Source: an uncultured Candidatus Saccharibacteria bacterium (GTDB lineage Bacteria > Patescibacteriota > CPR2 > UBA1875 > CAIMLA01). Taken from it: a DNA stretch of 64,000 nt. Each line of letters begins with the position of its first letter. Position 1 is the stretch's first letter. The position numbers were made by a program, and so were the translations under genes. Of this stretch, positions 1-64,000 are shown one piece after another. The notes below the pieces were generated by a model. The model was not told where the DNA came from and did no database searches. It worked only from the letters and a program-made list of their open reading frames with translations. The stretch spans positions 28,850-92,849 of the forward strand of contig CAZQLQ010000001.1 of NCBI GenBank assembly GCA_964594415.1, in the 5' to 3' direction.

Positions 1-1
1 T

Positions 2-415
2 GGGGACATAGATCCGTCGCTTATATTTTATTTGATGGAAGAAATGAATATTTCTGCTGAAGAAGTAACAGCGCTTCTTAATAAGAAAAGTGGTTTGCTT
101 GGCATCTCTGGAATTAGCAATGATATTCGTCCTATCGAAGAAGCAGCTGAAAAAGGCGACAAAAGAGCACAGCTCGCGCTTGATATGTTTATCTATGCGG
201 TAAAAAAATTTATGGGATCTTTTATATTCATTATGGGGGGAGTGGATGCAATTATCTTTACTGCCGGTATAGGTGAGAACGATCCTTATGTAAGAGCGGA
301 AGTTACAAGTGATTTAGAATTTTTGAAGGAAAAACCTGAGATTATGGTAATTCCTACAAACGAAGAATTGATGATTGCTGTTCTTACTAATGAAGTAATA
401 ACAACAGCTAAATAA
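2..415 (+). CDS. ackA: acetate kinase, C-terminal part (5' end lies outside the window)
   Basis: The frame is open from base 2: [41 protein letters not shown] matches the C-terminal ASKHA fold and conserved motifs of acetate/propionate kinases. Confidence 0.8.
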
Positions 416-419
416 TATT

Positions 420-800
420 GCCCGAGTAGTAACAAGAGTTACTAAGTCATAGCCATCCCGAGATTGTCGAGGGATCTCTTTTGGGCCTAGATCCTTCGAA
501 TCGCTTAGTTTCCTCAGGATGACAATACTATCGTTCGAGGCGAAGCCGAGAACTATCTTGTAACTTCTCGCTTTGCTCGAAGAATAATTTTTCGTGTCAT
601 CCCTGATGCCAAACCAGTAATTATATAAAGACGTCATTCTGACCGACGATTCCGATGAGCTCGTGTCGGACTCCGTCGGAGAGCTTGTCGAAGAATCTAG
701 ATTCCCGTGTCAAGCACGAGAATGACGATAGGCAGAGACCCTTCGAATCGCTTCGCTCCCTTAGCATGACAGATATTTTGTATGGATTCCTGGAATGATG
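420..800. repeat. non-coding island of GC-rich hairpin repeats (gtcattctg..gtcgaagaatct family), MITE/REP-like
   Basis: 634-698 is ~85% identical to 41249-41314. 530-590 shares 'tcgaggcgaagccgagaact..cttgtaacttctc' with 41557-41621. 'ttgtcgagggatctc' recurs at 460-478 and 41298-41316. No credible ORF; the 314..637 minus-strand ORF is spurious. Confidence 0.6.
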
Positions 801-872
801 CGCCTTTCTTTACTTCTATTATCAGTTGTGATATAAAGTTGAAGATTTTCTTGCGGATGCTCATTAAAAATT

Positions 873-1337
873 TTGATTGGAGGACGAGATATGCTTAATG
901 CCGAAGAATTAAGACTTTTTGCCGATAGCTTTCCCGCCTATGCAGAAATTGTTCTGAAGCCAATTGTTTTGTTAACAGAGATCGACCTTTCTCTATCAAC
1001 AGTAGTGCGGAATATCATTGGGTATATGATGGAAGACGGCTTGTTTTCCTATAGGCACTTAGAGAAGAATGAAGAATTAAGAGAAGAAGTCAAAATAGCA
1101 ATTTTGATTATGTTGGATTCAACAGAAAACAAAAACATAGTTAATATTTCCTTCCGACAGAAACCTGGTTTTGATTTCAAGATGTTTCCAACATATATAT
1201 CTGGATTAAACTTAAAAATTATTATTCATGGGGTAATCGTTCAGTCGTTTATAACAAAGGAATCTTGTGAAGGTTATCTGCATCTTACTAGTCCAGAGAC
1301 CCTACATGATTTAATTGTTTCTGCCGACAATTTATAA
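873..1337 (+). CDS. hypothetical protein
   Basis: A 154-aa ORF with an upstream GGAGG-like RBS. No recognisable motifs. Confidence 0.45.
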   Translation: MIGGRDMLNAEELRLFADSFPAYAEIVLKPIVLLTEIDLSLSTVVRNIIGYMMEDGLFSYRHLEKNEELREEVKIAILIMLDSTENKNIVNISFRQKPGFDFKMFPTYISGLNLKIIIHGVIVQSFITKESCEGYLHLTSPETLHDLIVSADNL

Positions 1338-1363
1338 AGATTTGCTAAGGAGGATGAAAGGAA

Positions 1364-1735
1364 ATGTTTTTATTTTTAAAAATGAGAAATGGAGAAACTG
1401 AGATTCTAAATCCTGATTCAGCAGACAAAGCTTTCTCTGCTCTGGGGATCACGCCTAAAGATTTACTTGGAGAGAAGAACAGCTATATGAATGACTTTTT
1501 AAAGAAATATCGTGAAATAGAGATTCTGAAGCGATCTGAAAAGCTGATGGAAGAACTAAGAGAGGCGGAGGAGCTCCAAAAAGCATATCATTCTTTTAAT
1601 AAGCAACCCGCCCCTAACCGTTCTAATTGTCACAGCTCTCATTCCTCTTCCGCTTTTTGTGGTGGCGGAGGTGGCGGTGGCGGTGGTGGCGGTGGCGGCG
1701 GCGGCGGCGGCGGAGGTGGCGGTGGCCAGCGGTAA
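1364..1735 (+). CDS. hypothetical protein with a C-terminal poly-glycine tract (22 Gly)
   Basis: The ORF is preceded by aaggagg. Its C-terminus is encoded by a (GGN)22 microsatellite at 1661-1726. Confidence 0.4.
   Translation: MFLFLKMRNGETEILNPDSADKAFSALGITPKDLLGEKNSYMNDFLKKYREIEILKRSEKLMEELREAEELQKAYHSFNKQPAPNRSNCHSSHSSSAFCGGGGGGGGGGGGGGGGGGGGGGQR
1661..1726 (+). repeat. (GGY/GGA)22 trinucleotide microsatellite encoding poly-Gly
   Basis: 66 nt of ggt/ggc/gga repeats in an otherwise AT-rich genome. Confidence 0.9.
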
Positions 1736-1756
1736 CCCTCAGTAAAATTTTAATGC

Positions 1757-1788
1757 AAGCCCTATTTGTCTGTAATAGGGCTTTTTTC
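1757..1788. terminator. bidirectional rho-independent terminator between convergent genes
   Basis: The hairpin agccctat..atagggct is followed by a T-run (cttttttctattttttt). Confidence 0.6.
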
Positions 1789-2997
1789 TATTTTTTTATG
1801 TTCTAGAACCAATATCTCACGCCCTACGAATTGGTCAGGACGAGCGTATGTCAAATTCCCTCTGCCCGGTAATGCTATTTTTACTGAGGCCGGGAGGGGT
1901 CTGATTCTTAAAAAGCCCAATTCCTCAATTCTGTCCATGATAGGCAGATAAAAATATTCTTTGTCAACAATAAAGAATGGAATAGCCAGAACTATACGAC
2001 CATTTTCCGAAAGCATTTCTTTGAAGTTTTTTAGAACTTCAATGTAAAATTCTGCTAAATTTTTTGTGTCGTTTATCGCTTTTTCGCGGTCTCTTTTTAT
2101 TGGTTCTCCGAGGTACCCCTCGGCAACGATTCCGTCAGATTTTACCAACTTTTTTGGGGTCAAAATGTCGCTAGTGAACAAGTTTTCTAATGGAAAATTG
2201 TCTGAACTAAAATTTTGAACAAACCATCTTAAATTTTGCTCAGAATCGGTAATAAAATCAGGATTTAAATCGCTTCCAAAGACATTTTTGTAACCTAAAA
2301 ACAGTGCCTCTTGGAGGACGGTTCCGCTCCCGCAAAACGGGTCATAAATCACACCTTCTTTTGGGGTTTCGGAAAGATTGATCATTATCTGGGCAAGTTT
2401 TGGGGGAAGCATTCCATTCCTGTCATTTCGTCTTGGTCTGCCGAAATCTCTTTTGGAATAAGATTTATAGTCTTGGACTGAAATAGTTTTTCCGACGATG
2501 AAGTTTTCTTTTCCTTCAACTAAAATTATTTCAAAACCGGTTTCAAGCAATTTATTTTCATTCACTATAACGCTAGAAAGTCCTAATTGTTTCCCTGTAA
2601 CAAACCGCGCCCTGAAATTATTATTTAATAGATATTCCTTCAAGTCGATTCCTAGCTGGAAAATAAAATTTTTAGAAATATTACCATATCCAGAAATCCC
2701 AAAGTTGACCCTTTTTTCCTTTCTAGTTCCTTTAAAATTATCGGTAACAAGACTAAAAAGGTCGCTTTCGTTTGCGTTTAGATTTAATACGGAGAACAAT
2801 TTGATGGTTCCCCCTAAGGTATTTATATCAAAGTCATTAATTTCGCTTCCGTATGAGGAAACGATTAGTATGTTTCCGCTTTGAAAAACTACCTCAAATT
2901 CAATATAAAATCTGCGTAGAGCAGAGTTTATCTCGGCTATACTAATGGCGATATCTTTCCCAAGAACAAAGCCTAAATAGTTTTTTCCATCATTCAT
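1762..2997 (-). CDS. THUMP-domain class I SAM-dependent RNA (m2G-type) methyltransferase
   Basis: A DPFCGSGT SAM-binding motif follows an N-terminal THUMP-like domain, as in RlmL/Trm14/TrmN-family RNA methyltransferases. 411 aa. Confidence 0.7.
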   Translation of the reverse strand: MNDGKNYLGFVLGKDIAISIAEINSALRRFYIEFEVVFQSGNILIVSSYGSEINDFDINTLGGTIKLFSVLNLNANESDLFSLVTDNFKGTRKEKRVNFGISGYGNISKNFIFQLGIDLKEYLLNNNFRARFVTGKQLGLSSVIVNENKLLETGFEIILVEGKENFIVGKTISVQDYKSYSKRDFGRPRRNDRNGMLPPKLAQIMINLSETPKEGVIYDPFCGSGTVLQEALFLGYKNVFGSDLNPDFITDSEQNLRWFVQNFSSDNFPLENLFTSDILTPKKLVKSDGIVAEGYLGEPIKRDREKAINDTKNLAEFYIEVLKNFKEMLSENGRIVLAIPFFIVDKEYFYLPIMDRIEELGFLRIRPLPASVKIALPGRGNLTYARPDQFVGREILVLEHKKIEKSPITDK

Positions 2998-3043
2998 ATC
3001 GGGAATTATAGCAAAACTAATGAAAAATTACGAGTAAAAGAGA

Positions 3044-3072
3044 TTGAAAATCTCGCACAAATAAGTTATAAT
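3044..3072 (+). promoter_or_regulatory. consensus sigma70-like promoter (TTGAAA-17bp-TATAAT) oriented toward the tRNA pair
   Basis: ttgaaa at 3044-3049, a 17-nt spacer, and tataat at 3067-3072. Confidence 0.35.
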
Positions 3073-3237
3073 CTAATAGCTTTGTGAATCTATAAGTCGA
3101 GCTTAATTTATAAGAGAATGACTGTCTTATTCGCAACAAGTGTTCCTAAATCATAGATCTTTAAGAAGGAAGAAGTCGCGTAAAGGTAAAATAAACCGTA
3201 ATAGCTACTTGTCCGGCCTGGAAGCGGATTTGGACGA

Positions 3238-3313
3238 GCGCTCGTAGCTCAGGGGATAGAGCAGTAGCCTTCTAAGCTATTGGCCGGAGGTTCGAATCCT
3301 CCCGAGCGCGCCA
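3238..3313 (+). tRNA. tRNA-Arg (anticodon TCT)
   Basis: A 76-nt cloverleaf: acceptor GCGCTCG/CGAGCGC, D-arm GCTC-AGGGGATA-GAGC, anticodon loop CTTCTAA, T-arm GGAGG-TTCGAAT-CCTCC, and an encoded CCA. Confidence 0.9.
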
Positions 3314-3470
3314 CGTCGCAATTTGCTGGCAGGTTGCGCAGATTAGCCGAAGGCTAACTGCTTCACCTTTTCACTATTGCTCCTTTTCCGAAAAAATTAA
3401 AAATTTTTTCGGCGAGAGAACGGTAAATAAGCAAATTTTTTGGAAACAAAAAAATTCGCGAAATATTCGC

Positions 3471-3546
3471 GGGCCTGTAGCTCAGTCGGTAGAGCAATTG
3501 CCTCTTAAGCAACTGGTCGTGGGTTCGAGTCCCACCAGGCCCTCCA
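3471..3546 (+). tRNA. tRNA-Lys (anticodon CTT)
   Basis: A 76-nt cloverleaf: acceptor GGGCCTG/CAGGCCC, anticodon loop CTCTTAA, T-arm GTGGG-TTCGAGT-CCCAC, and an encoded CCA. Confidence 0.88.
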
Positions 3547-3611
3547 TTCTTCGCACATTAATTTGGTATAAATAAAAAGAAGAATGTCCTGAGCGTAGTC
3601 GAAGGACAAGT

Positions 3612-3643
3612 AAGCTTTGTAAGCAAAGCTGTTTTATTTTTTT
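3612..3643 (+). terminator. rho-independent terminator after the tRNA pair
   Basis: The hairpin agctttg-taag-caaagct is followed by gttttattttttt. Confidence 0.55.
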
Positions 3644-3768
3644 CGTATTTATTCCGTGGTCAACAAAATCAGATAAATTTTGTCGATAATAATAAAGAAG
3701 TCCACACTTGAAAATCTAAAAGTTATGTTATTATACATTGAGAATAAAAATAAATTAGGAGATAAATT

Positions 3769-4287
3769 ATGTCAGAAGAAACAAAGACACCACAAGAATC
3801 AAGAGATATTACGACAATTCTAATTGTTGCAGCCATCATTATTTTGGCTTGTATTATCGGTTTTGCATGGAATAAATCAAATAAGGACGAAGAAGCGAAT
3901 GCAAATACCACCACTACGACTATTGTAGAGACAGCAAAAGATGCAGGCGCAATGGGATCAAATGAAATCAGCATAACATCCGATAACTTTTCTGAGAAAG
4001 TAGAGAAGTCAGATAAGCTTGTTGTTGTTGATATGTTTATGCCTTCCTGTCCGCATTGCAAAGATTACGCTCCTAACTTTACAGCTGTCGCCGATGAATA
4101 TTCTGGAAAAGCAGTCGTATTTGGCAAAATGGATCTTTCGGTAGCTTCTAATAATAAATTTGCAAATGATATGGGGATTAACAGTGTTCCAACAACTTTG
4201 ATCTACAAAGATGGCAGTCAAGTGTCAAAAATGGTTGGGTCAAAAACCCCTGATGAGCTAAAGGCAGAGATTGGTAAATATCTTTAA
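3769..4287 (+). CDS. membrane-anchored thioredoxin-family protein (CPHC active site)
   Basis: An N-terminal TM helix, a Thr-rich linker, then a thioredoxin fold with FMPSCPHCKDYAP. Confidence 0.7.
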   Translation: MSEETKTPQESRDITTILIVAAIIILACIIGFAWNKSNKDEEANANTTTTTIVETAKDAGAMGSNEISITSDNFSEKVEKSDKLVVVDMFMPSCPHCKDYAPNFTAVADEYSGKAVVFGKMDLSVASNNKFANDMGINSVPTTLIYKDGSQVSKMVGSKTPDELKAEIGKYL

Positions 4288-4289
4288 TT

Positions 4290-4322
4290 GAAAAAAGCGC
4301 CCCTTGCGGGGCGCTTTTAGAT
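4290..4322. terminator. bidirectional rho-independent terminator
   Basis: aaaaaagcgcccc-ttgc-ggggcgctttt lies between convergent genes. Confidence 0.7.
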
Positions 4323-4331
4323 TTTTTATAA

Positions 4332-4721
4332 TTATTTTTGTTTTTTCTCGTAATAATCGAGAAGTTCTTTTACTCTAACTGCGACTTCGAGCGGGGTAAG
4401 TTCGGACTTGATCAGATACTCTGTTGCCCCCAGTTTATATATCTGTTCTGCGGTTTTTTCATCTGCAAGGTTGGTAAGAACAATTACTAAAAGTTCACTT
4501 AGCTCAGGATCTTGCTTCACCTGCCTTAGTACTTCAAAACCATCAACCAGTGGCATCATTATATCGAGTAGTAAGACATCGGGTTGAATCCTTTTTATTT
4601 CGTCTAATGCGCTTTGACCATCCTCTACCGAGAAAACTTCAAACCCCTCCAATCCAAATTTTAGTTTATACATATCTAGAAGTTGGATATCATCTTCAGC
4701 TATCAATATCTTTGTTGCCAT
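4332..4721 (-). CDS. stand-alone response regulator receiver domain (CheY-like)
   Basis: AEDD, LLDIMMP (phospho-acceptor Asp), conserved T and K positions. No output domain; 129 aa. Confidence 0.8.
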   Translation of the reverse strand: MATKILIAEDDIQLLDMYKLKFGLEGFEVFSVEDGQSALDEIKRIQPDVLLLDIMMPLVDGFEVLRQVKQDPELSELLVIVLTNLADEKTAEQIYKLGATEYLIKSELTPLEVAVRVKELLDYYEKKQK

Positions 4722-4816
4722 TGTTTCATTTTCCTCTTTTTATTATAATAATTCTATCTCAATTTAGCCGAATTACCAAGCTTTTATAAATTAAACTTTA
4801 ATTATAAGGGTCAAAT

Positions 4817-6565
4817 ATGTCAAGCTCAGAAAAGGTTTTTTCCCCAAAGAATATTTTTGAATTGTTCTTGAATAGCGCGGAAAAATATCATAAGAAGGAA
4901 GCGCTTCGATATAAGACAGGACATTATTATGAACATTTGAGATACGAAGACTTAAAGAATGAGGTAATTTCCTTAGCAGTATCTTTAAGAAAAATGGGGC
5001 TTAAAAAAGGAGACAGGGTAATCTTGTTTTCTGAGAATAGGCCAGAATGGGTAATTTGTGATTTAGCATTTGCAGCAATCGGAGTAGTAAACGTTCCTGT
5101 TCATGTCGTTCTCTCGGTGCCTCAGTTTGTAGATATAATTAATGAAATAGAGCCGAAGGTTTTGTTTTTCTCTGGAAACAGTTCCTTGGAAAAAATCTTA
5201 GAGGCTTATAAACTGATAAACAGAATTCCTTGTACGATCTCCTATGAAAAGATTAGTTCTGAAAGAATTAGCAATTTAATCTTCTTTAAAGAGCTTATTT
5301 CGCATAAACCTTCAAAAAAAGAGGAACTGTCAGTAATAGAGCATTCTGGAGAGGTAGGGCCTACTGATCTTATTAGTATTACTTACACTTCGGGGTCTAC
5401 CGGACATCCGAAAGGCGTTAAGCTAACCCACGGGAACATAATTGAAAATATTAAATCAATAATGGATTCCTATCAAGATGATATAAAGCCAGAGGATAGG
5501 CTCTTTTCCGTTTTGCCATTGTCGCACATATTTGAAAGGACTGCGGGATATTATGTGCCATTTTGTTATGGTGCGAGTATATCTTATTGTATTGATTTAA
5601 CTGACTTTTCAAATGAGATTAAAGATATTAGGCCTACTATAATTCTTGCTGTTCCGAGACTTTTTGAAAAAATGTATGATCAAATATTAATGAAGGCAGA
5701 AGCAAATATTCTTTCAAAAATTTTATTTCGATATGCTATTTACGTTAGAACTAAAAATAGAAACAGGGTTCTTGTTGATGCGTTTGACAAATTGGTTTTT
5801 AGCAAAATTAGAAAAAACTTGGGTGGAGAGATTAGATTTTTTGTTTCAGGTGGCGCACCACTCTCACAAGAATTAGCTGAGTTTTTTGAAAAAGTAGGTC
5901 TAATTATTTTAGAAGGGTATGGACTCACTGAAACATCTCCGGTCATAGCTAGTACCAGACTAAGAGATTACCGTTTCGGGACTGTGGGCCCTGTTGTTTC
6001 GGGAGTAGATATTAGTTTCGGTAGAAACAGCGAGATCTTTGTTAAAGGGCCAAATGTATTTAGTGGATATATAAATGAAGATGATAATAAGACTTGCTTT
6101 GTTGACGGCTGGTTTAGAACAGGAGATCTTGGGCATCTCGATAGGGGAGGATGCCTAGTAATTACTGGGAGAAGGAAGGAAATGATCGTTCTTTCTACAG
6201 GGAAAAAGGTAATACCAACGACAGTAGAGGATGCCCTCGAGGATAGTGTTTATATAGAACAAGCATTTGTCTGGGGGGAAGGAAAGAAACATATTTGTGC
6301 TTTAATCGTCCCTAATTTTGAGGCGCTAAGTAGTAAGTTTAAAAAACCTACACACGAGTTAGTAGGGAATAAGGCCGTAAACTCTCTTGTCGCACTTGAA
6401 GTAAAAGAAAGAACCAAGGACTTGGCTTCTTACGAAAAAGTTAACAAGTTTGAGGTTATCAGTAATCCCTTTACCATTGATAACGGTGAACTTACTCCCA
6501 CAATGAAGCTAAGAAGGCACGTAATATATAAAAGATACAGTGACCTGATCGAAGAAATGTATTAG
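4817..6565 (+). CDS. AMP-dependent synthetase / long-chain fatty acid--CoA ligase
   Basis: The YTSGSTGHPKGV AMP-binding motif and 582 aa overall architecture match FadD-like ligases. Confidence 0.8.
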   Translation: MSSSEKVFSPKNIFELFLNSAEKYHKKEALRYKTGHYYEHLRYEDLKNEVISLAVSLRKMGLKKGDRVILFSENRPEWVICDLAFAAIGVVNVPVHVVLSVPQFVDIINEIEPKVLFFSGNSSLEKILEAYKLINRIPCTISYEKISSERISNLIFFKELISHKPSKKEELSVIEHSGEVGPTDLISITYTSGSTGHPKGVKLTHGNIIENIKSIMDSYQDDIKPEDRLFSVLPLSHIFERTAGYYVPFCYGASISYCIDLTDFSNEIKDIRPTIILAVPRLFEKMYDQILMKAEANILSKILFRYAIYVRTKNRNRVLVDAFDKLVFSKIRKNLGGEIRFFVSGGAPLSQELAEFFEKVGLIILEGYGLTETSPVIASTRLRDYRFGTVGPVVSGVDISFGRNSEIFVKGPNVFSGYINEDDNKTCFVDGWFRTGDLGHLDRGGCLVITGRRKEMIVLSTGKKVIPTTVEDALEDSVYIEQAFVWGEGKKHICALIVPNFEALSSKFKKPTHELVGNKAVNSLVALEVKERTKDLASYEKVNKFEVISNPFTIDNGELTPTMKLRRHVIYKRYSDLIEEMY

Positions 6566-6577
6566 AATTGGTTTATT

Positions 6578-7459
6578 ATGGAAAATGCTATAGAAGTAAA
6601 AAAGTTAAAGAAAACATTTGGCAAAGTTATTGCCGTGGAAGATGTTTCTTTTGAGATAAAAGAAGCCGAGATTTTTGGTTTTTTAGGACCTAATGGGGCG
6701 GGCAAAACAACAACAATACGCTGTATTATGGATTTTATAAGACCAACTGAAGGAGAAATTTTAATAAACGGGATTGATGCGCAGAAGAATTCCGTAAAAG
6801 CCAAAGAGATAATCGGTTATCTTTCTGGCAACGTAAGACTATACGGCAGTTGGACAGGAAGAGATCATATAGACTTTATTGAAAGCATTCGAGGAAAATC
6901 AAAAAATGTTAATGAGCTCATTAAAAAACTCGATTTTAATCCAAATGTGAAATTTCATAATCTATCAAGCGGTAACAAGCAGAAGTTGGGACTGATTATA
7001 GCTCTTATGTCAGATCCGAAAATCTTAATAATGGACGAACCTACGGTAGGTCTCGACCCCTTGCTTCAAAATACGATTTATGAGATATTGCTCGATCTGA
7101 AGAAAGAGGGCGTAACTATACTTATCTCTTCTCATAATCTCAGTGAAGTTGAAAAGCTTTGTGACAAGGTAGGTATTATAAAACAGGGTAGGATGGTCGC
7201 GGTCGAACCCATAAATGAACTTGGCGAGAAGAAATTACATAGGGTAGAAGTAACGTTTGAGAGTAAATTTGAAGCCCCGGATTTTAATATTCAGGGGATT
7301 GAGAGAATTGATGAAATAAAAGATGGTCTGAGTTTCACTGTCAGCGGTGACATAAACCCACTAATTAAAAAATTAGCCGGTTACAAGCTGCAAGACATCC
7401 AAATTTCTCATGCAAGCCTAGAAGACGTATTCTTGAAATTTTACGGGAGGGAGAAATAA
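6578..7459 (+). CDS. ABC transporter ATP-binding protein
   Basis: Walker A GPNGAGKTT, signature LSSGNKQK, Walker B ILIMDEPTVGLD. Confidence 0.85.
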   Translation: MENAIEVKKLKKTFGKVIAVEDVSFEIKEAEIFGFLGPNGAGKTTTIRCIMDFIRPTEGEILINGIDAQKNSVKAKEIIGYLSGNVRLYGSWTGRDHIDFIESIRGKSKNVNELIKKLDFNPNVKFHNLSSGNKQKLGLIIALMSDPKILIMDEPTVGLDPLLQNTIYEILLDLKKEGVTILISSHNLSEVEKLCDKVGIIKQGRMVAVEPINELGEKKLHRVEVTFESKFEAPDFNIQGIERIDEIKDGLSFTVSGDINPLIKKLAGYKLQDIQISHASLEDVFLKFYGREK

Positions 7460-8268
7460 TGTTAGGTATTTTTTTTCGTTCTCTCAAAAATAATCGAAAC
7501 CAATTGGTTATTTATAGTTTGGCAAGCATAGCTTTTCTAGAGATTTATATCGCGATGTTTCCTATGATGAAAAGTCAAACAGAACAGTTGACGGAACTCC
7601 TTAAGATGTATCCGGAGTCTTTCATGAAGGCTTTTGGGTTTGATACGAGTCAGCTTCTGTTTGATAAAATAGGGGCTTTTTTGGCTACGGAGCAATTTAC
7701 CTTTATGTGGCCAATAATGGCTATTCTATTTCTGGTCTCTTATTCAAATTCTTGTATAGCGGGAGAAGTAGACAAAGGGACGATGGAAATGATTCTTTCA
7801 CAACCGGTATCCAGAATAAAGATCTTTATAGTCCGTTATTTGGCTGGACTAACAAACTTTTTAATATTTACGTTTGTATCTGTATTTGCAGTTGTTCCTT
7901 TGACTCTAATGCATGGAATTGAATTTGATATAAAAAGTTTAACCATATTTTTTTTAGAAGCATTTTTATTTGGTTTAGCGATTTATAGCTTGTCAATGTT
8001 TAGCTCTTCAATGTTCTCCGATAAAGGCAAGGCAAGTCTAGTTACTTCTGGAGTTCTTATAATAATGTACGTTGCAAATATAGTGGCGGGATTAAAAGAT
8101 AGCTTTTCTGATCTAAAGTATTTCTCATTTTTCCACTATTACAACCCTTCTTCAGCTCTTGTAAAAAATACTATTCCCGATTGGACTGTTCTAGTGTTTT
8201 TGGGATTTTCGTTAGTAATGTTTATATCTGCAATATTTTGGTTCAATAAGAGGGATATAGCGGTTTAA
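7459..8268 (+). CDS. ABC-2 family transporter permease
   Basis: A 6-TM hydrophobic 269-aa protein. Its start overlaps the stop of the ATPase gene. Confidence 0.65.
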   Translation: MLGIFFRSLKNNRNQLVIYSLASIAFLEIYIAMFPMMKSQTEQLTELLKMYPESFMKAFGFDTSQLLFDKIGAFLATEQFTFMWPIMAILFLVSYSNSCIAGEVDKGTMEMILSQPVSRIKIFIVRYLAGLTNFLIFTFVSVFAVVPLTLMHGIEFDIKSLTIFFLEAFLFGLAIYSLSMFSSSMFSDKGKASLVTSGVLIIMYVANIVAGLKDSFSDLKYFSFFHYYNPSSALVKNTIPDWTVLVFLGFSLVMFISAIFWFNKRDIAV

Positions 8269-8276
8269 ATCCTGAA

Positions 8277-9068
8277 ATGAAAAAGTATTTTAGAAAAATT
8301 GAAAAAGTTAAAGTCGGAAAAAATCATGGTAAGAAGATTTTTTTTGCCGAATTAATTAAAAATCCTCATAAAAATATTTCAAATGAAAAACGAACAGAAC
8401 TTTTAAAGGAAGTTCAATTCTTATCAAAAAAAGGTTGGGGCGATTTCGATAATCTTTATCTTAAAAAAGGAATTCTAAAATCATTTTTACTTTGTTTGTT
8501 ACGAGATGAGAACAATAGTTTAGTTGGAATGACGGCTATTAAAAAAAATAAAATATTTAATCGTGATGTTTATTCGATCGGTTTGTCTGTCGTTGATCCA
8601 GATTTTAGAGGTCTAGACCTATTAACTAGAATGGCTGTTATATTAATAAAGCGCATATTTATGGAGAGTGTTTTTAGGGGTAATTTTACAATTGAAGTTA
8701 TCTTCATTACTCCAAATATTCGTACAATGGGAGCGATTGCAAGAGAGGCGGATTTCATTTATCCAAATCCGTATGATTTTAATGAAAAAAAACAAAGTAT
8801 AGATGAGGCTGATGAAGAAACCTGGAAAACAGTAAAAGAATACCTTAGAGTTACGAAAGAAGAATATAGAAGGCTAGATAGGGAGGGTTGTGTAATGGAG
8901 GGGTTTTATGATACCAGGCCGCATTTGATTGTTAAAGAAAATGAGCATTTAGATAAAAAGTTGAATAGTTTTGGAAGGAAATATCTTTATTCTTCACCGG
9001 GTAAGGAGATCGTAGTCAGAGCCAAGATTGGCTTAGGGGCTTTGATCAGAAATGTTACTAGCCTTTGA
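8277..9068 (+). CDS. hypothetical protein (possible acyltransferase-like fold; uncertain)
   Basis: A 263-aa ORF with no confident motif. It lies between the ABC exporter and the ThiF-like gene. Confidence 0.4.
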   Translation: MKKYFRKIEKVKVGKNHGKKIFFAELIKNPHKNISNEKRTELLKEVQFLSKKGWGDFDNLYLKKGILKSFLLCLLRDENNSLVGMTAIKKNKIFNRDVYSIGLSVVDPDFRGLDLLTRMAVILIKRIFMESVFRGNFTIEVIFITPNIRTMGAIAREADFIYPNPYDFNEKKQSIDEADEETWKTVKEYLRVTKEEYRRLDREGCVMEGFYDTRPHLIVKENEHLDKKLNSFGRKYLYSSPGKEIVVRAKIGLGALIRNVTSL

Positions 9069-9095
9069 AAAATAAGGTAAAATCTAGGATTTTGT

Positions 9096-9416
9096 ATGTT
9101 TAAAAATATTAAGACAAAATATAATAGTATTCCTGAGAAATATGGTGTAAGCCCCGTAACATTTATGGTTTTATATATAGGAACATCCCCATTGTTCTTA
9201 TATTTTTTGTACCTAGTTATTAAGCATCACAAAAACACTGAAGCTTTTTTAATATATCTAATGGTTGATTTAGTAATTTTTGTTTTACCATTTATATATG
9301 TTTTGTTCTTTGGAAAAAATTTTCCGAAGAAATTCTATCCTGTTTTTTGGATAATATTTACCCTAATTATAATAATATCATTTAGGGAAATATGGCCATT
9401 GTTATTAAATCGATAA
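9096..9416 (+). CDS. small integral membrane protein (3 predicted TM helices)
   Basis: 106 aa, very hydrophobic. It lies immediately upstream of the ThiF-like gene. Confidence 0.45.
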   Translation: MFKNIKTKYNSIPEKYGVSPVTFMVLYIGTSPLFLYFLYLVIKHHKNTEAFLIYLMVDLVIFVLPFIYVLFFGKNFPKKFYPVFWIIFTLIIIISFREIWPLLLNR

Positions 9417-9433
9417 AACTATAATATGTATAT

Positions 9434-10210
9434 ATGAAATACGAGGAATTGTTTCAGAGAAATATTGGAATATTTACCCAAAAAGAACAAGAAGTCTTGA
9501 GAAATTCCACTGTTACTATTGCAGGGGTTGGTGGCGTTGGAGGAATTGTTCTTGAAAGACTTGTGCGTTTGGGCGTAGAGAATTTTATTATCGGGGATCC
9601 TGAGAAATTTGAGGCGAATAATTTCAATAGGCAGATGTATTCCAATATTGAGACTATCGGATTGAATAAGGCGAGAGTTTTGGCTCGGGAAGTAAAGAAA
9701 ATAAATCCTAATGTTAAAATAAAATGCTTTGAAAATGGCATAAATAGGGAAAATGTTGAGGAGTTTGTTCAGTCTGACATAATAATAGATGCAATAGAAT
9801 ATAATTTACCATACCTTCTGTTTCTTCTTCATAAAGCCGCAAGAGAGAGAAATAAAATGGTATTAGCTGCTCAGGCGATAGGATTTGGCGCTACACTGTT
9901 TGTTTTTAGTAAGGATTCGATCGCATTTGAGGACTACATAGGATTAAAAAATGCTAATGTTATGACCCCGGAAAAAATAAATAATTATAAAATTCCTATA
10001 AAAAAGTTTTGTCCTATAATGCCAAAGTATGTTTCAAAAACATTAGCGCTAAAGGTTTTTTTGAGAAAAACATATATTCCTAGTTGTAGCTTGGGTGTGA
10101 TGGCAGCTGCTTCTTTGTTGGAAATTGTAGTTATTAAACAGTTGTTAGAAAGAGAAAAAATTAGATTGACGCCTAAGTACTATTTTTTAGATTTTTATAA
10201 CGATTTGTAG
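9434..10210 (+). CDS. ThiF/MoeB/HesA-family E1-like adenylyltransferase
   Basis: A TIAGVGGVGG nucleotide-binding loop and a Rossmann E1-like fold; 258 aa. No C-terminal rhodanese or CxxC domains. Confidence 0.75.
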   Translation: MKYEELFQRNIGIFTQKEQEVLRNSTVTIAGVGGVGGIVLERLVRLGVENFIIGDPEKFEANNFNRQMYSNIETIGLNKARVLAREVKKINPNVKIKCFENGINRENVEEFVQSDIIIDAIEYNLPYLLFLLHKAARERNKMVLAAQAIGFGATLFVFSKDSIAFEDYIGLKNANVMTPEKINNYKIPIKKFCPIMPKYVSKTLALKVFLRKTYIPSCSLGVMAAASLLEIVVIKQLLEREKIRLTPKYYFLDFYNDL

Positions 10211-10213
10211 AGG

Positions 10214-12895
10214 GTGATAATGGAGGGTATTTATTTAACAGTTTTTGTTAGTTTGATAAACTTTATTCTAGGAATAATTATTTACATTCGGAACAGAAAG
10301 TCACCGGTAAATGTTTCTTTTGCTCTAACTGTTTTTTCTATAGTTTGTTGGACGATTTTTAATCATTTTGCTAATCAGCAAAACGATATGGCATTGCTTC
10401 TTACACGATTAACTATTATTTCTGGGCATTTAATAGCGTTTTTCTTATTCTTTTTCTTAAGGTCTTTTTTTAATTATAAGTTTAAAGAAGTAATTATATA
10501 TGGGGTGGAACTTTTGACTGCTACTAGTATTCTTCTTTCGATAACGCCGTTTTATGCTGAAGGGGTCAAATACATCCCAACTGGAACCGGAGTAACTTAT
10601 GGACCATTGATTATGGGATATTTTCTTACACTTTCGTTACTGATTATACTCAACGTCTTTGTTTTAGTGAAAGGTTACGTTTTGGCCGAGGGAACCTTGA
10701 GGAGTCAAGCCAAGTTTGTATTATTTGGAATAATATTGAGTTTATTTTTTGCAACCATAACTAACCTTTTAATACCGGTTATTTACAAGAGTCAACAATA
10801 TTCTCAGCTAGGTCCAGTATTCACAGTCTTCTTTGTTAGTTTTATTTTTTATGCCATTATAAAACATAGGCTCATGGATATTCGTTTAGTCGTTGCGAGG
10901 TCGTTATCTTATGCAGCACTACTGCTTATATTAGCTGTGTTTTACGCTACGGGCATTCTTGGCCTAGAGAGAATTATTTTCCCGAACTCCTCTGGCAGTA
11001 TCTCTATATATCAAGCTGCTTTTAGAATATCACTTACTGCTATAATTGCCTTCAGCTTTCAGCCGATAAAAAATTGGGTAACGGAAAGAACTGATAGAAT
11101 ATTTTTTAAGGGTCAATATAATTCTGAAGAGCTTTTGTCTGTTCTCTCACATGTTTTGAGTTCATCGATAGTTTTGATAGAACTTATCTACAAGGTTACA
11201 GATATTCTAATCAAAGAAATGCGAGTATCTCGTAGCATGTTTGTTCTTTTGGAAAACGAAAATAAGATATATACAACGCAGCTGAATGGTTATAAAAAAT
11301 CGATAAAAATAGAACCGAAGGATGTTTATATTTTAGCAAATCAACCAATGTTGATACTTAGTGAGCTTGAATATAATTCAAGAATCAAGAGCATTCTTGA
11401 TAAATACGATGGGGAGCTCTCTCTTCCACTAAAAACCGACAAAGGGCTCTTGGGAGTGTGGATTCTGGGGGAGAAAAACTCTGGAGAATCATATAGTCAG
11501 CAAGACTATCAGATTTTAGAAATATTAATACCAGAAATCGCAGTTGCTATAGAAAACGCAAAAGCTTACGAAGAAATCAGCGCTTTCAACAAGACGCTTA
11601 AGCAGGAAATCGAACATGCTACTCATAAACTAGAAATCCAGAATAGCGAGTTGATAAAAACGGGTCGTCAGCTTGAGGATCTGGTTAACTTTCTACCTGA
11701 TGCTACCTTTGCTATCGATACCAAAGGATGCGTAATTATCTGGAACAAGATGATGGAAGAGCTGACAGGCACTACTGCAGAGTCGATAATCGGCAAGGGT
11801 AATCGTAGATTTGCACATAGCTTTGGCTACAAAAAAGAGCTAACTCTTGCTGAACAGATATTACAGGGGAGCTTAGTAAAAAATGATCATTATAGAAGTA
11901 TAAGGAGAGAGGGAGACTCATTGTACGCTGAAGTTTATTTTTCTAACCTTAATGGCAACAAGGCATTCTTGGGAGCGAAGGCAGCTCCTTTGTATGATCA
12001 GGATCGAAATGTAGTTGGCGCAATAGAATCTCTGCGCGATATCTCGGAGATAAAAAAAGTCGAAAAAATACTTAGAAAGAGCAACGAGGAGTTACGTAAG
12101 ATCGATCTGGCAAAAGATGACTTTATCTCTATGGCCTCACATCAGCTTAGGACCCCAATTACTGCCATAAAAGGGTATCTTTCTATGCTTATTGAAGGCG
12201 ATGCCGGAGAGGTTAAGATTAGTCAATATGATTTTATTTTGGAAGCATATAGGGCCAGCAATCGCATGACCGGTCTAGTAAATGATCTTTTGAATGTTTC
12301 ACGAATGGAGGCTGGTAGATTCTTTCTAGAAGTAAATGAGGTTGATATTGACTCTATCATCCAAGAAGAGATGAAACAGCTTGAGGGAACAATAAGGGAG
12401 AAGGGGCTTTACTTTAGATACAAAAAGGGGAAAAATGTTCCCTCCGTTTCTGCTGACAAAACTAAGATACGGCAAGTTATAATGAATTTTATTGACAACT
12501 CGGTTTACTATACTAGAAAAGGTGGAATTACAGTTGAACTATATAAAGAGGGTGACGGCGTAGTTTTTATGGTTTCGGATACGGGAATAGGCGTTCCAAA
12601 AAATCAGCAATCCGGATTGTTTCAGAAATTCTATCGTGCCGATAACGCGAAGAATACACGTCCTGATGGAACCGGTCTCGGATTATTTCTAGCGAAAAAA
12701 GTTATTGAGAGCCATAGCGGTAAGATAATATTCAAATCTACTGAGGGGGTTGGATCAACGTTTGGATTTAAGATACCAATAAAGAATATGGCGAAAAAGT
12801 TTTCGGTAGTTATGCCAGAAGTTTCAAGCTTAGGAACAGCTATCTCTCAGGAGGCAACAAGGCAAAATTCTGATTTGGTAAAAAAGGAAAATTGA
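10214..12895 (+). CDS. multi-TM sensor histidine kinase with a PAS domain
   Basis: An N-terminal ~7-TM region, then a PAS segment (FAIDTKGCVIIWNKMMEELTG), then HisKA DDFISMASHQLRTPITAIKGY, then an HATPase_c G-box. Confidence 0.85.
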   Translation: MIMEGIYLTVFVSLINFILGIIIYIRNRKSPVNVSFALTVFSIVCWTIFNHFANQQNDMALLLTRLTIISGHLIAFFLFFFLRSFFNYKFKEVIIYGVELLTATSILLSITPFYAEGVKYIPTGTGVTYGPLIMGYFLTLSLLIILNVFVLVKGYVLAEGTLRSQAKFVLFGIILSLFFATITNLLIPVIYKSQQYSQLGPVFTVFFVSFIFYAIIKHRLMDIRLVVARSLSYAALLLILAVFYATGILGLERIIFPNSSGSISIYQAAFRISLTAIIAFSFQPIKNWVTERTDRIFFKGQYNSEELLSVLSHVLSSSIVLIELIYKVTDILIKEMRVSRSMFVLLENENKIYTTQLNGYKKSIKIEPKDVYILANQPMLILSELEYNSRIKSILDKYDGELSLPLKTDKGLLGVWILGEKNSGESYSQQDYQILEILIPEIAVAIENAKAYEEISAFNKTLKQEIEHATHKLEIQNSELIKTGRQLEDLVNFLPDATFAIDTKGCVIIWNKMMEELTGTTAESIIGKGNRRFAHSFGYKKELTLAEQILQGSLVKNDHYRSIRREGDSLYAEVYFSNLNGNKAFLGAKAAPLYDQDRNVVGAIESLRDISEIKKVEKILRKSNEELRKIDLAKDDFISMASHQLRTPITAIKGYLSMLIEGDAGEVKISQYDFILEAYRASNRMTGLVNDLLNVSRMEAGRFFLEVNEVDIDSIIQEEMKQLEGTIREKGLYFRYKKGKNVPSVSADKTKIRQVIMNFIDNSVYYTRKGGITVELYKEGDGVVFMVSDTGIGVPKNQQSGLFQKFYRADNAKNTRPDGTGLGLFLAKKVIESHSGKIIFKSTEGVGSTFGFKIPIKNMAKKFSVVMPEVSSLGTAISQEATRQNSDLVKKEN

Positions 12896-12933
12896 AATAA
12901 AATAATTAAAACAACAAAGCGGAGGGTTAAACA

Positions 12934-14139
12934 ATGAAAAAGTTAAGGATATATGAAGCGATTACTTTATGTTTAATTGTAATAGCTGGTATAATGGTGG
13001 CTTTCGGATACACAATGGCTAGCGATAGTGGATCGTCTTCACAGGGCTCGGCTATTTATACTTCTGAATATATAGAAACACTAAATGAGCCGTATATTAT
13101 TAGTCCTACTACGGGTTCAACAATCTATGGGGAACAGCTAAATGTAAAGATTTATGCACCAAACTCACTTACGGGTAGTGGCCATAGTCAGATTTTTAAT
13201 ATAATCAACTCTAGTACGCTTACGCCGATGCTCACTAGAGAAGAACAACTAGAAAAAAATGAATATGGTGTAATAATCTTTCCAACGATAGGGCTAGCAA
13301 ATTTCCCTGATGGTGCTTATTCTCTCAGAGTTGAGCTTTCTTATCCTGACCCATATAACACTACAATTCTTATTTCTAGAAATGTCGAGCTGGATTTTAT
13401 GGTTTCTCATACAACAATTTCTACAAGTACTACAACCACTACGAAGAATATTGATACTAACACCAGTAACACAACTGTAACCACTAGAAGTACTGCTGTT
13501 TTGGCGCCGAAGCCGACCACTACAACGACAACAAAGCCCCCTATTTCTATAGTTGATGAGCAGCTTAAGGCGACTAACAATAGTAACTCCGAATATATAG
13601 GTCTTAGCATTAAAGAGGTTCAGGGCATCTTAATTAAGCAGGAAGAAGAGAAAAAACTCCCTCAGGAACTTAGGGTAGCTCCAGAAGTTACAGTTCTTAA
13701 AACTACTAATGCAGAGGTCAATATGGTAGACGATACAAAGGGAACCGTAAAATTAACAGGTAAGGCAGAGCCGAACCAATTAGTTTATTTATATATATTC
13801 TCTGAACCCATAGTAGTTTCTGTCCAGACAGACGGTAACGGAGATTGGGAATACAATTTGGATAAGGAGCTTGCGACGGGTGAACATAAAGTATATGTTG
13901 CTGTAAAGAACGATGATAGCACAGTAAAAGCTAAAAGTTCAGCATTCAGTTTTATTATTGGTCAAGCAATCGCTGCCTCTCCAACACAAAATCAAAACGC
14001 AGCTAATGCAAATAGTGCGAACTATCTCTATTACTACATTATGTTTGCTGTTTCTATTGTTACGTTAATTGTCTCAATGATTTTCTTTGTATTAACTAAG
14101 AAGAAAATAAAACAGCATGCACTTCAACTTCAAGGTTAA
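12934..14139 (+). CDS. Thr-rich surface protein with N- and C-terminal TM anchors
   Basis: An N-terminal TM, poly-Thr linkers (TTTTTK), and a C-terminal hydrophobic helix followed by KKKIK. Confidence 0.5.
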   Translation: MKKLRIYEAITLCLIVIAGIMVAFGYTMASDSGSSSQGSAIYTSEYIETLNEPYIISPTTGSTIYGEQLNVKIYAPNSLTGSGHSQIFNIINSSTLTPMLTREEQLEKNEYGVIIFPTIGLANFPDGAYSLRVELSYPDPYNTTILISRNVELDFMVSHTTISTSTTTTTKNIDTNTSNTTVTTRSTAVLAPKPTTTTTTKPPISIVDEQLKATNNSNSEYIGLSIKEVQGILIKQEEEKKLPQELRVAPEVTVLKTTNAEVNMVDDTKGTVKLTGKAEPNQLVYLYIFSEPIVVSVQTDGNGDWEYNLDKELATGEHKVYVAVKNDDSTVKAKSSAFSFIIGQAIAASPTQNQNAANANSANYLYYYIMFAVSIVTLIVSMIFFVLTKKKIKQHALQLQG

Positions 14140-15490
14140 CTCAGAATTCCTTACAGACTACAAACAGCTGATTTTTAGTATTGTAATCATCATGCTAATC
14201 CCGGCTCTGATTGTATTTAATACTTATTATATTGTTACCAAAATGCAGGAAAATATGGATGTTGAACTTCGTGATAAGGCGATAATGGCAGCACAAGGAT
14301 TGAATGTATCTCTTATTAACAATCTTGAAGATAAAGAAGAAATCAAATCTAAAATTGATGAATATTCTAAATTAACTGATAATATCAAAAAAATTACAGT
14401 AATACAGAAAGAAAACGATGATTTTAGTGTTTTAACAAACCTTGGGACCGAAGCTGAGGTTATTGACGATGATGTAATGAACTACTTAAGCTGGGTTGGC
14501 TCGAACCCAATTGCGAGCTTGGTAGTGTCGGATGATGACCAGGTTGTTGGAGATAAGCAGATATTTAAAGGAGAGAGGTTTTGGTCTGTAACTTTACCTC
14601 TTAAGGACAGTGAGGGCAATAAAGTCTATTTGGCAAATATTTGGGTTTCTCTAGCCGATGTAGATTCTCTAATGTCGCAAACAGTTATGGATGCAGGGAT
14701 TATCTTAGCTATATCGATAATGGTGATATTACTATTAGTTGCAAGCAATGGACAACTTTTTAAGTATTCAATTCTTTTCCAGAAACTAAAAGAGGTTGAT
14801 CAGATGAAGGACGACTTTATTTCAATTGCCTCTCACGAGCTTAGGACGCCCCTAACGGCCATAAAAGGCTATATTTCGCTAATTGAAGATGATGAAAAGA
14901 AACATAATCTTACGAAAGATCAAAGAAACAGAATGATGAACGGAATCTCAACGAGTGCGCAAAGGCTGAATGATCTAGTTTCTGATATATTAGATGTTTC
15001 GAGGATCGAACAGGACAGAGTTAAGATTGAAATGGAAAAATGTGGAATAATTGAGATCGCTCAAAAGGTAACCAATCAATTGAGTCTTCAGGCAAAAGAT
15101 AAGAAGCTTAGGTTAGTAGAAAAGTACCCTAAAAAAGAGGTTTATTCAAACTTGGATAAGACCAAGCTAGAGCAGATACTTATTAATTTGATAGGAAACT
15201 CGATAAAATATACCCTTCAAGGGGAGATAGAAGTAAGTATTACCTCGGATGCCGTTAATAATATTATAAACATTAGAGATACGGGTATTGGGATGAACGA
15301 AGATGAAAGAAAGAAGCTGTTTACAAAGTTTTATCGTGTTCAAAGTGAGGAAACTAGAGAGGTAGTTGGTACGGGTCTTGGGCTTTGGATTACAAAACAG
15401 CTTGTCGAAACTATGGGCGGAAAAATTACCGTCGATAGTATAAAAAATGTAGGAACTCAATTTACCGTAATATTCCCAATCTATAAATAA
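14117..15490 (+). CDS. sensor histidine kinase (periplasmic sensor domain between two TMs)
   Basis: HisKA DDFISIASHELRTPLTAIKGY and an HATPase_c (DTGIGM..GTGLGL). Confidence 0.85.
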   Translation: MHFNFKVNSEFLTDYKQLIFSIVIIMLIPALIVFNTYYIVTKMQENMDVELRDKAIMAAQGLNVSLINNLEDKEEIKSKIDEYSKLTDNIKKITVIQKENDDFSVLTNLGTEAEVIDDDVMNYLSWVGSNPIASLVVSDDDQVVGDKQIFKGERFWSVTLPLKDSEGNKVYLANIWVSLADVDSLMSQTVMDAGIILAISIMVILLLVASNGQLFKYSILFQKLKEVDQMKDDFISIASHELRTPLTAIKGYISLIEDDEKKHNLTKDQRNRMMNGISTSAQRLNDLVSDILDVSRIEQDRVKIEMEKCGIIEIAQKVTNQLSLQAKDKKLRLVEKYPKKEVYSNLDKTKLEQILINLIGNSIKYTLQGEIEVSITSDAVNNIINIRDTGIGMNEDERKKLFTKFYRVQSEETREVVGTGLGLWITKQLVETMGGKITVDSIKNVGTQFTVIFPIYK

Positions 15491-15560
15491 AAAAAGCAGG
15501 TCTCTTGATCTGCTTACGGGTTTTCAAAATTTTCCCTGATATAATCAGGGTTCAATTGTA

Positions 15561-15974
15561 TTAAGACTCTCTTCTGTCAATCAAATCTCCTCTCGACTTC
15601 TTGACGAGGTCTGGGTAACTAACTGTCATTAGCTCAAAAAAAGTTGCTTCATCAGTTACTTCATTCAGATAATTTACTATTTCCTCTAAAACTTTTTCGG
15701 ACAGGCTGCGTTCTGAGTCCAGATACAGGTTGATCTGGCAAGTAATTGCTAGAGATAGCTCCGGAAATGTAATTTCCGAAAGTGGGATTATGGCGTAGAT
15801 TCTTTTTTCTAGATTTTTACTGGCTATCACAGTATTGCAATAGACAACGGCGGCGCTTTCGGTAATTTCTATTATTGGAGTTCTTCCTGAAAAAACTTTC
15901 GAAGAAAGTTTATTTAGAAAAAAAATTGCATAACCGACTTTTTTTTCCTGTAGAAGATTATCCATTTTAAGCAC
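15561..15974 (-). CDS. hypothetical small cytoplasmic protein
   Basis: 137 aa. It overlaps the upstream gene by 8 nt, consistent with an operon. Confidence 0.45.
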   Translation of the reverse strand: MLKMDNLLQEKKVGYAIFFLNKLSSKVFSGRTPIIEITESAAVVYCNTVIASKNLEKRIYAIIPLSEITFPELSLAITCQINLYLDSERSLSEKVLEEIVNYLNEVTDEATFFELMTVSYPDLVKKSRGDLIDRRES

Positions 15975-16365
15975 ATCCCTTCGTTCTTGTTAGACTCTCA
16001 ATGTCTAATAAATTGATGACAAAGGTTTTCCCAATATCTTTCTTAACAGCAGCAGCGACGACTTTTAATATTTTTTCGTCCTGGATTAAGCCATCTTTTA
16101 GGTAGACGTTTGTCTTGAATCGCTCCGAGTGGTTTGTTCTTATATAAGTAGTGGAATCAAGCTGAATAATTGCGATAATTTTTTTTGAAAAAAAATTTCC
16201 GACTACTCCGTCTTTGTAGAGAATATAACAGTCGCCACTAAGTTTTATTAACGGGCTTTTTCCGGGGGATATTATATTATACAGATTCGTCAAAATGCTG
16301 CGTGCAGCGCTTTCCGCCATTATCTTTCCGAGTGCGTCTAGCATCCAATTCAACTCCTTTCGCAA
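15967..16365 (-). CDS. hypothetical small cytoplasmic protein (possible roadblock/LC7-like; weak)
   Basis: 132 aa, paired with the 15561-15974 ORF. Confidence 0.4.
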   Translation of the reverse strand: MRKELNWMLDALGKIMAESAARSILTNLYNIISPGKSPLIKLSGDCYILYKDGVVGNFFSKKIIAIIQLDSTTYIRTNHSERFKTNVYLKDGLIQDEKILKVVAAAVKKDIGKTFVINLLDIESLTRTKGCA

Positions 16366-16445
16366 TTAAGTTGTCAAGATTACAAAATTTTAGTTTGTGG
16401 GTGGATTATAGCTTATTTTAGGTAAAATTTCAATCTAAATATGTA

Positions 16446-17186
16446 TCAGCGAACATCTTTTATAGTAACGAATAAGGCAAACCTGACAAAGACAACAAAA
16501 AACAGGGAATAAAGGGATAGCGCATAGCTATAGCTCGCAATAGGATTTGCTCTGTGCAGAATGTTTATTGACTCAGTATATATCACCTCGCAAGCACCTG
16601 CACCACTGTCCGTTCTTTCCGTACTGGTATTCCAGGTAAAATATTTTTTTGAACCATCAGTTTTTGTAGCTATTACGTTAACCAACCTTCCTTTTATCTG
16701 TACTTCGTCTCCTATGTTAATAGCTTTTTCTGCCTTAAAAACTGAATCATCGCTTATGAGAAGGTGATTGTTTGATAGCTGATTAGGATAAAAAGAGGCG
16801 TTTTGTGAGTAATGGTAAAAACAAAATCTTTGGTCTTGCTTGAACTTGATGCTCGACAAATATGTTTTCTCTTTTACGTTATTCCCCCAGACTATGCATA
16901 AGTCATAAGGAACTGATTTGTCTATGCCCTTACTCCCAAGAGTATTGTAATTCTTTTTGCTTACTACTATTCCAGTAACGGTGTAATCATAAAGAGGAGT
17001 TGCCTTGTATTCAAATCCATCGCCAGTGAAATCAATCTCGTTGTTTGATTTTACTTCAGTTTGAATAGGATCGTTATATGTAGCTTCTGTAACATTGTTT
17101 ACTTGGGCTAATTTCCCTTTATAAAAATAGCTAATAATAAAAATTATTATTAGTATATAAGTTAATATGCTTAGAACTTTTTTCAT
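16446..17186 (-). CDS. hypothetical membrane protein (N- and C-terminal TM helices)
   Basis: 246 aa, immediately downstream of the pilin gene. Confidence 0.5.
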   Translation of the reverse strand: MKKVLSILTYILIIIFIISYFYKGKLAQVNNVTEATYNDPIQTEVKSNNEIDFTGDGFEYKATPLYDYTVTGIVVSKKNYNTLGSKGIDKSVPYDLCIVWGNNVKEKTYLSSIKFKQDQRFCFYHYSQNASFYPNQLSNNHLLISDDSVFKAEKAINIGDEVQIKGRLVNVIATKTDGSKKYFTWNTSTERTDSGAGACEVIYTESINILHRANPIASYSYALSLYSLFFVVFVRFALFVTIKDVR

Positions 17187-17206
17187 CTAATAAGGGCAGT
17201 TTAGCG

Positions 17207-17626
17207 CTAATGGCTCATGTCAATCTTTTCTATCTCTGTTGTGCACGTGTAATCAGCTATATGCAGGATATAGCCTCCATTTGTAAATTCAATATATCCT
17301 CCGCCAGTAACGTCATGCCCGTTCATTTGCTTGCCATTGCATTCAGGAGTTGCTGGTAGTTGATGATTATTCAATATAGAGGAAACTAAACATGCGCATG
17401 CAAAGTCCACATAGGTGCCAATAATAGCGGTAGGCTTATATGTATGGTTTCTTGAATAATGTGAAATAAGCGCATCTTCAAGTGTGGCAGCATTTGATCT
17501 ATGGACTGTTTCTGTTGCAGTTCTTTTTGTTGTTTTTATTGCCGCCAATATCAGAGTAGCAATAACCGAAACAATTGCCATTACAATTATTAATTCGATT
17601 ATGCTAAACCCTCTTTTCGTTCTCAT
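17207..17626 (-). CDS. type IV pilin / pseudopilin (prepilin N-terminal cleavage-methylation motif)
   Basis: MRTKRG|FSIIELIIVMAIV has Gly at -1 and Glu at +5, followed by a hydrophobic helix. The C-terminal region is Cys-rich. Confidence 0.75.
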   Translation of the reverse strand: MRTKRGFSIIELIIVMAIVSVIATLILAAIKTTKRTATETVHRSNAATLEDALISHYSRNHTYKPTAIIGTYVDFACACLVSSILNNHQLPATPECNGKQMNGHDVTGGGYIEFTNGGYILHIADYTCTTEIEKIDMSH

Positions 17627-17783
17627 AGGTAAATTATATATTATTTAGAAAATAATCAAATTCTTTTATTGAGTAATGTCTTACATTGAGATTATCATAT
17701 GTATTCTTCGCAATGTTGCTTGGCTCGTTCAGTTTTCGTTTAAGTCAACATTCTCAGTGCTAGTCTCAACTATATTAGGTGAT

Positions 17784-18707
17784 TTATATCAAATTGAAGC
17801 TTTCTGCCATTTCGCTGTCATATCCGGTTATTATATTAGGATCGGAGTTTGGCTTCCAAAAATTAACAGATTGACCGATGCTCCATGTATAAATCTGACT
17901 TCTTTCTTGAGAATATAAAAACATGGTTACGCCACCTAGAAAACATGCCGGTTTCCCCTCGGTTTCTTCGTTCCATTCGGGATCCGCTCCAATTATTATT
18001 CTTTCTAAATCAGTATTAAAAGTATCTTTTTGAATTATTTTACAACCCGAGTTAACGGATGAAAGAAAATCATTTATATCATTATCATTTTTTGCATTTG
18101 CTGTCATGACATGCCAACCTCCTCCGGCTATCTTGTCGTAAGCGTTTATAACCTTTTTGCATCCAGAAAAGTAACTTTTATAGCCATTTTCTTCCGAGCC
18201 TTCTCGTGATTCGCCAGTAAGCTCGTACTTATATTCAAAATCAATAATAAAGTCTCCGTTGTCTTCAAAAACTTTTACAGGGACTTCTTCGCCAAAATAT
18301 CTGTAAGAATGATCATTGTCTCTATCATTCCATCTGCAAGATCCGTCATGGGAAACAGCTTTTTTAGGGATTTTAATCGATATCCCTAAATCATAATTTT
18401 TATATAAATTCCACGTATCATCAATTGAAATTAATTCCGAGTTGGCTCTTTTGATATCAAGAGAATCATTCTCCGGTTGTAATGTAGTTTCATTCTCTTC
18501 TTTAACTATTATTTCATTTTGTTCCAAGATTGTATCGATTTGTTTTTGAAGAAATTTTATCTGTGTATCCATTATATACCAGACACTACCGCTAACTGTT
18601 CCTGTAGTGAGCAGAAAAAGAACTAAAATAATAGCTAGTCTTCTCAAATCGATATTTTTTATTTGTTTTTTTATTGAGTCTAAAAAATTCGTTACAATTT
18701 GCTTCAT
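17784..18707 (-). CDS. hypothetical membrane-anchored protein (signal anchor plus extracytoplasmic domain)
   Basis: 307 aa. It is the first gene of the minus-strand pilin cluster. Confidence 0.5.
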   Translation of the reverse strand: MKQIVTNFLDSIKKQIKNIDLRRLAIILVLFLLTTGTVSGSVWYIMDTQIKFLQKQIDTILEQNEIIVKEENETTLQPENDSLDIKRANSELISIDDTWNLYKNYDLGISIKIPKKAVSHDGSCRWNDRDNDHSYRYFGEEVPVKVFEDNGDFIIDFEYKYELTGESREGSEENGYKSYFSGCKKVINAYDKIAGGGWHVMTANAKNDNDINDFLSSVNSGCKIIQKDTFNTDLERIIIGADPEWNEETEGKPACFLGGVTMFLYSQERSQIYTWSIGQSVNFWKPNSDPNIITGYDSEMAESFNLI

Positions 18708-18835
18708 TAGTAAAATAATAATATAAATTATTATTTTATGTAATTAAAAATTTATAAGCCGTATTAAAAATTATTTAGTATTTAGTTAACCTCTCGATTT
18801 CATCACCATCCAAATATGTAAGCGAAAGATAACGT

Positions 18836-19168
18836 TTAAAGTTTTTGAATTAGGTCAAACCAGATAACTTTCACAGTAGTCGAAGGTCCGACATCTGTTT
18901 GATAATATTTGCTGTAAGTTTTGTACATTTCTTCATTCGATTCAAATGTCTCGTGTCCCAACTTGTCTTGTGCGTCCAAATCCACAAAAGATTTTTCAAT
19001 CACTTTTGTTATTTGTGCGTTAGCGAAGTGCCTTAGCGTTATGAACTCCCTTAACTCAATAACATCGCCTACGGTTAAATTTTTATCGTCGAAAAGCCGC
19101 CAGGTTGAATTTTTTTCACCTGAGAGAACTAATGGTATTAAGTAGCTGCGAAATTTAACTATTTTCAT
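18836..19168 (-). CDS. ASCH-domain (PUA-like) protein
   Basis: MKIVKFRSYLIPLVLSGEKNSTWRLFDD..GDVIEL is typical of the ASCH/YqfB-like fold. The longer track ORF reaching 19456 overlaps tRNA-like repeats, so I trimmed it to the internal ATG at 19166-19168. Confidence 0.6.
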   Translation of the reverse strand: MKIVKFRSYLIPLVLSGEKNSTWRLFDDKNLTVGDVIELREFITLRHFANAQITKVIEKSFVDLDAQDKLGHETFESNEEMYKTYSKYYQTDVGPSTTVKVIWFDLIQKL

Positions 19169-19240
19169 TATTCTCAAATAGTAACAGAAAATTATTATAT
19201 AGAAAAATATAATTAGTTCTGTACTTTTTAGAACGGTTAA

Positions 19241-19470
19241 GTCGTGGGAGTAGCGGCAAGCCGCTATCACCGTTATCAAATTAACTTCTTTTAATATCAC
19301 TTTTTTATTTTTGCTTTTATCTAACTTGTTATTTATGTTCACGACTGGGGTTCTAAGCCCCGGATCTACAGAAACAAAAACTCCACCGAAGTGGAGTCCT
19401 TGTTTCTGGCAGTCCCAAGGGGAGTCGCTGGCTTGCCAACTTCTCACCGCTATCAAATCAACTTAACTAT
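19241..19470 (-). repeat. decayed tandem copies of the tRNA-Glu 3' end plus its terminator module
   Basis: 19416-19436 is identical to tRNA-Glu 3' positions 19596-19616 (tggcagtcccaaggggagtcg). It is followed, in minus sense, by the hairpin GGACTCCAC-TTCG-GTGGAGT-TTTTTGTTT. A more degraded copy lies near 19241-19290 (..gatagcggcttgccgctactcccacgac). Confidence 0.6.
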
Positions 19471-19595
19471 GCTAATTTCTTGATTGTGCTATCTATTTTA
19501 CGTGTAAAAACATGCTATTTCTGTTCACTACAGGGGTTCGCCATCCCCTGAAACTAAAAAGACCGCGATCTACGCAAGGTATATCTCGGCCTTTT

Positions 19596-19670
19596 TGGCA
19601 GTCCCAAGGGGAGTCGAACCCCTGTTACCAGGATGAAAACCTGGCGTCCTAACCACTAGACGATGGGACC
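19596..19670 (-). tRNA. tRNA-Glu (anticodon TTC)
   Basis: The reverse complement folds as a 75-nt cloverleaf: GGTCCCA..anticodon loop TTTTCAT..T-arm AGGGG-TTCGACT-CCCCT..TGGGACT-G-CCA. Confidence 0.88.
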
Positions 19671-19796
19671 ATAATTTAATAGGATTTATTAACTTGAAAA
19701 TTATAGCAGATTTAGTTGTTAATTTCAATATTTTACTTTCGTTATAACTTTGAAAAAATCCTTTAATTTTTTTTTGGTAAAGCATAAAATTAATAG

Positions 19797-21764
19797 ATGA
19801 GGAGGATGTCTATGGGAGAAGAACAAAATGAAGTTCTGGTAAAGCTGAATTTAATATCTGATAGATTGGATTCTCTTGAAGGGCGGATTTCTTTGCTAGA
19901 AAAGGATAGTAATGGCAAGGTTAACGAACCTATACCTCAAAATGAATTGGCTATGAATTCATCAAATGGTGAAAAATTGGAGAGCCATAAAAAGCAGAAT
20001 AGCATTCTTGATAGGCAAATAAGCGCTGGCGGGTGTATATCAATGATAGCTGCCATAATTTTGGTTCCGATGTTTTTATCGTCTTATACCCTAAGAGGCC
20101 TAGCTCTGCCGGTATTATTAATTTTAGGTTATCTTGTTTTTAAAGATTTAAAGTCGCAAGGCTCTTTTAAAACGACCCAAAAAATAGCATCTTACGAGCC
20201 AGATAGGGTTGAGAGAGAGGTTGCTATTGACAGTCAAAAACCAAAGGAAAGCTTCGAAGTTCAGCTTGGACAACATTTCTTTAGTAAATTAGGGATTGTG
20301 GCTCTAGTAATAGGTATAGCTTTATTCTTAATTTATTCGCTTCAATATTTTGAAGCAATGGGAAAGGTTTGTCTTGGTTATCTCTCTTCATTAGTCTTGA
20401 TCACCTTTGGCTATTTTCTTGAAAAAAAATATTCAAGATACGGACAACTACTTTTAGGAGGGGGTGTAGCTGTTACGTATTTTACAACTTATGCTGCACA
20501 TTTTTTCCCAGTTACAAAAATTATAAATAACCAAACCACTGCTCTTGGACTACTTACGTTAATTAGCTTGTCTTATTTGCTCTATATGTTGCGTTACAAA
20601 TCAGAAATAATGGCAGGGATTGCTCTGCTTTTAGTTTTCTTAACTGCAAATCTTGGAGATATAAAATCTTTCTCATTGGTAATGTTAATGATTTTTCTGA
20701 CTGTTGCAGTGATTATTTCTTCGGTTAAGAAATGGAAATTTAATTTGCTTCTTTCATTGGTACTAAACTACTTAACTGTTTTTAGGTGGATTGTTGACTC
20801 AAGCGGATATCCCATTCCCATAGACCAGTTTACTTTTATCCTGTCAATCATTACCATAAGCTACTCGCTATTTTCTCTCGGGGTTTATTTTGTTTATTCC
20901 TCTAGTGAAGGCGTTGAAGCAGAAAACGAAAAAGAAAGTACAGAAGTCATTGCTTTTACGATAATCAACTCAGTTATTTATTACGGATTTTTAGCTGCTA
21001 TATTTGATGCAAACTATCTAGAAGTAAACCAGCCTTTGATGTTATCTTTTAGTATTTTAAATATAGTACTTGCCTTTTTGTCGAGGTTTTTCAATATGAA
21101 GAAAAGTTCTGCAAAGGCATATTTAGGCATTGCAACCGTTTCAATGTTCGTATATATTTCTCTTGCGTTTTCTGATTTGAATTTAGTAGTTGGTTGGTTG
21201 TCTCTTGGAATGATTTACATGATATACGGGTTAATACTAGGGACGATACGTACCAGAGCCGTTGGAATGTTCATCATTGTGGCTTCATTTGTCGCTTTAG
21301 TTATTTCATTTTGGAATATCGAAGAAACCATTTTTAGGCTTACCTTGTTCGGCTTTGCAGCTCTTTTTGAAATATTAAGTCTTTTATTCTTGAATGCTAA
21401 ATTAAAAAATAGTGCCGGGGACTCCACCCTATATGACAGTTACTTACAAAATATTTTAGCAAGTTCTTCTGTTGTATCATTAGCTCTTATACCATGTTAC
21501 TTGGAATCTAAAGAATTTCTTACATTGTATTGGGGTATAATAGCCTTTGTTGTTGCTATTTTGGGTTTTGTATTCAATGATAAAACTTTTAGAAGATCCG
21601 GCTTGATTTTGTTGCTAATTACGGTTTTGAGATTGTTTGTAGTAGATTTGTCTAGTATGGATCCAATATTGAAAATAATTTCATTTTTAGTTTTGGGAGT
21701 AATCTTACTGGCTATTTCATTTGGATATACTAAGTATAAAGACGAAATAAGGAGATACTTATGA
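19797..21764 (+). CDS. large polytopic membrane protein with an N-terminal coiled coil (DUF2339-like?)
   Basis: 655 aa with more than 15 predicted TM helices. No catalytic motifs. Confidence 0.5.
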   Translation: MRRMSMGEEQNEVLVKLNLISDRLDSLEGRISLLEKDSNGKVNEPIPQNELAMNSSNGEKLESHKKQNSILDRQISAGGCISMIAAIILVPMFLSSYTLRGLALPVLLILGYLVFKDLKSQGSFKTTQKIASYEPDRVEREVAIDSQKPKESFEVQLGQHFFSKLGIVALVIGIALFLIYSLQYFEAMGKVCLGYLSSLVLITFGYFLEKKYSRYGQLLLGGGVAVTYFTTYAAHFFPVTKIINNQTTALGLLTLISLSYLLYMLRYKSEIMAGIALLLVFLTANLGDIKSFSLVMLMIFLTVAVIISSVKKWKFNLLLSLVLNYLTVFRWIVDSSGYPIPIDQFTFILSIITISYSLFSLGVYFVYSSSEGVEAENEKESTEVIAFTIINSVIYYGFLAAIFDANYLEVNQPLMLSFSILNIVLAFLSRFFNMKKSSAKAYLGIATVSMFVYISLAFSDLNLVVGWLSLGMIYMIYGLILGTIRTRAVGMFIIVASFVALVISFWNIEETIFRLTLFGFAALFEILSLLFLNAKLKNSAGDSTLYDSYLQNILASSSVVSLALIPCYLESKEFLTLYWGIIAFVVAILGFVFNDKTFRRSGLILLLITVLRLFVVDLSSMDPILKIISFLVLGVILLAISFGYTKYKDEIRRYL

Positions 21765-22477
21765 CCCTAAAGTTTAGATTGTATTTGGGCGCAGTATTTT
21801 TATTGATAATATTTTTTGTTTGGTTTGCTTTTTTGTTTTGGCTCTCTCCTAAGTTTTTTCAGGAAAGAAAAGTGAATTATGGTAGGAAAACAACCACTAC
21901 GATTAATTCACACGAAGCCGAAGCCATTGCCGCAACAAGAGTATCAAAATCAACCACTACCACAACCCGGCCAATTACTAGAAATAATGCAGATTTTAAG
22001 ACTGGATCCTTGGTATTAAATGTTGATGATTCAAGTATTCTTCTTGTTAATATAGACGAAGAATATGATCATTCGGATTGGTTTAAAGATTTTGACCTCT
22101 CAGATAACTCTAGTCTTAAGTTTGAAAAGAATGATATTATAAACTTTGAAACTAATTCATTGGGAGAGATTGTGGAAGCAGCAGAGATAACAAGGCCTTT
22201 TTCTTGTACTGGCAAGGTTACAGCGATTGACTACAAAAGCAAAGACATCCCTTTTTTAACAGTTTCGAAGGTCTATTGTAAACAATCAATAGGAGTAACA
22301 AGTATAGCGGCATTATTTGTTCCAGTGGAAACTCTTTCTCCATTGGGAAAGGACAAGAGCGTGTATAAGCTTCCCGATTATACAGGCTCCTGGATTAATT
22401 TCTTGGTAATCAAAGGGAAAATGAAACAAAATTTAACAAATAATTTTTATGCAATATATATAGAGGAGGAACAATGA
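21761..22477 (+). CDS. hypothetical membrane-anchored protein with a Thr-rich linker
   Basis: An ATGA start/stop overlap with the upstream gene; an N-terminal TM helix. Confidence 0.5.
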
Positions 22478-23469
22478 AAGTTGCTATAAACGGTTTTGGA
22501 CGGATTGGCCGACAAGTATTTAAAATCTTAATGGAAAAATACCCGGAAGCAGAAATTGTTGCGGTTAATGATTTGACTGATGTTGAAACTTTGGCGCATC
22601 TTTTAAAGTTTGATTCCAACTATGGAGTCTGGGGGGCTAAAATTACACCCGAAGATGGGGGTGTGGATATTGATGGTAAAAAAGTCAGGGTTTTCTCCGA
22701 AAAAGATCCTATGAATTTACCCTGGGGGGAGCTCGGCGTTGATGTCGTGATTGAATCCACAGGTTTTTTTACTGACGGAGAGAAAGCCAGAGCCCACCTT
22801 GAAAGCGGTGCCAAGAAAGTTCTTATATCTGCTCCTGCAAAGAATCACGATATTACGGTCGTTTTGGGTGTGAATGAGGACAAGTATGACAAAGAGAAGC
22901 ATGATATAGTTTCTAATGCCTCTTGTACAACAAATGGCCTGGCGCCCATAGTCAAAGTACTTGTGGATAACTTTGGTATTAAGGCTGGTCTTATGACTAC
23001 GATACATTCTTACACTAATGATCAGAGAATATTAGATTTACCCCATGAAGATTTACGTAGAGCTCGCGCAGCAGCAGTAAATATTATTCCTACATCTACA
23101 GGGGCTGCAAAAGCCCTCAAGGAAGTTATACCAGAGGTTGATGGAAAATTAGACGGAATTGCTTTAAGGGTGCCGACTCCGACAGTTTCCGTAACGGATT
23201 TGACCGTAGAGCTTGAAAGAGAAACTAGCATTGAAGAGATTAATGAAAAGATGTGGGACGCAGCAAAGAATCGGATGAAAGGCTATCTTTTTGTCGCCAC
23301 TGACCCCCTTGTTTCTATGGATTATAGAGGGAATGAATACTCTGCTATCTACGATAGCCTTCTTACAAAGAATATAGGTGGTAACTTTTTTAAGATTGTT
23401 GGTTGGTACGACAATGAGTGGGGTTATAGCTGTCGACTCGCCGAATTGGCAGTCTACATTAGTAAATAA
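22474..23469 (+). CDS. gap: glyceraldehyde-3-phosphate dehydrogenase
   Basis: [16 protein letters not shown]-binding motif and the SNASCTTN catalytic Cys motif. Confidence 0.95.
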
Positions 23470-23482
23470 CATTGGAGTTTGT

Positions 23483-24652
23483 GTGAAAAAGATACAAGAG
23501 CTAGCAGGGAAATTAGACGGGAAAAAAGTATTGGTACGCGTAGACTATAATGTTCCTGTCGAAGATGGTGTAGTAAAAGACACTGAGCGAATAGAGGCAA
23601 GCTTAAAGACAATAAACTTCCTTTTGGCAAATGGTGCAGCTGTTATTTTATGTTCACATTTAGGCCGTCCAGAGGGAAAAAAGGACTTGAAGTTTTCACT
23701 TGAGCAAATAGTCGGTACGCTCGAGAAGTTGAGTAACAAAAGTGTTCGATTTGTCGAAAATTGCATCGGAGAAGCACATTCGAAAATTATCTCTGAAATT
23801 AAAAGTGGCGAGATCGCAATTTTAGAAAATGTTCGATTTTACGCAGAGGAAGAGGAGAACGGCGAAGAGTTTTCAAAAAAACTAGCCGAAGGTCTTGACC
23901 TTTATGTGAATGATGCGTTTTCCGCTTCGCACAGAAAACATTCTTCTATTGTGGGAGTAACACAGTTTTTGGAAGGGTATGCTGGGTTTTCGCTTCAAAA
24001 CGAAATAGAACATCTTTCAGCTCTTCTTACTGAGCCAAAGAGGCCTTTTGTGATGATATCAGGCGGAGCGAAAGTGTCAGATAAGATAGGTATATTAGAG
24101 AATTTGATCACAAAAGTTGATACGATACTGATTGGTGGCGGGATGGCGAATACTTTTATTTCTTCGGAAGGCATTGAAATTGGGAAATCACTTGTTGAAC
24201 AAGAATTTGTTGTGGAGGCGGGTAATATTTTAGAAAAGGCAAGAGAAAACAATGTCCAGATAATCCTTCCTTTTGACGTAATCGCATGCAAAGAAGTGAA
24301 TAGCTCAGACAAGGGTGAGGTTAAGGGCATAACTGACATAGAGGAAGACGACATTATTGCAGACATTGGGCCCAAAACAATGCAATTATTTGAAGAGGAA
24401 ATACTAAAAGCAAAAACAGTGTTTTGGAATGGACCTCTGGGGATAACAGAACATAGCCAGTTTGCCTTCGGAACAATTAAAATTGGCGAGGCCGTAGCTG
24501 GATCTGGTGCCTTCAGCATTATAGGAGGTGGTGATACTATTACGGCGCTTCCAGACGAGATGGAGAAGAATTTCACCTTTGTTTCTATGGCCGGGGGCGC
24601 TTCCTTGGAATTTCTTGAGGGGAAAAGTCTGCCAGGCATCGAAGTCTTATAA
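23483..24652 (+). CDS. pgk: phosphoglycerate kinase
   Basis: A GTG start 6 nt after GGAG: (M)KKIQELAGKLDGKKVLVRVDYNVP. A conserved PGK core. Confidence 0.9.
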   Translation: MKKIQELAGKLDGKKVLVRVDYNVPVEDGVVKDTERIEASLKTINFLLANGAAVILCSHLGRPEGKKDLKFSLEQIVGTLEKLSNKSVRFVENCIGEAHSKIISEIKSGEIAILENVRFYAEEEENGEEFSKKLAEGLDLYVNDAFSASHRKHSSIVGVTQFLEGYAGFSLQNEIEHLSALLTEPKRPFVMISGGAKVSDKIGILENLITKVDTILIGGGMANTFISSEGIEIGKSLVEQEFVVEAGNILEKARENNVQIILPFDVIACKEVNSSDKGEVKGITDIEEDDIIADIGPKTMQLFEEEILKAKTVFWNGPLGITEHSQFAFGTIKIGEAVAGSGAFSIIGGGDTITALPDEMEKNFTFVSMAGGASLEFLEGKSLPGIEVL

Positions 24653-24702
24653 CAGAATTTTACTTTTTGAGTTATAATGAAATAAGCTTTGGAGGGTAAG
24701 TA

Positions 24703-25482
24703 ATGAATAAAAAGATAGTTATTGGTAATTGGAAAATGCATCTCACTGTTCCTGAGGGGACTGTTTTGATTGAAAAGCTAAAAAACGAACTTACCAAGAT
24801 CTCTAAAACAGAAGTGGTTGTTGTCCCTGGGTTTTTAAATATTTATCCTGCTAGTATCGAACTGAAGGATTCAAAAATTAAATTGGGTGCGCAAAATTTA
24901 TTTTACGAAGGAGTGGGCGAATATACAGGAGAGGTTTCTCCGTCTCAACTCGCTCATTTTGTAGAATATGTAATTGTGGGGCACTCTGAAAGACGTAGGC
25001 ATTTTGGCGAAACTGATAAAGTAATTGCAAGAAAAGTAGAGGCGGCTATATCTCATGGAATAATCCCAGTCATATGTGTTGGTGAAACGTTGCATGAATA
25101 TGAGGATGGAATGTCGAAAACTGTTGTTATGAACCAGCTGGAAGCGGCTATTTCGCATTTAACTGATGAAGAGATAGCGGGTTCTGTCATCGCTTACGAA
25201 CCAGTGTGGGCGATCGGCACAGGCCGGGTTTGTTCACATTTGGATGCAGAAAAAATGACAGAGAGTATCAGAAATCTAATAAAAGCACTTTATGGCGAAA
25301 ATGCTTCGGAGAGGGTCAGAATTGTTTATGGCGGAAGCATAGACAGCGAATGCGTAAAAGAATTTGCCGAGTCAAAGAATATAGACGGGGTTTTGGTAGG
25401 AGGCGATAGTCTAAATAGTACTGATTTTGCAAAAGTCGTCGAGATGTTTGAGGATTCATTATTAAAAGGAGCTAAAAGATAA
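24703..25482 (+). CDS. tpiA: triose-phosphate isomerase
   Basis: IVIGNWKMH, the catalytic His in VIVGHSERR, and AYEPVWAIGTG. Confidence 0.95.
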   Translation: MNKKIVIGNWKMHLTVPEGTVLIEKLKNELTKISKTEVVVVPGFLNIYPASIELKDSKIKLGAQNLFYEGVGEYTGEVSPSQLAHFVEYVIVGHSERRRHFGETDKVIARKVEAAISHGIIPVICVGETLHEYEDGMSKTVVMNQLEAAISHLTDEEIAGSVIAYEPVWAIGTGRVCSHLDAEKMTESIRNLIKALYGENASERVRIVYGGSIDSECVKEFAESKNIDGVLVGGDSLNSTDFAKVVEMFEDSLLKGAKR

Positions 25483-26330
25483 TGCTTGTAACAACCAAAG
25501 AACTTTATTTGGATGCAAAACAAAATGGTTATGCTGTAGGCGCTTTCAATGTCTCTTCTCTCGAGGCGATAAAAGCAGTTCTTTCTGCAGCATCTAATAT
25601 GGATACGAATGTGGTGGTTGAGACAAGCGAAAATGAAATGAACTATCTTGAGCCAGAAATAGTCTTTGCGATAGTTGAAACACTTGCTAGAAAATTACCC
25701 ATCAAGGTCGGTTTGCATCTTGATCATGGCAAAAGTATCGAAGTAGTTAAGAGAGCTATTGATGCTGGATATACTTCAGTCCATATCGATGGATCAAGCT
25801 TGAGCTATGAAGAAAATGCTAAAATTACAAAAGAAGTTGTAGATTATGCTCATGATAAGGGAGTTACCGTCGAAGGAGAGATCGGCCATGTGCCTGGTTC
25901 TAGTATTAATCACGGGGAACAATCAGAGATCAATAACAGTTTACTAACAAATGTAGAAGAGGCAAAAAAATTTGTTGATGAAACGGGCATTGATATTCTG
26001 GCCGTATCTATAGGAAACATACATGGTGTATATACAAACATACCCATTCTTGATTTTGAAAGACTAAAATTGCTTAATGAGATAGGGGTACCGATGTCAT
26101 TGCACGGAGGATCAGGAATCCCAGGGGACCAAGTTCGTAGAGCGATATCTCTTGGTATAACAAAAGTTAATGTAAACACTGAGCTGAGAATAGCCTTCAC
26201 TAAGACTATGAGAAAAGAGTTGTGTGACAATTCATACAAAATGGTTCCTTACGAATATCTACCAGAGGTTATAGAGAGTGTCAAAAAGACAGTCCTTGAA
26301 AAATTAAATTTATTTAAAACGGAGGGGTAA
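25482..26330 (+). CDS. fba: class II fructose-bisphosphate aldolase
   Basis: LHLDHG and HGGSG metal-binding motifs; 282 aa. Confidence 0.9.
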   Translation: MLVTTKELYLDAKQNGYAVGAFNVSSLEAIKAVLSAASNMDTNVVVETSENEMNYLEPEIVFAIVETLARKLPIKVGLHLDHGKSIEVVKRAIDAGYTSVHIDGSSLSYEENAKITKEVVDYAHDKGVTVEGEIGHVPGSSINHGEQSEINNSLLTNVEEAKKFVDETGIDILAVSIGNIHGVYTNIPILDFERLKLLNEIGVPMSLHGGSGIPGDQVRRAISLGITKVNVNTELRIAFTKTMRKELCDNSYKMVPYEYLPEVIESVKKTVLEKLNLFKTEG

Positions 26331-26331
26331 A

Positions 26332-26895
26332 ATGGCAAGAACAAAAACAAACAAGGGAAATGCAAAATCAAAAGCTGCAAGCAGCCAGTTAATTAAAGGA
26401 TTTAGTATAAAAAACGCTATTGAAGTAGGTATCCTAGTATACTTAAGCACTCTATTCATTTCTGTTGTTATTTTCTTGATTATGGAGCTATTAATCTCAG
26501 ATTTTACTAATATTACAGTGCTAATCTCTCAAAATATCAGTGAGAGGGTTTATTATGTTTATCAAATGGGGATTGTTTACGGTTTGAGTTCTTTTATATC
26601 CTTGTTCTTATACGCAACGGTTTCCTGGTACGAGGAAAAAAGGTTTCTAAAGAATTTAAATTCTACGAAAAATGTAATGATCGATGGACTTATATTCTTT
26701 AGTATATTTATAATTCTAGACTTTTTATTGGGTTTTATATTAGTACCGATGCCGCTTGACTGGTCCGAATCTGTCAACATTTCTGTTAAAAGTATTTGTA
26801 ATAACTATTTTGGAGGAATAATTTACTGGATATTAGCGATTTTTGTAGCTATCCTACCTTCAATTATTTATATATTTAAAAAACAAAGTAAATAG
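26332..26895 (+). CDS. hypothetical integral membrane protein
   Basis: 187 aa with ~5 TM helices, inserted between fba and pps. Confidence 0.45.
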   Translation: MARTKTNKGNAKSKAASSQLIKGFSIKNAIEVGILVYLSTLFISVVIFLIMELLISDFTNITVLISQNISERVYYVYQMGIVYGLSSFISLFLYATVSWYEEKRFLKNLNSTKNVMIDGLIFFSIFIILDFLLGFILVPMPLDWSESVNISVKSICNNYFGGIIYWILAIFVAILPSIIYIFKKQSK

Positions 26896-26909
26896 GAGAG
26901 ACTAGTTCT

Positions 26910-29303
26910 ATGAGCAAGGATATTGTTTGGTTTAGTGATGTAGGCAAGGAGGATGGTGCAATTGTTGGTGGAAAAGGAGCCAATCTAGGGGAGCTGACTA
27001 AAAGTGGGTTTCCGGTACCACCAGGTTTTATCATTACCGCTGATGCATACTTTGATTATATAAAAACGACCGGACTTGATGCAAAAATAGGTATTTTGTT
27101 AGAAGGGTTTGATAAGGAAGACTCAAAGGATCTTCAAGATCGTGCGGAAAAGACTCAACAGCTTATAAAGTCAGAGCCACTGCCTGAAATGTTAGCTCAA
27201 GAAATTCTTTCTTCCTATAAAAAGTTAGCAGAAGAAACAAACACCGATGTTGATCATCTATATGTTGCTGTTCGTTCAAGTGCAACTGCAGAAGATTTGG
27301 CTGGAGCTTCTTTTGCTGGCCAGCAGGCAACCTATCTGAATATTATTGGTGAAAAAGCTCTCTTGCAGGCCGTGCTTGACTGCTGGGCTTCTTTATTCGA
27401 GGCCAGGGCAATTTATTATCGTGCAGAACAAGGTTTTGGGCAACTAGATGTAGGAATTGCGGTTCCTGTTCAAAAAATGGTCAACTCAGAAGCAGCGGGC
27501 GTGATGTTTACAATAGACCCGACAAACAACGATCTAGAGCACATATCAATTGAAGCTGCTTATGGACTTGGAGAAGTGGTTGTCTTGGGGGCAATTACGC
27601 CGGATCGCTACTTGGTTGATAAAAAAACATTAGAGATCAGCTCTAGGGAGATACATAAGCAGGAATGGATGCTTACTAGGGATTCTGGCTCAAGCGATAC
27701 GGATGACTTATCAGATTTACAGAAAGCAAGTATTCCTGTACCCGGTGATTATCAGCAGGCACAAAAGATTAGCGACGCTCAAATATTGGAGCTTGCGAAA
27801 ATTGCTCTTAAGATCGAAGAACATTATGGCGCCCCTCAGGACACAGAATGGGCGATGGAAAAAGGAAAGATCTATATGGTTCAAAGCCGACCGGTAACAA
27901 CTTTAGGCGAACAAGATAATGGAGATATTGCAAAGGATGAACAAGTAGAATCAACCGGAGAAAAGAAAGTAATTATAAAAGGTTCGGCTGCGTCTACAGG
28001 TATGGCTTATGGGCCAGTAAGAATTATTCACAGTCCTACGGAAATAGACAAGATTCTCGAGGGCGACGTTCTTGTTACCGAGATGACTACGCCCGATTAT
28101 GTTCCTGCTATGAAAAGGGCGGCTGCAATAGTAACCGATGCGGGCGGGCGCACGTGTCATGCAGCAATTGTTTCTAGAGAGCTTGGTATTCCTTGCGTCG
28201 TAGGAACTGAAGTGGCAACTACGCAACTAACAGATGGGCAGGTAATAACAGTTGACGGGAAAAACGGGTTGGTATATGAGGGAAAGATTGAGGCTAAAAA
28301 AACCGAAGTGCCAAAAGAGGGAAGTACTGTTATCCAGGCTTCTGCACCTGTAACTGCAACAAAAATATACGTAAACCTAGGTGAGCCAGAGCTAGCAGAA
28401 AAGGTTTCGGCAATGAATGTTGATGGCGTGGGTCTGTTAAGAGCCGAATTTATCATTATGGAGTCTATTGGAGAACATCCCAAAAAGATGATCAAGGAAG
28501 GACGCCAAGAGGAGTATGTAGCTAAATTAGCCGAAGGACTCGAGACTTTTGCAAGGGCTTTTCATCCAAGAAATGTAGTTTATAGAGCAACTGACTTCAA
28601 AACAAATGAATACCGCGGACTAAAGGGCGGGGAGGAGTTTGAACCCGAGGAGGACAATCCAATGATAGGTTACAGGGGGTGTTTTCGCTACCTGAAGGAT
28701 CCTGAAGAGTTTGCTCTTGAGCTGGAAGCCATAAAGAGAGTAAGAAAAAGCTTTAATAATCTTCAATTAATGATACCTTTCGTCAGAAGAACAGACGAGT
28801 TTGCAAAGGTTAAGAAAATCGTTGAAGACTCGGGGCTAAATAAAGAGACGGATCCTGACTTCAAACTTTGGATAATGGTTGAGGTTCCATCTGCGGTCAT
28901 CGAGATCGATAAATATTGTGAGATGGGAATTGATGGAGTTTCAATCGGTTCGAATGATCTTACCCAGTTAACTTTAGGGCTTGATAGGGATTCAAGCATT
29001 GTAGCCGAGCTTTTTGACGAGAGGTACCCCGCAGTGCAATGGATGATAAAAAGAACCGTTGAGGTTTGTTCTCAGTATGGAGTAACCTGTTCGATTTGTG
29101 GACAAGCGCCAAGCGTTTATCCTGAGGTTGCGCAGAAAATGGTGGAATATGGAGCAACATCTATTTCGGTTAACCCTGATGTAATTGATAGCACTAGAAA
29201 TCTTATTGCTGCTGTCGAGGAAAAAATATTGCTTACCGAGCTTAGTAAAATGAAAAAAGAAATCTTTGAATTAGAAAAGAAACTTAATCTAGATAAAGAA
29301 TAA
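26910..29303 (+). CDS. ppsA: phosphoenolpyruvate synthase (pyruvate, water dikinase)
   Basis: 797 aa. The PEP-utilising phosphohistidine motif GGRTCHAAIVSRELGIPCVVG, an N-terminal ATP-grasp and a C-terminal PEP-binding TIM barrel. Confidence 0.85.
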   Translation: MSKDIVWFSDVGKEDGAIVGGKGANLGELTKSGFPVPPGFIITADAYFDYIKTTGLDAKIGILLEGFDKEDSKDLQDRAEKTQQLIKSEPLPEMLAQEILSSYKKLAEETNTDVDHLYVAVRSSATAEDLAGASFAGQQATYLNIIGEKALLQAVLDCWASLFEARAIYYRAEQGFGQLDVGIAVPVQKMVNSEAAGVMFTIDPTNNDLEHISIEAAYGLGEVVVLGAITPDRYLVDKKTLEISSREIHKQEWMLTRDSGSSDTDDLSDLQKASIPVPGDYQQAQKISDAQILELAKIALKIEEHYGAPQDTEWAMEKGKIYMVQSRPVTTLGEQDNGDIAKDEQVESTGEKKVIIKGSAASTGMAYGPVRIIHSPTEIDKILEGDVLVTEMTTPDYVPAMKRAAAIVTDAGGRTCHAAIVSRELGIPCVVGTEVATTQLTDGQVITVDGKNGLVYEGKIEAKKTEVPKEGSTVIQASAPVTATKIYVNLGEPELAEKVSAMNVDGVGLLRAEFIIMESIGEHPKKMIKEGRQEEYVAKLAEGLETFARAFHPRNVVYRATDFKTNEYRGLKGGEEFEPEEDNPMIGYRGCFRYLKDPEEFALELEAIKRVRKSFNNLQLMIPFVRRTDEFAKVKKIVEDSGLNKETDPDFKLWIMVEVPSAVIEIDKYCEMGIDGVSIGSNDLTQLTLGLDRDSSIVAELFDERYPAVQWMIKRTVEVCSQYGVTCSICGQAPSVYPEVAQKMVEYGATSISVNPDVIDSTRNLIAAVEEKILLTELSKMKKEIFELEKKLNLDKE

Positions 29304-29318
29304 AGCTAGGGGGATTAA

Positions 29319-30491
29319 TTGCTTTGTCCAAAATGTAAAAAAGAGATTGTTTTAGCTGGAAACCGGTATGTGTGTACCGATTGTGGTATTGAAATCCCTG
29401 AAAGTGAGGTACTGGCTAGTGATAATGGCCTTCCTGATCTTGATGGCAATGGTCGGTTGATCGACATTATAAGTGACGATGTCAAAAAAAGTTCTAGTGG
29501 AGCTGACATCTCGCAATCATATGGCGCCCAGGGGGCAGCTTCCTCGTCATCGACGTCAATAAATGGTCCTAAGAATTCTAGTGGTACGCCTAGATCGATG
29601 GACGGTATTATCAAAAATAATACTGTAACACAATCTAGTCAGAATTCTTACCAAAATAGCTCTGATTTTGAAGGAAATATTAATAAGAATAGTACTCCGC
29701 TGAGCAATAAAGGTACTCAAAAAGTTCTCTCTACCCAAAAAGATAATTCCGTTACTCATCTAGAAGAAATGACGCCGCCAATGGATCCTTTTAGCTCAGC
29801 AGAAGGCACTAAAAAAACTGATTCCGATATTTTTAGGAATCCTATCTTTGATGAGAAAATCCCTATTCAGGAAGACAGAAAAAAGAATATAGATACGGAA
29901 GTTAAGACAACTAATAAATATCTAGTAATCGTTATTTTCGGAATAATCTTAGTAGGCGGGCTTATCTTTGGGGGAGTATATTCTTACTATACGCTTTCAA
30001 AAAAAGTATCCGCGGATAAATTGGTAACAACCACTACTATTCCCGAATGGACAGAATATAGCGATCCTGCAGATAAATTTGTATTAACATTACCGGGAGA
30101 CCCTGTGGTATCGCAAAATGATATTGCTTTATCTGGTACAACAATAAGTTCTAGCTATGTTACCTCTGCGGTTAGCGATGTGCAATATATTCTTCAATAT
30201 TCCACTCTACCAGACAATTTTGTGGTAACAAGCTTAAACGAGTTCTATCAGGGGATACTTATTGGAATGTTGGGTGATAGTGCGGGAGAAATAGTCAGTA
30301 ATAAAGAGGCGCAATTCTTAGAAAACAAGGGATGTGAGTTTCTCGTAAAAATAGGGGATAACTATTCAAGCGGGAAAATGGTTTTGATTAATAAAGAACT
30401 TTATGTAATATTGGTAATTTCAAAGACAGATGCTCCAAGTGATTATGACAAGTTTATTAATTCTTTTGAACTAAAACATAAGGAAGTCTGA
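29319..30491 (+). CDS. hypothetical membrane protein with an N-terminal zinc-ribbon (CPKC..CTDC)
   Basis: A Cys4 ribbon, a Ser-rich disordered region, one TM helix and a C-terminal extracytoplasmic domain. Confidence 0.5.
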   Translation: MLCPKCKKEIVLAGNRYVCTDCGIEIPESEVLASDNGLPDLDGNGRLIDIISDDVKKSSSGADISQSYGAQGAASSSSTSINGPKNSSGTPRSMDGIIKNNTVTQSSQNSYQNSSDFEGNINKNSTPLSNKGTQKVLSTQKDNSVTHLEEMTPPMDPFSSAEGTKKTDSDIFRNPIFDEKIPIQEDRKKNIDTEVKTTNKYLVIVIFGIILVGGLIFGGVYSYYTLSKKVSADKLVTTTTIPEWTEYSDPADKFVLTLPGDPVVSQNDIALSGTTISSSYVTSAVSDVQYILQYSTLPDNFVVTSLNEFYQGILIGMLGDSAGEIVSNKEAQFLENKGCEFLVKIGDNYSSGKMVLINKELYVILVISKTDAPSDYDKFINSFELKHKEV

Positions 30492-31783
30492 TGAAAATAA
30501 CTGACGTTAAGGCTATACAAATACTTGATTCAAGGGGCAACCCTACGATCAAAGCTTACGTAAGTGTTGGCGGTGTTTGGGGGGAGTTTGCAGCTCCTAG
30601 CGGAGCTTCTACCGGTATACATGAAGCGCTTGAGTTAAGGGACGGCAAAAAAAAATATAACGGTCTCGGTGTAGAAAGAGCGATAGCTAATATTGTCGGA
30701 CCAATAAAAGAGGCTGTCGTTGGCCTTGAAGTTACAAACCAAAGAACATTAGATAACGTTTTAATCAAGCTCGATGGCACTGAAAATAAGGGTAATTTGG
30801 GGGCAAATGCAATTCTTGCGGTTTCGGGCGCTGCGACTAGAGCGGCGACAAATGCTTTGAATATTCCTCTTTATCAATATTTATATTCTATTTATGAGAA
30901 CGATGGAATTTGGCGAGATAGTAGAGAAGTTTCAAAGGAAAAGTATATTTTGCCAGAGATGTATTTTAATATAATAAACGGTGGTAAACACGCTGAAAAT
31001 AATATCGATATTCAGGAATCAATGATTGTCCCTCATGCAAAAACGATTGCTGATAGAGTCCGGATTGCCAGTGAGGTATACAGCTCTCTAAGAAATTTGT
31101 TAAAGGGAATGAGTCTCCAAACAGGGCTTGGTGATGAGGGGGGATTTGCTCCAAATCTTGATTCAAACACAAAAGCCATAGAGATTATTTTGGAAGCTAT
31201 TGAAAAAGCTGGCTATAGAAAAGGCGAGGATGTTTCAATCGCTCTGGATATCGCAGCATCGGAAATATACGAAGACAGCAAGGATAAAAAATATATTTTA
31301 GCTAGTGAAAATGTGGCACTTTCCTCATTACAGCTTACTAGTTGGTACAAGGAGCTTATCTCAAAGTATCCAATTATTTCTATAGAAGATGGACTTGCAG
31401 AGGATGATTGGGAAGGGTGGAAGCTTATGACCGAACGGATAGGCGATAAGATTCAGCTCGTAGGTGACGATCTCTTTGTTACCAATGTATCCAGGATAAG
31501 AGAGGGACTTGATCATGGAGTTGCAAATGCTGTACTAATTAAAATTAATCAAGTCGGAACAATTACGGAAACTCTTGATGCGATTAGATTGGCAACCCAA
31601 AATGGTTATAAAGCGATGATTTCGCATAGGAGCGGAGAAACTCCCGATTCTTTTATAGCGGATCTTGTAGTTGCTACGGGTGTCGCTCAAATGAAAGCTG
31701 GCGCACCAGCAAGAGGAGAAAGAACAGCAAAGTATAATCGTCTGATTGAAATAGAAAATGAAATTCTAGAAAATACAAAATAG
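30491..31783 (+). CDS. eno: enolase (phosphopyruvate hydratase)
   Basis: MKITDVKAIQILDSRGNPTI and conserved enolase metal/substrate motifs. Confidence 0.95.
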   Translation: MKITDVKAIQILDSRGNPTIKAYVSVGGVWGEFAAPSGASTGIHEALELRDGKKKYNGLGVERAIANIVGPIKEAVVGLEVTNQRTLDNVLIKLDGTENKGNLGANAILAVSGAATRAATNALNIPLYQYLYSIYENDGIWRDSREVSKEKYILPEMYFNIINGGKHAENNIDIQESMIVPHAKTIADRVRIASEVYSSLRNLLKGMSLQTGLGDEGGFAPNLDSNTKAIEIILEAIEKAGYRKGEDVSIALDIAASEIYEDSKDKKYILASENVALSSLQLTSWYKELISKYPIISIEDGLAEDDWEGWKLMTERIGDKIQLVGDDLFVTNVSRIREGLDHGVANAVLIKINQVGTITETLDAIRLATQNGYKAMISHRSGETPDSFIADLVVATGVAQMKAGAPARGERTAKYNRLIEIENEILENTK

Positions 31784-31821
31784 ACCGATTTGTGTATAAA
31801 TTAAATGGGAACTAATCTTTA

Positions 31822-33357
31822 ATGAACAGAAATGTTTTGCTTATTATTTTGGATGGCTGGGGTATAGCTCCTGCAAGCGAAAGCAACGCTATTTCGCTTT
31901 CAAATTTACCTAACTATAATTTGTATTGGAAAAAGTATCCGCATATCGAGCTTGCGGCGTCGGGGATTGCTGTCGGCCTGCCAGAAGGACAAATTGGCAA
32001 CTCTGAAGTTGGGCATTCAAATATCGGCGCTGGCAGAGTAATTCTTGAGGATCTTCCAAGGATTAATAGGGCTATTGATAACAAGTCCTTCTTTAAAAAC
32101 AAAGCACTTGTAGACGCCTGTGAGTATGCAAAAAGAACTAAAAATTCTCTTCATTTAATAGGGCTTGTTAGCCCTGGTGGCGTTCATTCGCATCAAAATC
32201 ATCTTTATGCCCTTCTTGAGCTAGCAAAAAAAGTGGGGGTCGAGAGTGTGTTCATACATGTAATAACCGACGGTAGGGATGTTGATCCAAAGAGTGCCCT
32301 AAGGTATGTCGTCCAGTTAGAGTCAAAGATTAAAAGAATCGGAGTCGGGGAAATTGCAACTGTTTGCGGCAGATATTATATGATGGATAGGGATAATAGG
32401 TGGAATAGGGTAGAAAAAGCTTATGGAATGTTGGTTATGGGAGAAGCGAAAGAGGCCCCATCTGCTAAAATAGCAATTAATGATTCTTACAAAAAAAATA
32501 TTACTGACGAATTTATTGAGCCTGTAATCATAAAAAAAGAGGGGTTGATTAAGGACAAAGACGCCGTCATTTTCTTTAATATAAGATCGGATAGACCAAG
32601 GGAGATCACTAAAGCACTAATCCAGAAGAAGTTTGACAGTTTTGTTAGAAGAAAGATTTTTGATAATCTGTATTTTGTGTCAATGACCGAATATGAAAAG
32701 GACCTCCCGGTAAAGGCAGTAGCCTTTGAGCCGCAAATAATAAAAAATTGCCTTGCGGAAGTATTGTCAAATAACGGTCTTACGCAGCTTCATATTGCAG
32801 AAACAGAAAAGTATGCGCATGTTACTTTTTTCTTCAACGGAGGGAGCGAGAAGCCGTTTCCTCATGAAAAAAGGGTTTTAGTCCCTTCTCCAAAAGTCGC
32901 TACTTATGATCTTGCTCCCGAGATGAACGCAAAAGGTGTTTGTGAAGGGATTCTTAATAATATAGGTCGCTACAATTTTATAGTTGCTAATTTTGCAAAT
33001 GCAGATATGGTAGGGCATACGGGGAATGTAGAAGCGGTTGTAAGATCTTGTGAAAAAGTTGATGAATGCCTGGGGAAAATTGTGAAAATGGCAGAGAAAT
33101 TTAATTACGAAACTTTAATTATTGCCGACCATGGTAATGCGGAAAAGATGAAAACAGACGATGGCGAGCCTCATACGGCACATACTACAAACAAGGTGCC
33201 ATTTATCTATATTGGAAACAGATATAAAATAAAAGAGGTGATAGAGCCAAAGCTTGGAAATGTCGCACCAACTATTCTTGAATTGATGTCCGTGAAAAAG
33301 CCAAAGGAGATGACAGAGAGCTCAATTCTAGATAAAATAAAATCAGGAGAGAAATAA
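31822..33357 (+). CDS. gpmI: 2,3-bisphosphoglycerate-independent phosphoglycerate mutase
   Basis: LLIILDGWG, the SDRPREIT-type motif and the ADHGNAE metal-binding motif; 511 aa. Confidence 0.9.
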   Translation: MNRNVLLIILDGWGIAPASESNAISLSNLPNYNLYWKKYPHIELAASGIAVGLPEGQIGNSEVGHSNIGAGRVILEDLPRINRAIDNKSFFKNKALVDACEYAKRTKNSLHLIGLVSPGGVHSHQNHLYALLELAKKVGVESVFIHVITDGRDVDPKSALRYVVQLESKIKRIGVGEIATVCGRYYMMDRDNRWNRVEKAYGMLVMGEAKEAPSAKIAINDSYKKNITDEFIEPVIIKKEGLIKDKDAVIFFNIRSDRPREITKALIQKKFDSFVRRKIFDNLYFVSMTEYEKDLPVKAVAFEPQIIKNCLAEVLSNNGLTQLHIAETEKYAHVTFFFNGGSEKPFPHEKRVLVPSPKVATYDLAPEMNAKGVCEGILNNIGRYNFIVANFANADMVGHTGNVEAVVRSCEKVDECLGKIVKMAEKFNYETLIIADHGNAEKMKTDDGEPHTAHTTNKVPFIYIGNRYKIKEVIEPKLGNVAPTILELMSVKKPKEMTESSILDKIKSGEK

Positions 33358-33360
33358 TTT

Positions 33361-34341
33361 ATGCTAGATGTGATTACTATAGGCAGTGTATCTAGAGACG
33401 TCTTTTTCTTGACGAGAGAAGGAAGGGTAATAGATGATACAGTAATACCGGGAAAAAAATTTTTAGCATTTGAATATGGCTCTAAAATCATTCCTGAAAA
33501 TTCATTATTTACATATGGCGGTGCAGGTGCGAACACGGCAATTTCATTTTCGCTATTAGGACTTAAGACAGCGACAGTAGTAAATATAGGTTCTGAGGGG
33601 ACAGGAGACTTGGTTCTTGGTGATCTCAAGAAAGCTGGAGTTAATTGTAAGTTTGTGAATAGGGATAAAAACAACCATACCGCTCTCTCGATAATCATAG
33701 ATGTTCCGGGTGAAGATCATATAATGTTTTTACATAGGGGATCGAACGACTATATCAATATAAAAAATTGGAAAAAGCTAAAATCTAAGTGGATATATCT
33801 TTCTTCGCTTACCGGCGAGTCAACTGCTCTTATCCCCAAAATTTTTACTTTGAAAAAAGAAAAAGGGATTAAGATAGCTTGGAACCCAGGCAGTGAACAG
33901 TTATCGCTTGGATATAGCGGTCTGGCTGATTTTCTCTCACAAACAGACGTGCTGATATTGAATAGAAATGAAGCAACCAAACTGGCTCTTTCGAAAGACG
34001 GAAACGTTGACTTTTGCGACGAAAAGAGCTTGCTCAGGACGCTTTATGAGATGACTGGCGGGATTGTGGTTATAACTGATGGGCACAAGGGATCGTATGC
34101 TATTGATGGAAAGAATGAATACTTTGAGCCAATCAAAAAGGTAGAAGTTCTTGAAACTACTGGTGCCGGAGATGCTTTTGGGTCTACTTTTGTGACTGGC
34201 ATGATAAGGGGCTTTGATGTAAGGCAATGCATGGAGATGGCTTCTTTTAATTCGGCAAACGTAATAAGATTTATTGGCGCACAGGCTGGATTGATGACAA
34301 TACGGAGTCTAAGTGCTAAAATGAAAAAAGGCGGAAATTAG
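33361..34341 (+). CDS. PfkB-family carbohydrate kinase (ribokinase-like)
   Basis: The TTGAGDAFGSTFVTG anion-hole/GAGD motif; 326 aa. Confidence 0.8.
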   Translation: MLDVITIGSVSRDVFFLTREGRVIDDTVIPGKKFLAFEYGSKIIPENSLFTYGGAGANTAISFSLLGLKTATVVNIGSEGTGDLVLGDLKKAGVNCKFVNRDKNNHTALSIIIDVPGEDHIMFLHRGSNDYINIKNWKKLKSKWIYLSSLTGESTALIPKIFTLKKEKGIKIAWNPGSEQLSLGYSGLADFLSQTDVLILNRNEATKLALSKDGNVDFCDEKSLLRTLYEMTGGIVVITDGHKGSYAIDGKNEYFEPIKKVEVLETTGAGDAFGSTFVTGMIRGFDVRQCMEMASFNSANVIRFIGAQAGLMTIRSLSAKMKKGGN

Positions 34342-34378
34342 TTATTAGCAAGAATTTTTTTACAACCTTGGGAGGGAG

Positions 34379-34879
34379 ATGAATAAAACAATAATTTTAA
34401 TTTTAAGTTTAGTAATGACCCTTTTGGTTATTGGCTCCGGTATTGGACTTATGTCATACCGACAATCTAAATACAAGGAAGAAAATAAAATCGTTCAGGC
34501 TAAAATAGATGAAAAACAAATGGAGTTGGACGCGATAAAGAAAGAAGTGGATGCAAACGGTTACAGACCATCTGATGTTGTAAATAATTTCTTCGATGAG
34601 CTAAATAGAAACGATGAGGATGCGGCGAGCTTATACCTGTCAAGCCAATACAACGTTGTTTTTGCCACGAAGTCACTTGATTTCGATTTTAAAACAGATC
34701 AACCTTTGCTTATGGAGACTAACACTTCAATCTCTGACGAAGATGCGATTGTAAACGTGAGCTTTGCCGTTAAGGGGAGCTCGGAATATGAAATTAGATT
34801 TTTTTATATTATAAAAGAAGATAATGTTTGGAAAATATCAAAAATCAAAAAAACAAGTGGGGTTCAGGAAGATGTATAA
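34379..34879 (+). CDS. hypothetical secreted/anchored protein (NTF2-like?)
   Basis: An N-terminal TM/signal region; 166 aa. Confidence 0.45.
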   Translation: MNKTIILILSLVMTLLVIGSGIGLMSYRQSKYKEENKIVQAKIDEKQMELDAIKKEVDANGYRPSDVVNNFFDELNRNDEDAASLYLSSQYNVVFATKSLDFDFKTDQPLLMETNTSISDEDAIVNVSFAVKGSSEYEIRFFYIIKEDNVWKISKIKKTSGVQEDV

Positions 34880-35690
34880 AGCTAGAAAGCCAATATCTTC
34901 AAATAACCGTTTGAAGTCAATTCTTGGTGTAGTGCTAGTGCTTGCGATTTTGCTGATTTGCTTTGGGGCCTTGAAGTTAAGCAGTCTTAAACCTGCCAAC
35001 GGACAAAAGGTAGAGGTCAATATCGAAACTGGCGATCGCCCATTAAAAACAAATACGATTCTATACATTAATGCAGAAAACGGGTTGAGTTTAAGAAAAG
35101 ATCACAGTTCTGATTCTGAAAGACTGACAATTATCCCGAATAAGACAAGAGTCGAATCAACGGAAGAGCTTGATGGCTGGTACAAAATTACTTACAATGG
35201 AACAGAGGGTTGGATTTCCAAGGAATATACTACACTCACTGCACCACCTGAGGATCCAACAAAAGAATGGTCATATTATCTTGATACCAATAATGGGTTT
35301 AAAATCAAATACCCTAAGGGATGGAAATACCAAAATTACGGGTCAAACAATAACACGAAGGCCATATCGTTAATTGCCTTTAGTAATCAGGACCTGCCTT
35401 CTACATTACCCGAGGGAAGTGATTTTCTTGCTCCGGTTACATTGACGGTTTCTAGCTCAACATTCGAAGAGATAAACACTGCGCTATCATCTATTGATGG
35501 GGCTACAAAAGAAGACCTGAATGTCGGTTCTATAGCTGGAAAGAAGTATACATACATATCGGTAATTTCAAATACGCAAATGACAACGATCGTTTTTGAT
35601 ATAAACGGGAAAACAGTAGTCCTAAGTGAGCCCGGCGGCTACTTAGAAGATCTGCAAAAAATGGTATCAACACTTACTTTAGGAGCATAA
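34872..35690 (+). CDS. membrane-anchored SH3b-domain surface protein
   Basis: I chose the internal ATG at 34872, which overlaps the upstream stop by 8 nt. An N-terminal TM helix is followed by an SH3_3-like segment (GLSLRKDHSSDSERLTIIP..GWYKITYNGTEGWIS). The C-terminal domain is paralogous to the 55094 gene. Confidence 0.55.
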   Translation: MYKARKPISSNNRLKSILGVVLVLAILLICFGALKLSSLKPANGQKVEVNIETGDRPLKTNTILYINAENGLSLRKDHSSDSERLTIIPNKTRVESTEELDGWYKITYNGTEGWISKEYTTLTAPPEDPTKEWSYYLDTNNGFKIKYPKGWKYQNYGSNNNTKAISLIAFSNQDLPSTLPEGSDFLAPVTLTVSSSTFEEINTALSSIDGATKEDLNVGSIAGKKYTYISVISNTQMTTIVFDINGKTVVLSEPGGYLEDLQKMVSTLTLGA

Positions 35691-35691
35691 A

Positions 35692-36528
35692 ATGGTCGAT
35701 ACGATTAATCCAAATGCACAAACACCGGAACCGCCTTCAGAAGGGGGCGATCTTAATCAAACTTCAAATACGGCCTCGACGCCTACTTCTTCTGGAGCAG
35801 GATTTTATAACGGGTTTGATAGACCAGATAGTACGCGAATCAACTTAGCGGGCGATAATCCGGGAAAAGTAGAGAGGATTGGAAATGACGAATATGACAG
35901 ATTGGCGAATCAGAAACTAGTAGGAAGCGTCCCGCCTGAAAAGGATTTTGACAACGGGGAAAATCTATCAAATCTGGATCCAAAGCTACAAGAGATAAAA
36001 ATTGAACCAAAACCTGAGTCGAAGTTCAACGAATTACCGCCGAAAGACATTTTAGAAAAAGAAGATGATGCGAATGGCGTAACGAATCCGGCTAGCGTTG
36101 GGTCCCAAGCTCCTCATTTTGCTCCGGTTGAACCTAAAGAACCGATGACTCCTTCGGTAAAGATAAACGAGAAGGAGCCTTTGAACGTAAAAGCTATTTT
36201 GATGATTCTCTTTGGAGGAATAGCTGTTGCAGCAATAGTCGGGTTTCTAAGCTATTATTTTTCAGGGTTGTATTATGACAAGAAGATTGATGAACAAGAG
36301 AAAAAACTTTCGGAAATTGAAGAACAGATTAATACGCTAAATCAGGGGCCAGCTCCTCTTACTCCTTCTACGACGTCTACAACCGTTCCTTCTTCAACTA
36401 CTACCACAATTCCTTCGGCAACGACGACTACGAAGCAAATAGTTGTTCCATCGACTACAACGACAACCACTACAACCACAACAAAGGCTATAACACCGGC
36501 TACAACGATTCCAGGCGGACTCGGTTAA
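35692..36528 (+). CDS. hypothetical bitopic membrane protein with a coiled coil and a poly-Thr tail
   Basis: A central TM helix (AILMILFGGIAVAAIVGFL), then a coiled coil, then a TTTTTTTTTT tract. Confidence 0.5.
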   Translation: MVDTINPNAQTPEPPSEGGDLNQTSNTASTPTSSGAGFYNGFDRPDSTRINLAGDNPGKVERIGNDEYDRLANQKLVGSVPPEKDFDNGENLSNLDPKLQEIKIEPKPESKFNELPPKDILEKEDDANGVTNPASVGSQAPHFAPVEPKEPMTPSVKINEKEPLNVKAILMILFGGIAVAAIVGFLSYYFSGLYYDKKIDEQEKKLSEIEEQINTLNQGPAPLTPSTTSTTVPSSTTTTIPSATTTTKQIVVPSTTTTTTTTTTKAITPATTIPGGLG

Positions 36529-36546
36529 TCAAGATAGGAGGATATT

Positions 36547-38622
36547 TTGCTCAACAGAGATTTTCTTAACCCAAAATCTGTGGCTATAATTGGTGCTTCT
36601 TCAAACCCAGAGAAGATTGGATTTAATCTTGTAAAGAATATCATCGATGGAGGATACAAAGGAAGAATTTATCCCGTTAATCCAAATGAGGATAATATTT
36701 TAGGCCATAAGGTCTATCCTAGTGTTGGTGGAATTATCGATGAAATCAGTCTTGCTGTTATCGTAGTTCCTGCAAAAATTGTTGCGGAAGTGATTTTGGA
36801 ATGCGGGAAAAAGAAAGTTAAAAATGTAATAATAATTTCTGCTGGATTTGGAGAAGCAGGTGAAGAGGGAATAAGTCGGCAAACAGAAATCATCAATATT
36901 GCAGAAGAATATGATATCCAAATACTGGGACCGAATTGTCTCGGTATTATTGATCCAACATATTCCCTCAATGCTTCTTTTGCGAAAAAAATGCCTAAAA
37001 AAGGGAATATTGCTGTATTATCCCAAAGCGGAGCTACCTGTACTGCTATTTTGGATTGGGCAGAAAAAGAGGGAGTAGGATTTTCTCATTTTATTAGCTT
37101 GGGGAATAAAGCTAGTTTAAACGAAAACGAGTTCATAGAATATCTGGCGAGCGACAAAGAGACGAAGGTGGTTGTTGGCTATCTTGAGTCGATCAGTGAT
37201 GGAAAACGCTTTTTAGAACTTGCTAAAAGACTAACGAGCAGAAAGCCATTCATATTACTAAAATCAGGAAGAAGTGCAAGAGGACAAAAAGCAGCAAGTT
37301 CCCACACAGGGGCTATTGCTTCCGACGATATCATTCTTGATTTAGCTTTTGAAGAAGCGGGAATAATAAGGGCGGATTCACTGGAAGATATTTTTGAATG
37401 GGCAACGATTTTTTCTACCATGGAGCTTCCAAAGAACAAGGAAGTCTTGATAATTACTAATGCTGGTGGACCAGCAGTAATGGCAACTGATGCAATGGAG
37501 GAGAATAAGAATATCTTTTTTTATAATCTTTCTGAAAGACAGAGAAATGCACTTGAGCGAGTATTGCCTTTGGGCTCTAGTATTTCAAATCCGCTTGATA
37601 TATTAGGAGATGCAGATAGTAAAAGGTTCAAAGCTGTCTTGCCGATATTAAACGAAGGCAATTCATCGGGAATGGATATAATAATTTTAACGCCGCAAAC
37701 AAGCACGGATGCCGAAAACATAGCAAAAATTATTGTTGAAGAAGGGATGGGAAAAGCAATAGTGGTGCTTCTGGGCGGTAAGAGTTTTGAAAAAGCTGAA
37801 ATTGTTTTAGCCGAAGGGAACGTTCCGACTTTTCTTTATCCTGATAGAGCAGTTCGTGCGGTTGACAAGCTTATTTTATACGCATCTAACCTTAATAAGA
37901 ATCAGGAAAAAAATAATTTTTCTCCAAGTGGCAAAGAAATGGCAGAGAAAATAGTAGGGCTTAATACAAATCTTAATGATATAGAGATTTCTGAACTTAT
38001 GAAGGCTTACGATATTCCAGTTTTAGTGCCTAGAATAGCAAATACTTGTGAAGAAGCTCAATGCTTTGCTAAAGAAATCGGGTATCCGGTTGTTCTCAAA
38101 ATAGCATCTCCAGATATTTTGCATAAGACTGATGCCGGCGGTGTAGAATTGAATATTAGCGATCCGGAAACGTTAGAAAGGAAGTTCAAAAAAATACTTC
38201 TTAGCGTTAAACATTATGATCCAAGCGCCAAAATTATGGGAGTTTCTGTTTCTAAGATGGTGGAGCCAGGAATCGAAGTTGCGATCGGCGCGAAAAGAGA
38301 TCCTGTTTTCGGGCCAGTTGTTATGTTTGGTCTCGGAGGTATTTATATTGAGATTCTCAAAGATTTTAAATTAGGACTTGCTCCTTTGAGTATCGAGAAA
38401 GCAATAGATATGATTAAAGGGATCAGATCTTTCAAGTTGCTTGACGGCTTCAGAGGTGGAGAGAGATATGACATCTTGCCAATAGCCAGGATTATCTCTT
38501 CACTTTCTATTATGATGACAGACTTTGACCAAATTATGGAAATAGATATTAACCCTCTTCGAATTGAAGAAACCAGCAAGACGATTTACGGTCTAGACGC
38601 AAAAGTTATTTTCAAAAAGTGA
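36547..38622 (+). CDS. acetyl-CoA synthetase (ADP-forming), fused alpha/beta
   Basis: A TTG start after AGGAGGA. An N-terminal CoA-binding domain (VAIIGAS), then a succinyl-CoA-synthetase-like flavodoxin domain, then a C-terminal ATP-grasp domain; 691 aa. Confidence 0.85.
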   Translation: MLNRDFLNPKSVAIIGASSNPEKIGFNLVKNIIDGGYKGRIYPVNPNEDNILGHKVYPSVGGIIDEISLAVIVVPAKIVAEVILECGKKKVKNVIIISAGFGEAGEEGISRQTEIINIAEEYDIQILGPNCLGIIDPTYSLNASFAKKMPKKGNIAVLSQSGATCTAILDWAEKEGVGFSHFISLGNKASLNENEFIEYLASDKETKVVVGYLESISDGKRFLELAKRLTSRKPFILLKSGRSARGQKAASSHTGAIASDDIILDLAFEEAGIIRADSLEDIFEWATIFSTMELPKNKEVLIITNAGGPAVMATDAMEENKNIFFYNLSERQRNALERVLPLGSSISNPLDILGDADSKRFKAVLPILNEGNSSGMDIIILTPQTSTDAENIAKIIVEEGMGKAIVVLLGGKSFEKAEIVLAEGNVPTFLYPDRAVRAVDKLILYASNLNKNQEKNNFSPSGKEMAEKIVGLNTNLNDIEISELMKAYDIPVLVPRIANTCEEAQCFAKEIGYPVVLKIASPDILHKTDAGGVELNISDPETLERKFKKILLSVKHYDPSAKIMGVSVSKMVEPGIEVAIGAKRDPVFGPVVMFGLGGIYIEILKDFKLGLAPLSIEKAIDMIKGIRSFKLLDGFRGGERYDILPIARIISSLSIMMTDFDQIMEIDINPLRIEETSKTIYGLDAKVIFKK

Positions 38623-38657
38623 TAATTCGATTAATATTATAATATTGAGGAGGGTTC

Positions 38658-39713
38658 TTGGGGGCTAATAAAAGTAATAGATTGTTACTAACAGGTAATG
38701 AAGTAGTTCTTAGGGCGGCGCTGGTTGCAGGTGCTAATTTTTTTGCTGGCTATCCAATTACGCCAACAACGGAGGTTTTGAGCGGGTGGGCAAAAGAAGC
38801 GGTTAAAAATAAAAACCTAGGTTTCCTACAGACAGAGGATGAAACAGCGGCTGGAATGGCGGTTATTGGTGCAGTATTGGCCGGAAAAAAGGCTTGGACT
38901 ACAACAGCTGGCATAGGACACGTTTTAATGCAGGATCCCTTATCTCTAGCCGAATCGCAGAGAATACCGTTTGTAGCGTATATAGGACAGCGTGGAGGGC
39001 CTTCCACAGGGACTGTTTTATTTTCTCAACAAGAGTTAACTTTGGCACGTTTTGGTGGTAATGGGGAGGGACTTAGGATAGTGTATGCGCCTTCCAATTT
39101 GCAAGAATTATATCTTCTTACACAAAAAGCTTTTAATGCAGCGTGGAAGTATAGATTCCCAACAATTATTCTTGGGGACGGCTATCTTTCCAAAACGCAA
39201 AGCGAAGTAAATGTAGAGGAGAAATTGTCTCAAGTTCAAGCTACCCCAATAGTCTTAAATGGTCCTGTAAAAAATATGCGCAATTGTTTTTCAAGAGAGG
39301 ATGAACTAGCTGACTATCTAAAGGTATTATTTAACGATTTTGCTATTGCTAGCAAAGAATTGGTTGAGTCAGAATCTTACGAAACAGCTGACGCCGAAAT
39401 TGTTGTTTTCGCGTGGGGCACAGTAGGATATGCTGCCAAAATTGCTGTCAGAAACCTAAGAAAAGAAGGGGTCAAGGCAGGTTTGTTTAGACCTATTACA
39501 ATGCGACCGTTTGATGCAGAAAATGCTATTAAATCAGTAGAAAAAGCTAAATTCGTATTGATCGTAGAATCAAGCGCCGGTCATTTTGGTAGGATTGTCA
39601 GAGAAACGCTTGCTCAATCAACCGATGCGACATTTAAAAGGTTCTATAAGCCCGTTGAAGGAATTACAACTGAAGAAATTGAAATAAAGACAAAAGAGGT
39701 TATAAATGCTTGA
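38658..39713 (+). CDS. porA: 2-oxoacid (pyruvate/ketoisovalerate):ferredoxin oxidoreductase, alpha subunit
   Basis: The transketolase-like Pyr domain and POR alpha family architecture; 351 aa. Confidence 0.8.
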   Translation: MGANKSNRLLLTGNEVVLRAALVAGANFFAGYPITPTTEVLSGWAKEAVKNKNLGFLQTEDETAAGMAVIGAVLAGKKAWTTTAGIGHVLMQDPLSLAESQRIPFVAYIGQRGGPSTGTVLFSQQELTLARFGGNGEGLRIVYAPSNLQELYLLTQKAFNAAWKYRFPTIILGDGYLSKTQSEVNVEEKLSQVQATPIVLNGPVKNMRNCFSREDELADYLKVLFNDFAIASKELVESESYETADAEIVVFAWGTVGYAAKIAVRNLRKEGVKAGLFRPITMRPFDAENAIKSVEKAKFVLIVESSAGHFGRIVRETLAQSTDATFKRFYKPVEGITTEEIEIKTKEVINA

Positions 39714-40422
39714 ACCAAGGATGCCAAAAAGCTTAAAAGTTGATTCTAAACCGAGTAACTTTTGTCCTGGTTGCGGTTATGGCTTAACTTTGAAAATTTT
39801 AGGCGAAGTAATCGATGAAATGGAAATCGCTACAAAGACTTTTATTGGTTTGGACATTGGTTGCAATCTTTTGGCTTGGGATTATTTTGACATAGATACC
39901 TTTCAGACTCATCATGGCAGGGTGACACCACTGCTCTCGGGCTATAAAAGAGCTGAAAAAGATAGTATCTCCTTGGGTATCGCTGGTGATGGCGGGCTTT
40001 ATTCTATCGGCCTTCAAAGCTTGTTACACGCTGCCCACAGAAACGAGCCAATTACAATCATTGGAGTTAACAATACTCTTTATGGTATGACAGGAGGTCA
40101 GGCTGCACCTACTACAATGCCTGGAGAAGTAACCGATACGACGCCGGGCGGAGAGTTTACCAATGAAAAACCAATTTTCGGACCTGAATTAGTGAAGGAA
40201 GTTGCTCATGAACATGCATATCTTGCAAGAGCAACCGTTTTAAACTTGCCGGGGCTTAAAATGATGATGAAAAAAGCAATTGAAGCTCAGATCAAAGGTA
40301 ATTTTGCACTTGTCGAAGTAATTTCGATGTGTCCTACCAACTGGAAAACAAATGCCGCAGAAACAATAGAGTTTGCTCGAAAAATGAGCGAGACCTTCAA
40401 AACAGGGGTAATAAATGAATAG
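39706..40422 (+). CDS. porB: 2-oxoacid:ferredoxin oxidoreductase, beta (TPP-binding) subunit
   Basis: The CPGCGY..GxDIGC TPP/Fe-S motifs (CPGCGYG, IGLDIGCN). Confidence 0.8.
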   Translation: MLEPRMPKSLKVDSKPSNFCPGCGYGLTLKILGEVIDEMEIATKTFIGLDIGCNLLAWDYFDIDTFQTHHGRVTPLLSGYKRAEKDSISLGIAGDGGLYSIGLQSLLHAAHRNEPITIIGVNNTLYGMTGGQAAPTTMPGEVTDTTPGGEFTNEKPIFGPELVKEVAHEHAYLARATVLNLPGLKMMMKKAIEAQIKGNFALVEVISMCPTNWKTNAAETIEFARKMSETFKTGVINE

Positions 40423-40984
40423 AAATAATTTTAGAATTTTAATCGCAGGTGAAGGTGGGCAAGGTGTTCAGCGTATTGCTCATGCTTTTACTCACGCAGC
40501 CTTTAATGCAAATTTGCACGTTACTTATATGCCCAATTATGGAGTTGAGCAGAGGGGCGGAGTTTCTTTGGGATTCCTTCAATACGGAGAAGAGGAGATC
40601 GGATTTCCGAAATTTTCTACTGCTGATATCCTGGTTGTTATGTGCTCTAGGGCGGTCCAGAGAACAAAACAATACATCGGAGACGACACGATTTATATTT
40701 ACGATGACGGACTTATTAAGAGCTCGGAAATTTCCGATATTACAGCTCAAAAGATCGCCATCTCAGCAACGAAAATTGCAAATGAGAAATTGACTCCCAA
40801 AACATTCAATATGATTTTGGCTGGAGCGCTTTTGTCCGAAACAGTTGGTTTGAATCTGAAGGGCATAGAGGAAGCGCTCGAAGTTGATTTTAAGGATAAG
40901 TATGTTCAGAAACCGGAAATGCGAAGTTTTAATAAAAGGGCGCTAGAATTAGGATATAAACTAGCAAAAGATGCCTACAAATAA
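40415..40984 (+). CDS. porG: 2-oxoacid:ferredoxin oxidoreductase, gamma subunit
   Basis: 189 aa with the POR gamma fold (ILIAGEGGQGVQ). Confidence 0.75.
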   Translation: MNRNNFRILIAGEGGQGVQRIAHAFTHAAFNANLHVTYMPNYGVEQRGGVSLGFLQYGEEEIGFPKFSTADILVVMCSRAVQRTKQYIGDDTIYIYDDGLIKSSEISDITAQKIAISATKIANEKLTPKTFNMILAGALLSETVGLNLKGIEEALEVDFKDKYVQKPEMRSFNKRALELGYKLAKDAYK

Positions 40985-40990
40985 GAGGAA

Positions 40991-41233
40991 TTGAGTATGA
41001 ATAGAGAACCAAAAAAATTTGAAGAAAAAGGTAAAAAGTGGACTCAATTTCCTGAGTATTGCAAAAGTTGTGGGCTTTGTAAGGAAGTATGTCCAGTGAA
41101 ATGCCTTGATTGGGATGATAAAGTCTTGGGACACTTTGGACAACCATCGATTAAATGTGACATTTCTAAGTGTATTCAGTGTAAAAAATGCGAAAATATT
41201 TGCCCTGATATGGCAATAAGAGTAAAGGACTAA
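40991..41233 (+). CDS. porD: 2-oxoacid:ferredoxin oxidoreductase delta subunit (2x[4Fe-4S] ferredoxin)
   Basis: CKSCGLCKEVCP and CIQCKKCENICP cluster motifs; 80 aa. Confidence 0.8.
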   Translation: MSMNREPKKFEEKGKKWTQFPEYCKSCGLCKEVCPVKCLDWDDKVLGHFGQPSIKCDISKCIQCKKCENICPDMAIRVKD

Positions 41234-41239
41234 AAAAGT

Positions 41240-41760
41240 AAATTTTCTGTCATTCTGTCCGACGACTCCAATGAGTTCGTGTCGGACTCCGTTGGAGGAC
41301 TTGTCGAGGGATCTCATTTCTATTACTTTCTCCTTGATGAGAAAGTAATCAAAGAATCAAGAAAAACTGAACTCCTTTTTAAAAAGATTATTCTTTTTTC
41401 GATATATTATAAGGTTTTCCTAGAAAGAATAACTTTTTAAAATAGTCGGTCCTCGGGACGAACAGTTTTTCAAGGGGTTTATTGTTCGAACGAATGTGAA
41501 AACTACCAGGAAAGAGAACTTCCCACTTCGTTCGAAGAATATTGTCCGAATGCAATGAGAACTGTCTTGTAACTTCTCACTCTGTTCGAAGAATATTGTT
41601 CGAGGCGAAGCCGAGAACTACTTTTTTGTCTGTCTTTTTGTCATCCTCGCCTCCCTGTCATTCTGAGCGAAGTCGAAGAATCTCAACCACTTGTCATCCT
41701 CGCGAACGCGGGGATCTATTATCCTCCTTATCACTTTCTCTTGAAATAAAGTAGCGCAAA
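41240..41760. repeat. GC-rich hairpin repeat island, same family as 420-800
   Basis: 41249-41314 is ~85% identical to 634-698. It contains hairpin units gtcattctgagcgaagtcgaagaatctc and gtcATCCTCGCGaaCGCGGGGATct. The 70-aa ORF at 41542-41754 is probably spurious. Confidence 0.6.
41358..41469 (+). repeat. 112-bp direct repeat, copy 1 (pairs with 41764-41875)
   Basis: Identical to copy 2 except for one mismatch (aact vs acct). Confidence 0.85.
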
Positions 41761-41763
41761 GTT

Positions 41764-41875
41764 CAAGAAAAACTGAACTCCTTTTTAAAAAGATTATTCT
41801 TTTTTCGATATATTATAAGGTTTTCCTAGAAAGAATACCTTTTTAAAATAGTCGGTCCTCGGGACGAACAGTTTT
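41764..41875 (+). repeat. 112-bp direct repeat, copy 2
   Basis: See copy 1. The two copies bracket the hairpin-repeat island. Confidence 0.85.
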
Positions 41876-41949
41876 CCGGGGGAATTTTTCAAAATAAATT
41901 TAATTTCGTACACTATATTAATGACTAATTTGGCGTTATAATACTTGTT

Positions 41950-44106
41950 GTGAAAAATGTTTTAGAAGGACTAAACGAACAGCAGAGGGAAGCAGTTCTG
42001 GCCACAGAGGGGCCAGTTTTGATTTTGGCTGGTGCGGGAAGTGGAAAGACAAAGGCGCTTACACATAGAATTGCATATTTGATTTTAGAAAAAAGCGTCT
42101 TACCGCAAAATATTCTTGCAGTTACTTTCACAAATAAAGCAGCTAAAGAGATGTCAAGCAGGGTGGCTGCACTTATCGGTGCGAATTTTAATGTAAATAA
42201 TTATAAAGACTTTGGTATGCCAAGCGTCTTGCCGACAATGGGAACTTTTCATTCTATTTGCGCGAAAATCATGCGCGAAGATGGTCATTACTTAGGCTAT
42301 AAGAGAAGCTTTGCGATTTATGACGAGTCTGACAGTCAGTCAGCGATTAAACAAGCTATTCGGAGTATGTCTGCAGAAGACAACAAGATCTCGGTCCAGA
42401 CTATTAAATCATTTATTTCGGGAGCGAAGAATGAACTCATGGATTCTGACAAATATGCGTCCATGGCAACTGGTTATGTGCAAGAATTTGTGGCACAAGT
42501 ATACCCTAAGTATCAAGAAATATTGAAGAGAAACAATGCTCTAGATTTTGACGACCTGCTAATGCAAACGATCATTCTCTTTATGAAGTTTCCGGAGGTT
42601 TTGAGAAAATATCAATTGATTTGGAGATATATACACATCGACGAATATCAGGACACAAATCATGCACAATATATGTTTGCAAAGCTACTTGCAAAAGAGC
42701 ATAAAAATCTTTGCGTCGTCGGTGATGACTGGCAGTCCATTTATAGTTGGCGCGGAGCAAATTTTCGGAATATTTTAGACTTTGAGCGTGATTATCCAAA
42801 TGCTAAACTTGTCAAGCTAGAACAAAATTATCGTTCCACAAAAGTTATTTTAGATGCTGCACATCAAATAATTTCAAAAAATGAAAATAGAAGCGAAAAG
42901 AAACTTTGGACTGGAAACGAAACAGGATACCCGATAGTTCTAATCGATGCTTTGAATGAACAAGACGAGGGCAGATATATTATTAGAGAAACCGAAAGAT
43001 TAATACGCGAAGAAAATTATCGGTTAAATGATATTGTTATTTTATACAGGACTAATGCACAATCACGAGCAATAGAGGCAGAGCTTCTCAAGTTCAATGT
43101 GCCTTATCGTATTGTCGGCGGGTTTAGATTTTATGAACGCAAAGAAATCAAGGATATGATAGCATACCTCAGAGTTGTGAATTCTGATGATGACTGGGTG
43201 GCTTTTGAGCGTATTATTAATATTCCACCTCGGGGTATCGGTGCTGTTAGTCTAAAAAAACTTATTGATTTCGGCAGAGAAAATAATTTAACTATTTCTG
43301 AAACTCTCGAAAGAGTTAACGAACTTTCCTTAGGTTCCAAGATTATTATCGCGTTAAGCGATTTCGCTCGTACCTTAGAAGTTTTACGAAAATCGAGGAA
43401 AGTCGAAACCTTACCGGAATTAATCGAGCTAACTATTAAGAAGAGCGGATACGAGGCATTTTTAGATGACGGTAATATTACGAATGCGGAGCGCATAGAA
43501 AATTTGAAAGAATTGCTTTCGGTAGCGGCTGAATATGTTTCAAACTATGGAGATTCAAATTTGGAAAACTTCTTGGAGGAGATATCTCTTGTCGCTGACA
43601 TAGATAACTGGAATCCGACAGAAGAGGCAATTACTCTGATGACCCTTCATGCAGCAAAAGGACTTGAATTTAGGGCGGTATTTTTGATTGGCATGGAGGA
43701 GAATCTTTTCCCACACGCAAATTCATCTTTTGATCCTATGCAGTTAGAAGAAGAAAGAAGACTTTGCTATGTAGGTTTTACCAGAGCAAAAGAACGGCTG
43801 TATCTTACTCTCGCTAATAGCAGGCTACTTTACGGGAGAACTCAGTCGAATTCTCCTAGCAGGTTTCTTGCGGACATACCAGCTGGGATTATTACCGGTT
43901 ATGAGTCACTATTTAAGAAAGATGTAAATGATGTACCGGAAGAAGCGATTAGCGGTTATTTTAATTCCGGTGATCTTGTTTCGCATAAGGAATTTGGCAA
44001 GGGCAAGGTAACTGCGATTGACGGAGATGAAATTACTGTAATTTTTGAGAATTATGGAACTAAATGGCTCTCACTTTCTTATGCAAAATTGAAAAAAGTT
44101 AAGTAG
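41950..44106 (+). CDS. pcrA: ATP-dependent DNA helicase PcrA/UvrD family
   Basis: Walker A ILAGAGSGKT and the UvrD helicase motifs; 718 aa. Confidence 0.9.
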   Translation: MKNVLEGLNEQQREAVLATEGPVLILAGAGSGKTKALTHRIAYLILEKSVLPQNILAVTFTNKAAKEMSSRVAALIGANFNVNNYKDFGMPSVLPTMGTFHSICAKIMREDGHYLGYKRSFAIYDESDSQSAIKQAIRSMSAEDNKISVQTIKSFISGAKNELMDSDKYASMATGYVQEFVAQVYPKYQEILKRNNALDFDDLLMQTIILFMKFPEVLRKYQLIWRYIHIDEYQDTNHAQYMFAKLLAKEHKNLCVVGDDWQSIYSWRGANFRNILDFERDYPNAKLVKLEQNYRSTKVILDAAHQIISKNENRSEKKLWTGNETGYPIVLIDALNEQDEGRYIIRETERLIREENYRLNDIVILYRTNAQSRAIEAELLKFNVPYRIVGGFRFYERKEIKDMIAYLRVVNSDDDWVAFERIINIPPRGIGAVSLKKLIDFGRENNLTISETLERVNELSLGSKIIIALSDFARTLEVLRKSRKVETLPELIELTIKKSGYEAFLDDGNITNAERIENLKELLSVAAEYVSNYGDSNLENFLEEISLVADIDNWNPTEEAITLMTLHAAKGLEFRAVFLIGMEENLFPHANSSFDPMQLEEERRLCYVGFTRAKERLYLTLANSRLLYGRTQSNSPSRFLADIPAGIITGYESLFKKDVNDVPEEAISGYFNSGDLVSHKEFGKGKVTAIDGDEITVIFENYGTKWLSLSYAKLKKVK

Positions 44107-44187
44107 GCTTTTTTCTTTACGTAGGGATAATAGATTGTTATTATCTATATTAGGTATTAGATTTTTAAAACCTTGGAGGGCAAAGGG

Positions 44188-47100
44188 TTGTTTGGATATA
44201 AATTTAATAATTTATATATAAATGCTTGTTCTAATATAAAAAATTATAAAGTTACAAAAAAGCTTGAATATCTTACGGTATTTATATTAGTTCTTAGTAT
44301 GCTTAGCTTTCAAGCATACTCATCAACAGAACTCAGGAAATATTTATTTGGTGCTGGGAATGCATTTGCTGGTATTGAAAACGTTAGCGTTGATGTTGGT
44401 GAGGAAGATACGTGCGTAGTGAGAAGTGATGGCACGGTTTGGTGTTGGGGCTGGAACATGTATGAGAACCGCCTAGGAATACCTACTGTCGAAGGGATGT
44501 TTACTAAAGACGCACTTACACCAATTCAAGTAGTGGGTCCTGGAGGTATTGGATATCTAAATAACGTCAAGACGGTAGAAATAGGAGAAGGCCATACTTG
44601 TGCTTTGAAGAATGATGGTACTGTCTGGTGTTGGGGATATAACTATGAGGGAGAACTCGGTGATAATATGAACGAAGAATATAGTCGGACGCCTGTGCAG
44701 GTTATGGGTGCCGGTGGGGTAGGATTCTTAAGTGATATTGTTGAGATAACTATAGGTTCCGATGCTTTCTCTACTTGTGCTTTGAAGAATGATGGTACTG
44801 TCTGGTGTTGGGGATATAACTGGGCTGGTGAGCTTGGAAACGGTTTGGCTGACGTTCAAAGTAATGTTCCTATCCAGGTTGTCGGTCAGGGTGGTTTGGG
44901 GTATCTAACTAATGTGCGTTCAATATCGATGGGAGAAAATACCACTTGCGCAGCAAAAAACGACGGTACCGTATGGTGTTGGGGTAGTAATTTCGGGGGC
45001 GAACTAGGAAATGGGACGGAAAGTGTTGACAGCTATACCCCGATACAGGTAGTTGGAGTTGGGGGTACGGGGTATTTGCAAAACATCAAGTCAGTCGCGC
45101 TAGATTTTTACTCTTGTGCTTTATCGAACGAAAACACGGTTTTTTGCTGGGGTTATGGTAGTGACGGCGAATTGGGGAATGGACAAAATGTTGATAGTTA
45201 TTCGCCAGTTCAAGTTCTCGGAGTAGGCGGCGACGGATATCTGACGGACGTAAAGAAAATTGGGGTCGGGCAAGGTTTTGCATGTGCTTTGAAAAATGAT
45301 GGAACAGTGAATTGCTGGGGTAGTAATTGGTTTGGAGACGGAGCGCTAGGGGATGGTACTTCAAATGACAGTAATACCCCAGTACAGGTAAAAGACCATA
45401 GCGGTAGCGGAAGTCTTACCGGAATTACTGATTTAGATGTTGGATTTGGAGGTGTTGCGTCAATTAGTAACGATGGGCGGATTTATTTGTGGGGTGATTA
45501 TACTCTTGGTAATGGTACTTGGAACACATCCTTATTGCCAACCGCGGTTTTGTATCAAGGTGAAATTACTAGCTACTTAGATAATGTAATATCTCTTAAC
45601 GTTGGCTCTAATCTTCAGTCTTGTGTAATCAAATCGGATGGTTCATTGTTATGTTGGGGCGTATCTCAATCTATTCTAGAGTCCATTTATCCGAAGAAAA
45701 TTCCAGGCCCTAACGGACTTGGATACATGGATAGTGTGAGATCGGTTGATTGGGGAAACGAACATAGTTGTGCGGTCAAAACTGATGGAACCGTATGGTG
45801 TTGGGGAACGAATGCCTATGGCCAACTAGGAGATGAAAGCTACTCGGATAGTTATACACCCGTCCAAGTGGTAGGCGTTGGAGGAACAGGTTATCTAACC
45901 GATGTAGAAACTGTAACAACTGGACGACGATTTTCTTGTGCGCTTAAAACTGATGGTACGGTTTACTGTTGGGGATGGGGGTATAGAGGTATACTAGGTA
46001 ATAATTCTACAAATAACTCAAATACACCCGTCCAGGTGGTAGGCGTTGGAGGAACAGGTTATCTGACTAATATACTTGATGTTGATACTTTTTGGTTACA
46101 TACTTGCGCAATTAGCTCAAGTGGTAGTGCATATTGTTGGGGTGACAACGCGAATTCCAAGCTAGGAGGAACTGCTAGTGCCTACAGCTCTACGCCAGTG
46201 CAAGTTTATGGTACAGGCGGTGTTGGATATCTTGGCAATATTGATAAAATCGATACCATGGTTTCTAGCTCATGTGCTACATTGAGCGATGGAACCGTTT
46301 GGTGTTGGGGATACAATGGAGGAGGTCAGTTAGGGGACAATACGACTGCTCAACGGGATTATCCAGTTCAGGTTCATGGGGTGAATAACCTAGGTTATTT
46401 GCAGAACGTTCAAGAAACTAGCGGAGGCTGGAATCATAACTGTGCACTTACATTTGACGGACTTGTATATTGTTGGGGAAGAAATCAGGAAGGAGAGCTA
46501 GGTATAAATACTATTATTAATAGCCTTACGCCAGTGCAGGTATTGGGAAATAATGGCGTTGGAGTCTTGGAAAATATTATTGAGATTTCTTCAGGATATG
46601 ATTATTCATGTGCTCTTAATAATAATGGATATGTTTATTGTTGGGGTGGTAATGACGACTACGCTCTTGGAATTGGTTGGAGCCTAGATAAGTTGGTGCC
46701 TGTACGAGTTGCTTCTGAAATAGAGATTTGCGAATTTAGTGCTCTAGGGAGCTCTCTTTGTGCAGATAGCGGATCGTCACCGCCAACCACTATCCCTCCC
46801 ACCACCACTCCTCCTACTCCAACTACAACCAAACCAAAATCATCTCCTCTAACTCCTTTTCAACCCGTAGACGAGAATATCGCAGACGAAACTACACCTA
46901 CAACCAGTACCACAACCACGACAACCAGAGAAGAAACAGCAGAAAAGTCAAACTCTTCTTCGGAGAGCGATTCAGATAATAATAATCATGACGGATTCTT
47001 TAAAACCATTAAATCCTATGTCGTAGCTTTTCTTTCTACCTCATCCGATGCAATAGCTAAAGTAAACTACAAGATAACCTCATACTTCACTTCTTCAAAG

Positions 47101-48414
47101 GGTCTTGGTAACTTTTTGGGGATGGTTCCTCCTGCCCTAGCCAGAGTGTTCCCTTGGCTACTTTTCGCCCTCCTTATCTATCTTATCCGCAGATTAATCA
47201 AACAAACCAAGGAAGAAGGTAAGAACGCTCAAGAGATGATAAAGCTTATCGATCTCGAGAAAGCTATCGGAGTCCAGAAAGAAAACTTCGTCAGATTATC
47301 TTCTCATTACCTAAGAACCCCGTTAACAATCATCTCTACTGGCATTGATCTTATGTTTACCCTGGATAAAGTTGAGAAAGAAAAGCAAACCGACCTCTCA
47401 AACGCCCTTAAAGACCTAAATACCAAAGTAGAGGAGATCTTTTCTGATATATCCTCTAATAGATATCTAAACGAGATAACTATTCCAGATATTAAAGAGG
47501 AGAAGATCAAGATTTATGCCTCTCCTTACTTATGGCTACCGATCATCCTAATCGGAGGTATCTCCCTTCTTACCAACTACTTGTTTATCAATATCGCCAA
47601 GATTGATCTCTACACTATTAATCTTATGACCGAAGTAGCTGCCTTTCTCGTTCTTGCTCAGCTTTTCTTTTCTAACTTCAGGAAACGCCAAACCCAAAGG
47701 ATCAAGAATCAAAAATATGAGAAAGAGCTTAAGCTTCAGAAAGTCATCGATGATGCTAGAAATACCTTCATGGAGCAAGTTGCAAGGGATGTTAATGCAA
47801 AAATGATTCCGTTAGAAACCGTCCTTCCTTCGGTAGGTCAAACAGAACACAAGACTGAGATATACAAAGGCCTCTCCGACCTAAAGCAGATGATCTACAA
47901 ATTCACGCTGATTAGCAGTATCAAATCCGAAGGAGCCCTTATTAAACCGAGAGAAATTGACCTATACCGAACAGTCAACGATTATATCAAGGCTAGGCAA
48001 GAAGATATAAAGGCAAAGGGGATTAAGGTTAAACTTTCTAAATCGGACACAATCATAATAACTGACAAAGATAAGTTCTTGTTCATTATCTTCAGTATCA
48101 TCGATAACGCTATCAAGTTTTCTAAAGACAAAGGAAGCATCATTATCAACTGGGAGACAGTAGATAATCGAACTACCATAACCGTGGAAGACGACGGAAT
48201 TGGAATGACTGAAGAAGCCAAAGACCTTCTCTTTAAGCCTTTCGTTAGGGGAACATCTACCCTTAGATTTGATTATGAAGGCATGGGTACTAACCTTTAT
48301 ATCGCCAAACAGATAGCCAATTATTTAAACGGAGATATTTCCCTAGAATCAGAGATAGATAAAGGAACGAAGGTGAGTGTGGTTTCTTGTAGTTATGGTT
48401 ATAGGGTTGATTGA
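44188..48414 (+). CDS. giant sensor histidine kinase with an extracytoplasmic RCC1-repeat beta-propeller array
   Basis: A TTG start 7 nt after GGAGGG, by analogy with the paralog. A signal anchor is followed by more than 13 RCC1-like blades (GTVWCWGxNxxGELGxG...TPVQV), then a Thr/Pro linker, then TM helices. The C-terminus carries HisKA-like SSHYLRTPLTII and HATPase_c EDDGIGM..GMGTNLYIAKQI. Confidence 0.75.
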   Translation: MFGYKFNNLYINACSNIKNYKVTKKLEYLTVFILVLSMLSFQAYSSTELRKYLFGAGNAFAGIENVSVDVGEEDTCVVRSDGTVWCWGWNMYENRLGIPTVEGMFTKDALTPIQVVGPGGIGYLNNVKTVEIGEGHTCALKNDGTVWCWGYNYEGELGDNMNEEYSRTPVQVMGAGGVGFLSDIVEITIGSDAFSTCALKNDGTVWCWGYNWAGELGNGLADVQSNVPIQVVGQGGLGYLTNVRSISMGENTTCAAKNDGTVWCWGSNFGGELGNGTESVDSYTPIQVVGVGGTGYLQNIKSVALDFYSCALSNENTVFCWGYGSDGELGNGQNVDSYSPVQVLGVGGDGYLTDVKKIGVGQGFACALKNDGTVNCWGSNWFGDGALGDGTSNDSNTPVQVKDHSGSGSLTGITDLDVGFGGVASISNDGRIYLWGDYTLGNGTWNTSLLPTAVLYQGEITSYLDNVISLNVGSNLQSCVIKSDGSLLCWGVSQSILESIYPKKIPGPNGLGYMDSVRSVDWGNEHSCAVKTDGTVWCWGTNAYGQLGDESYSDSYTPVQVVGVGGTGYLTDVETVTTGRRFSCALKTDGTVYCWGWGYRGILGNNSTNNSNTPVQVVGVGGTGYLTNILDVDTFWLHTCAISSSGSAYCWGDNANSKLGGTASAYSSTPVQVYGTGGVGYLGNIDKIDTMVSSSCATLSDGTVWCWGYNGGGQLGDNTTAQRDYPVQVHGVNNLGYLQNVQETSGGWNHNCALTFDGLVYCWGRNQEGELGINTIINSLTPVQVLGNNGVGVLENIIEISSGYDYSCALNNNGYVYCWGGNDDYALGIGWSLDKLVPVRVASEIEICEFSALGSSLCADSGSSPPTTIPPTTTPPTPTTTKPKSSPLTPFQPVDENIADETTPTTSTTTTTTREETAEKSNSSSESDSDNNNHDGFFKTIKSYVVAFLSTSSDAIAKVNYKITSYFTSSKGLGNFLGMVPPALARVFPWLLFALLIYLIRRLIKQTKEEGKNAQEMIKLIDLEKAIGVQKENFVRLSSHYLRTPLTIISTGIDLMFTLDKVEKEKQTDLSNALKDLNTKVEEIFSDISSNRYLNEITIPDIKEEKIKIYASPYLWLPIILIGGISLLTNYLFINIAKIDLYTINLMTEVAAFLVLAQLFFSNFRKRQTQRIKNQKYEKELKLQKVIDDARNTFMEQVARDVNAKMIPLETVLPSVGQTEHKTEIYKGLSDLKQMIYKFTLISSIKSEGALIKPREIDLYRTVNDYIKARQEDIKAKGIKVKLSKSDTIIITDKDKFLFIIFSIIDNAIKFSKDKGSIIINWETVDNRTTITVEDDGIGMTEEAKDLLFKPFVRGTSTLRFDYEGMGTNLYIAKQIANYLNGDISLESEIDKGTKVSVVSCSYGYRVD
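46811..48385 (+). repeat. 1575-bp block nucleotide-identical to 61523-63097 (linker, TM and kinase module of both RCC1 kinases)
   Basis: Identical protein translations are seen on three independent frames (track ORFs 47307/47548/47982 equal 62019/62260/62694). The offset is constant at 14712 bp. Identity breaks after 'gtgagtgtggttt'. Confidence 0.85.
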
Positions 48415-48466
48415 CAAAGAACAAAAACGAATCTACAATATTTTTGTCAAAGAGATTTTAATTTAG

Positions 48467-49669
48467 ATGAATATACTACTAAATACGAGGGACCTGTTAA
48501 ACGGGATTTTTGGACGTAAGAATTTCCAGTTCACTTTTTATTTATTGGCCTTTTTTATTATGATACTTGGTGCTAAAGGTGCATATAGCGACAGTTTTGT
48601 CGCTGTTGTTAATACTCCTGTAATTATTAAATATGACGATAAAAAAATTGATTTCGTATCAACGCAAAATACAGTAGGGGGTGCTATCCGTCAAAGCGGG
48701 ATAATATTTGGGGAGTACGATATTACCGAACCGCCCGTTGAATCAATTTTAACTGGAAAGAAAACTGAAATTAGGGTTATTCGAGCCGTACCAGTTCTCA
48801 TATCCGATAACAATCAGGAGCACATTGCTTATTCGGCATATTCTGAACCTAGCGAAATTTTAAAACAGTTGGATATTAATTTTTATCCAGAAGACAAAAT
48901 TTCTGCAGAGTTAATCCTTGATCCTGCTGAGTATAATGCAGCTGGTCAACTCCTTATTATTAAAAGAGCCCCCTCATACAAAGTAAATGTTGATGATGAA
49001 ACTAAGACTATTCGTAGTTGGGGTGGTACTATAGGAGATGTTTTATCTGATGGCCAAATATCTCTTGGCCAGAGGGACATCATCGAGCCTACGACAGAAT
49101 TAAGTTCATATAATATTTTAGAAATAAATATAACAAGGGTCAACACGGCAGACGTATGGGAAGAAAATATAATACCCTTCAGCACTATAACACAAAAAGA
49201 CTATAACATGTTCGAAGGACAAACCAGGATAACTCAAGAAGGAGTGAACGGTTCAAAAAAAGAGTTGATACATATTGTTTACCATAACGGCGTTGAAGTG
49301 GATAGAAGTGTAGTCTCTTCAGAGACAATCTCTTCGCCGACTACAGAAATTGTTATAAAGGGAGTGAAGCCCTATAATGCTGGGATGTGGTGGGATACGA
49401 TTGTTGCAGCAAGTAATATATATGGTGTTGATCCCTCTAAAATGTATAAAGTTATGATTTGTGAAAGCCATGGAAATCCCAATGCAGGGACATATTACAA
49501 AGGGTTATATCAATATTCCGCGAGTACGTGGGCAGGTGCTAGTAGCTTGTATCCTGGAGGAGTATATGCGGGAGCCGCGATTACTGACGGAACGGCTCAG
49601 ATATACGTAACAGCATGGAAAGTATCAAAGCAAGGCTGGAGTGCTTGGCCAACCTGTGGGTATATGTAG
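48467..49669 (+). CDS. RpfB-like protein (DUF348, G5, and Rpf/transglycosylase-like domain)
   Basis: An N-terminal TM, a DUF348-like segment, a G5-like segment, and a C-terminal ICESHGNPNAGTYYKGLYQYSASTWAGA. The last matches the Rpf signature CESGGNW..YYGGLQFS.STW. Confidence 0.6.
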   Translation: MNILLNTRDLLNGIFGRKNFQFTFYLLAFFIMILGAKGAYSDSFVAVVNTPVIIKYDDKKIDFVSTQNTVGGAIRQSGIIFGEYDITEPPVESILTGKKTEIRVIRAVPVLISDNNQEHIAYSAYSEPSEILKQLDINFYPEDKISAELILDPAEYNAAGQLLIIKRAPSYKVNVDDETKTIRSWGGTIGDVLSDGQISLGQRDIIEPTTELSSYNILEINITRVNTADVWEENIIPFSTITQKDYNMFEGQTRITQEGVNGSKKELIHIVYHNGVEVDRSVVSSETISSPTTEIVIKGVKPYNAGMWWDTIVAASNIYGVDPSKMYKVMICESHGNPNAGTYYKGLYQYSASTWAGASSLYPGGVYAGAAITDGTAQIYVTAWKVSKQGWSAWPTCGYM

Positions 49670-49726
49670 ATTCATATTCAAAAAAAGTGCTTATTCAAGT
49701 ATAATTAGGCCCGAAAGGGTTATTTT

Positions 49727-50560
49727 ATGGATCTAACTGATATTACAGATATCAAAAAAACGCTTAAGGCATTTGGAGTCCACAGTAGAAAAGAGCTTGG
49801 CCAGCATTTCTTAATTGATAGTACGGCACTTTCTAATATTATAGAAGCAGCGGACATCAGAAATGATGATACCATACTTGAGATTGGACCAGGGATGGGT
49901 ATTTTAACAAGAGAACTTTGTAGAAGAGCAAAAAGAGTCGTAGCTGTTGAATTAGATGAAGCAATGGTAGGGATAGTAAAGACGACTTGTATCAGGTATT
50001 CAAACCTAGAAGTAAAAAACCAGGATATAATGAAATATAATCCTTCAGATTTAGGCAGATACAAACTGGTTGCCAATCTCCCGTACTACATTACCTCGAT
50101 GGTTATAAGGCGTTTTTTGGAAACCGAGAACAAACCTGAAGAAATGGTAATACTTGTTCAAAAAGAAGTTGCAGAGAGGATATGTGCCAAGCCCTCAAGA
50201 ATGAGTATTCTTGCAGTTTCGGTACAATTTTATGGAGAGCCGACTATAATAGCAAAAGTTCCGCACTCCTCATTTTTCCCAACACCAGGTGTAGATTCTG
50301 CAATTCTCAAGATCAGGCTCTATACTAAGCCACTCTTTCCTAGCGTTGAGCCTGATATTTTTTTTCGAATTGTTAAGGCAGGCTTTAGCGAGAAGAGGAA
50401 GCAGCTAATAAACTCAATTTCTGGGGGGCTAAACATTAGCAGGGATTTTACCGAGAAGCTTCTGTCCGAAGCAGGAATAGATATGATGGCCAGAGCAGAA
50501 TCGCTTTCTATGATTGATTGGCACAATCTTTACAAGGTTTATATGCGAAATAAAGTTTAA
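49727..50560 (+). CDS. rsmA: 16S rRNA (adenine1518/1519-N6)-dimethyltransferase
   Basis: The KELGQHFLID start motif and GPGMGILT SAM motif. Confidence 0.9.
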   Translation: MDLTDITDIKKTLKAFGVHSRKELGQHFLIDSTALSNIIEAADIRNDDTILEIGPGMGILTRELCRRAKRVVAVELDEAMVGIVKTTCIRYSNLEVKNQDIMKYNPSDLGRYKLVANLPYYITSMVIRRFLETENKPEEMVILVQKEVAERICAKPSRMSILAVSVQFYGEPTIIAKVPHSSFFPTPGVDSAILKIRLYTKPLFPSVEPDIFFRIVKAGFSEKRKQLINSISGGLNISRDFTEKLLSEAGIDMMARAESLSMIDWHNLYKVYMRNKV

Positions 50561-50577
50561 TATTTAGGAAAAGGATT

Positions 50578-50850
50578 ATGAAAAGATACAAGATACAAGT
50601 TTTTGGTGACGTTCAGGGTGTTTTCTATCGTCATATAATATCTGATAAGGCCAAGCAATTAAATTTAAATGGTTGGTGCAGAAACGAGCCAGATGGGAGT
50701 GTTTTTATAATCATAGAAAGTGACAATGAAGCGAAAATGAAGAATTTTTTAAAAGCTTGTAAAAAAGGATCACCTCTTTCAAATATAGAGCGTGTTGATA
50801 TGGAAGAGGAGGATTACCTGGAAGACCTAGAAGGTTTTGAAGTCAGATGA
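50578..50850 (+). CDS. acyP: acylphosphatase
   Basis: The VQGVFYR and GWCRN motifs; 90 aa. Confidence 0.85.
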   Translation: MKRYKIQVFGDVQGVFYRHIISDKAKQLNLNGWCRNEPDGSVFIIIESDNEAKMKNFLKACKKGSPLSNIERVDMEEEDYLEDLEGFEVR

Positions 50851-51512
50851 AGGGGTCTTTATATATTGTTTCTACGCCTATTGGAAATTTGGGCGATATA
50901 ACCTTGAGGGCAGTCGAAACCTTCAAGAAAGTCGATTTGATAGCATGTGAAGATACGAGACATTCACTTGGTCTACTTAACCATCTTGAAATAAAAAAGC
51001 CGCTAATAAGTTTTCACCAGTTTTCCGGAATTTCTAAGGTTGAAAAACTACTAGAGTTATTGAATGAAGGAAAGAGTATTGCATTGATTTCAGATGCAGG
51101 AACGCCAGGCGTGAGTGATCCGGGGGAGCAAATTATTAAGGCTGCTATTAATGAAAATATTAATGTAATTCCGGTACCGGGAGTCTCGGCTGCAATTACG
51201 GCTCTTTCTGTTTCTGGAATTGATACAAGTGAATTTATTTTTATCGGTTTTTTGCCGCATAAAAAAGGTAGACAGACAAAGCTTAAAGAATTAGCTCTCG
51301 AAAAGCGAACAATTATTTTGTACGAATCGCCGTTTAGAGTCAAAAAAATGTTGAATGAATTATTAGAATTTTTCGGTGACAGGAAGGTTTGTGTATCAAG
51401 AGAGCTTACGAAAAAATTTGAGGAAACGCTGCGCGGAAAGATTTCTGAGGTTTTACCACAAATAAAAGAAAAAGGCGAATTTGTAGTTGTTGTAGAGGCC
51501 AGAAATGATTAA
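50847..51512 (+). CDS. rsmI: 16S rRNA (cytidine1402-2'-O)-methyltransferase
   Basis: LYIVSTPIGNLGDITLRA and the tetrapyrrole-methylase fold. Confidence 0.85.
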   Translation: MKGSLYIVSTPIGNLGDITLRAVETFKKVDLIACEDTRHSLGLLNHLEIKKPLISFHQFSGISKVEKLLELLNEGKSIALISDAGTPGVSDPGEQIIKAAINENINVIPVPGVSAAITALSVSGIDTSEFIFIGFLPHKKGRQTKLKELALEKRTIILYESPFRVKKMLNELLEFFGDRKVCVSRELTKKFEETLRGKISEVLPQIKEKGEFVVVVEARND

Positions 51513-51588
51513 GGTGCGGGAATACTATTTAAGACTCCCGAACAATTCCAAAATGATTTAAAATCTATACTAGACGAGGAGAATAATC

Positions 51589-53061
51589 ATGCAGAATAAA
51601 TATTTTTATGTAACAACCCCAATATATTATGTGAATGCGGCACCGCATTTAGGCAGTGCCTATACGACTATAGCTGCAGACGTTTTGGCTAGGCATTATC
51701 GATCTAAATACGGAAAAGAAAATGTTTTTTTTATGACTGGAACTGACGAACATGGAGCAAAAATACAGGAAATAGCCGAAAAAGCAGGCAAGTCACCCAA
51801 AGAGTTTACGGACGAAATCTCGGAAGAATTTAAGAAAGCCTGGAAAAACTTGAATATTAATTACGATTATTTTATTCGCACCACTGATAAGCATCACGAA
51901 GATGCTGTTGCAAAGATTACTCAACAACTTTATGATCAAGGCGATATTTACAAAGGAAATTACCAGGCGCTTTATTGCGTAGGTTGTGAGCAGTATAAGA
52001 CCAAATCAGAGCTTGTTGACGGCAAAATTTGTCCTGACCATAACCGCGAATGTGAAATTCACGAAGAAGAGGCGTATCTTTTCAAGCTTTCGAAATATGA
52101 GGATCGGCTTAAAGAGTTGATAGAAAAAGACGAGATCTTGATTCGTCCCGAAACACGTAAGAACGAGATTCTTTCGTTTATTCGAGGTGGTCTTGAAGAT
52201 GTTGCGGTTTCTAGGAAAAAGGAAAATGTATCATGGGGAGTTGATCTTCCTTTTGACAAAAATCATACGGTCTATGTTTGGATAGATGCGTTCTTAAATT
52301 ATCTTACGGGCTTGGGTTGGCCAGAAGACACTGCAAAATCTGATAATTTTTGGCCGGCAGATGTTCAATTGATGGCAAAGGATATAATTCGCGTACATTC
52401 GACAATTTGGCAGGCGATGCTTCTAGCTCTCGGATTGCCTACGTCTAAACAGCTTTTTGTCCACGGTTATTTTACGGTAAATGGCAAGAAGATGAGTAAA
52501 ACTCTCGGCAACGTACTCGAACCAAATGCCCTTGTTGAAAAATTTGGTGCAGATGCGGTTCGATATGCAGTTCTAAGAGAATTCCCATTCGGAACAGATG
52601 GCGATGTTTCGGAAGAAAAAATCGCGGATAGATATAACTATGATTTAGCGAATGGGGTCGGAAATTTATTGCAGAGGACAATTGTTTTAGTTAATAAATT
52701 TAATATTCCAGTAACAAATAAAAAGATGGAGCTTGTAGGGAACGATGTGGGGGGTACTTGGAAACACAAAGATGAAATTAACAATATGATAGAAAATCTT
52801 GATTTCTCCAATGCTCTTTTTGATATCTGGACGTATTATATAAAACCAGCTAATGAGCTAATGGAAACCGAAAAACCATGGGAGTTGGCAAAGACTGACA
52901 TAGAAGGGGCAACGAAGGTTCTTGATTATTGTATGAAAAATCTAAATACTATTTCTGAGTTGATTGCACCATTTATGCCAGATACTTCAGAGAAAATGAA
53001 AAAACAGTTAGAAACATTAGTGCCTGAGCCATTATTTCCAAGATTACAAAAGGAGGAGTAA
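51589..53061 (+). CDS. metG: methionine--tRNA ligase (short form)
   Basis: A HIGH-like HLGSAYT motif, the KMSKT motif (KMSKTLGN), and Zn-knuckle Cys residues. Confidence 0.9.
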   Translation: MQNKYFYVTTPIYYVNAAPHLGSAYTTIAADVLARHYRSKYGKENVFFMTGTDEHGAKIQEIAEKAGKSPKEFTDEISEEFKKAWKNLNINYDYFIRTTDKHHEDAVAKITQQLYDQGDIYKGNYQALYCVGCEQYKTKSELVDGKICPDHNRECEIHEEEAYLFKLSKYEDRLKELIEKDEILIRPETRKNEILSFIRGGLEDVAVSRKKENVSWGVDLPFDKNHTVYVWIDAFLNYLTGLGWPEDTAKSDNFWPADVQLMAKDIIRVHSTIWQAMLLALGLPTSKQLFVHGYFTVNGKKMSKTLGNVLEPNALVEKFGADAVRYAVLREFPFGTDGDVSEEKIADRYNYDLANGVGNLLQRTIVLVNKFNIPVTNKKMELVGNDVGGTWKHKDEINNMIENLDFSNALFDIWTYYIKPANELMETEKPWELAKTDIEGATKVLDYCMKNLNTISELIAPFMPDTSEKMKKQLETLVPEPLFPRLQKEE

Positions 53062-53065
53062 ATAT

Positions 53066-54262
53066 ATGTTGTTGGGCGAACATCAAGATACGCATCACCA
53101 TCTTTTTAGAATTAGATTCACAGAGCTAAACGAAATTTACACAGTAATGAGCTTGCGTTCATTTGCGCTCTCGATGATAGGTATTTTCGTCCCTATTTAT
53201 CTTTTCAGTAACGGTTACGGACTTAGGCAGATTTTTGCTTTCTATCTATCACTCTATTTTATAGAATTTTTATTTGAGTACTTTTCGGCACGCTTAATTA
53301 TAAAATTTGGTCCGTTACACGTGGTCGCGTTCAGCTTTCCGTTCTTGATTACTTACTATTGGCTCCTAAAAACCTTAAATGTATATCATTGGCCATTGTT
53401 CATAATTGTGTTTAGTTGCGCAATTACTCTTAGTTTTTTCTGGCAAGCCTATCATTATGATTTTTCAAAAACAAAACATAGTAATAAAGCTACTAGTGAT
53501 GTGAGCAGGTTATATATAATATTAGCGATCCTGGGAACAGTCGGGCCTTTAGTTGGTGGTTTTGTAGCAACGAGCTATGGTATTTCTACCTTATTTACTA
53601 TTGTTATCACGATTCTCTTAGTTGCGATTATTCCTTTACTCAATTCGGATCAGAGTCATAAACAAACTAAGTTCAATTTAAAGAAAATTAAAATAAAAAA
53701 CATCAAAAGGGATCTTATTTCTTATGCTGGGAACGGAATGGAAGGAGCTACAGCGGCAGTAGTTTGGCCGATTTTTGTTTTTTTGATTGTGGGAAGCTAT
53801 CAAAAAGTAGGTATCGTTACTTCTGCAGCGTTAATTCTTACTGTTATTATTACTTACACCGTTGGGAAAAAAGCAGATATGAGCAATCGTCATAAGTATA
53901 TCAGGATAGGAAGTACGCTGAATGGAATTGTTTATTTTTTACAAACGCTAGCTAGTACAATTGTTCATGTTTTCGTTTTCAATCTTTTGGGCAGTATAGT
54001 CGGGTCTATTAAGGCTGCGCCGTATACTTCCGAATATTATTTACACGCAGATGAAACAAGCAGATCTGAGTATGTTTTTCTAATGGAATCAGTCATTGAT
54101 ATTTCAAGGGTTTTATATTTTGCTATTCTTTTTTCCTTGACTTTTGTTTTTCCTGAACAAAAAACCATTTTAATTATTGGCTTAATCCTAGGTGGTTTTG
54201 GCGCTTTCCTTTTAGGTTTAATGCCTCCTGCGAATAGCGAGAAAAAAAATGAAGCTAATTGA
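53066..54262 (+). CDS. polytopic membrane protein, possible MFS-type transporter
   Basis: About 11 TM helices; 398 aa. Its stop overlaps the tatD start. Confidence 0.5.
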   Translation: MLLGEHQDTHHHLFRIRFTELNEIYTVMSLRSFALSMIGIFVPIYLFSNGYGLRQIFAFYLSLYFIEFLFEYFSARLIIKFGPLHVVAFSFPFLITYYWLLKTLNVYHWPLFIIVFSCAITLSFFWQAYHYDFSKTKHSNKATSDVSRLYIILAILGTVGPLVGGFVATSYGISTLFTIVITILLVAIIPLLNSDQSHKQTKFNLKKIKIKNIKRDLISYAGNGMEGATAAVVWPIFVFLIVGSYQKVGIVTSAALILTVIITYTVGKKADMSNRHKYIRIGSTLNGIVYFLQTLASTIVHVFVFNLLGSIVGSIKAAPYTSEYYLHADETSRSEYVFLMESVIDISRVLYFAILFSLTFVFPEQKTILIIGLILGGFGAFLLGLMPPANSEKKNEAN

Positions 54263-55049
54263 TTCCCACGCTCATCTAGATTTCTCTGATTTCACAGAGG
54301 ATTTGGATTTGGTTATCAATAGGGCTAGAGATCTTGGGATTGAGAAAATAATAAATATTGGTGCCGATCTTGAGCGGAGCAAGAAGTCAATCCAAATTGC
54401 AGATAAATACGAAAACATTTGGGCAACAATCGGTATTCATCCGGAGGAAGCTCATAAAATAAAAATTGATGATTCACTAGTTGGTCTTGAAAAAATGCTA
54501 GAAACTTCAAATAAAGTGGTTGCGATTGGCGAGTGCGGATTAGATTACTTCTGGTCTGAGAAAAAAGATGAGAACAACAATATAAAGAATCTTCAAAAAA
54601 GATTATTTGAAGGCCATTTGGAATTGGCCTCGAAGCGTAATTTGCCTGTTGTTATTCATATTAGAAATGGTGGGGATGATTCTGCGGCAGAAGAAGCATA
54701 CGATATCCTGTCTTTGAGTAATGTACATAGCGGAGTTGTACATTGTTTTACGTTGAGTAGTGATTGGGCAAAAAAGTTTATAAATTTGGGTTTTTACATT
54801 GGTTTTACAGGAATTATTACTTATAAGAATACTGATTCCATAAAAAACGCTGCTAGTCAGTTGCCGATAAGCAAAATATTAATTGAGACAGATTGTCCTT
54901 TTCTGGCCCCACAGGCTTTTAGGGGCAAGAGAAATGAGCCAGCTTATGTCGTTGAAGTGGCAAAAAAAATTGCTGAAATAAAAGATATTAGCCTAGAAGA
55001 GGTTGGTGAGGCAACTTCAAAAAATGCTGAGGATTTATTTGATATTTAA
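54249..55049 (+). CDS. tatD: TatD-family metal-dependent hydrolase/DNase
   Basis: The IDSHAHLDF metal-binding start motif; 266 aa. Confidence 0.85.
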   Translation: MKLIDSHAHLDFSDFTEDLDLVINRARDLGIEKIINIGADLERSKKSIQIADKYENIWATIGIHPEEAHKIKIDDSLVGLEKMLETSNKVVAIGECGLDYFWSEKKDENNNIKNLQKRLFEGHLELASKRNLPVVIHIRNGGDDSAAEEAYDILSLSNVHSGVVHCFTLSSDWAKKFINLGFYIGFTGIITYKNTDSIKNAASQLPISKILIETDCPFLAPQAFRGKRNEPAYVVEVAKKIAEIKDISLEEVGEATSKNAEDLFDI

Positions 55050-55093
55050 TAGTTGTTTTTTATCGTTTATAATTTAGAAAATGGGGGATAACT

Positions 55094-55927
55094 ATGGATG
55101 AAAGAAAAGGGGAAACTATTGAGCAGATAATGCGCAGGGATGAATCTGAAGAATTAAGAAAAATTAATAAGGTTAAGGCAAAAAAAGGGCTTTCGGGTAT
55201 TTGGGTTTCAATTATTTCTGTTGCTATAACTCTAGCTGTTGTTGCAGGCGGCTATTTCGGTTGGCAGTATTATGGCAAGCAAAAGGGAGATGTTTCCGCA
55301 ACAACAACTACTACTACTTCTACTACAATCGATATAGAATCTTCAACGACTACTACGACAAAAGTATCCGAAACGAACAGCATTATCTATGTTAATACAA
55401 CGGACGGTTTGCGTTTAAGAGCTACCGCCTCAACTTCTGCTGAAATATTAGAAACAATGCCTTTTGGTGCGAAGTTAACTTTAGCCGAAACTAGCGGCGA
55501 ATGGTCAAAGGTTACTCATGGCAGTAAAACAGGTTGGTGTATGACGGCTTATACTTCAAAGACAAATCCTCTTATTTTTAACAATACTGACTATGGATTT
55601 CGTCTAACTTTCCCGGAATCTTGGTATAGTGTTGATCTAACCAAAAGAACAACTGTAGATTCTGGCGCGACTGCATATTTTGATGCGTTTTTATCCACGA
55701 GCGATACTACTTGGGATTCTGGCTTGGGAAAATCATCTATGTTTGTAATTGGGATTTACACAAAAACACAGTGGGCGGTGGTTTCGGCGGGGGAAATTAA
55801 GCCTGGACTTCTTGGGGAGGGATCTAATTATGTTTATACATATTCTCCTTCGCAAGCTACGCCTAGTGATTTAATGAGTAAAAGAGATGATATAAATAAT
55901 ATTGTTAAAACATTTGAGGTATTGTAA
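55094..55927 (+). CDS. membrane-anchored SH3b-domain surface protein (paralog of the 34872 gene)
   Basis: A TM helix, a poly-Thr linker, an SH3b-like segment (GLRLRATASTSAEILE..GEWSKVTHGSKTGWC), then a DYGFRLTFPESW domain comparable to NGFKIKYPKGW. Confidence 0.55.
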   Translation: MDERKGETIEQIMRRDESEELRKINKVKAKKGLSGIWVSIISVAITLAVVAGGYFGWQYYGKQKGDVSATTTTTTSTTIDIESSTTTTTKVSETNSIIYVNTTDGLRLRATASTSAEILETMPFGAKLTLAETSGEWSKVTHGSKTGWCMTAYTSKTNPLIFNNTDYGFRLTFPESWYSVDLTKRTTVDSGATAYFDAFLSTSDTTWDSGLGKSSMFVIGIYTKTQWAVVSAGEIKPGLLGEGSNYVYTYSPSQATPSDLMSKRDDINNIVKTFEVL

Positions 55928-56125
55928 ATGAGTAAAATTGATCTTGAAACTCTAGAAAAAGAAGTAACAACTTGCGAGTCGCTATCAAAGAATAGTGAGT
56001 GTAAGTGGGGAAAATGCAAGGACTGCGGTGTGGTTCCGTTACTCTATAAATTGGGTATAGACAGATTATTGGAAGAACCTGAAGATATTTTAGAGGCGAA
56101 AAGACGGCATCTAACTGATATATAA
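55928..56125 (+). CDS. small Cys-rich hypothetical protein
   Basis: 65 aa with a CKWGKCKDCG motif. Uncertain whether it is expressed. Confidence 0.3.
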   Translation: MSKIDLETLEKEVTTCESLSKNSECKWGKCKDCGVVPLLYKLGIDRLLEEPEDILEAKRRHLTDI

Positions 56126-56191
56126 TTCTTGACAAATGTTACCTTAAAAGTTACCCTAGATGTAGGGTAACTTTTTATTTGAGGAAAAAAA

Positions 56192-56419
56192 ATGAAGGAA
56201 AAATTTATAACAACAAATGAGCTTGCCAATGATGCTTCAAAGATTTTGCGTAACTTAAAAAAAGGCGAAGGGACAGTAATCTTAAGGTATTCAGAACCGG
56301 TAGGCGTGCTTATATCTTACGAAGATTATAAGAGGATTGAAAATTTAGAAGTTGAGTTTATTCAAGAATGCAAAACATGTTTGGCCAATACCAAGAGAAT
56401 GAGAAAGGATTTAGAATAA
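56192..56419 (+). CDS. Phd/YefM-like antitoxin-fold protein (orphan)
   Basis: ..GTVILRYSEPVGVLISYEDYKRIENLE resembles the Phd/YefM N-terminal fold. No toxin gene follows. Confidence 0.45.
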   Translation: MKEKFITTNELANDASKILRNLKKGEGTVILRYSEPVGVLISYEDYKRIENLEVEFIQECKTCLANTKRMRKDLE

Positions 56420-57639
56420 TGATTTATATGGATCATGCAGCCACTACGCCAGTCAGTAAAAAGGTTTTTGAGGAAATGGAGCCTTATTTTTCTAAGTTTT
56501 TTGGTAATGCTTCGAGCGTGTATTCTGTAGGCTGTAAAGCAAGAGCAGTTGTAGAAAATTCTCGCGAAAAAATTGCTGGCTTGATTGGTGCTGAAAAACC
56601 GGGAGAAGTTATTTTCACAAGCGGGGCAACTGAAGCAAACAATTTGGCAATAAAAGGTGTAGCTTTTTATGTATCACAAGTCTTGAAGAAAAAACCGCAT
56701 ATCATTATTTCTTCAATTGAACATCATTGTGTTTTGGATACTGCGAAATACCTTGAAAAGTATTTTGGCTTTGAGGTAACATATTTGCCGGTGAATAAAG
56801 AAGGGGTTGTCGACCTAGAATTTTTGAAAAATTCAATAAAAGACAACACGGTAATGGTTTCTGTTATGTACGGGAACAATGAAATGGGGGCAGTAGAACC
56901 GATTGCTGAAATTGGGAATATTGTAAAAGAAGCGAAAGAAAAGAGAAAAGAAGAAGATTCATTGCCAATTATTTTTCATACCGATGCGGTTCAGGCATTT
57001 CAGTACATCGATATCGATGTGAATAAGCTTGGCATAGATATGCTTTCTCTTACAGCTCATAAATTTTATGGCCCTAAAGGCATTGGAATTTTATACGTGA
57101 AGGATGGAGTTAGATTTTTGCCGCAACAGCAAGGGGGTTCTCAAGAGCAGGGACGTAGAGCAGGTACCGAAAATGTTCCCTACATTGTCGGAATGTCTAC
57201 CGCGATGCAGGAAGCTGTGAGAAACCGTAAAAAAAGCACAGAGGAAGTAAAAAAACTTAGAGATTATATGATAAAAAGAATTCTTACAGAGATACCAAAT
57301 GTCGAACTTATTGGGCCAAAAGATGCTGAAAACAGATTGCCGCACATTTCAAATTTTTTATTCAAAGGAGTTGAGGGCGAGTCTATTCTTCTCAATCTGG
57401 ATATATTCAGTATATGTGCGTCATCTGGTTCTGCCTGCACATCCGGATCGTTGGAATCTTCTCACGTGACAAGAGCGATGGGGTATTCTCATATGGAGTC
57501 ACATGGTGCTATCCGTTTCAGCTTTGGTGCTCTTTCCAGCGAAGACGACATAGACAAACTAATGCAGTATTTGCCGAATATCGTAGAAAAATTAAGGGCG
57601 ATGAGCCCGATAAAAGGAGATATATGCCAATCGCAATAA
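56419..57639 (+). CDS. iscS: cysteine desulfurase (IscS/NifS family)
   Basis: The PLP-Lys motif SLTAHKFYGPKG and active-site SSGSACTSGS. I chose the start MIYMDHAATTPV. Confidence 0.9.
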   Translation: MIYMDHAATTPVSKKVFEEMEPYFSKFFGNASSVYSVGCKARAVVENSREKIAGLIGAEKPGEVIFTSGATEANNLAIKGVAFYVSQVLKKKPHIIISSIEHHCVLDTAKYLEKYFGFEVTYLPVNKEGVVDLEFLKNSIKDNTVMVSVMYGNNEMGAVEPIAEIGNIVKEAKEKRKEEDSLPIIFHTDAVQAFQYIDIDVNKLGIDMLSLTAHKFYGPKGIGILYVKDGVRFLPQQQGGSQEQGRRAGTENVPYIVGMSTAMQEAVRNRKKSTEEVKKLRDYMIKRILTEIPNVELIGPKDAENRLPHISNFLFKGVEGESILLNLDIFSICASSGSACTSGSLESSHVTRAMGYSHMESHGAIRFSFGALSSEDDIDKLMQYLPNIVEKLRAMSPIKGDICQSQ

Positions 57640-58235
57640 ATTATAAAATTTGTGACAATTTCTCTGAGTGTCCATGTATAGCAGCTTGCCCTTGCGACGT
57701 GATTTACTATGATGAAATAAAGGGGAAATTAGTAGCCGATAACAGTAAATGCAAGTCTTGCGGCAAATGTGTTGGGGCGTGTGAGATTGGTGCAATTTCA
57801 TTAGCAAAAACCGATGAAGAGCTAACGACAATTTTAAAAGAGATAGAAGACGATCCTAGAAAAGCTTCGGATTTATTTGTCGATAGGTACGGTGCCCAGC
57901 CGATTCTTGAAACATTTTTAATAGAAGAAATAAATTTAGAAAAGAGATTAGACAATACTAATAAATTGGTTGTGGTTGAGCTATTTGACGAAAACTCGAT
58001 CCAATGCCTACTTCACTCAATACCGATAAAAGACTTATTTGACATAGAAGATTATGAGTATTATAGAGTTGAGATAAAGAATAGTGATCTTACAAGCAAA
58101 TATTCAGTAAAAAATTTGCCTTCACTGTTATTCTTTAAAAAGGGGAATCTGTTTGACAAAATTGAGGGATATTATGCCGATACTCAAGTAAATGAGTTTA
58201 AGCAAAAAATTAAAACTATCGTTAAGGAAAGATAA
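57624..58235 (+). CDS. 4Fe-4S ferredoxin-domain protein fused to a thioredoxin-like (no CxxC) domain
   Basis: I chose the internal ATG at 57624. CPCIAACPCD and CKSCGKCVGACE motifs. It sits between iscS and iscU. Confidence 0.5.
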   Translation: MPIAINYKICDNFSECPCIAACPCDVIYYDEIKGKLVADNSKCKSCGKCVGACEIGAISLAKTDEELTTILKEIEDDPRKASDLFVDRYGAQPILETFLIEEINLEKRLDNTNKLVVVELFDENSIQCLLHSIPIKDLFDIEDYEYYRVEIKNSDLTSKYSVKNLPSLLFFKKGNLFDKIEGYYADTQVNEFKQKIKTIVKER

Positions 58236-58624
58236 TGGCTGAATTGTATAACAAAGAAGTGATGGATCATTTTATGAACCCCAGAAATGTGGGTGAGATT
58301 GAAGATGCAAATGGAGTGGGGCAGGTCGGAAATCCGAGATGTGGGGACATTATGAAAATATATATTGATATTGAAAAAGAAGGCGGAAAAGAAATAATTA
58401 AAAATATAAAGTTTCAAACATTTGGCTGCGGTGCGGCGATTGCTACATCAAGTATGATTACTGAACTTGTGAAGGGCAAGTCAATCGAAGAAGCCGAAAA
58501 GGTTACAAATAAAGACGTCGCGAAAGCACTTCATGGGTTGCCACCTGTCAAGATGCACTGCTCAAATCTTGCCGCTTCAGCTCTAAGAAAAGCAATTGAA
58601 GACTATAAGGCCAAAAAGATTTAA
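58235..58624 (+). CDS. iscU: Fe-S cluster assembly scaffold IscU/NifU-like
   Basis: The GNPRCGD, GCGAAIA and HCSNLAA conserved Cys motifs; 129 aa. Confidence 0.9.
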   Translation: MAELYNKEVMDHFMNPRNVGEIEDANGVGQVGNPRCGDIMKIYIDIEKEGGKEIIKNIKFQTFGCGAAIATSSMITELVKGKSIEEAEKVTNKDVAKALHGLPPVKMHCSNLAASALRKAIEDYKAKKI

Positions 58625-58695
58625 TTTCATTTACCTTTTTCTTTGTGATTGCTAATATATATCCTAGTAGAATATGTTTATATTTTGGAGGGTAA

Positions 58696-61600
58696 GTGCT
58701 GTCAATTAAGCCCAGACTGGCTAGTTTATATAAGAAAAAATGTTCTGATATAAAAGATTTTAAAGTTACTAAAAAATTTGAATATTTTGTATTTTTTGCT
58801 TTTTTTATCAGTTTGTTAAGTTCTCAAGCTTATTTACCTGCAATCTTAAAATCTGATCTGCTCAAGATAAAAACTGTTCTTGCTGACGGAACGCCTGTTC
58901 AAGTTTCTGCTGGTAATGGTCATGCCTGCATTGTCAAAAGCGATGGAACTGTCTGGTGTTGGGGGGCAAATTATTATGGACAGTTAGGTGATAGTACGGA
59001 TGAGACTCGACATACCCCCATCCAGGTTGTTGGAGTGGGTGGAATCGGATTTTTGACAGACATCGTTGCTGTAAATGCTGGATGGCAGCACACTTGTGGA
59101 CTTAAAAATGACGGAACTGTTTATTGCTGGGGAGATAATGCGGATGGAGAACTTGGAAACAATGATTATACAGATAGTTATGTTCCTGTTCAGGTACTAG
59201 GAGTTGGCGGAACAGGATTTCTAAATGATATTAAGGCTATCGGAGCCGGGTACAATGACTCTTGTGCACTAACAAACAGTGGCTTGATGTATTGTTGGGG
59301 AGATAATGCGGATGGCCAGTTAGGGGACAATTCAACGACTGGAAGCCCTGTTCCTGTACAGGTGGTAGGTGCCGGAGGCGCAGGATTTCTAAATGATATT
59401 AGTAAGATTGAGCTTGGTCTTGGTCATGCATGTGCGGTTAAGAATGACGGAACGGCTTATTGTTGGGGGGATAGTTATACCCCTTTGGGTGACGGCACTT
59501 CGAATAGTAGTCAAGTCCCTGTACAGGTGGTAGGCGTTGGCGGAGTCGGGTTCTTAAGCAATATAGCAGATATTACTACGGACGACGGTTTTTCGTGCGC
59601 TTTAACAAATGATGGCTATGTATATTGTTGGGGGGATAACGGTGATGGCCAACTTGGAGATGGTAATGGCGGAACTTACGGGGATGAATCACTTACTCCT
59701 GTTCAGGTTCTTGGTGTGGGAGGTGTGGGGCTTCTCTCAAATATTCAGCACATAAGCAATGGAACTATGCATGCCTGTGCATTAGACTCAGGAGGTAATG
59801 TATATTGTTGGGGATGGAAAGAAGAAACTGGCACTAATGACGGTTCCTGGGATCCGCAAACTACACCAATACAGACACATGGCTTAGAAGATGTAGGGTT
59901 TCTATCGGATATCTTTACTTTCGCCGCAGGAGATTATTTTACTGTAGCAATTGATACAGCCGGAACTGTATATAGTTGGGGTGAAAATTATGAAGGGGAT
60001 CTCGGTGATTGGACCGAAGTTGATAGATATGTTCCTGTTAAGGTGGTCTCAAGTGCTTCCTCGGCTGGGTATCTAGATAATGTCGTAGGCGTTGGGACGG
60101 CTGATGATGGATCCTGTATTATTAAGGATGACGGAACAGTTTGGTGCTGGGGGAATGGCGAACCCGTGCCTGTCCAATTGAGGGGACCAGGAGGAGTGGG
60201 TTTCTTTGAGGATGCCGTTTCGATTAGCAAAAGTGCAATGGGTAATCATTTTTGTGTTGTTAAAAGCGACGGAACGGTATGGTGTTGGGGGAGTAACTCA
60301 GATGGACAACTCGGTGATGGTACAACAACAAGTAGCTATGATTATCCTATACAAGTTGTCGGAGAAGGTGGTGTGGGGTATTTGACAGATGTTAAGATGG
60401 TCTCGGGTGCGTATTTCGGTACTTGTGCTCTTAAAAATGATGGTACGGTGTGGTGCTGGGGGTATAATGGCGGCGGTGCATTAGGAAATAACAGCACTAC
60501 TGATGTGTATACTCCGGTGCAAGTACATGGAGTTAATGACGTCGGATTTTTAACTGACATAAAATATATTTCAACTGGCGGATATCACGGCTGTGCAATA
60601 AAAACGGATGATTCTCTATACTGTTGGGGAAGTAATAGTAGCGGTCAACTTGGTGATAATACGACTTTAAATAAATTGACTCCCATCCAAGTCTTAGGAG
60701 CTGGCGGCATTGGTAATCTTACCGATGTCAGAAGCGTGGCGATGGGGTGGCTGCATACATGCGCTTCAAAAAACGACGGTACTGCTTATTGTTGGGGGAG
60801 AAATTATGCGGGTCAAGTCGGCAATGGCGTAATCGGCGGATTCGGTTCTCATGTAGATGCTCCTAGCCAAGTTATAGGAGTAGGAGGGGTAGGATATTTA
60901 ACAGGCGTTGATACGGTAGCAGCATCCAGAGACGGGTCTTATGCTAAGATGCTTGATGATACGGCGTTTTATTGGGGAGGTACCCCTACACAGCGTTCAG
61001 GTGTTGAAGACGAGCAGTATCTTGTTAATGTTGCTGATATTGCAGGAGGTTATTCGCATCTAGTTTCTCTTTTGAATGACGGAACGGTATATTGTACGGG
61101 TTGGGGTAGTGGTAACGGATGGGACAGCGATTCTTTGGTTTGGTCAGGTATTAATGCATGTTATTTCAATGCCTATGGAGACCCAATTTGCTCTAGTGGT
61201 CCGTCTCCTTCACAAAGTGCTGCCAATTCTGTCATTTCAGGCAGTGAAACAGGTAACTTAGTTACGATTACTGTAACAATCCACGATACGGACGATAATC
61301 CATATACTTCAGGTGGTGACACGGTCACAGTCCTCATAACTGGAGCAAATCCATCTACTCCATCAGTAATAGATAATAGTGACGGAACCTATACTGTAAC
61401 TTATACTTCAACAAGTGACGGTACTGACATAGTAACAGCTACTTTAAACGGAGTTGCAATTGGTAATGATACCGATGGGGTAAGTGACGGAGTCTATCAT
61501 TTGAATGTTACTGCTCCTTTTTCTCCTACTCCAACTACAACCAAACCAAAATCATCTCCTCTAACTCCTTTTCAACCCGTAGACGAGAATATCGCAGACG

Positions 61601-63108
61601 AAACTACACCTACAACCAGTACCACAACCACGACAACCAGAGAAGAAACAGCAGAAAAGTCAAACTCTTCTTCGGAGAGCGATTCAGATAATAATAATCA
61701 TGACGGATTCTTTAAAACCATTAAATCCTATGTCGTAGCTTTTCTTTCTACCTCATCCGATGCAATAGCTAAAGTAAACTACAAGATAACCTCATACTTC
61801 ACTTCTTCAAAGGGTCTTGGTAACTTTTTGGGGATGGTTCCTCCTGCCCTAGCCAGAGTGTTCCCTTGGCTACTTTTCGCCCTCCTTATCTATCTTATCC
61901 GCAGATTAATCAAACAAACCAAGGAAGAAGGTAAGAACGCTCAAGAGATGATAAAGCTTATCGATCTCGAGAAAGCTATCGGAGTCCAGAAAGAAAACTT
62001 CGTCAGATTATCTTCTCATTACCTAAGAACCCCGTTAACAATCATCTCTACTGGCATTGATCTTATGTTTACCCTGGATAAAGTTGAGAAAGAAAAGCAA
62101 ACCGACCTCTCAAACGCCCTTAAAGACCTAAATACCAAAGTAGAGGAGATCTTTTCTGATATATCCTCTAATAGATATCTAAACGAGATAACTATTCCAG
62201 ATATTAAAGAGGAGAAGATCAAGATTTATGCCTCTCCTTACTTATGGCTACCGATCATCCTAATCGGAGGTATCTCCCTTCTTACCAACTACTTGTTTAT
62301 CAATATCGCCAAGATTGATCTCTACACTATTAATCTTATGACCGAAGTAGCTGCCTTTCTCGTTCTTGCTCAGCTTTTCTTTTCTAACTTCAGGAAACGC
62401 CAAACCCAAAGGATCAAGAATCAAAAATATGAGAAAGAGCTTAAGCTTCAGAAAGTCATCGATGATGCTAGAAATACCTTCATGGAGCAAGTTGCAAGGG
62501 ATGTTAATGCAAAAATGATTCCGTTAGAAACCGTCCTTCCTTCGGTAGGTCAAACAGAACACAAGACTGAGATATACAAAGGCCTCTCCGACCTAAAGCA
62601 GATGATCTACAAATTCACGCTGATTAGCAGTATCAAATCCGAAGGAGCCCTTATTAAACCGAGAGAAATTGACCTATACCGAACAGTCAACGATTATATC
62701 AAGGCTAGGCAAGAAGATATAAAGGCAAAGGGGATTAAGGTTAAACTTTCTAAATCGGACACAATCATAATAACTGACAAAGATAAGTTCTTGTTCATTA
62801 TCTTCAGTATCATCGATAACGCTATCAAGTTTTCTAAAGACAAAGGAAGCATCATTATCAACTGGGAGACAGTAGATAATCGAACTACCATAACCGTGGA
62901 AGACGACGGAATTGGAATGACTGAAGAAGCCAAAGACCTTCTCTTTAAGCCTTTCGTTAGGGGAACATCTACCCTTAGATTTGATTATGAAGGCATGGGT
63001 ACTAACCTTTATATCGCCAAACAGATAGCCAATTATTTAAACGGAGATATTTCCCTAGAATCAGAGATAGATAAAGGAACGAAGGTGAGTGTGGTTTTAA
63101 ACAAATAA
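58696..63108 (+). CDS. giant sensor histidine kinase with an RCC1-repeat beta-propeller array plus a Big-like domain (paralog of 44188-48414)
   Basis: A GTG start 7 nt after GGAGGG. An RCC1-like repeat array (GTVWCWGxNxxGQLGDG), then an Ig-like segment (TITVTIHDTDDNPYTSGGDTVTV..). The linker/TM/HisKA/HATPase module is identical to the paralog. Confidence 0.75.
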   Translation: MLSIKPRLASLYKKKCSDIKDFKVTKKFEYFVFFAFFISLLSSQAYLPAILKSDLLKIKTVLADGTPVQVSAGNGHACIVKSDGTVWCWGANYYGQLGDSTDETRHTPIQVVGVGGIGFLTDIVAVNAGWQHTCGLKNDGTVYCWGDNADGELGNNDYTDSYVPVQVLGVGGTGFLNDIKAIGAGYNDSCALTNSGLMYCWGDNADGQLGDNSTTGSPVPVQVVGAGGAGFLNDISKIELGLGHACAVKNDGTAYCWGDSYTPLGDGTSNSSQVPVQVVGVGGVGFLSNIADITTDDGFSCALTNDGYVYCWGDNGDGQLGDGNGGTYGDESLTPVQVLGVGGVGLLSNIQHISNGTMHACALDSGGNVYCWGWKEETGTNDGSWDPQTTPIQTHGLEDVGFLSDIFTFAAGDYFTVAIDTAGTVYSWGENYEGDLGDWTEVDRYVPVKVVSSASSAGYLDNVVGVGTADDGSCIIKDDGTVWCWGNGEPVPVQLRGPGGVGFFEDAVSISKSAMGNHFCVVKSDGTVWCWGSNSDGQLGDGTTTSSYDYPIQVVGEGGVGYLTDVKMVSGAYFGTCALKNDGTVWCWGYNGGGALGNNSTTDVYTPVQVHGVNDVGFLTDIKYISTGGYHGCAIKTDDSLYCWGSNSSGQLGDNTTLNKLTPIQVLGAGGIGNLTDVRSVAMGWLHTCASKNDGTAYCWGRNYAGQVGNGVIGGFGSHVDAPSQVIGVGGVGYLTGVDTVAASRDGSYAKMLDDTAFYWGGTPTQRSGVEDEQYLVNVADIAGGYSHLVSLLNDGTVYCTGWGSGNGWDSDSLVWSGINACYFNAYGDPICSSGPSPSQSAANSVISGSETGNLVTITVTIHDTDDNPYTSGGDTVTVLITGANPSTPSVIDNSDGTYTVTYTSTSDGTDIVTATLNGVAIGNDTDGVSDGVYHLNVTAPFSPTPTTTKPKSSPLTPFQPVDENIADETTPTTSTTTTTTREETAEKSNSSSESDSDNNNHDGFFKTIKSYVVAFLSTSSDAIAKVNYKITSYFTSSKGLGNFLGMVPPALARVFPWLLFALLIYLIRRLIKQTKEEGKNAQEMIKLIDLEKAIGVQKENFVRLSSHYLRTPLTIISTGIDLMFTLDKVEKEKQTDLSNALKDLNTKVEEIFSDISSNRYLNEITIPDIKEEKIKIYASPYLWLPIILIGGISLLTNYLFINIAKIDLYTINLMTEVAAFLVLAQLFFSNFRKRQTQRIKNQKYEKELKLQKVIDDARNTFMEQVARDVNAKMIPLETVLPSVGQTEHKTEIYKGLSDLKQMIYKFTLISSIKSEGALIKPREIDLYRTVNDYIKARQEDIKAKGIKVKLSKSDTIIITDKDKFLFIIFSIIDNAIKFSKDKGSIIINWETVDNRTTITVEDDGIGMTEEAKDLLFKPFVRGTSTLRFDYEGMGTNLYIAKQIANYLNGDISLESEIDKGTKVSVVLNK
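61523..63097 (+). repeat. second copy of the 1575-bp identical block
   Basis: See 46811-48385. Confidence 0.85.
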
Positions 63109-63181
63109 TCGGTTGTATCTATTTGTACTAGTCAATTTTTATTAATAACAATTTTTTGTTAAAATATAATCTGGAGGATCA

Positions 63182-64000
63182 ATGAATTCTTTGGATATTA
63201 TAGCAGTGGGCTTTTTGCTATACTTTATGTTTTTGGGCTATTTGAGAGGTTTTATCCGGCAGTCTATTAGTCTTGCGACTTTTTTGATTTCTTTTTTTAT
63301 GTCGATAACTTTTTATTCAAGATTAGGAAGTTTTTTCGCCTTTCAATATGAAATGCCACAAGAGATTGCCAATGTTGTGTCTTTCTTTTTCATTTGGTTT
63401 GCTTTCCAGTTTCTTTTTTTCATACCAGTTGTTATTTTTTACCCCAAGATACCGAAAGAGCTCACGGAGAAGAATTGGAACCGCTGGGGAGGGCTGTTTC
63501 CCGCCTTTGTTAAAGGTGTGGTCTTGTTGCTATTTTTTCTAGGAACGGTAAATATCTTTCCGGTAAGTGGAAACGATTATATCAATGACCTCATGAATGG
63601 TTCTTTTGTAGGAAGGGAATCTCTAAAGACTTCTAAATTTATTGAAAATTATGTTGATGATATTTTTGGGGAAGCGATAAGCGAGGCAGCTAACTTCTTG
63701 GTAGTCAAACAAGAGAATGACGAGTATTACGAACTTGATTTCAAAGTTTCTAGTCCGGGAACCGATGCTGTATCTGAGAATACTATGCTAGAGCTAATTA
63801 ATAGAGAGAGGGTGGCAAATGATCTCACCCCTCTAGTCATGGATGAGTCTCTAAGAAAGGTAGCTCGGGAACAATCCTTGGATATGCTTGTAAGGGGATA
63901 CTTTTCTCACACTAATCCTGAGGGCGAGTCCCCCTTTGATCGAATGGATGAAGCGGGGATTGAGTATATGATTGCAGGTGAGAATTTGGCTTTAGCACCA
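63182..64000 (+). CDS. CvpA-family membrane protein fused to a CAP/SCP (YkwD-like) domain; 3' end lies outside the window
   Basis: The ORF is absent from the track because it has no stop within the window. The N-terminus MNSLDIIAVGFLLYFMFLGYLRGFIRQ resembles CvpA. Later, YFSHTNPEGESPFDRMDEAGIEY..AGENLA resembles the CAP domain. Confidence 0.55.
   Translation, partial: MNSLDIIAVGFLLYFMFLGYLRGFIRQSISLATFLISFFMSITFYSRLGSFFAFQYEMPQEIANVVSFFFIWFAFQFLFFIPVVIFYPKIPKELTEKNWNRWGGLFPAFVKGVVLLLFFLGTVNIFPVSGNDYINDLMNGSFVGRESLKTSKFIENYVDDIFGEAISEAANFLVVKQENDEYYELDFKVSSPGTDAVSENTMLELINRERVANDLTPLVMDESLRKVAREQSLDMLVRGYFSHTNPEGESPFDRMDEAGIEYMIAGENLALAP

Follow-up and report, generated by a model that had tools for sequence, protein, structure and literature searches.

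Short intergenic arrays of CGTC/TGTC-tagged hairpin repeats in an uncultivated CPR-like bacterium

Three intergenic sites in the 64-kb stretch of DNA analysed here (the window) contain related hairpin sequences. What kind of element are they, and which activity, if any, acts on them? A sequence-only reading had described them as a dispersed family of GC-rich, REP- or MITE-like hairpins, perhaps mobile, perhaps transcript-stabilising or terminating. The elements are of a known kind: they belong to the superfamily common to Neisseria dRS3/NTS, Rickettsia RPE-4/-6 and the Ssn-related motifs (SRM), and what is new is an example in an uncultivated small-genome CPR-like bacterium. We consider it likely that the arrays are mosaics of CGTC/TGTC-tagged REPs on which, by homology with Neisseria, an Ssn-type GIY-YIG single-stranded DNA (ssDNA) nuclease would act.

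Two of the sites are mosaics of related hairpin units, array A at about 445-772 and array B at about 41248-41889, and the third, at 3585-3609, is one degenerate copy of the unit (Table 1). Both arrays lie between co-directional genes. Array A begins approximately 30 nt 3' of the acetate kinase stop codon and array B 15 nt 3' of the stop codon of the PFOR delta (4Fe-4S) gene, an association with gene ends that had been raised as a point to check, and all units of the window are intergenic, as had been claimed. The modules quoted in the sequence-only reading are present at these sites, and a repeat search matched a 66-nt unit (633-698 with 41249-41314, 86% identical), a 44-nt module (548-591 with 41557-41600, 86%) and a 142-nt module (41342-41483 with 41748-41889, 90%). 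The description of the repeats as GC-rich holds for the hairpin blocks (44-46% GC vs 37.9% in the window and 20-32% in other spacers) and not for the 142-nt module, an AT-rich sequence (28-32% GC) that does not count as a hairpin unit. The core of the 142-nt module was found again in L131 and L132.

Table 1. Hairpin units and repeat modules in the window
Position	Strand	Feature	Details
445..478	+	Degenerate tagged unit, left partner of an inverted pair	From sequence and fold; aGTCAT, 4-nt insertion (agcc), hairpin ATCCCGAGATTGTCGAGGGAT, CTC; pairs tail-to-tail with 487-524 (9-nt spacer)
487..524	-	Tagged unit TGTCATCCTGAGGAAACTAAGCGATTCGAAGGATCTAG	TGTC tag, ATCCT/AGGAT stem, C-T tail
533..586	+	54-nt long hairpin	Inverted dimer of tag-less derivative unit (ATTsTTCGAG-GCGAAGC-CGAGAAsT); GCGAAGC present; repeat families D16, D20; RNA fold -19.8 kcal/mol, z -2.7; DNA fold z -2.2
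595..612	+	Truncated unit TGTCATCCC	Head only
632..698	+	66-nt composite unit	CGTC tag, ATTCT/AGAAT outer stem, conserved ~40-nt loop insert; family D13
697..727	-	Perfect-stem unit CGTCATTCTCGTGCTTGACACGGGAATCTAG	SRM search-sequence match; CTAG tail common to 632-698; DNA fold -6.2 kcal/mol, z -3.85
735..772	-	Tagged unit TGTCATGCTAAGGGAGCGAAGCGATTCGAAGGGTCTCT	Subfamily of 487-524; stem decayed, poor fold; contains GAGCGAAGCGA
3585..3609	+	Degenerate unit TGTC-CTGAGCGTAGTCGAAGG-ACA	39 nt 3' of tRNA-Lys, immediately before a terminator-like hairpin; DNA fold z -2.5
41248..41314	+	66-nt composite unit, second copy	TGTC tag; 15 nt after the 4Fe-4S gene stop; RNA fold z -2.2
41342..41483	+	AT-rich 142-nt module, copy 1	Family D10; putative spacer or RS-like; promoter-like site inside
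41480..41625	+	Five tag-less derivative units, alternating orientation	Two complete 54-nt hairpins and one half; D16, D20; DNA fold -20.8 kcal/mol, z -3.1
41639..41655	+	Truncated unit TGTCATCCTCGCCTCCC	
41656..41684	+	Unit TGTCATTCTGAGCGAAGTCGAAGAATCTC, GAG-CGNAG-CGA class	Identical variant in other phyla
41692..41719	+	Perfect-stem unit TGTCATCCTCGCGAACGCGGGGATCTAT	SRM search-sequence match; RNA fold z -3.1, DNA fold z -2.3
41748..41889	+	AT-rich 142-nt module, copy 2	Family D10; directly upstream of the UvrD/PcrA gene

The window units share one build, (C/T)GTC, then AT(T/C)C(T/C), a stem-loop, (A/G)G(A/G)AT and C(T). This gives an unpaired 5' tag, a stem of an A-T, a T-A and then covarying T/C-A/G pairs, and an unpaired C(T) tail; the interior takes one of two forms, a perfect GC stem or GAG-CGNAG-CGA. 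With the unit strictly defined as GTCAT[TC]C, a stem of at least 5 bp and then ATC, we detected seven matches in the window, six of them inside the two arrays, where 0.295 were expected and 200 resamples gave at most two. Similarly, GTCATYCY occurs 15 times vs 6.3 expected, a count reached in none of 100 shuffles. The tag is CGTC at 632-635 (+) and 724-727 (-) and TGTC at 521-524 (-), 769-772 (-), 41248, 41639, 41656, 41692 and 3585. All full units have AT at the start and at the end of the stem. The exception is 3585-3609, which has the tag and the family core CCTGAGCGTAGTCGAAGG, matching variants of other genomes (e.g., GTCATCCTGAGCGGAGTCGAAGGATC), and which we count as a degenerate member because it lacks the AT/AT stem base. 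Tail-to-tail inverted pairs are seen in array A (445-478 with 487-524, and 632-698 with 697-727), where units occupy both strands, while the tagged units of array B are all on the transcribed strand. Decay is visible in 735-772, 595-612 and 41639-41655.

The units differ in how well they fold. The stem is 9 bp with a 5-nt loop in 697-727 and 8 bp with a 4-nt loop in 41692-41719; composites and 54-nt hairpins do not fit a stem of 8-9 bp with a 4-5 nt loop, and GAG-CGNAG-CGA units reach an "8 + 5 + 8" layout only with two G/A mismatches counted as stem. The claim that each copy forms a stable hairpin survives for the two perfect-stem units, 697-727 (-) and 41692-41719, and for the 54-nt hairpins, all of which beat shuffled sequences (z -2.2 to -3.9), and does not extend to the GAG...CGA units, which have just a 5-bp stem and z near 0 or positive with nearest-neighbour energies. 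The canonical 25-nt unit of the latter class holds the GCGNAGC mini-hairpin sequence, a proposed tandem G.A plus GNA-triloop hairpin, d(TGTCATTCTGAGCGAAGCGAAGAATCTC), of which the window variant carries GAAGTCGA; the window's own version is GCGAAGT, not GCGAAGC. Between the two 66-nt composites, a G-to-A change at 653/41269 is paired with a C-to-T change at 677/41293, and a third copy, in L131, has an outer stem that is different yet complementary. L131 was the only contig with the composite core in a metagenome scan; thus, the composite is rare outside the lineage of the window.

The hairpin unit itself is widespread. The pattern GTCATYCTGAGCGNAGN{1,3}GAAGRATC was found in at least 120 genome stretches from about 19 phyla among the matches listed, cultured isolates included, and in nine matches from viral contigs, which bears out the proposal of a dispersed REP-like hairpin family. 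The strict finder identified 258 units in 0.92 Mb of other genomes vs 2 in shuffled sequence. The variable stem position covaries across genomes (C-G 88, T-A 66, unpaired combinations 7), in a scan whose pattern left both positions independent. Thus, the outcome that had been named as fatal to the proposal, namely no copies elsewhere and no conserved structure, is contradicted on both counts. The N of CGNAG is free across genomes, as a GNA triloop like that of d(GCGNAGC) would predict (PMC13037366). Among 271 units from other genomes, GTC is preceded by T in 72% and by C in 20%, and the tail reads C, then T (75%), then C (49%). Neighbouring units are arranged tail-to-tail in 59 of 89 pairs (16, 10 and 4 in the other arrangements), mostly with gaps of 10-45 nt, and the complementarity of their spacer ends was reached in none of 2,000 permutations. 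Among the matches listed, the GAG-CGNAG-CGA class keeps nearly the same sequence across about 19 phyla and usually occurs in inverted pairs. A literature search with the exact DNA string gave no match.

This anatomy is that of the CGTC REPs, one family of which, CGTC-1, has been equated with dRS3; they were surveyed in five phyla, mostly in Alphaproteobacteria, and defined with the tag variants TGTC and CCTC and a 3-nt tail of consensus CCA (Di Nocera 2013, BMC Genomics 14:522, PMC3733652). Both have an unpaired CGTC/TGTC tag, a stem base of complementary A and T, and a short unpaired 3' tail; both form inverted dimers, often of unlike partners, with complementary spacer ends, and lie in intergenic DNA near the 3' end of the upstream ORF with no adjoining transposase. 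However, the window tail is CTC, CTA or CTAG rather than CCA, and just two units have the canonical stem (8-9 bp) and loop (4-5 nt); the others have a 5-bp Watson-Crick stem with a GAG/CGA plus CGNAG core or a 40-nt insert. The host is CPR-like, and the window units are clustered in arrays, whereas arrays of CGTC units are rare outside Neisseria and Wolbachia (PMC3733652).

In Neisseria, the enzyme that recognizes such sites has been identified. SsnA, a 94-aa GIY-YIG nuclease, binds NTS solely as ssDNA and cuts just upstream; binding depends critically on the C that follows the palindrome, and cleavage on the three nucleotides that precede it (Chenal 2025, Nat Commun 16:2388, PMC11893778). The same positions, GTC before the stem and C after it, are invariant across the units that we examined. 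Tag, stem base and tail are common to both: 697-727 (CGTCATTC...GGGAATCTAG) resembles NTS (CGTCATTCCCGCGMAVGCGGGAATCYRG) and has the tag and tail of the gonococcal NTS CGTCATTCCCGCGCAGGCGGGAATCTAG. The SRM search sequence, HGTCWYN(0-2)YYVSBRHN(0-5)WNVSBRGN(0-2)RNCYNB, matched the window twice (697-727 on the minus strand and 41692-41719 on the plus strand; 0.11 expected). It does not match the other window units (the GAG...CGA class, composites and tag-less hairpins), and it missed the commonest class, GAG-CGNAG-CGA, in other genomes altogether (0 of 150).

Is such a nuclease available to CPR bacteria? The gonococcal 94-aa GIY-YIG gene, which is flanked by NTS, aligns along its whole length, at 40-44% identity, with GIY-YIG genes of a Gracilibacteria MAG and a Parcubacteria MAG (Pfam GIY-YIG, E 4e-16); these genes are bracketed on each side by the window's unit class. 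Single-domain genes of the cd10448 type (Ssn), typically flanked by the motif, are present in other CPR genomes (L032, L136 and L138-L145). The PDB holds no SsnA structure; remote UPF0213 proteins were the only matches. Clustering of all ORFs in 129 loci linked no protein family to the units, and an Ssn gene was seen at 2 of the 120 randomly matched genome loci among those listed, no more than expected by chance; support for an association of units with Ssn comes from the targeted loci and from published work. We detected neither an Ssn/GIY-YIG gene nor a remnant of one in the 64-kb window (best tblastn E 4.7; best E 0.92 with a 121-sequence HMM); we therefore infer that the partner nuclease is encoded elsewhere in the source genome. 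By analogy with Neisseria, the hairpin would form once the tagged strand becomes single-stranded, on the lagging-strand template or in incoming transforming or conjugative DNA; a single-domain Ssn-family nuclease of ~95 aa would bind the stem and the 3' C and cut a few nucleotides 5' of the tag, and cleavage may modulate recombination of site-bearing DNA. The nuclease probably also seeds new copies, because the SRM-ssn-SRM cassette resembles an insertion sequence. The window sites would then either depend on a nuclease copy elsewhere in the genome or be orphans.

If they are orphans, the Ssn-type or other enzyme with which the family once spread has been lost from this lineage, and the arrays persist and rearrange by slippage and homologous recombination alone. 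Several facts fit this alternative: the window has no nuclease gene, several units are truncated or stem-broken, tag-less derivatives have been amplified in tandem, and close relatives carry one unit or none. Moreover, an Ssn homologue is missing from 19% of the genomes that have more than 200 SRMs (PMC11893778), and CGTC families may be heading for extinction (PMC3733652). We nevertheless find it rather unlikely: in two units the 8-9 bp stem is still perfect and both tag and tail are intact, the compensatory change between the 66-nt copies suggests that structure is still constrained, and Ssn homologues are common in Patescibacteria.

The position of the arrays 15-30 nt after stop codons, between co-directional genes, raises another alternative, namely that the units act mainly as RNA, with transcribed 3'-end hairpins that stabilise the upstream mRNA or attenuate read-through to the next gene, a role suggested for many REPs. 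Such a role is compatible with the nuclease explanation and does not exclude it, and it was argued for CGTC REPs from their location and G-T pairs (PMC3733652). On the one hand, the tagged units of array B share the transcribed strand, and the outer stem of 41248-41314 requires G-U-type pairs (ATTCT/GGGAT). On the other hand, array A has units on both strands, and Rfam searches, at gathering thresholds and at E<=1, returned only tRNAs and chance-level matches. The terminator option of the sequence-only reading was rejected, as no T-runs follow the stems and a terminator scan was empty at the units. That the tag and tail are unpaired and invariant, and that the N of GCGNAGC is free, points to recognition of a DNA hairpin by a protein, and SsnA does not bind RNA (PMC11893778). 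Overall, an RNA role as the main explanation seems improbable.

Movement of the units as REPINs or MITEs by a RAYT/IS200-type Y1 enzyme, or by a DDE transposase acting on inverted pairs, is very unlikely: although inverted pairs with short spacers resemble REPINs and GCGNAGC loops also occur in classical GTAG REPs, the tag is (C/T)GTC rather than GTAG, no transposase family recurs beside units in the 129 loci, no direct repeats flank 49 doublets, and none of the CGTC units in the earlier survey flanked a RAYT (PMC3733652). Like GTAG REPs/REPINs, the units combine a tag with a hairpin, form inverted doublets and are presumably recognized as ssDNA hairpins in trans by a small enzyme present in single copy; the tag and the enzyme superfamily (GIY-YIG vs HUH/Y1) differ. 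For the MITE option raised earlier, no target-site duplication was seen, and a TA target was rejected, since the T...A flanks come from the tag itself: on each partner they are the fourth base of TGTC. We also dropped integron attC sites (no RYYYAAC/GTTRRRY core sites in the units), CRISPR (irregular spacing) and an assembly artefact (the arrays lie inside a long contig, and the family is also present in isolate genomes and in complete chromosomes such as OZ251550.1, OZ242191.1 and OZ244817.1).

Returning to tagged REPs as proposed Ssn-type substrates, the arrays bear comparison with the NIME arrays of Neisseria, in which dRS3 repeats (ATTCCCNNNNNNNNGGGAAT) flank RS repeats of 50-150 bp. In the window, GC-richer hairpins (44-46%) likewise alternate with AT-richer repeated spacer modules (28-32%), and the 54-nt hairpins, decayed tag-less derivatives, stand beside spacer modules as in NIME arrays. 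Both kinds of array adjoin lineage-specific or variable genes and a synteny break. However, the window arrays are short (0.35-0.65 kb), their spacer modules bear no relation to the RS elements of Neisseria, and exact dRS3 (ATTCCCN8GGGAAT) was found on neither strand of the window. The array architecture and its GC wave are analogous only. A syntenic relative has the order PFOR-delta, a 90-aa SWEET gene and uvrD with spacers of 2 nt and 47 nt, and no units in 22 kb. The arrays are lineage-specific, because at the site of array B this relative has the small transporter gene and no repeats. A SWEET gene remnant in array B was rejected (tblastn E>0.8). The view that the repeats flank an island of two hypothetical genes was loosely right: array A precedes an ORFan gene and a second gene without a family match, and on the other side one degenerate unit lies 1.8 kb past them. 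A methyltransferase gene and two tRNA genes lie between the island genes and the unit at 3585-3609. Neither island protein has a Pfam or NCBIfam family, and one gave a single marginal PHROG match (E 0.0038); a homologue search with the first, the ORFan, returned only itself.

Taken alone, the finding is unremarkable: a repeat family known since 2013, with a partner enzyme known since 2025, gains a CPR-like host. Its further uses are small. NIME-like arrays of tagged hairpins are seen beyond Neisseria and Wolbachia, here beside an ORFan gene and at a break in synteny, and the commonest cross-phylum unit class escapes the SRM search sequence; existing counts of Ssn targets are therefore probably too low. 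The CPR substrates and enzymes are offered for tests of Ssn specificity, with relevance to ssDNA tools and to how DNA is taken up by organisms that subsist on scavenged DNA. A bolder proposal, which we regard as doubtful, is that the GAG-CGNAG-CGA class and the ~95-aa GIY-YIG gene constitute an actively, horizontally spreading mobile element of a mechanistically new type, moving by GIY-YIG-driven ssDNA-hairpin transposition or homing, with the window arrays as its non-autonomous progeny. In its favour, the GIY-YIG proteins are 58-68% identical across phyla, and SRM-ssn-SRM cassettes sit even within a Parcubacteria diversity-generating retroelement. If this were true, the arrays could decide which incoming DNA is allowed to recombine in a CPR bacterium that scavenges DNA.

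The modules that the sequence-only reading had quoted at 420-800, 41240-41750 and 3586-3609 were all found there on direct reading, in a window of 37.9% GC with 47 genes on the plus strand and 12 on the minus strand. The two main arrays, A and B, consist of four kinds of piece, read on both strands: (i) short tagged hairpins of the form (C/T)GTC + AT(T/C)C(T/C) ... (A/G)G(A/G)AT + C(T), (ii) tagged units with a conserved loop insert, (iii) 54-nt hairpins, and (iv) an AT-rich 142-nt module, present on either side of the array B hairpin block. By inspection, the 54-nt hairpin consists of two copies, in inverted orientation, of a derivative unit that has no tag (ATTsTTCGAG-GCGAAGC-CGAGAAsT). A repeat search of the window gave 86% identity for both a 66-nt unit (633-698 versus 41249-41314) and a 44-nt module (548-591 versus 41557-41600), and 90% for the direct repeat of the 142-nt module. 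The single copy at 3585-3609 still has the TGTC tag and the core of the family (CCTGAGCGTAGTCGAAGG), but not the A-T/T-A base of the stem, and is a degenerate member.

Repeat pieces of arrays A and B, with four copies of the 142-nt module
Feature	Position	Strand	Location
Short tagged hairpin (i)	445-478	+	array A
Short tagged hairpin (i)	487-524	-	array A
Short tagged hairpin (i)	697-727	-	array A
Short tagged hairpin (i)	735-772	-	array A
Short tagged hairpin (i)	41656-41684	+	array B
Short tagged hairpin (i)	41692-41719	+	array B
Truncated head of (i)	595-612		array A
Truncated head of (i)	41639-41655		array B
Tagged unit with ~40-nt loop insert (ii)	632-698		array A
Tagged unit with ~40-nt loop insert (ii)	41248-41314		array B
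54-nt long hairpin (iii)	533-586		array A
54-nt hairpin, ~2.5 repeats (iii)	41480-41625		array B
142-nt module (iv)	41342-41483		array B
142-nt module (iv)	41748-41889		array B
142-nt module (iv)	~1925-2085		contig L131
142-nt module (iv)	~11290-11470		contig L132

There are 15 occurrences of the motif GTCATYCY where 6.3 are expected, a count reached in none of 100 shuffles, and a strict unit definition gave 7 matches against 0.295 expected (maximum of 2 over 200 resamples), six of them within the arrays. The hairpin repeats are indeed GC-rich in AT-rich surroundings: the hairpin blocks have 44-46% GC versus 20-32% in other spacers and 28-32% in the 142-nt module. That every copy folds into a stable hairpin is true in part: perfect-stem units and long hairpins beat shuffled sequence (z of -2.2 to -3.9), whereas GAG...CGA units, with a stem of only 5 bp, score around zero or above.

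The sequence CGTCATTCCCGCGAAAGCGGGAATCTAG occurs in gonococcal DNA shown in PMC7593972; this pointed to dRS3/NIME (PMC1797815) and from there to the CGTC-tagged REPs of Di Nocera et al. 2013 (PMC3733652). These are defined by an unpaired CGTC/TGTC tag, a stem begun by complementary A and T, a loop of 4-5 nt and a 3-nt tail; they form mostly inverted dimers, often heterodimers, with complementary spacer ends, and lie between genes near the 3' ends of ORFs, without a dedicated transposase (PMC3733652). CGTC-1 is dRS3 in Neisseria, and the Rickettsia elements RPE-6 and RPE-4 are the counterparts of CGTC-1 and CGTC-4, respectively (PMC3733652). A 94-aa nuclease with a single GIY-YIG domain, SsnA, has as its sites extended dRS3 (NTS, CGTCATTCCCGCGMAVGCGGGAATCYRG) together with the relatives of that element (Ssn-related motifs, SRM) (Chenal et al. 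2025, PMC11893778). SsnA binds the hairpin strand-specifically and as single-stranded DNA only, not RNA or double-stranded DNA, and cleaves a few nucleotides upstream of it; binding depends critically on the C that follows the palindrome, and cleavage on the three bases in front of it (PMC11893778). The gene typically lies between its own motifs, in the manner of an insertion sequence, and modulates transformation in N. meningitidis (PMC11893778). The positions critical in the Neisseria NTS are exactly those invariant among the units collected here.

The family is dispersed, as the sequence-only reading had proposed, and it extends well beyond the window: a degenerate short-unit pattern matches at least 120 reference-genome stretches. 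The matches listed include Nitrospirota, Chloroflexota, Acidobacteriota, Patescibacteria (Saccharibacteria, Gracilibacteria), Omnitrophota, Bacteroidota, Bacillota, Planctomycetota, Verrucomicrobiota, Gemmatimonadota, Pseudomonadota, Desulfobacterota, Fibrobacterota, Armatimonadota and others, with cultured isolates and closed chromosomes among them. The pattern also matches 9 viral contigs (IMG/VR), whose stretches carry the window's 25-27-nt unit; five of the nine have several ORF families in common, and phages could be vehicles carrying this unit between phyla. Over 0.92 Mb of matched stretches, a strict finder counted 258 units versus 2 after shuffling; most frequent among them are the forms GTCAT(T/C)CTGAGCGNAGCGAAG(A/G)ATC, where N takes all four bases. 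The interior contains GCGNAGC, which forms an exceptionally stable DNA mini-hairpin, and the middle position of its GNA triloop may be any base (PMC13037366); this loop also occurs in classical enterobacterial REPs. The Y/R stem position is C-G in 88 matched units, T-A in 66, C-A in 5 and T-G in 2, an unbiased test of association because the scan pattern left the two positions independent. Neighbouring units elsewhere are tail-to-tail inverted pairs in 59 cases, with gaps mostly of 10-45 nt, and otherwise arranged in 16, 10 and 4; the spacer ends are complementary at 3.9 of 6 positions versus 2.2 (reached in 0 of 2,000 permutations). The window pairs 445-478/487-524 and 632-698/697-727 obey the tail-to-tail rule.

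Two places in the window (697-727, minus strand; 41692-41719, plus strand; 0.11 expected) fit the published SRM search sequence, which matches none of 150 GAG-CGNAG-CGA units from 120 genome loci; therefore, the Ssn link of that class, the commonest, needed a separate test. In a Gracilibacteria MAG, a GIY-YIG gene (Pfam E 4e-16) lies within an array of such units, its last codons running into an opposite-strand unit. Its protein family comprises at least 7,956 clusters at E≤1e-10, and the best relatives listed are 58-68% identical and come from very distant phyla. A Parcubacteria GIY-YIG gene has units on both sides, and this SRM-ssn-SRM cassette is embedded in a diversity-generating retroelement, with bAvd on one side and the template repeat and reverse transcriptase on the other. 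The cassette's gene encodes 99 aa (e.g., L139, 4860-5380), and at least eight contigs (L138-L145) from different samples share exactly this arrangement. Another Patescibacteria contig has two GIY-YIG gene copies among tagged hairpins. By tblastn of plasmid records, we found in a gonococcal chromosome filed as a plasmid a 94-aa ORF between NTS copies, matching the description of ssnA; over its full length it shares 40% identity with the Gracilibacteria protein (E 1e-20) and 44% with the Parcubacteria one (E 2e-24). Given this identity and the flanking units, bacteria of the candidate phyla radiation (CPR) do carry Ssn homologues flanked by the window's unit class.

Array A lies between the 3' end of the acetate kinase gene and an ORFan gene (891-1337), for which 5.8 billion protein clusters returned only its own sequence. 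The next gene (1364-1735) ends in ~23 glycine codons that form a (GGC/GGT)n tract (GGC run 1652-1729), likely a slippage-prone site. Array B is flanked by the PFOR delta (4Fe-4S) gene and uvrD/pcrA. In a relative with conserved gene order and a 71% identical UvrD (contig L133), a 90-aa SWEET/PQ-loop gene fills this interval, with spacers of 2 and 47 nt, and no units occur within 22 kb; in an 83% relative, alaS directly precedes uvrD and one unit lies elsewhere on the contig. Relative to the syntenic relative, an RCC1-histidine-kinase gene (44173-48414) is inserted after uvrD in the window. Since the content of the interval differs in these ways, array B marks a lineage-specific rearrangement. 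Where L133 has the SWEET/PQ-loop gene (interval 9679-10000), the window (41234-41949) carries a 716-bp repeat array with no remnant of that gene. The window also has two giant RCC1-repeat genes whose C-terminal ~525 codons are identical in DNA, within an exact 1575-bp duplicate (46811-48385 = 61523-63097) that reflects either recent gene conversion or assembly collapse; in the gene scanned against Pfam (44173-48414), the HATPase_c domain lies inside it.

The conserved core of the 142-nt module is TCAAGAAAAACTGAACT(C)CTTTTTAAAAA, followed by a variable hairpin and, in three of four copies (not in L132), by GTCGGTCCNCGGGACGARCAGTTTTT. This core is also present in two other contigs and in every case lies just upstream of genes, among them uvrD, tRNA genes and obg. 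The core has a weak promoter-like site, the last segment, where present, is terminator-like, and Rfam gave no match for the module, which could be a small RNA or promoter cassette.

What is directly observed is that tag, stem base and tail are conserved, that the stem covaries, that units form inverted pairs and that the intergenic arrays lie at a rearranged site. Most likely, the tagged strand would fold when single-stranded and be bound, then cut nearby, by an Ssn-type nuclease whose gene would lie outside the window. By homology, this would affect recombination of site-bearing DNA and probably also multiplication of the sites themselves. A serious alternative is an orphan, decaying family: some units are truncated, and no Ssn gene or remnant was found in the 64-kb window either by tblastn (best E 4.7) or by a profile of 121 Ssn sequences against all six frames (best E 0.92; positive controls 1e-29 to 1e-46). 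The units may also act as RNA, perhaps alongside Ssn-type cutting, as their location after stop codons and their G-U pairs suggest. Nothing supports mobility driven by RAYT or DDE enzymes: no protein family recurs beside units among the ORFs of 129 unit-bearing loci, and a check for target-site duplications, which the sequence-only reading had proposed, found none, the T...A flanks belonging to the TGTC tag as its fourth base.

Both the hairpin family and its enzyme were known before; what is new is a CPR-like host for the tagged hairpins, arrays organised like NIME in a bacterium other than Neisseria and Wolbachia, and the finding that the published SRM search sequence misses the most widespread unit class. 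Because that class went unmatched although it flanks CPR Ssn homologues, published per-genome SRM counts are probably underestimates.

What the first reader, a model, noticed from the sequence alone, without database searches (positions are those of the whole stretch)
4817..10210. Candidate modification/export locus: acyl-CoA ligase, ABC exporter, unknown 263-aa protein, small membrane protein and ThiF/E1-like enzyme
A stand-alone ThiF-family E1-like adenylyltransferase has no adjacent MoaD/ThiS-like partner and no rhodanese domain. It is co-oriented and tightly spaced with an ABC ATPase/ABC-2 permease pair, an AMP-dependent acyl-CoA ligase, an uncharacterised 263-aa protein and a 3-TM mini-protein. 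E1-like enzymes in such contexts activate C-termini of peptides (microcin C-like, RiPPs) or ubiquitin-like proteins. The set could be an uncharacterised peptide or metabolite acylation/adenylation and export system.
Basis: inference. Interest (0 to 1): 0.5.

Follow-up and report, generated by a model that had tools for sequence, protein, structure and literature searches.

The report
Sensor-linked lipo-amino-acid operon in Patescibacteria
This is a real, conserved operon of tiny uncultured (Patescibacteria) bacteria that most likely attaches a scavenged fatty acid to an amino acid, chemically activates the product with a ThiF-type enzyme, and is wired to its own membrane sensor kinase. It is a new, sensor-coupled variant of the recently discovered "oxazolone synthetase" lipid pathways, not a peptide or ubiquitin-like system.

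Summary
They are co-oriented and 1-27 nt apart. The unit is larger: it runs without a break into a 7TM histidine kinase (10214-12895) and faces a divergent receiver-only response regulator (4332-4721).

In 22 non-redundant loci, a 7TM kinase lies downstream of the GNAT-like gene in 16 of 16 assessable cases, and the order GNAT-like, 3-TM protein, ThiF, optional SAM methyltransferase, kinase recurs. A long-chain acyl-CoA ligase is often upstream and twice overlaps the GNAT-like gene by 4 nt.

The ThiF belongs to a clade whose members are fused to FeeM-type N-acyl amino acid synthases, SAM methyltransferases or flavin oxidases. The last architecture matches OxzB and TrzS. The 3-TM protein occurs fused to a FeeM synthase and to a methyltransferase.

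No precursor peptide, ubiquitin-like partner or flavin oxidase is present.

Best reading: fatty acyl-CoA, then N-acyl amino acid, then ThiF-adenylated or cyclised (azlactone-type) lipid, exported and/or sensed by the kinase. This is a new variant of a known kind. Product and physiological role are inferred.

The parts
4332..4721 (-). Receiver-only response regulator (129 aa), transcribed divergently from the operon
   Evidence: PF00072 E 1e-21. Orthologues (E 1e-43 to 1e-48) sit divergently upstream of the ligase or ABC genes in L001, L006, L017, L018, L019 and L027. A bidirectional terminator at 4293-4318 bounds it.
4817..6565 (+). Long-chain fatty acid-CoA ligase (AMP-forming), the presumed acyl-donor supplier
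   Evidence: PF00501 E 1e-70 plus PF23562. The best NCBIfam matches are FadD11 and long-chain FA-CoA ligases, all below equivalog cut-offs. Orthologues lie upstream of the GNAT-like gene in L006, L017, L018, L019, L022 and L031, with a fragment in L007. The stop/start overlap is 4 nt in L022 and L031.
6578..7459 (+). ABC transporter ATPase (DrrA/GldA-like)
   Evidence: PF00005 E 1e-27; TIGR01188 drrA 199 bits, below cut-off. Close orthologues lie next to the response regulator in L001 and L027/L028.
7459..8268 (+). ABC-2 type permease
   Evidence: PF12679 E 1e-18. Orthologues are found in L001 and L027 (adjacent) and in L002 and L015 (about 10 kb upstream).
8277..9068 (+). Divergent GNAT-fold acyltransferase (263 aa) of a rare, unnamed family; putative N-acyltransferase occupying the N-acyl amino acid synthase position
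9096..9416 (+). 3-TM membrane module (106 aa), a conserved partner of the acyltransferase
   Evidence: Conserved family with motifs Y-x-V-x-P, P-x-Y-Y-x-G and PY-x-YV-x-x-WG-x-N-x-P. It is present in 17 of 22 non-redundant loci. It occurs fused N-terminally to a FeeM synthase in L042 (E 2.7e-34) and to a SAM methyltransferase in L021.
9434..10210 (+). Stand-alone ThiF-like adenylating (cyclase-type) enzyme of the PRK08223-related clade
   Evidence: PF00899 E 2e-31. NF006077 PRK08223 scores 184 bits (cut-off 266); ThiF, MoeB and TcdA models are all far below cut-off. The adenylation residues are conserved across the alignment: R9, the GxGGxG motif 31-36, N65-R66-Q67, K79 and D119. The nearest fused relatives are FeeM-ThiF (173 bits), ThiF-MT (170 bits) and ThiF-FDO (147 bits), against 52 bits for TcdA and 42 bits for E. 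coli ThiF.
10214..12895 (+). Membrane sensor histidine kinase: HisKA_7TM, PAS, HisKA, HATPase_c (893 aa), last conserved gene of the operon
   Evidence: PF16927 E 5e-10, PF13426, PF00512 and PF02518. It starts 3 nt after the ThiF stop. A 7TM kinase lies downstream of the GNAT-like gene in 16 of 16 assessable non-redundant loci.

Best explanation
The locus is one operon plus a divergent response regulator. It makes and handles a membrane-associated lipo-amino-acid derivative.

Step 1, inferred from family: the acyl-CoA ligase activates a long-chain fatty acid, probably scavenged, since these organisms have very small genomes.

Step 2, fold shown, activity inferred: the 263-aa GNAT-fold enzyme works at the membrane with the 3-TM module and transfers the acyl group to the amino group of an amino acid. 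It takes the place that FeeM/OxzA/TyzA-type N-acyl amino acid synthases hold in related operons.

[quoted passage not shown] The amide oxygen then attacks to give a saturated 5(4H)-oxazolone (azlactone), or another nucleophile captures the adenylate. Relatives carry a SAM methyltransferase that modifies the product further. This window lacks that gene, and it lacks the flavin oxidase that would desaturate the ring.

Step 4, inferred: the ABC-2 transporter moves the lipid out of, or within, the envelope.

Step 5, linkage shown, ligand inferred: the co-transcribed 7TM histidine kinase and the receiver protein sense the product or its membrane level. This makes a producer-sensor circuit.
For: The operon structure and gene families are confirmed.

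The 263-aa protein has a GNAT fold.

Across 22 non-redundant loci at 30-70% protein identity, the order GNAT-like, TM, ThiF, optional methyltransferase, 7TM kinase recurs. The kinase is present in 16 of 16 assessable loci. The ligase lies upstream in 7-8 loci and is translationally coupled to the GNAT-like gene in L022 and L031.

Other lipid enzymes replace the ligase directly upstream of the GNAT-like gene: PlsC in L001 and L027 (with a homologous ORF at the same position in L023), and patatin in L002. An alpha/beta hydrolase accompanies the ligase in L017-L019.

In five independent contexts, homologues of this ThiF (36-52% identity) sit in the same slot, next to a recognised amide-forming enzyme and a membrane signalling protein:
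- L040: FeeM/Autoind_synth/PF13444 synthase, ThiF, methyltransferase and a 7TM kinase, preceded by three stand-alone 7TM proteins.
- L042: a TM-module-FeeM fusion, ThiF, methyltransferase and a 7TM kinase, with an AMP ligase nearby.
- L011: a PF13444 synthase, ThiF, methyltransferase and a multi-TM GGDEF-HD protein.
- L009 and L038: a GH3 amido synthetase, ThiF and a 7TM-GAF-GGDEF-HD protein.

Gene fusions among the top 150 relatives of this ThiF are 9 FeeM-ThiF (one with PilZ), 8 ThiF-MT or MT-ThiF, and 21 ThiF-FDO or FDO-ThiF. The ThiF-FDO proteins match PRK14851 and the Rv1355c (TrzS) flavin-oxidase region.

Published biochemistry supports the chemistry. OxzA/OxzB, TyzA/B/C and TrzA/S carry out acyl-CoA-dependent N-acylation followed by ATP-dependent ThiF-type cyclisation. 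TrzS releases a cyclised saturated intermediate when the oxidase is disabled (10.1101/2020.06.11.147165; PMC10404671; PMC12856293).

Distant branches of the GNAT-like family lack ThiF and instead carry a pyruvoyl decarboxylase: PvlArgDC in L003 and L035, and phosphatidylserine decarboxylase in L036 and L037. In L036 the decarboxylase directly precedes the kinase. This is consistent with the amino-acid carboxylate being the site worked on at this step.
Against: No enzyme activity or product was observed. Everything beyond fold and linkage is inference.

Its CoA-binding motif A is degenerate in the main clade. It reads RGLDLL in the window, and the canonical QxxGxG is kept only in the distant members P0023 and P0024. 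The acyl donor may therefore not be acyl-CoA, and the acceptor is unknown.

No flavin oxidase is present in the window or in any related locus. A stable unsaturated oxazolone of the Oxz/Tyz/Trz type cannot be the product, and a saturated azlactone is hydrolytically labile.

The window ThiF scores below the PRK08223 cut-off (184 against 266 bits).

I could not place OxzB, TyzB or TrzS themselves in a tree with it. The TrzS model NF005901 matches only its N-terminal half, at 51 bits.

The ABC pair and the ligase are not universally linked.

All loci carrying the 263-aa protein whose source record names a taxon are Patescibacteria, so part of the synteny may be inherited rather than selected.
Confidence: 0.55

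Rival explanations
1. Structural membrane aminolipid synthesis or remodelling, not a signal. The GNAT-like enzyme acts like OlsB/GlsB and makes an N-acyl amino acid lipid from scavenged fatty acids. ThiF activates its carboxylate so it can be joined to another head group or lipid. The ABC-2 system flips it. The 7TM kinase monitors envelope state. This shares steps 1-3 with the best explanation and differs in the fate and role of the product.
For: PlsC-type acyltransferase lies directly upstream of the GNAT-like gene in L001 and L027 (with a homologous ORF at the same position in L023), which resembles the OlsB/OlsA pairing. Patatin and alpha/beta hydrolase neighbours occur, and phosphatidylserine decarboxylase appears in L036 and L037. 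The membrane-embedded 3-TM partner is fused to the synthase or the methyltransferase. Patescibacteria depend on scavenged lipids (general knowledge).
Against: No PF13444 or OlsB similarity. No PlsC in this window. Known aminolipid pathways have no ThiF step. The invariant pairing with a sensor protein, and PilZ or GGDEF-HD partners in other lineages, fit a regulatory molecule better than a bulk lipid. The family is very rare, which is odd for a core membrane function.
Confidence: 0.2
2. The ThiF adenylates the C-terminus of a ribosomal peptide (microcin C-like or RiPP) or of a small protein. The GNAT modifies it or confers immunity, and the ABC system exports it.
For: Microcin C clusters combine MccB (ThiF-like), a SAM-methyltransferase-like MccD, a GNAT domain (MccE) and an exporter (PMC4010828 and general knowledge). 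Radical SAM/SPASM genes with small neighbouring ORFs occur near the module in several relatives.
Against: No precursor-sized ORF lies in the 8-27 nt gaps or in the 95-nt divergent promoter region. No ORF ends in Gly-Gly anywhere in the window. The ThiF domain starts at residue 8, so there is no MccB/PaaA-type N-terminal peptide-binding domain. PDB matches to MccB (37 bits) and PaaA (25 bits) are far weaker than matches to the synthase-fused clade at 140-170 bits. The 3-TM protein C-termini are not conserved. No radical SAM gene lies near the module in this window.
Confidence: 0.05
3. Antibiotic or toxin sensing and detoxification module. The kinase and response regulator sense an envelope-active compound, the ABC-2 pump expels it, and the GNAT acylates it. 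ThiF and the ligase would be unrelated passengers.
Confidence: 0.07
4. There is no functional unit. The gene order is inherited synteny within a narrow group of Patescibacteria, and the ThiF performs a housekeeping reaction such as a TcdA-like tRNA modification.
For: All loci carrying the 263-aa protein whose source record names a taxon are Patescibacteria. Flanking housekeeping synteny (methylase, thioredoxin, response regulator) is also shared with L001 and L006.
Against: The core persists through 30-70% sequence divergence, insertions of 1-7 kb (L007, L019) and changing flanks. The analogous synthase-ThiF-methyltransferase-sensor modules occur in unrelated lineages, including Syntrophomonadaceae and Candidatus Aquicultor. 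Domain fusions exist among the parts. The TcdA model scores 61 bits against a cut-off of 304.
Confidence: 0.05

Closest known systems
Oxazolone synthetase pathways: OxzA/OxzB (Pseudoalteromonas rubra), TyzA/B/C and TrzA/TrzS (Mycobacterium tuberculosis), and stieleriacine-type NAS + methyltransferase + ThiF + nitroreductase clusters (Stieleria)
   Same: A GNAT-fold N-acyltransferase gene lies next to a ThiF-like gene with intact adenylation motifs. The window ThiF lies in the same broad PRK08223/PRK14851-related clade as ThiF-flavin-oxidase di-domain proteins. An acyl-CoA supply is implied. A SAM methyltransferase accompanies the pair in many relatives, as in Stieleria (PMC12479983). Signalling genes are adjacent; trzAS lies next to c-di-GMP turnover genes (PMC12856293).
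   Different: There is no flavin-dependent oxidase (nitroreductase superfamily), fused or nearby, so the unsaturated tyrazolone- or tryptazolone-type product is excluded. The acyltransferase is a separate, unnamed GNAT family with no detectable FeeM/TyzA similarity. A dedicated 3-TM module is present. An obligatory co-transcribed 7TM histidine kinase, a dedicated acyl-CoA ligase and an ABC-2 exporter are part of the locus. The host is Patescibacteria rather than Pseudomonadota, Actinomycetota or Planctomycetota.
Synthase-plus-sensor-kinase quorum-sensing pairs for lipophilic signals (LuxM/LuxN, CqsA/CqsS, PhcB/PhcS; LuxI-type GNAT-fold AHL synthases)
   Same: A small-molecule synthase, including a GNAT-fold acyltransferase (and in relatives a SAM methyltransferase), is encoded in one operon with a polytopic membrane histidine kinase and a response regulator. 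The product would be an N-acyl amino-acid-derived heterocycle that resembles AHLs chemically.
   Different: There is no sequence membership in LuxI, LuxM, CqsA or PhcB families. No ligand has been shown for any HisKA_7TM domain in the literature I could search. The response regulator has no output domain. Signalling is an inference from gene linkage only.
TcdA (tRNA ct6A synthase) and MccB/PaaA, ThiF-like enzymes that cyclise or modify an N-acylated amino-acid carboxylate
   Same: The chemistry is the same: ATP-dependent adenylation of a carboxylate next to an amide or urea, followed by intramolecular attack (review PMC12596934). TcdA is the second-closest solved structure by sequence (E 8e-13).
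   Different: Those substrates are tRNA or ribosomal peptides. This ThiF lacks their extra domains and scores far below the TcdA and ThiF model cut-offs. Its neighbours are small-molecule enzymes.
Bacterial aminolipid synthesis (OlsB/OlsA, GlsB/GlsA)
   Same: An N-acyltransferase of GNAT fold pairs with a PlsC-type O-acyltransferase in some relatives: PlsC is directly upstream of the GNAT-like gene in L001 and L027, with a homologous ORF at the same position in L023. The product is a membrane lipid.
   Different: There is no PF13444 or OlsB similarity and no PlsC in this window. Known aminolipid routes have no ThiF step and no sensor kinase.

Membership tests
Oxazolone-synthetase-type pathway (OxzAB / TyzABC / TrzAS) | ThiF-like enzyme with an intact adenylation motif, belonging to the clade linked to N-acyl amino acid synthases | tested here: met
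   R9, the GxGGxG motif, N65-R66-Q67, K79 and D119 are conserved. The best NCBIfam hits are PRK08223, PRK14851 and PRK14852. Relatives at 140-173 bits are FeeM-ThiF, ThiF-MT and ThiF-FDO fusions. Caveats: the score is below the PRK08223 cut-off (184 against 266), and OxzB, TyzB and TrzS themselves were not available for a tree.
Oxazolone-synthetase-type pathway (OxzAB / TyzABC / TrzAS) | Adjacent N-acyl amino acid synthase of the FeeM/LuxI-like GNAT type | tested here: inconclusive
Oxazolone-synthetase-type pathway (OxzAB / TyzABC / TrzAS) | Flavin-dependent oxidase of the nitroreductase superfamily, fused to or adjacent to ThiF | tested here: not met
   An HMM built from 18 ThiF-fused oxidase domains finds nothing in the 64-kb window or in any of the 44 fetched loci. 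No nitroreductase Pfam hit appears in any gene table.
Oxazolone-synthetase-type pathway (OxzAB / TyzABC / TrzAS) | The product is an N-acyl oxazolone | not testable with these tools
   This needs expression and LC-MS.
ThiF/MoeB/E1 activation of ubiquitin-like sulfur carriers | Partner beta-grasp protein (ThiS, MoaD or Ubl) with a C-terminal Gly-Gly | tested here: not met
   No ORF of 40-130 aa ending in GG exists in the whole window, and none lies in the operon.
ThiF/MoeB/E1 activation of ubiquitin-like sulfur carriers | Score above the equivalog thresholds; Zn-binding CxxC pairs, a rhodanese domain or a catalytic Cys | tested here: not met
   ThiF NF006395 scores 89 bits against a cut-off of 159. 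TIGR02356 scores 80 against 275. MoeB NF004281 scores 57 against 266. The sequence has no CxxC motif, no cysteine is invariant in the alignment, and there is no extra domain.
Microcin C-like / RiPP ThiF enzymes (MccB, PaaA) | Short precursor peptide gene (for MccA, ending in Asn) and an N-terminal peptide-clamp domain on the enzyme | tested here: not met
   No tiny ORF lies in the operon gaps. The ThiF domain begins at residue 8 of 258. MccB scores 37 bits and PaaA 25 bits.
TcdA (tRNA ct6A dehydratase) | Score above the NF011696 threshold | tested here: not met
   61 bits against a cut-off of 304.
LuxI-type autoinducer synthase / FeeM / PF13444 N-acyl amino acid synthases | Match to PF00765, PF21926 or PF13444 | tested here: not met
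GNAT superfamily | GNAT alpha/beta fold with the beta4-alpha3 CoA-binding motif A | tested here: met
Two-component system with a HisKA_7TM sensor | HisKA_7TM, HisKA and HATPase_c domains plus a receiver protein | tested here: met
   PF16927 scores 40 bits (cut-off 28.6). PF00512, PF02518 and PF00072 also match.

The most novel reading that the evidence does not exclude
The operon encodes a previously unrecognised cell-cell or cell-host chemical signalling system. An N-acyl amino-acid-derived heterocycle or activated ester would be made by the GNAT-like enzyme, the 3-TM module and ThiF, and modified by a methyltransferase in relatives. It would be exported and then detected by the co-transcribed HisKA_7TM receptor. 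The same synthase-receptor logic recurs with FeeM or GH3 synthases and with kinase or c-di-GMP outputs in other lineages (Syntrophomonadaceae, Candidatus Aquicultor and unassigned metagenome contigs). If so, this would give HisKA_7TM domains their first ligand class, show ThiF-type chemistry as a signal-maturation step, and reveal an autoinducer-like system in genome-reduced episymbiotic Patescibacteria.
Probability: 0.3. Interest if true: 0.8.

Novelty: new variant of a known kind. Interest (0 to 1): 0.6.

Why it matters
ThiF-like enzymes acting on small molecules are known only from the oxazolone systems: OxzB (2021), TyzB and TrzS. A 2025 review that covers OxzB calls it the only ThiF-like enzyme acting on a small molecule (PMC12596934).

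This locus shows that a large, mostly uncharacterised sister group exists, with 980 representative clusters at E<=1e-30. It is coupled to N-acyl amino acid synthases, methyltransferases and, with striking regularity, 7TM sensor proteins, and it reaches into Patescibacteria.

It defines two new protein families with clear functional partners: the 263-aa GNAT-like enzyme and the 3-TM module.

It predicts oxidase-free azlactone-type or otherwise activated lipo-amino acids as natural products.

It offers a concrete, clonable route (about 5.4 kb) to finding a ligand for HisKA_7TM receptors and to learning how lipid-scavenging ultra-small bacteria use host fatty acids for something other than membranes.

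Tried and rejected
- Pfam, NCBIfam and PDB-sequence searches of the 263-aa and 106-aa proteins gave nothing usable.
- hhalign of the 263-aa family against the FeeM/PF13444 synthases of L040 and L011 showed no similarity. I therefore do not file it as a member of that family.
- The search for related loci with the broad ThiF alignment failed for lack of a conserved stretch.
- The afdb50 fold library was unavailable.
- I could not find a paper for PDB 9egb/9egc/9egd, the closest solved ThiF homologue at E 1.6e-15, so it adds no functional information.
- Literature searches for a described GNAT/NAS-ThiF-kinase module or for HisKA_7TM ligands found none.
- Scans for tiny ORFs and GG-terminal ORFs were negative, so the peptide and ubiquitin-like reading was rejected.
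- The promoter and terminator scan was uninformative, apart from the strong terminator at 4293-4318. Promoter-like sites were at background frequency.
- A specific LuxI-like assignment was considered and rejected, because LasI and RpaI score no better than generic GNATs.
- I looked in the window for the radical SAM/SPASM genes, the roughly 233-aa family and the PlsC, patatin, hydrolase and methyltransferase partners seen in relatives. None is present in the window.

Full report
OBSERVATION. Pfam and NCBIfam confirm an AMP-forming acyl-CoA ligase (4817-6565; PF00501 E 1e-70, with best matches to long-chain fatty-acid-CoA ligases). They also confirm a DrrA/GldA-like ABC ATPase (6578-7459), an ABC-2 permease (7459-8268) and a ThiF-family protein (9434-10210; PF00899 E 2e-31). 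The 263-aa (8277-9068) and 106-aa (9096-9416) products match no family. Gaps between genes are 12, -1, 8, 27 and 17 nt. The 106-aa protein has three hydrophobic segments. The ThiF is a single-domain protein with no rhodanese domain, and no MoaD/ThiS-like gene is nearby. Three nucleotides after the ThiF stop begins an 893-aa HisKA_7TM-PAS-HisKA-HATPase sensor kinase (10214-12895). Upstream, a 129-aa receiver-only response regulator (4332-4721, minus strand) is transcribed divergently, and a strong bidirectional terminator closes it off at 4293-4318.

NEIGHBOURHOOD CONSERVATION. I fetched 44 loci and scanned them with HMMs built in-session. After collapsing at 90% identity there are 22 non-redundant loci carrying the GNAT-like gene.
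- A 7TM sensor kinase lies downstream in 16 of the 16 loci that have enough sequence.
- The 3-TM protein is present in 17 loci, usually overlapping the GNAT-like stop codon.
- ThiF follows in 13 loci.
- A roughly 240-aa SAM methyltransferase sits between ThiF and the kinase in 7-8 loci. It is absent from this window.
- Upstream, the ligase recurs in 7-8 loci and overlaps the GNAT-like start by 4 nt in L022 and L031.
- The divergent receiver recurs in 7 loci.
- The ABC ATPase/permease pair sits next to the receiver in L001 and L027, as in the window.
- Other lipid enzymes occupy the position just upstream of the GNAT-like gene. These are PlsC in L001 and L027 (with a homologous ORF in L023) and patatin in L002. 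An alpha/beta hydrolase lies before the ligase in L017-L019.

The core survives insertions of 1-7 kb (L007, L019) and 30-70% sequence divergence. It is therefore a functional unit and not only inherited synteny. Shared flanking genes (thioredoxin, a methylase) show that some synteny is ancestral.

THE ThiF. By NCBIfam it is nearest to PRK08223 (184 bits, cut-off 266), PRK14851 and PRK14852. It is far below the thresholds for ThiF, MoeB, TcdA and the other named families. The adenylation residues are conserved: R9, GxGGxG, N65-R66-Q67, K79 and D119. No cysteine is invariant and there is no CxxC zinc site.

A profile search of 1.84 billion representatives found 980 proteins at E<=1e-30. Among the best 150, 114 are stand-alone. 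Nine are FeeM (N-acyl amino acid synthase)-ThiF fusions, one of which also carries PilZ. Eight are ThiF-methyltransferase fusions in either order. Twenty-one are fused to a flavin oxidase of the nitroreductase superfamily, and two are tandem ThiF. The oxidase fusions match PRK14851, and their C-termini match the Rv1355c (TrzS) and Acg oxidase models. This is the architecture that defines OxzB and TrzS. The window ThiF scores 173 bits to a FeeM-ThiF fusion, 170 to a ThiF-methyltransferase fusion and 147 to a ThiF-oxidase fusion. It scores 52 bits to TcdA and 42 bits to E. coli ThiF.

Homologues at 36-52% identity from other lineages sit in equivalent operons.
- Candidatus Aquicultor: a PF13444 synthase, ThiF, a methyltransferase and a multi-TM GGDEF-HD protein.
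- Syntrophomonadaceae and a related contig: a GH3 amido synthetase, ThiF and a 7TM-GAF-GGDEF-HD protein.
- L040: three stand-alone 7TM proteins, a FeeM/Autoind_synth synthase, ThiF, a methyltransferase and a 7TM-GAF kinase.
- L042: a FeeM synthase, ThiF, a methyltransferase and a 7TM kinase, with an AMP ligase and a radical SAM enzyme nearby.

Every one of these five independent contexts has an amide-forming enzyme and a membrane signalling protein beside the ThiF.

THE 3-TM PROTEIN. It is a conserved family with variable, basic C-termini, so it is not a ubiquitin-like or precursor protein. Two fusions tie it to the enzymes. In L042 it forms the N-terminal 126 residues of the FeeM synthase (E 2.7e-34). 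In L021 it is fused to the SAM methyltransferase, and that locus has no ThiF. It also persists in the distant branch of the family, in L003 and L035. I read it as a membrane anchor or substrate-handling module for the acyltransferase and tailoring enzymes.

WHAT REPLACES ThiF. In the distant branches of the GNAT-like family the ThiF is absent and a pyruvoyl-dependent decarboxylase is present instead. L003 and L035 carry arginine decarboxylase. L036 and L037 carry phosphatidylserine decarboxylase (PF02666, E 6e-43), which in L036 directly precedes the kinase. An enzyme that removes a carboxylate alternating with one that activates a carboxylate is what one would expect if the amino-acid carboxylate of the acylated product is the point of action. 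This is inference.

MECHANISM. Published work shows three relevant systems. OxzA/OxzB, TyzA/TyzB/TyzC and TrzA/TrzS first N-acylate an amino acid from acyl-CoA. A ThiF-like enzyme then cyclises it with ATP to a 5(4H)-oxazolone, and a flavin oxidase desaturates it. TrzS releases the cyclised saturated intermediate when the oxidase is disabled (10.1101/2020.06.11.147165; PMC10404671; PMC12856293). Stieleria clusters add a methyltransferase (PMC12479983). A 2025 review that covers OxzB calls it the only ThiF-like enzyme known to act on a small molecule (PMC12596934).

By homology of the ThiF clade, positional equivalence of the GNAT-like enzyme, the coupled ligase and the membrane module, I propose the following sequence. 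Fatty acid is converted to acyl-CoA by the ligase. The 263-aa enzyme with the 3-TM module makes an N-acyl amino acid. ThiF makes the acyl-adenylate, which closes to a saturated azlactone or is captured by another nucleophile. The ABC-2 system then exports or flips the product.

No flavin oxidase exists in the window or in any related locus. The product therefore cannot be a tyrazolone-type unsaturated oxazolone. In relatives the methyltransferase may stabilise it, for instance by methylating the enol tautomer, which is speculation. The co-transcribed 7TM kinase and the receiver most plausibly sense the product or its effect on the membrane.

The steps that are shown are the gene order, the folds, the clade membership, the fusions and the conservation. 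The steps that are inferred are every substrate, the product, the direction of transport and the ligand of the kinase.

RIVALS.
- A structural aminolipid pathway fits the PlsC, patatin and PS-decarboxylase neighbours. It fits less well with the rarity of the family and the invariant sensor partner.
- The peptide or ubiquitin-like reading is contradicted by the absence of any precursor ORF and by the ThiF's relatives.
- A drug-resistance module is contradicted because the pump is the least conserved element.
- Pure synteny is contradicted by the fusions and the cross-phylum recurrence.

NOVELTY. I found no description of a synthase-ThiF-(methyltransferase)-7TM sensor module, of the 263-aa family, or of the 3-TM family. 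The TrzAS authors do note adjacent c-di-GMP genes and raise a signalling role (PMC12856293). I therefore classify the locus as a new variant of a known kind. It works like the first two steps of an oxazolone synthetase pathway. It fails the membership test on the oxidase and on the synthase family, and it adds a dedicated membrane module and a sensor. Interest is 0.6. The most novel reading still open, a new class of autoinducer-like signal with a HisKA_7TM receptor in Patescibacteria and several other lineages, has a probability of about 0.3.

Noticed in passing
L001 7009-8409(-), L002 6379-7680, L003 5977-7380, L013 1718-4213, L017 7972-9300, L030 2766-4076 and 8118-9437, L036 2124-3254(-), L042 3762-5111: Radical SAM enzymes recur within a few kb upstream of the GNAT-like/ThiF module in at least eight loci. 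A SPASM domain was detected in those of L002, L017 and L030. In L002 and L030 the radical SAM gene lies near a roughly 233-aa protein of an unnamed family; members of that family also occur in L019 and L029. In L002 there are also 49- and 52-aa ORFs nearby. This could be a separate peptide-maturation system or a further tailoring step. No homologue lies near the module in this window.
   Followed up: partly
L003 9535-9999, L035 723-1190; L036 3414-4094, L037 794-1504: Distant members of the 263-aa family (30-36% identity, P0023 and P0024) lack ThiF and are paired with pyruvoyl-dependent decarboxylases. These are arginine decarboxylase PF01862 or phosphatidylserine decarboxylase PF02666. They still keep the 7TM kinase.
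   Followed up: partly
L042 6053-6982; L021 966-2012: The 3-TM mini-protein occurs as a domain fused to a FeeM N-acyl amino acid synthase (L042, residues 7-126) and to a SAM methyltransferase (L021).
   Followed up: yes
L040 323-2298: Three tandem stand-alone HisKA_7TM proteins (217-222 aa, with no kinase domain) precede the FeeM-ThiF-methyltransferase-7TM kinase genes. This suggests that the 7TM domain can act on its own, as a binding or transport module.
   Followed up: no
P0144 (680 aa), P0120 (746 aa): Relatives of the ThiF include a PilZ-FeeM-ThiF fusion, whose PilZ domain is a c-di-GMP-binding domain on the synthase. They also include a ThiF fused to a macrolide-type glycosyltransferase region. 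These hint at second-messenger control and at glycosylated products in other lineages.
   Followed up: no
window 12934-14139 and 14117-15490: Directly downstream of the operon are a 401-aa protein with a bacterial Ig-like (Big_13) domain and a second, 457-aa histidine kinase that overlaps it by 23 nt. Neither was found at the same position in the relatives I inspected.
   Followed up: partly
window 3238-3313, 3471-3546, 4293-4318: tRNA-Arg(TCT) and tRNA-Lys(CTT) lie upstream. A strong 11-bp GC-rich bidirectional terminator separates a thioredoxin gene (3769-4287) from the response regulator. The order methylase, thioredoxin, response regulator is shared with L001 and L006.
   Followed up: partly
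P0016 (L002 10001-10792): One source names a member of the 263-aa family as a 'predicted ribosome quality control (RQC) complex YloA/Tae2 family protein'. Nothing in the fold or domain searches supports that name.
   Followed up: partly
PDB 9egb / 9egc / 9egd: The closest solved structure to the window ThiF is an unpublished or unlocated 265-aa 'THIF-type NAD/FAD binding fold domain-containing protein' (full-length alignment, E 1.6e-15). Its function could bear on this clade.
   Followed up: partly

Follow-up and report, generated by a model that had tools for sequence, protein, structure and literature searches.

The 3′ end of a tRNA-Glu gene is repeated exactly, and in direct orientation, downstream of the gene in a 64-kb window of Candidatus Saccharibacteria DNA (the window being the whole 64,000-nt stretch that was analysed). 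The repeated block runs from T-loop residue C56 to the CCA, each copy is followed by a terminator of its own, and homologous modules are present at other tRNA-Glu loci. We read the repeats, with a probability of about 0.5, as att-type direct repeats produced by site-specific recombination at the T-loop, which would bound miniature, integrase-less, CIME-like modules that stand in tandem and are now decaying. The window modules are best classed as a miniature, integrase-less form of the well-known tRNA att-repeat/accretion phenomenon, forming a family in Patescibacteria.

Partial tRNA copies routinely mark integrated islands; here the modules that they bound are ~100 times smaller than any island described, with no integrase nearby. 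Tied to tRNA-Glu genes, these modules form a conserved family that spans Patescibacteria, a phylum in which little is known of mobile elements. Active modules would constitute a MITE-like class for tyrosine-recombinase elements and would promote local rearrangement in very small genomes by exchanging terminator cassettes and possibly inverting tRNA genes. Even as dead scars, the modules would point to an integration hotspot at tRNA-Glu in this lineage, and annotators would have reason not to label fragments of this sort as pseudo-tRNAs or small RNAs.

Repeat architecture downstream of tRNA-Glu

The tRNA-Glu gene was called on the minus strand by ARAGORN and by Rfam alike, in agreement with the sequence-only reading of this locus (tRNA-Glu, anticodon TTC), and it is the single tRNA of the window's module region (ARAGORN; Rfam at E ≤ 10). 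The array downstream of it is ordered tRNA–core1–(T1–hp2–box1–spacer–box2)–core2–(T2–hp2′–box1′–spacer–box2′)–core3 remnant, the two bracketed units being modules M1 and M2. Its features and immediate context are as follows:

19797–21764, divergent: DUF2339 membrane-protein gene, upstream of tRNA-Glu
19700–19728, minus strand: sigma-70-like tRNA-Glu promoter, TTGAAA-17-TGnTATAAT, 11/12 match with extended −10
19596–19670, minus strand: tRNA-Glu(UUC), CCA encoded (ARAGORN; Rfam tRNA, 64 bits)
19596–19616, minus strand: core1, 21 nt from T-loop C56 to CCA, within the tRNA; the att-like repeat unit
19556–19595, minus strand: T1 ('termB' cassette), long hairpin and T-run (−16.3 kcal/mol, z −3.8)
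19531–19550, minus strand: hp2, hairpin CAGGGG-ATGGCGAA-CCCCTG, with the same stem as the tRNA T-stem
19513–19528, minus strand: box1, GTGAACAGAAATAGCA, conserved in M2, L015 and L031
19465–19512, minus strand: M1 spacer, AT-rich and variable, unconserved relative to M2 or relatives
19444–19464, minus strand: box2, AAGTTGATTTGATAGCGGTGA, 19/21 identical to M2, with TGATAGCGGTRAGA also in L031
19427–19440, minus strand: short hairpin GTTGGC/GCCAGC abutting core2; M2 has a different hairpin in the same place
19407–19427, minus strand: core2, exact 21-nt duplicate of the tRNA 3′ end, attR-like
19369–19408, minus strand: T2 ('termD' cassette), 18-bp stem including CCA, and T-run (−27.6 kcal/mol, z −7.8)
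19345–19363, minus strand: hp2′ of M2, CCGGGG-CTTAGAA-CCCCAG
19327–19342, minus strand: box1′ of M2, GTGAACATAAATAACA
19267–19287, minus strand: box2′ of M2, AAGTTAATTTGATAACGGTGA
19235–19266, minus strand: hairpin TAGCGGC/GCCGCTA and degenerate core3 remnant GCTACTCCCACGACTTAACC
18836–19168, minus strand: ASCH-domain protein gene, the first gene downstream of the array, outside the modules

The core 21-mer CGACTCCCCTTGGGACTGCCA occurs exactly twice in the window (shuffle expectation 0), and the two copies with their flanks are identical at 24 of 25 positions. They are spaced 189 nt apart, both are intact, and only ~165 nt of non-coding DNA, with no genes, separates them. Re-alignment of the tRNA-Glu end with the downstream copy upheld the 21/21 identity that had been noticed at the outset, at 19407–19427 and not at 19416–19436 (~9 nt off). 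The 64-kb window holds no further copy of the core, even when three mismatches are allowed. Similarity of the core2 region to the tRNA is lost 5′ of C56, and, because the neighbouring module sequence is only 50–70% identical, the boundary of the core is sharp and the core itself is either conserved or recent.

In both modules the core copy is followed by a strong hairpin with a T-run and then by a GGGG..CCCC hairpin, as first described. The two terminators are no more alike than shuffled sequence (z 0.9) and are different cassettes: the arrangement of a tRNA end with a terminator behind it occurs twice, as first proposed, but the terminators themselves are analogous and not homologous. An element that inserts into the 3′ part of a tRNA has to bring a fresh 3′ end and would profit from bringing a terminator as well, which accounts for the unrelated terminator after each core.

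Aligned over their ~180 nt, M1 and M2 form a mosaic. Specifically, the cores are 21/21 identical, hp2 plus box1 (GTGAACAKAAATARCA) is 70% identical (z 7.1) and box2 (AAGTTRATTTGATARCGGTGA) matches at 19/21 positions (90%; z 8.1), while terminators, AT-rich spacers and the short pre-core hairpins have no likeness above shuffled sequence. This pattern bears on an unlikely alternative to recombination, namely in-situ tandem duplication of a ~185-nt unit, from the T-loop to the downstream spacer, by slippage or unequal exchange at microhomology and with subsequent drift. M1 and M2 are collinear and have similar periods (189 and 177 nt), as such a duplication would leave them, but a perfect core beside partly conserved boxes and unrelated terminators and spacers is unlike the outcome of duplication followed by uniform drift.

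The core copy most distant from the tRNA is the most decayed. For the third copy proposed in this region (19235–19287), box2′ and the adjoining hairpin hold up as positional homologues, but similarity to the core covers only ~10 nt. The segment GCC-GCTACTCCC agrees with the box2/core junction at 12 of 13 aligned positions; taken alone this match is weak (p ~ 0.07), so the third copy is a positional remnant and not a recognisable core. For core3, no match was found in the window with ≤5 edits, and Tandem Repeats Finder reported no array, the copies being too diverged.

Several smaller features lie within or resemble the modules. The opposite strand of M1 hp2 is a 20/26 inverted near-copy of tRNA positions ~47–72 (window 19530–19555 against 19600–19625), covering the variable loop through the T-arm (ACAGGGGTTCG..TCCCCT..ACT), and hp2′ of M2 is a weaker version of it. 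Four WTAGC motifs (AAATAGCA, AGATAGCA, AATTAGCA and TGATAGCG) stand 17–26 nt apart in M1 (19444–19530, minus strand); considered as arm-type sites, they gave a post-hoc shuffle p of 2e-4, but are unconserved in L015 and carry little weight. An AMP-binding (acyl-CoA synthetase-like) gene contains, at 6477–6510 on the plus strand, the segment TTGATAACGGTGA...TACTCCCAC, which matches box2′ of M2 and, past the hairpin that the segment lacks, the core3 remnant; the BLAST E-value of the 13-mer TTGATAACGGTGA alone (6477–6489) is 0.095, so this is probably a chance match and was set aside. Core2 was also considered, on the opposite strand, as a retroelement primer-binding site for tRNA-Glu, and this was set aside, reverse transcriptase being absent nearby.

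Homologous modules and empty sites at other tRNA-Glu loci

Loci of tRNA-Glu(CUC) in related bacteria were found by a metagenome scan with the tRNA 3′ end, and 14 Patescibacteria loci (the window, L012, L014, L015, L016, L017, L018, L019, L022, L025, L029, L031, L032 and L034) were compared for a downstream copy of the last 20 nt of each locus's own tRNA. An exact downstream core, 96–170 nt past the tRNA, is present at five of the 14 (the window, L016, L018, L019 and L025), and these five represent four different core variants, including a CTCC T-stem in L019 and a G73 discriminator in the window. One further locus (L031) has a downstream core with two mismatches, two (L015 and L022) have a core split by a GC-rich hairpin insertion at the T-stem/acceptor junction, and six (L012, L014, L017, L029, L032 and L034) have no second core. 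At every Patescibacteria locus bearing a downstream copy, similarity to the tRNA begins inside the T-loop.

The survey also speaks to a decaying tandem tRNA-Glu array, which had been offered as the other possible origin of the copies and in which each downstream copy would have lost its 5′ two-thirds. The direct orientation and the ~180–190-nt spacing do resemble tRNA arrays, with each copy keeping a terminator, but two tRNA-Glu genes in tandem occur at 0 of the 13 related loci, similarity ends abruptly at C56 with nothing tRNA-like 5′ of it, and independent lineages would each have to lose the same part. We regard this origin as largely refuted and give it very little probability.

Sites that lack the modules were identified by synteny. 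The two nearest DUF2339 relatives are only 39–42% identical, and one of them, L014, keeps the order histidine kinase, tRNA-Glu(UUC), DUF2339. The tRNA of L014 is followed by one terminator and then by the next gene, an empty site, and L012 is arranged likewise. Thioredoxin-reductase homologues, whose source names mark the organism as Patescibacteria-like, defined a second syntenic series, comprising GreA, response regulator, CAP, thioredoxin reductase, DUF5679, tRNA-Glu(CUC), peptidase S11 and PAS-histidine kinase.

The module parts recur at these loci in different combinations. L015 has the T1 cassette, hp2 and box1 in common with the window, at 88% identity over 156 nt including the tRNA, and the two agree at 95.6% over a 45-nt stretch that takes in T2 and the last 14 nt of core2. 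L015 and L031, which also carries box1 and box2, have their modules at the thioredoxin-reductase-linked tRNA-Glu(CUC) locus, which is non-orthologous to the DUF2339-linked UUC locus of the window. T1-homologous cassettes are present in L015, L016, L018 and L022, and L022 has two near-identical copies of this T1-type ('termB') terminator. In L016, L018, L022 and L025, a different, GC-rich body of ~90 nt lies between the terminator and core2. L016 and L018 have flanking genes that are 96% identical and the same module body, with their terminator cassettes swapped. Across lineages, the 90 nt downstream of the tRNA are 59–88% identical, and the 90 nt upstream are mostly at shuffle level.

Some of these observations are of the kind that duplication would leave. 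The doubled termB terminator of L022 is one; another is a locus in a Holophagaceae MAG, described below, where a simple duplication of ~205 nt seems to have taken in the terminator and a further ~45 nt; and neither the window nor any related locus yielded an integrase. However, the T-loop boundary recurs in lineages with differing module bodies, the same cassettes stand at non-orthologous tRNA-Glu loci in different orders, GC-rich and apparently foreign DNA lies between the cores in L016, and core2 is an exact match to the tRNA in each of four lineage-specific variants. Recombination at the core accounts better than duplication with drift, or than a decaying tRNA array, for the recurrent boundary, for the empty sites and for the cassette mosaic. 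It is likewise favoured by the presence of modules at tRNA-Glu genes that are not orthologous, by the apparently foreign DNA of L016 and by the decay of some downstream cores.

Three side observations concern the gene neighbourhoods. Compared with L014:3–1616, the window has, at 10214–15490, ~6.7 kb of additional genes between the histidine kinase and tRNA-Glu, encoding an Ig-like protein, a second histidine kinase, a prepilin-like protein and several unknowns, with no island signatures; 12.9–19.6 kb was considered as a larger island relative to L014 and rejected, having no far-end core, GC shift or integrase. In L016, positions 1290–2050 form a 60–65% GC segment within a 40–47% GC contig and contain a 189-aa ORF with no Pfam or PHROG match; the segment sits between core2 and a degenerate core3 (GTGACTCGGTCTACCA), after which comes the terminator cassette found immediately behind the tRNA in L018. 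Finally, tRNA-Glu(CUC) has one orientation between DUF5679 and peptidase S11 in L018, L015, L031, L034 and L036 and the opposite one in L016, L019, L022, L025, L029 and L032. L032 and L034 share gene order, yet their tRNA-Glu(CUC) genes are opposite in orientation; the unit containing the gene has apparently been inverted at this position time and again.

Proposed recombination at the T-loop and its known counterparts

A block from the T-loop to the 3′ end of a tRNA is a documented att core type of tRNA-targeting integrases, and mycobacteriophage Ms6, which integrates at tRNA-Ala, has a core of 26 nt (PMC1762012). Att sites at this position correspond to the T-loop sublocation in the classification of Williams 2002, as that work is cited in PMC1762012 and PMC9897764. 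Integrated elements usually have a partial tRNA gene as their attR (PMC9897764), and tandem att-repeat arrays, including integrase-less CIMEs, are known downstream of ssrA and tRNA genes (PMC3146451, PMC5704250). Of the two origins first offered for the copies, scars of repeated integration and excision are the better supported, by the T-loop boundary and by the empty sites in relatives, although no integrase was found.

In the arrangement that we envisage, an incoming module would bring a replacement tRNA 3′ end (C56 to CCA) together with its own terminator and would shift the previous 3′ end and terminator downstream. M1 and M2, which are related, non-coding, integrase-less and ~165 nt long, now stand in tandem. 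The conserved boxes beside the cores are best read as possible remains of attP arms. The window-type modules have conserved primary-sequence boxes and no conserved RNA fold, which fits protein-binding DNA, and protein-binding arm sites are what the boxes would be. As remnants of attP arms, the boxes would make the modules either CIME-like mini-elements or, alternatively, the outcome of unequal exchange between cores, and only a recombinase acting in trans would be able to move them. The maker was probably a tyrosine-type recombinase. Because no integrase was found and the modules are only 115–190 nt long, the recombination mechanism is one that we infer.

Two features sit less comfortably with an att origin. 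The modules, at 115–190 nt, are far smaller than any described integrative element. In addition, T1 directly follows the tRNA in most lineages and so could be the native terminator, which misfits a strict order of events with the newest element nearest the tRNA.

Searches for a recombinase used phmmer with a single query, the bona fide tRNA-Glu-associated integrase of L007, and Pfam on neighbouring ORFs. Neither yielded a tyrosine recombinase in the 64-kb window, in keeping with the earlier remark that no integrase is present now; phmmer with the L007 query found no integrase within ~4–5 kb of any Patescibacteria tRNA-Glu locus, and PF00589 is absent from the Pfam lists of the window neighbours and of the related loci. 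Scans of viral collections with module, terminator-cassette and core-junction motifs yielded no full-length parent element. With the 20-nt core, the viral scan matched only phage tRNA-Glu/tRNA-Gln gene clusters, which were rejected as att sites. Neither viral contigs nor 36 loci contained a larger element with box1, box2, the T1-type cassette or the GC-rich module of the relatives. The window itself has no compositional break, no GC anomaly and no far-end core.

The closest described counterparts are elements with attL and attR at the T-loop, such as Ms6. As in those elements, the direct repeat spans the tRNA from T-loop to 3′ end (21–25 nt here), the intact tRNA and a partial copy mark opposite ends, and relatives have empty sites. 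Unlike them, the window modules have no integrase and no coding cargo, with ~165 nt between repeats, begin with a terminator, and belong to a family conserved across Patescibacteria tRNA-Glu loci.

The second counterpart is tandem accretion with CIMEs, as in the ICESt1-related elements of Streptococcus thermophilus and the tandem ssrA islands of Dehalococcoides (PMC5704250, PMC3146451). The likeness lies in integrase-less, att-flanked segments standing in tandem downstream of a tRNA or tmRNA gene, in repeats that are progressively decayed and in arrays that differ between strains. Known CIMEs, however, are kilobases long and demonstrable deletion derivatives of identified ICEs or IMEs, whereas the modules here are ~100 times smaller and neither parent element nor helper integrase was found for those of the window. 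The window modules share with CIMEs the flanking by attL- and attR-like repeats without integration or transfer genes, but are not recognisable deletion derivatives of an ICE, IME or prophage.

Smallness, the lack of an integrase and the presumed dependence on a recombinase encoded elsewhere also recall IMEX, the integrative elements that exploit host Xer recombinases. Those elements target dif, whereas the window modules adjoin a tRNA gene.

Partial tRNA-Glu copies were also seen outside Patescibacteria. A Desulfomonilaceae MAG and another MAG have ordinary tRNA-Glu att repeats that start from the anticodon stem, with an integrase adjoining the tRNA. In the Desulfomonilaceae MAG (L004, L005, L009, L010 and L011), tRNA-Glu(CUC) and four partial copies from the anticodon stem are distributed over two contigs, and L005 has a weak integrase homologue, which suggests several islands, or a tandem set, of the ordinary type. 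In a Holophagaceae MAG, of an unrelated GC-rich phylum (L006:6493–6860), a partial copy ~195 nt after tRNA-Glu(CUC) begins in the T-loop and has two differences from the tRNA, and the terminator and ~45 nt beyond it are also duplicated, so that the layout equals that of the window.

Possible cassette activity and RNA-level function

The match of core2 to the tRNA of its own locus invites a stronger form of the recombination reading, in which the modules are living. They would then be a Patescibacteria family of miniature (115–190 nt), integrase-less, "attP-only" cassettes carrying a spare tRNA-Glu 3′ end and a terminator, and would cycle by means of a recombinase encoded elsewhere. Repeated excision and re-integration would maintain the match, since the two 3′ ends would change places in every cycle and both would come under selection, so that the downstream core would stay identical to the host tRNA 3′ end across the four variants. 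A recent origin within each lineage would be expected to give the same match, and we hold the living-cassette form to be improbable. In a variant of it, the cassette would also encode a structured RNA whose terminus imitates the tRNA-Glu 3′ end.

A different explanation, and in our view a quite improbable one, is that the modules function as RNA or in cis within the tRNA-Glu transcription unit, for example as a read-through or processed small RNA that ends in an exact tRNA 3′-end mimic and a terminator. The mimic would comprise the 3′ strand of the T-stem, the 3′ strand of the acceptor and the CCA; the RNA might serve as a decoy or substrate for tRNA 3′-end enzymes, or in the role of insulating tandem terminators. 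The identity of core2 to the host tRNA 3′ end in five lineages, across all four core variants, speaks for such a function, as do the conservation of the region downstream of the tRNA beside a randomised upstream region and the conservation of T2 with the adjoining end of core2 between the window and L015. The entire 371-nt region folds with a z of −5.1. The relatives' GC-rich module folds into a multi-branch structure with two compensatory hairpin pairs, one change in each of its two hairpins (2/31 pairs, from 4 sequences only); the long-range pairs of this body are invariant and hence uninformative on structure.

Other results point away from an RNA. No promoter-like site lies within M1 or M2 on the minus strand, the window-type modules have no conserved structure, and no Rfam family was found (window region at E ≤ 10; L015, L016 and L018 at E ≤ 1), the matches at gathering and permissive thresholds being the tRNA and chance microRNA-like matches to the T2 hairpin. 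Furthermore, core2 is interrupted in L015 and L022, mutated in L031 and absent at six of the 14 loci, which indicates that it is dispensable. A small RNA able to pair with the anticodon loop of the tRNA (GGAUGAGAAC in L022) was rejected as a candidate, because from locus to locus the motif does not change along with the anticodon. Under recombination at the core, too, the compensatory changes in the relatives' GC-rich body hint at a function beyond that of a scar, and together with the strong conservation of T2 they leave room for an RNA-level or cis function.

A functional precedent for sequence of this kind is the 3′ external transcribed spacer of a tRNA, as in the E. coli 3′ETS-leuZ sponge. 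The likeness is that of a conserved sequence directly downstream of a tRNA in the same transcription unit. The 3′ETS spacers lie upstream of the terminator and have no copy of the tRNA 3′ end, whereas the window modules lie beyond a strong terminator.

Two further observations concern relatives. On a single 581,949-bp contig, the tRNA-Glu(UUC) and tRNA-Glu(CUC) genes of L012 and L029 are identical except for the anticodon base, which suggests concerted evolution or a recent duplication of both genes. In L015 (~300–325, minus strand) and in L022 (downstream of the tRNA at 4179), core2 is split at the same point, between the 3′ strand of the T-stem and the 3′ strand of the acceptor, by a GC-rich hairpin insert (CCTGCCCGCC...). 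Similar hairpins (CCCGCCTG...GTCGGGCAGG) occur at two further places nearby in L022, which suggests that the inserts are a small REP/MITE-like element.
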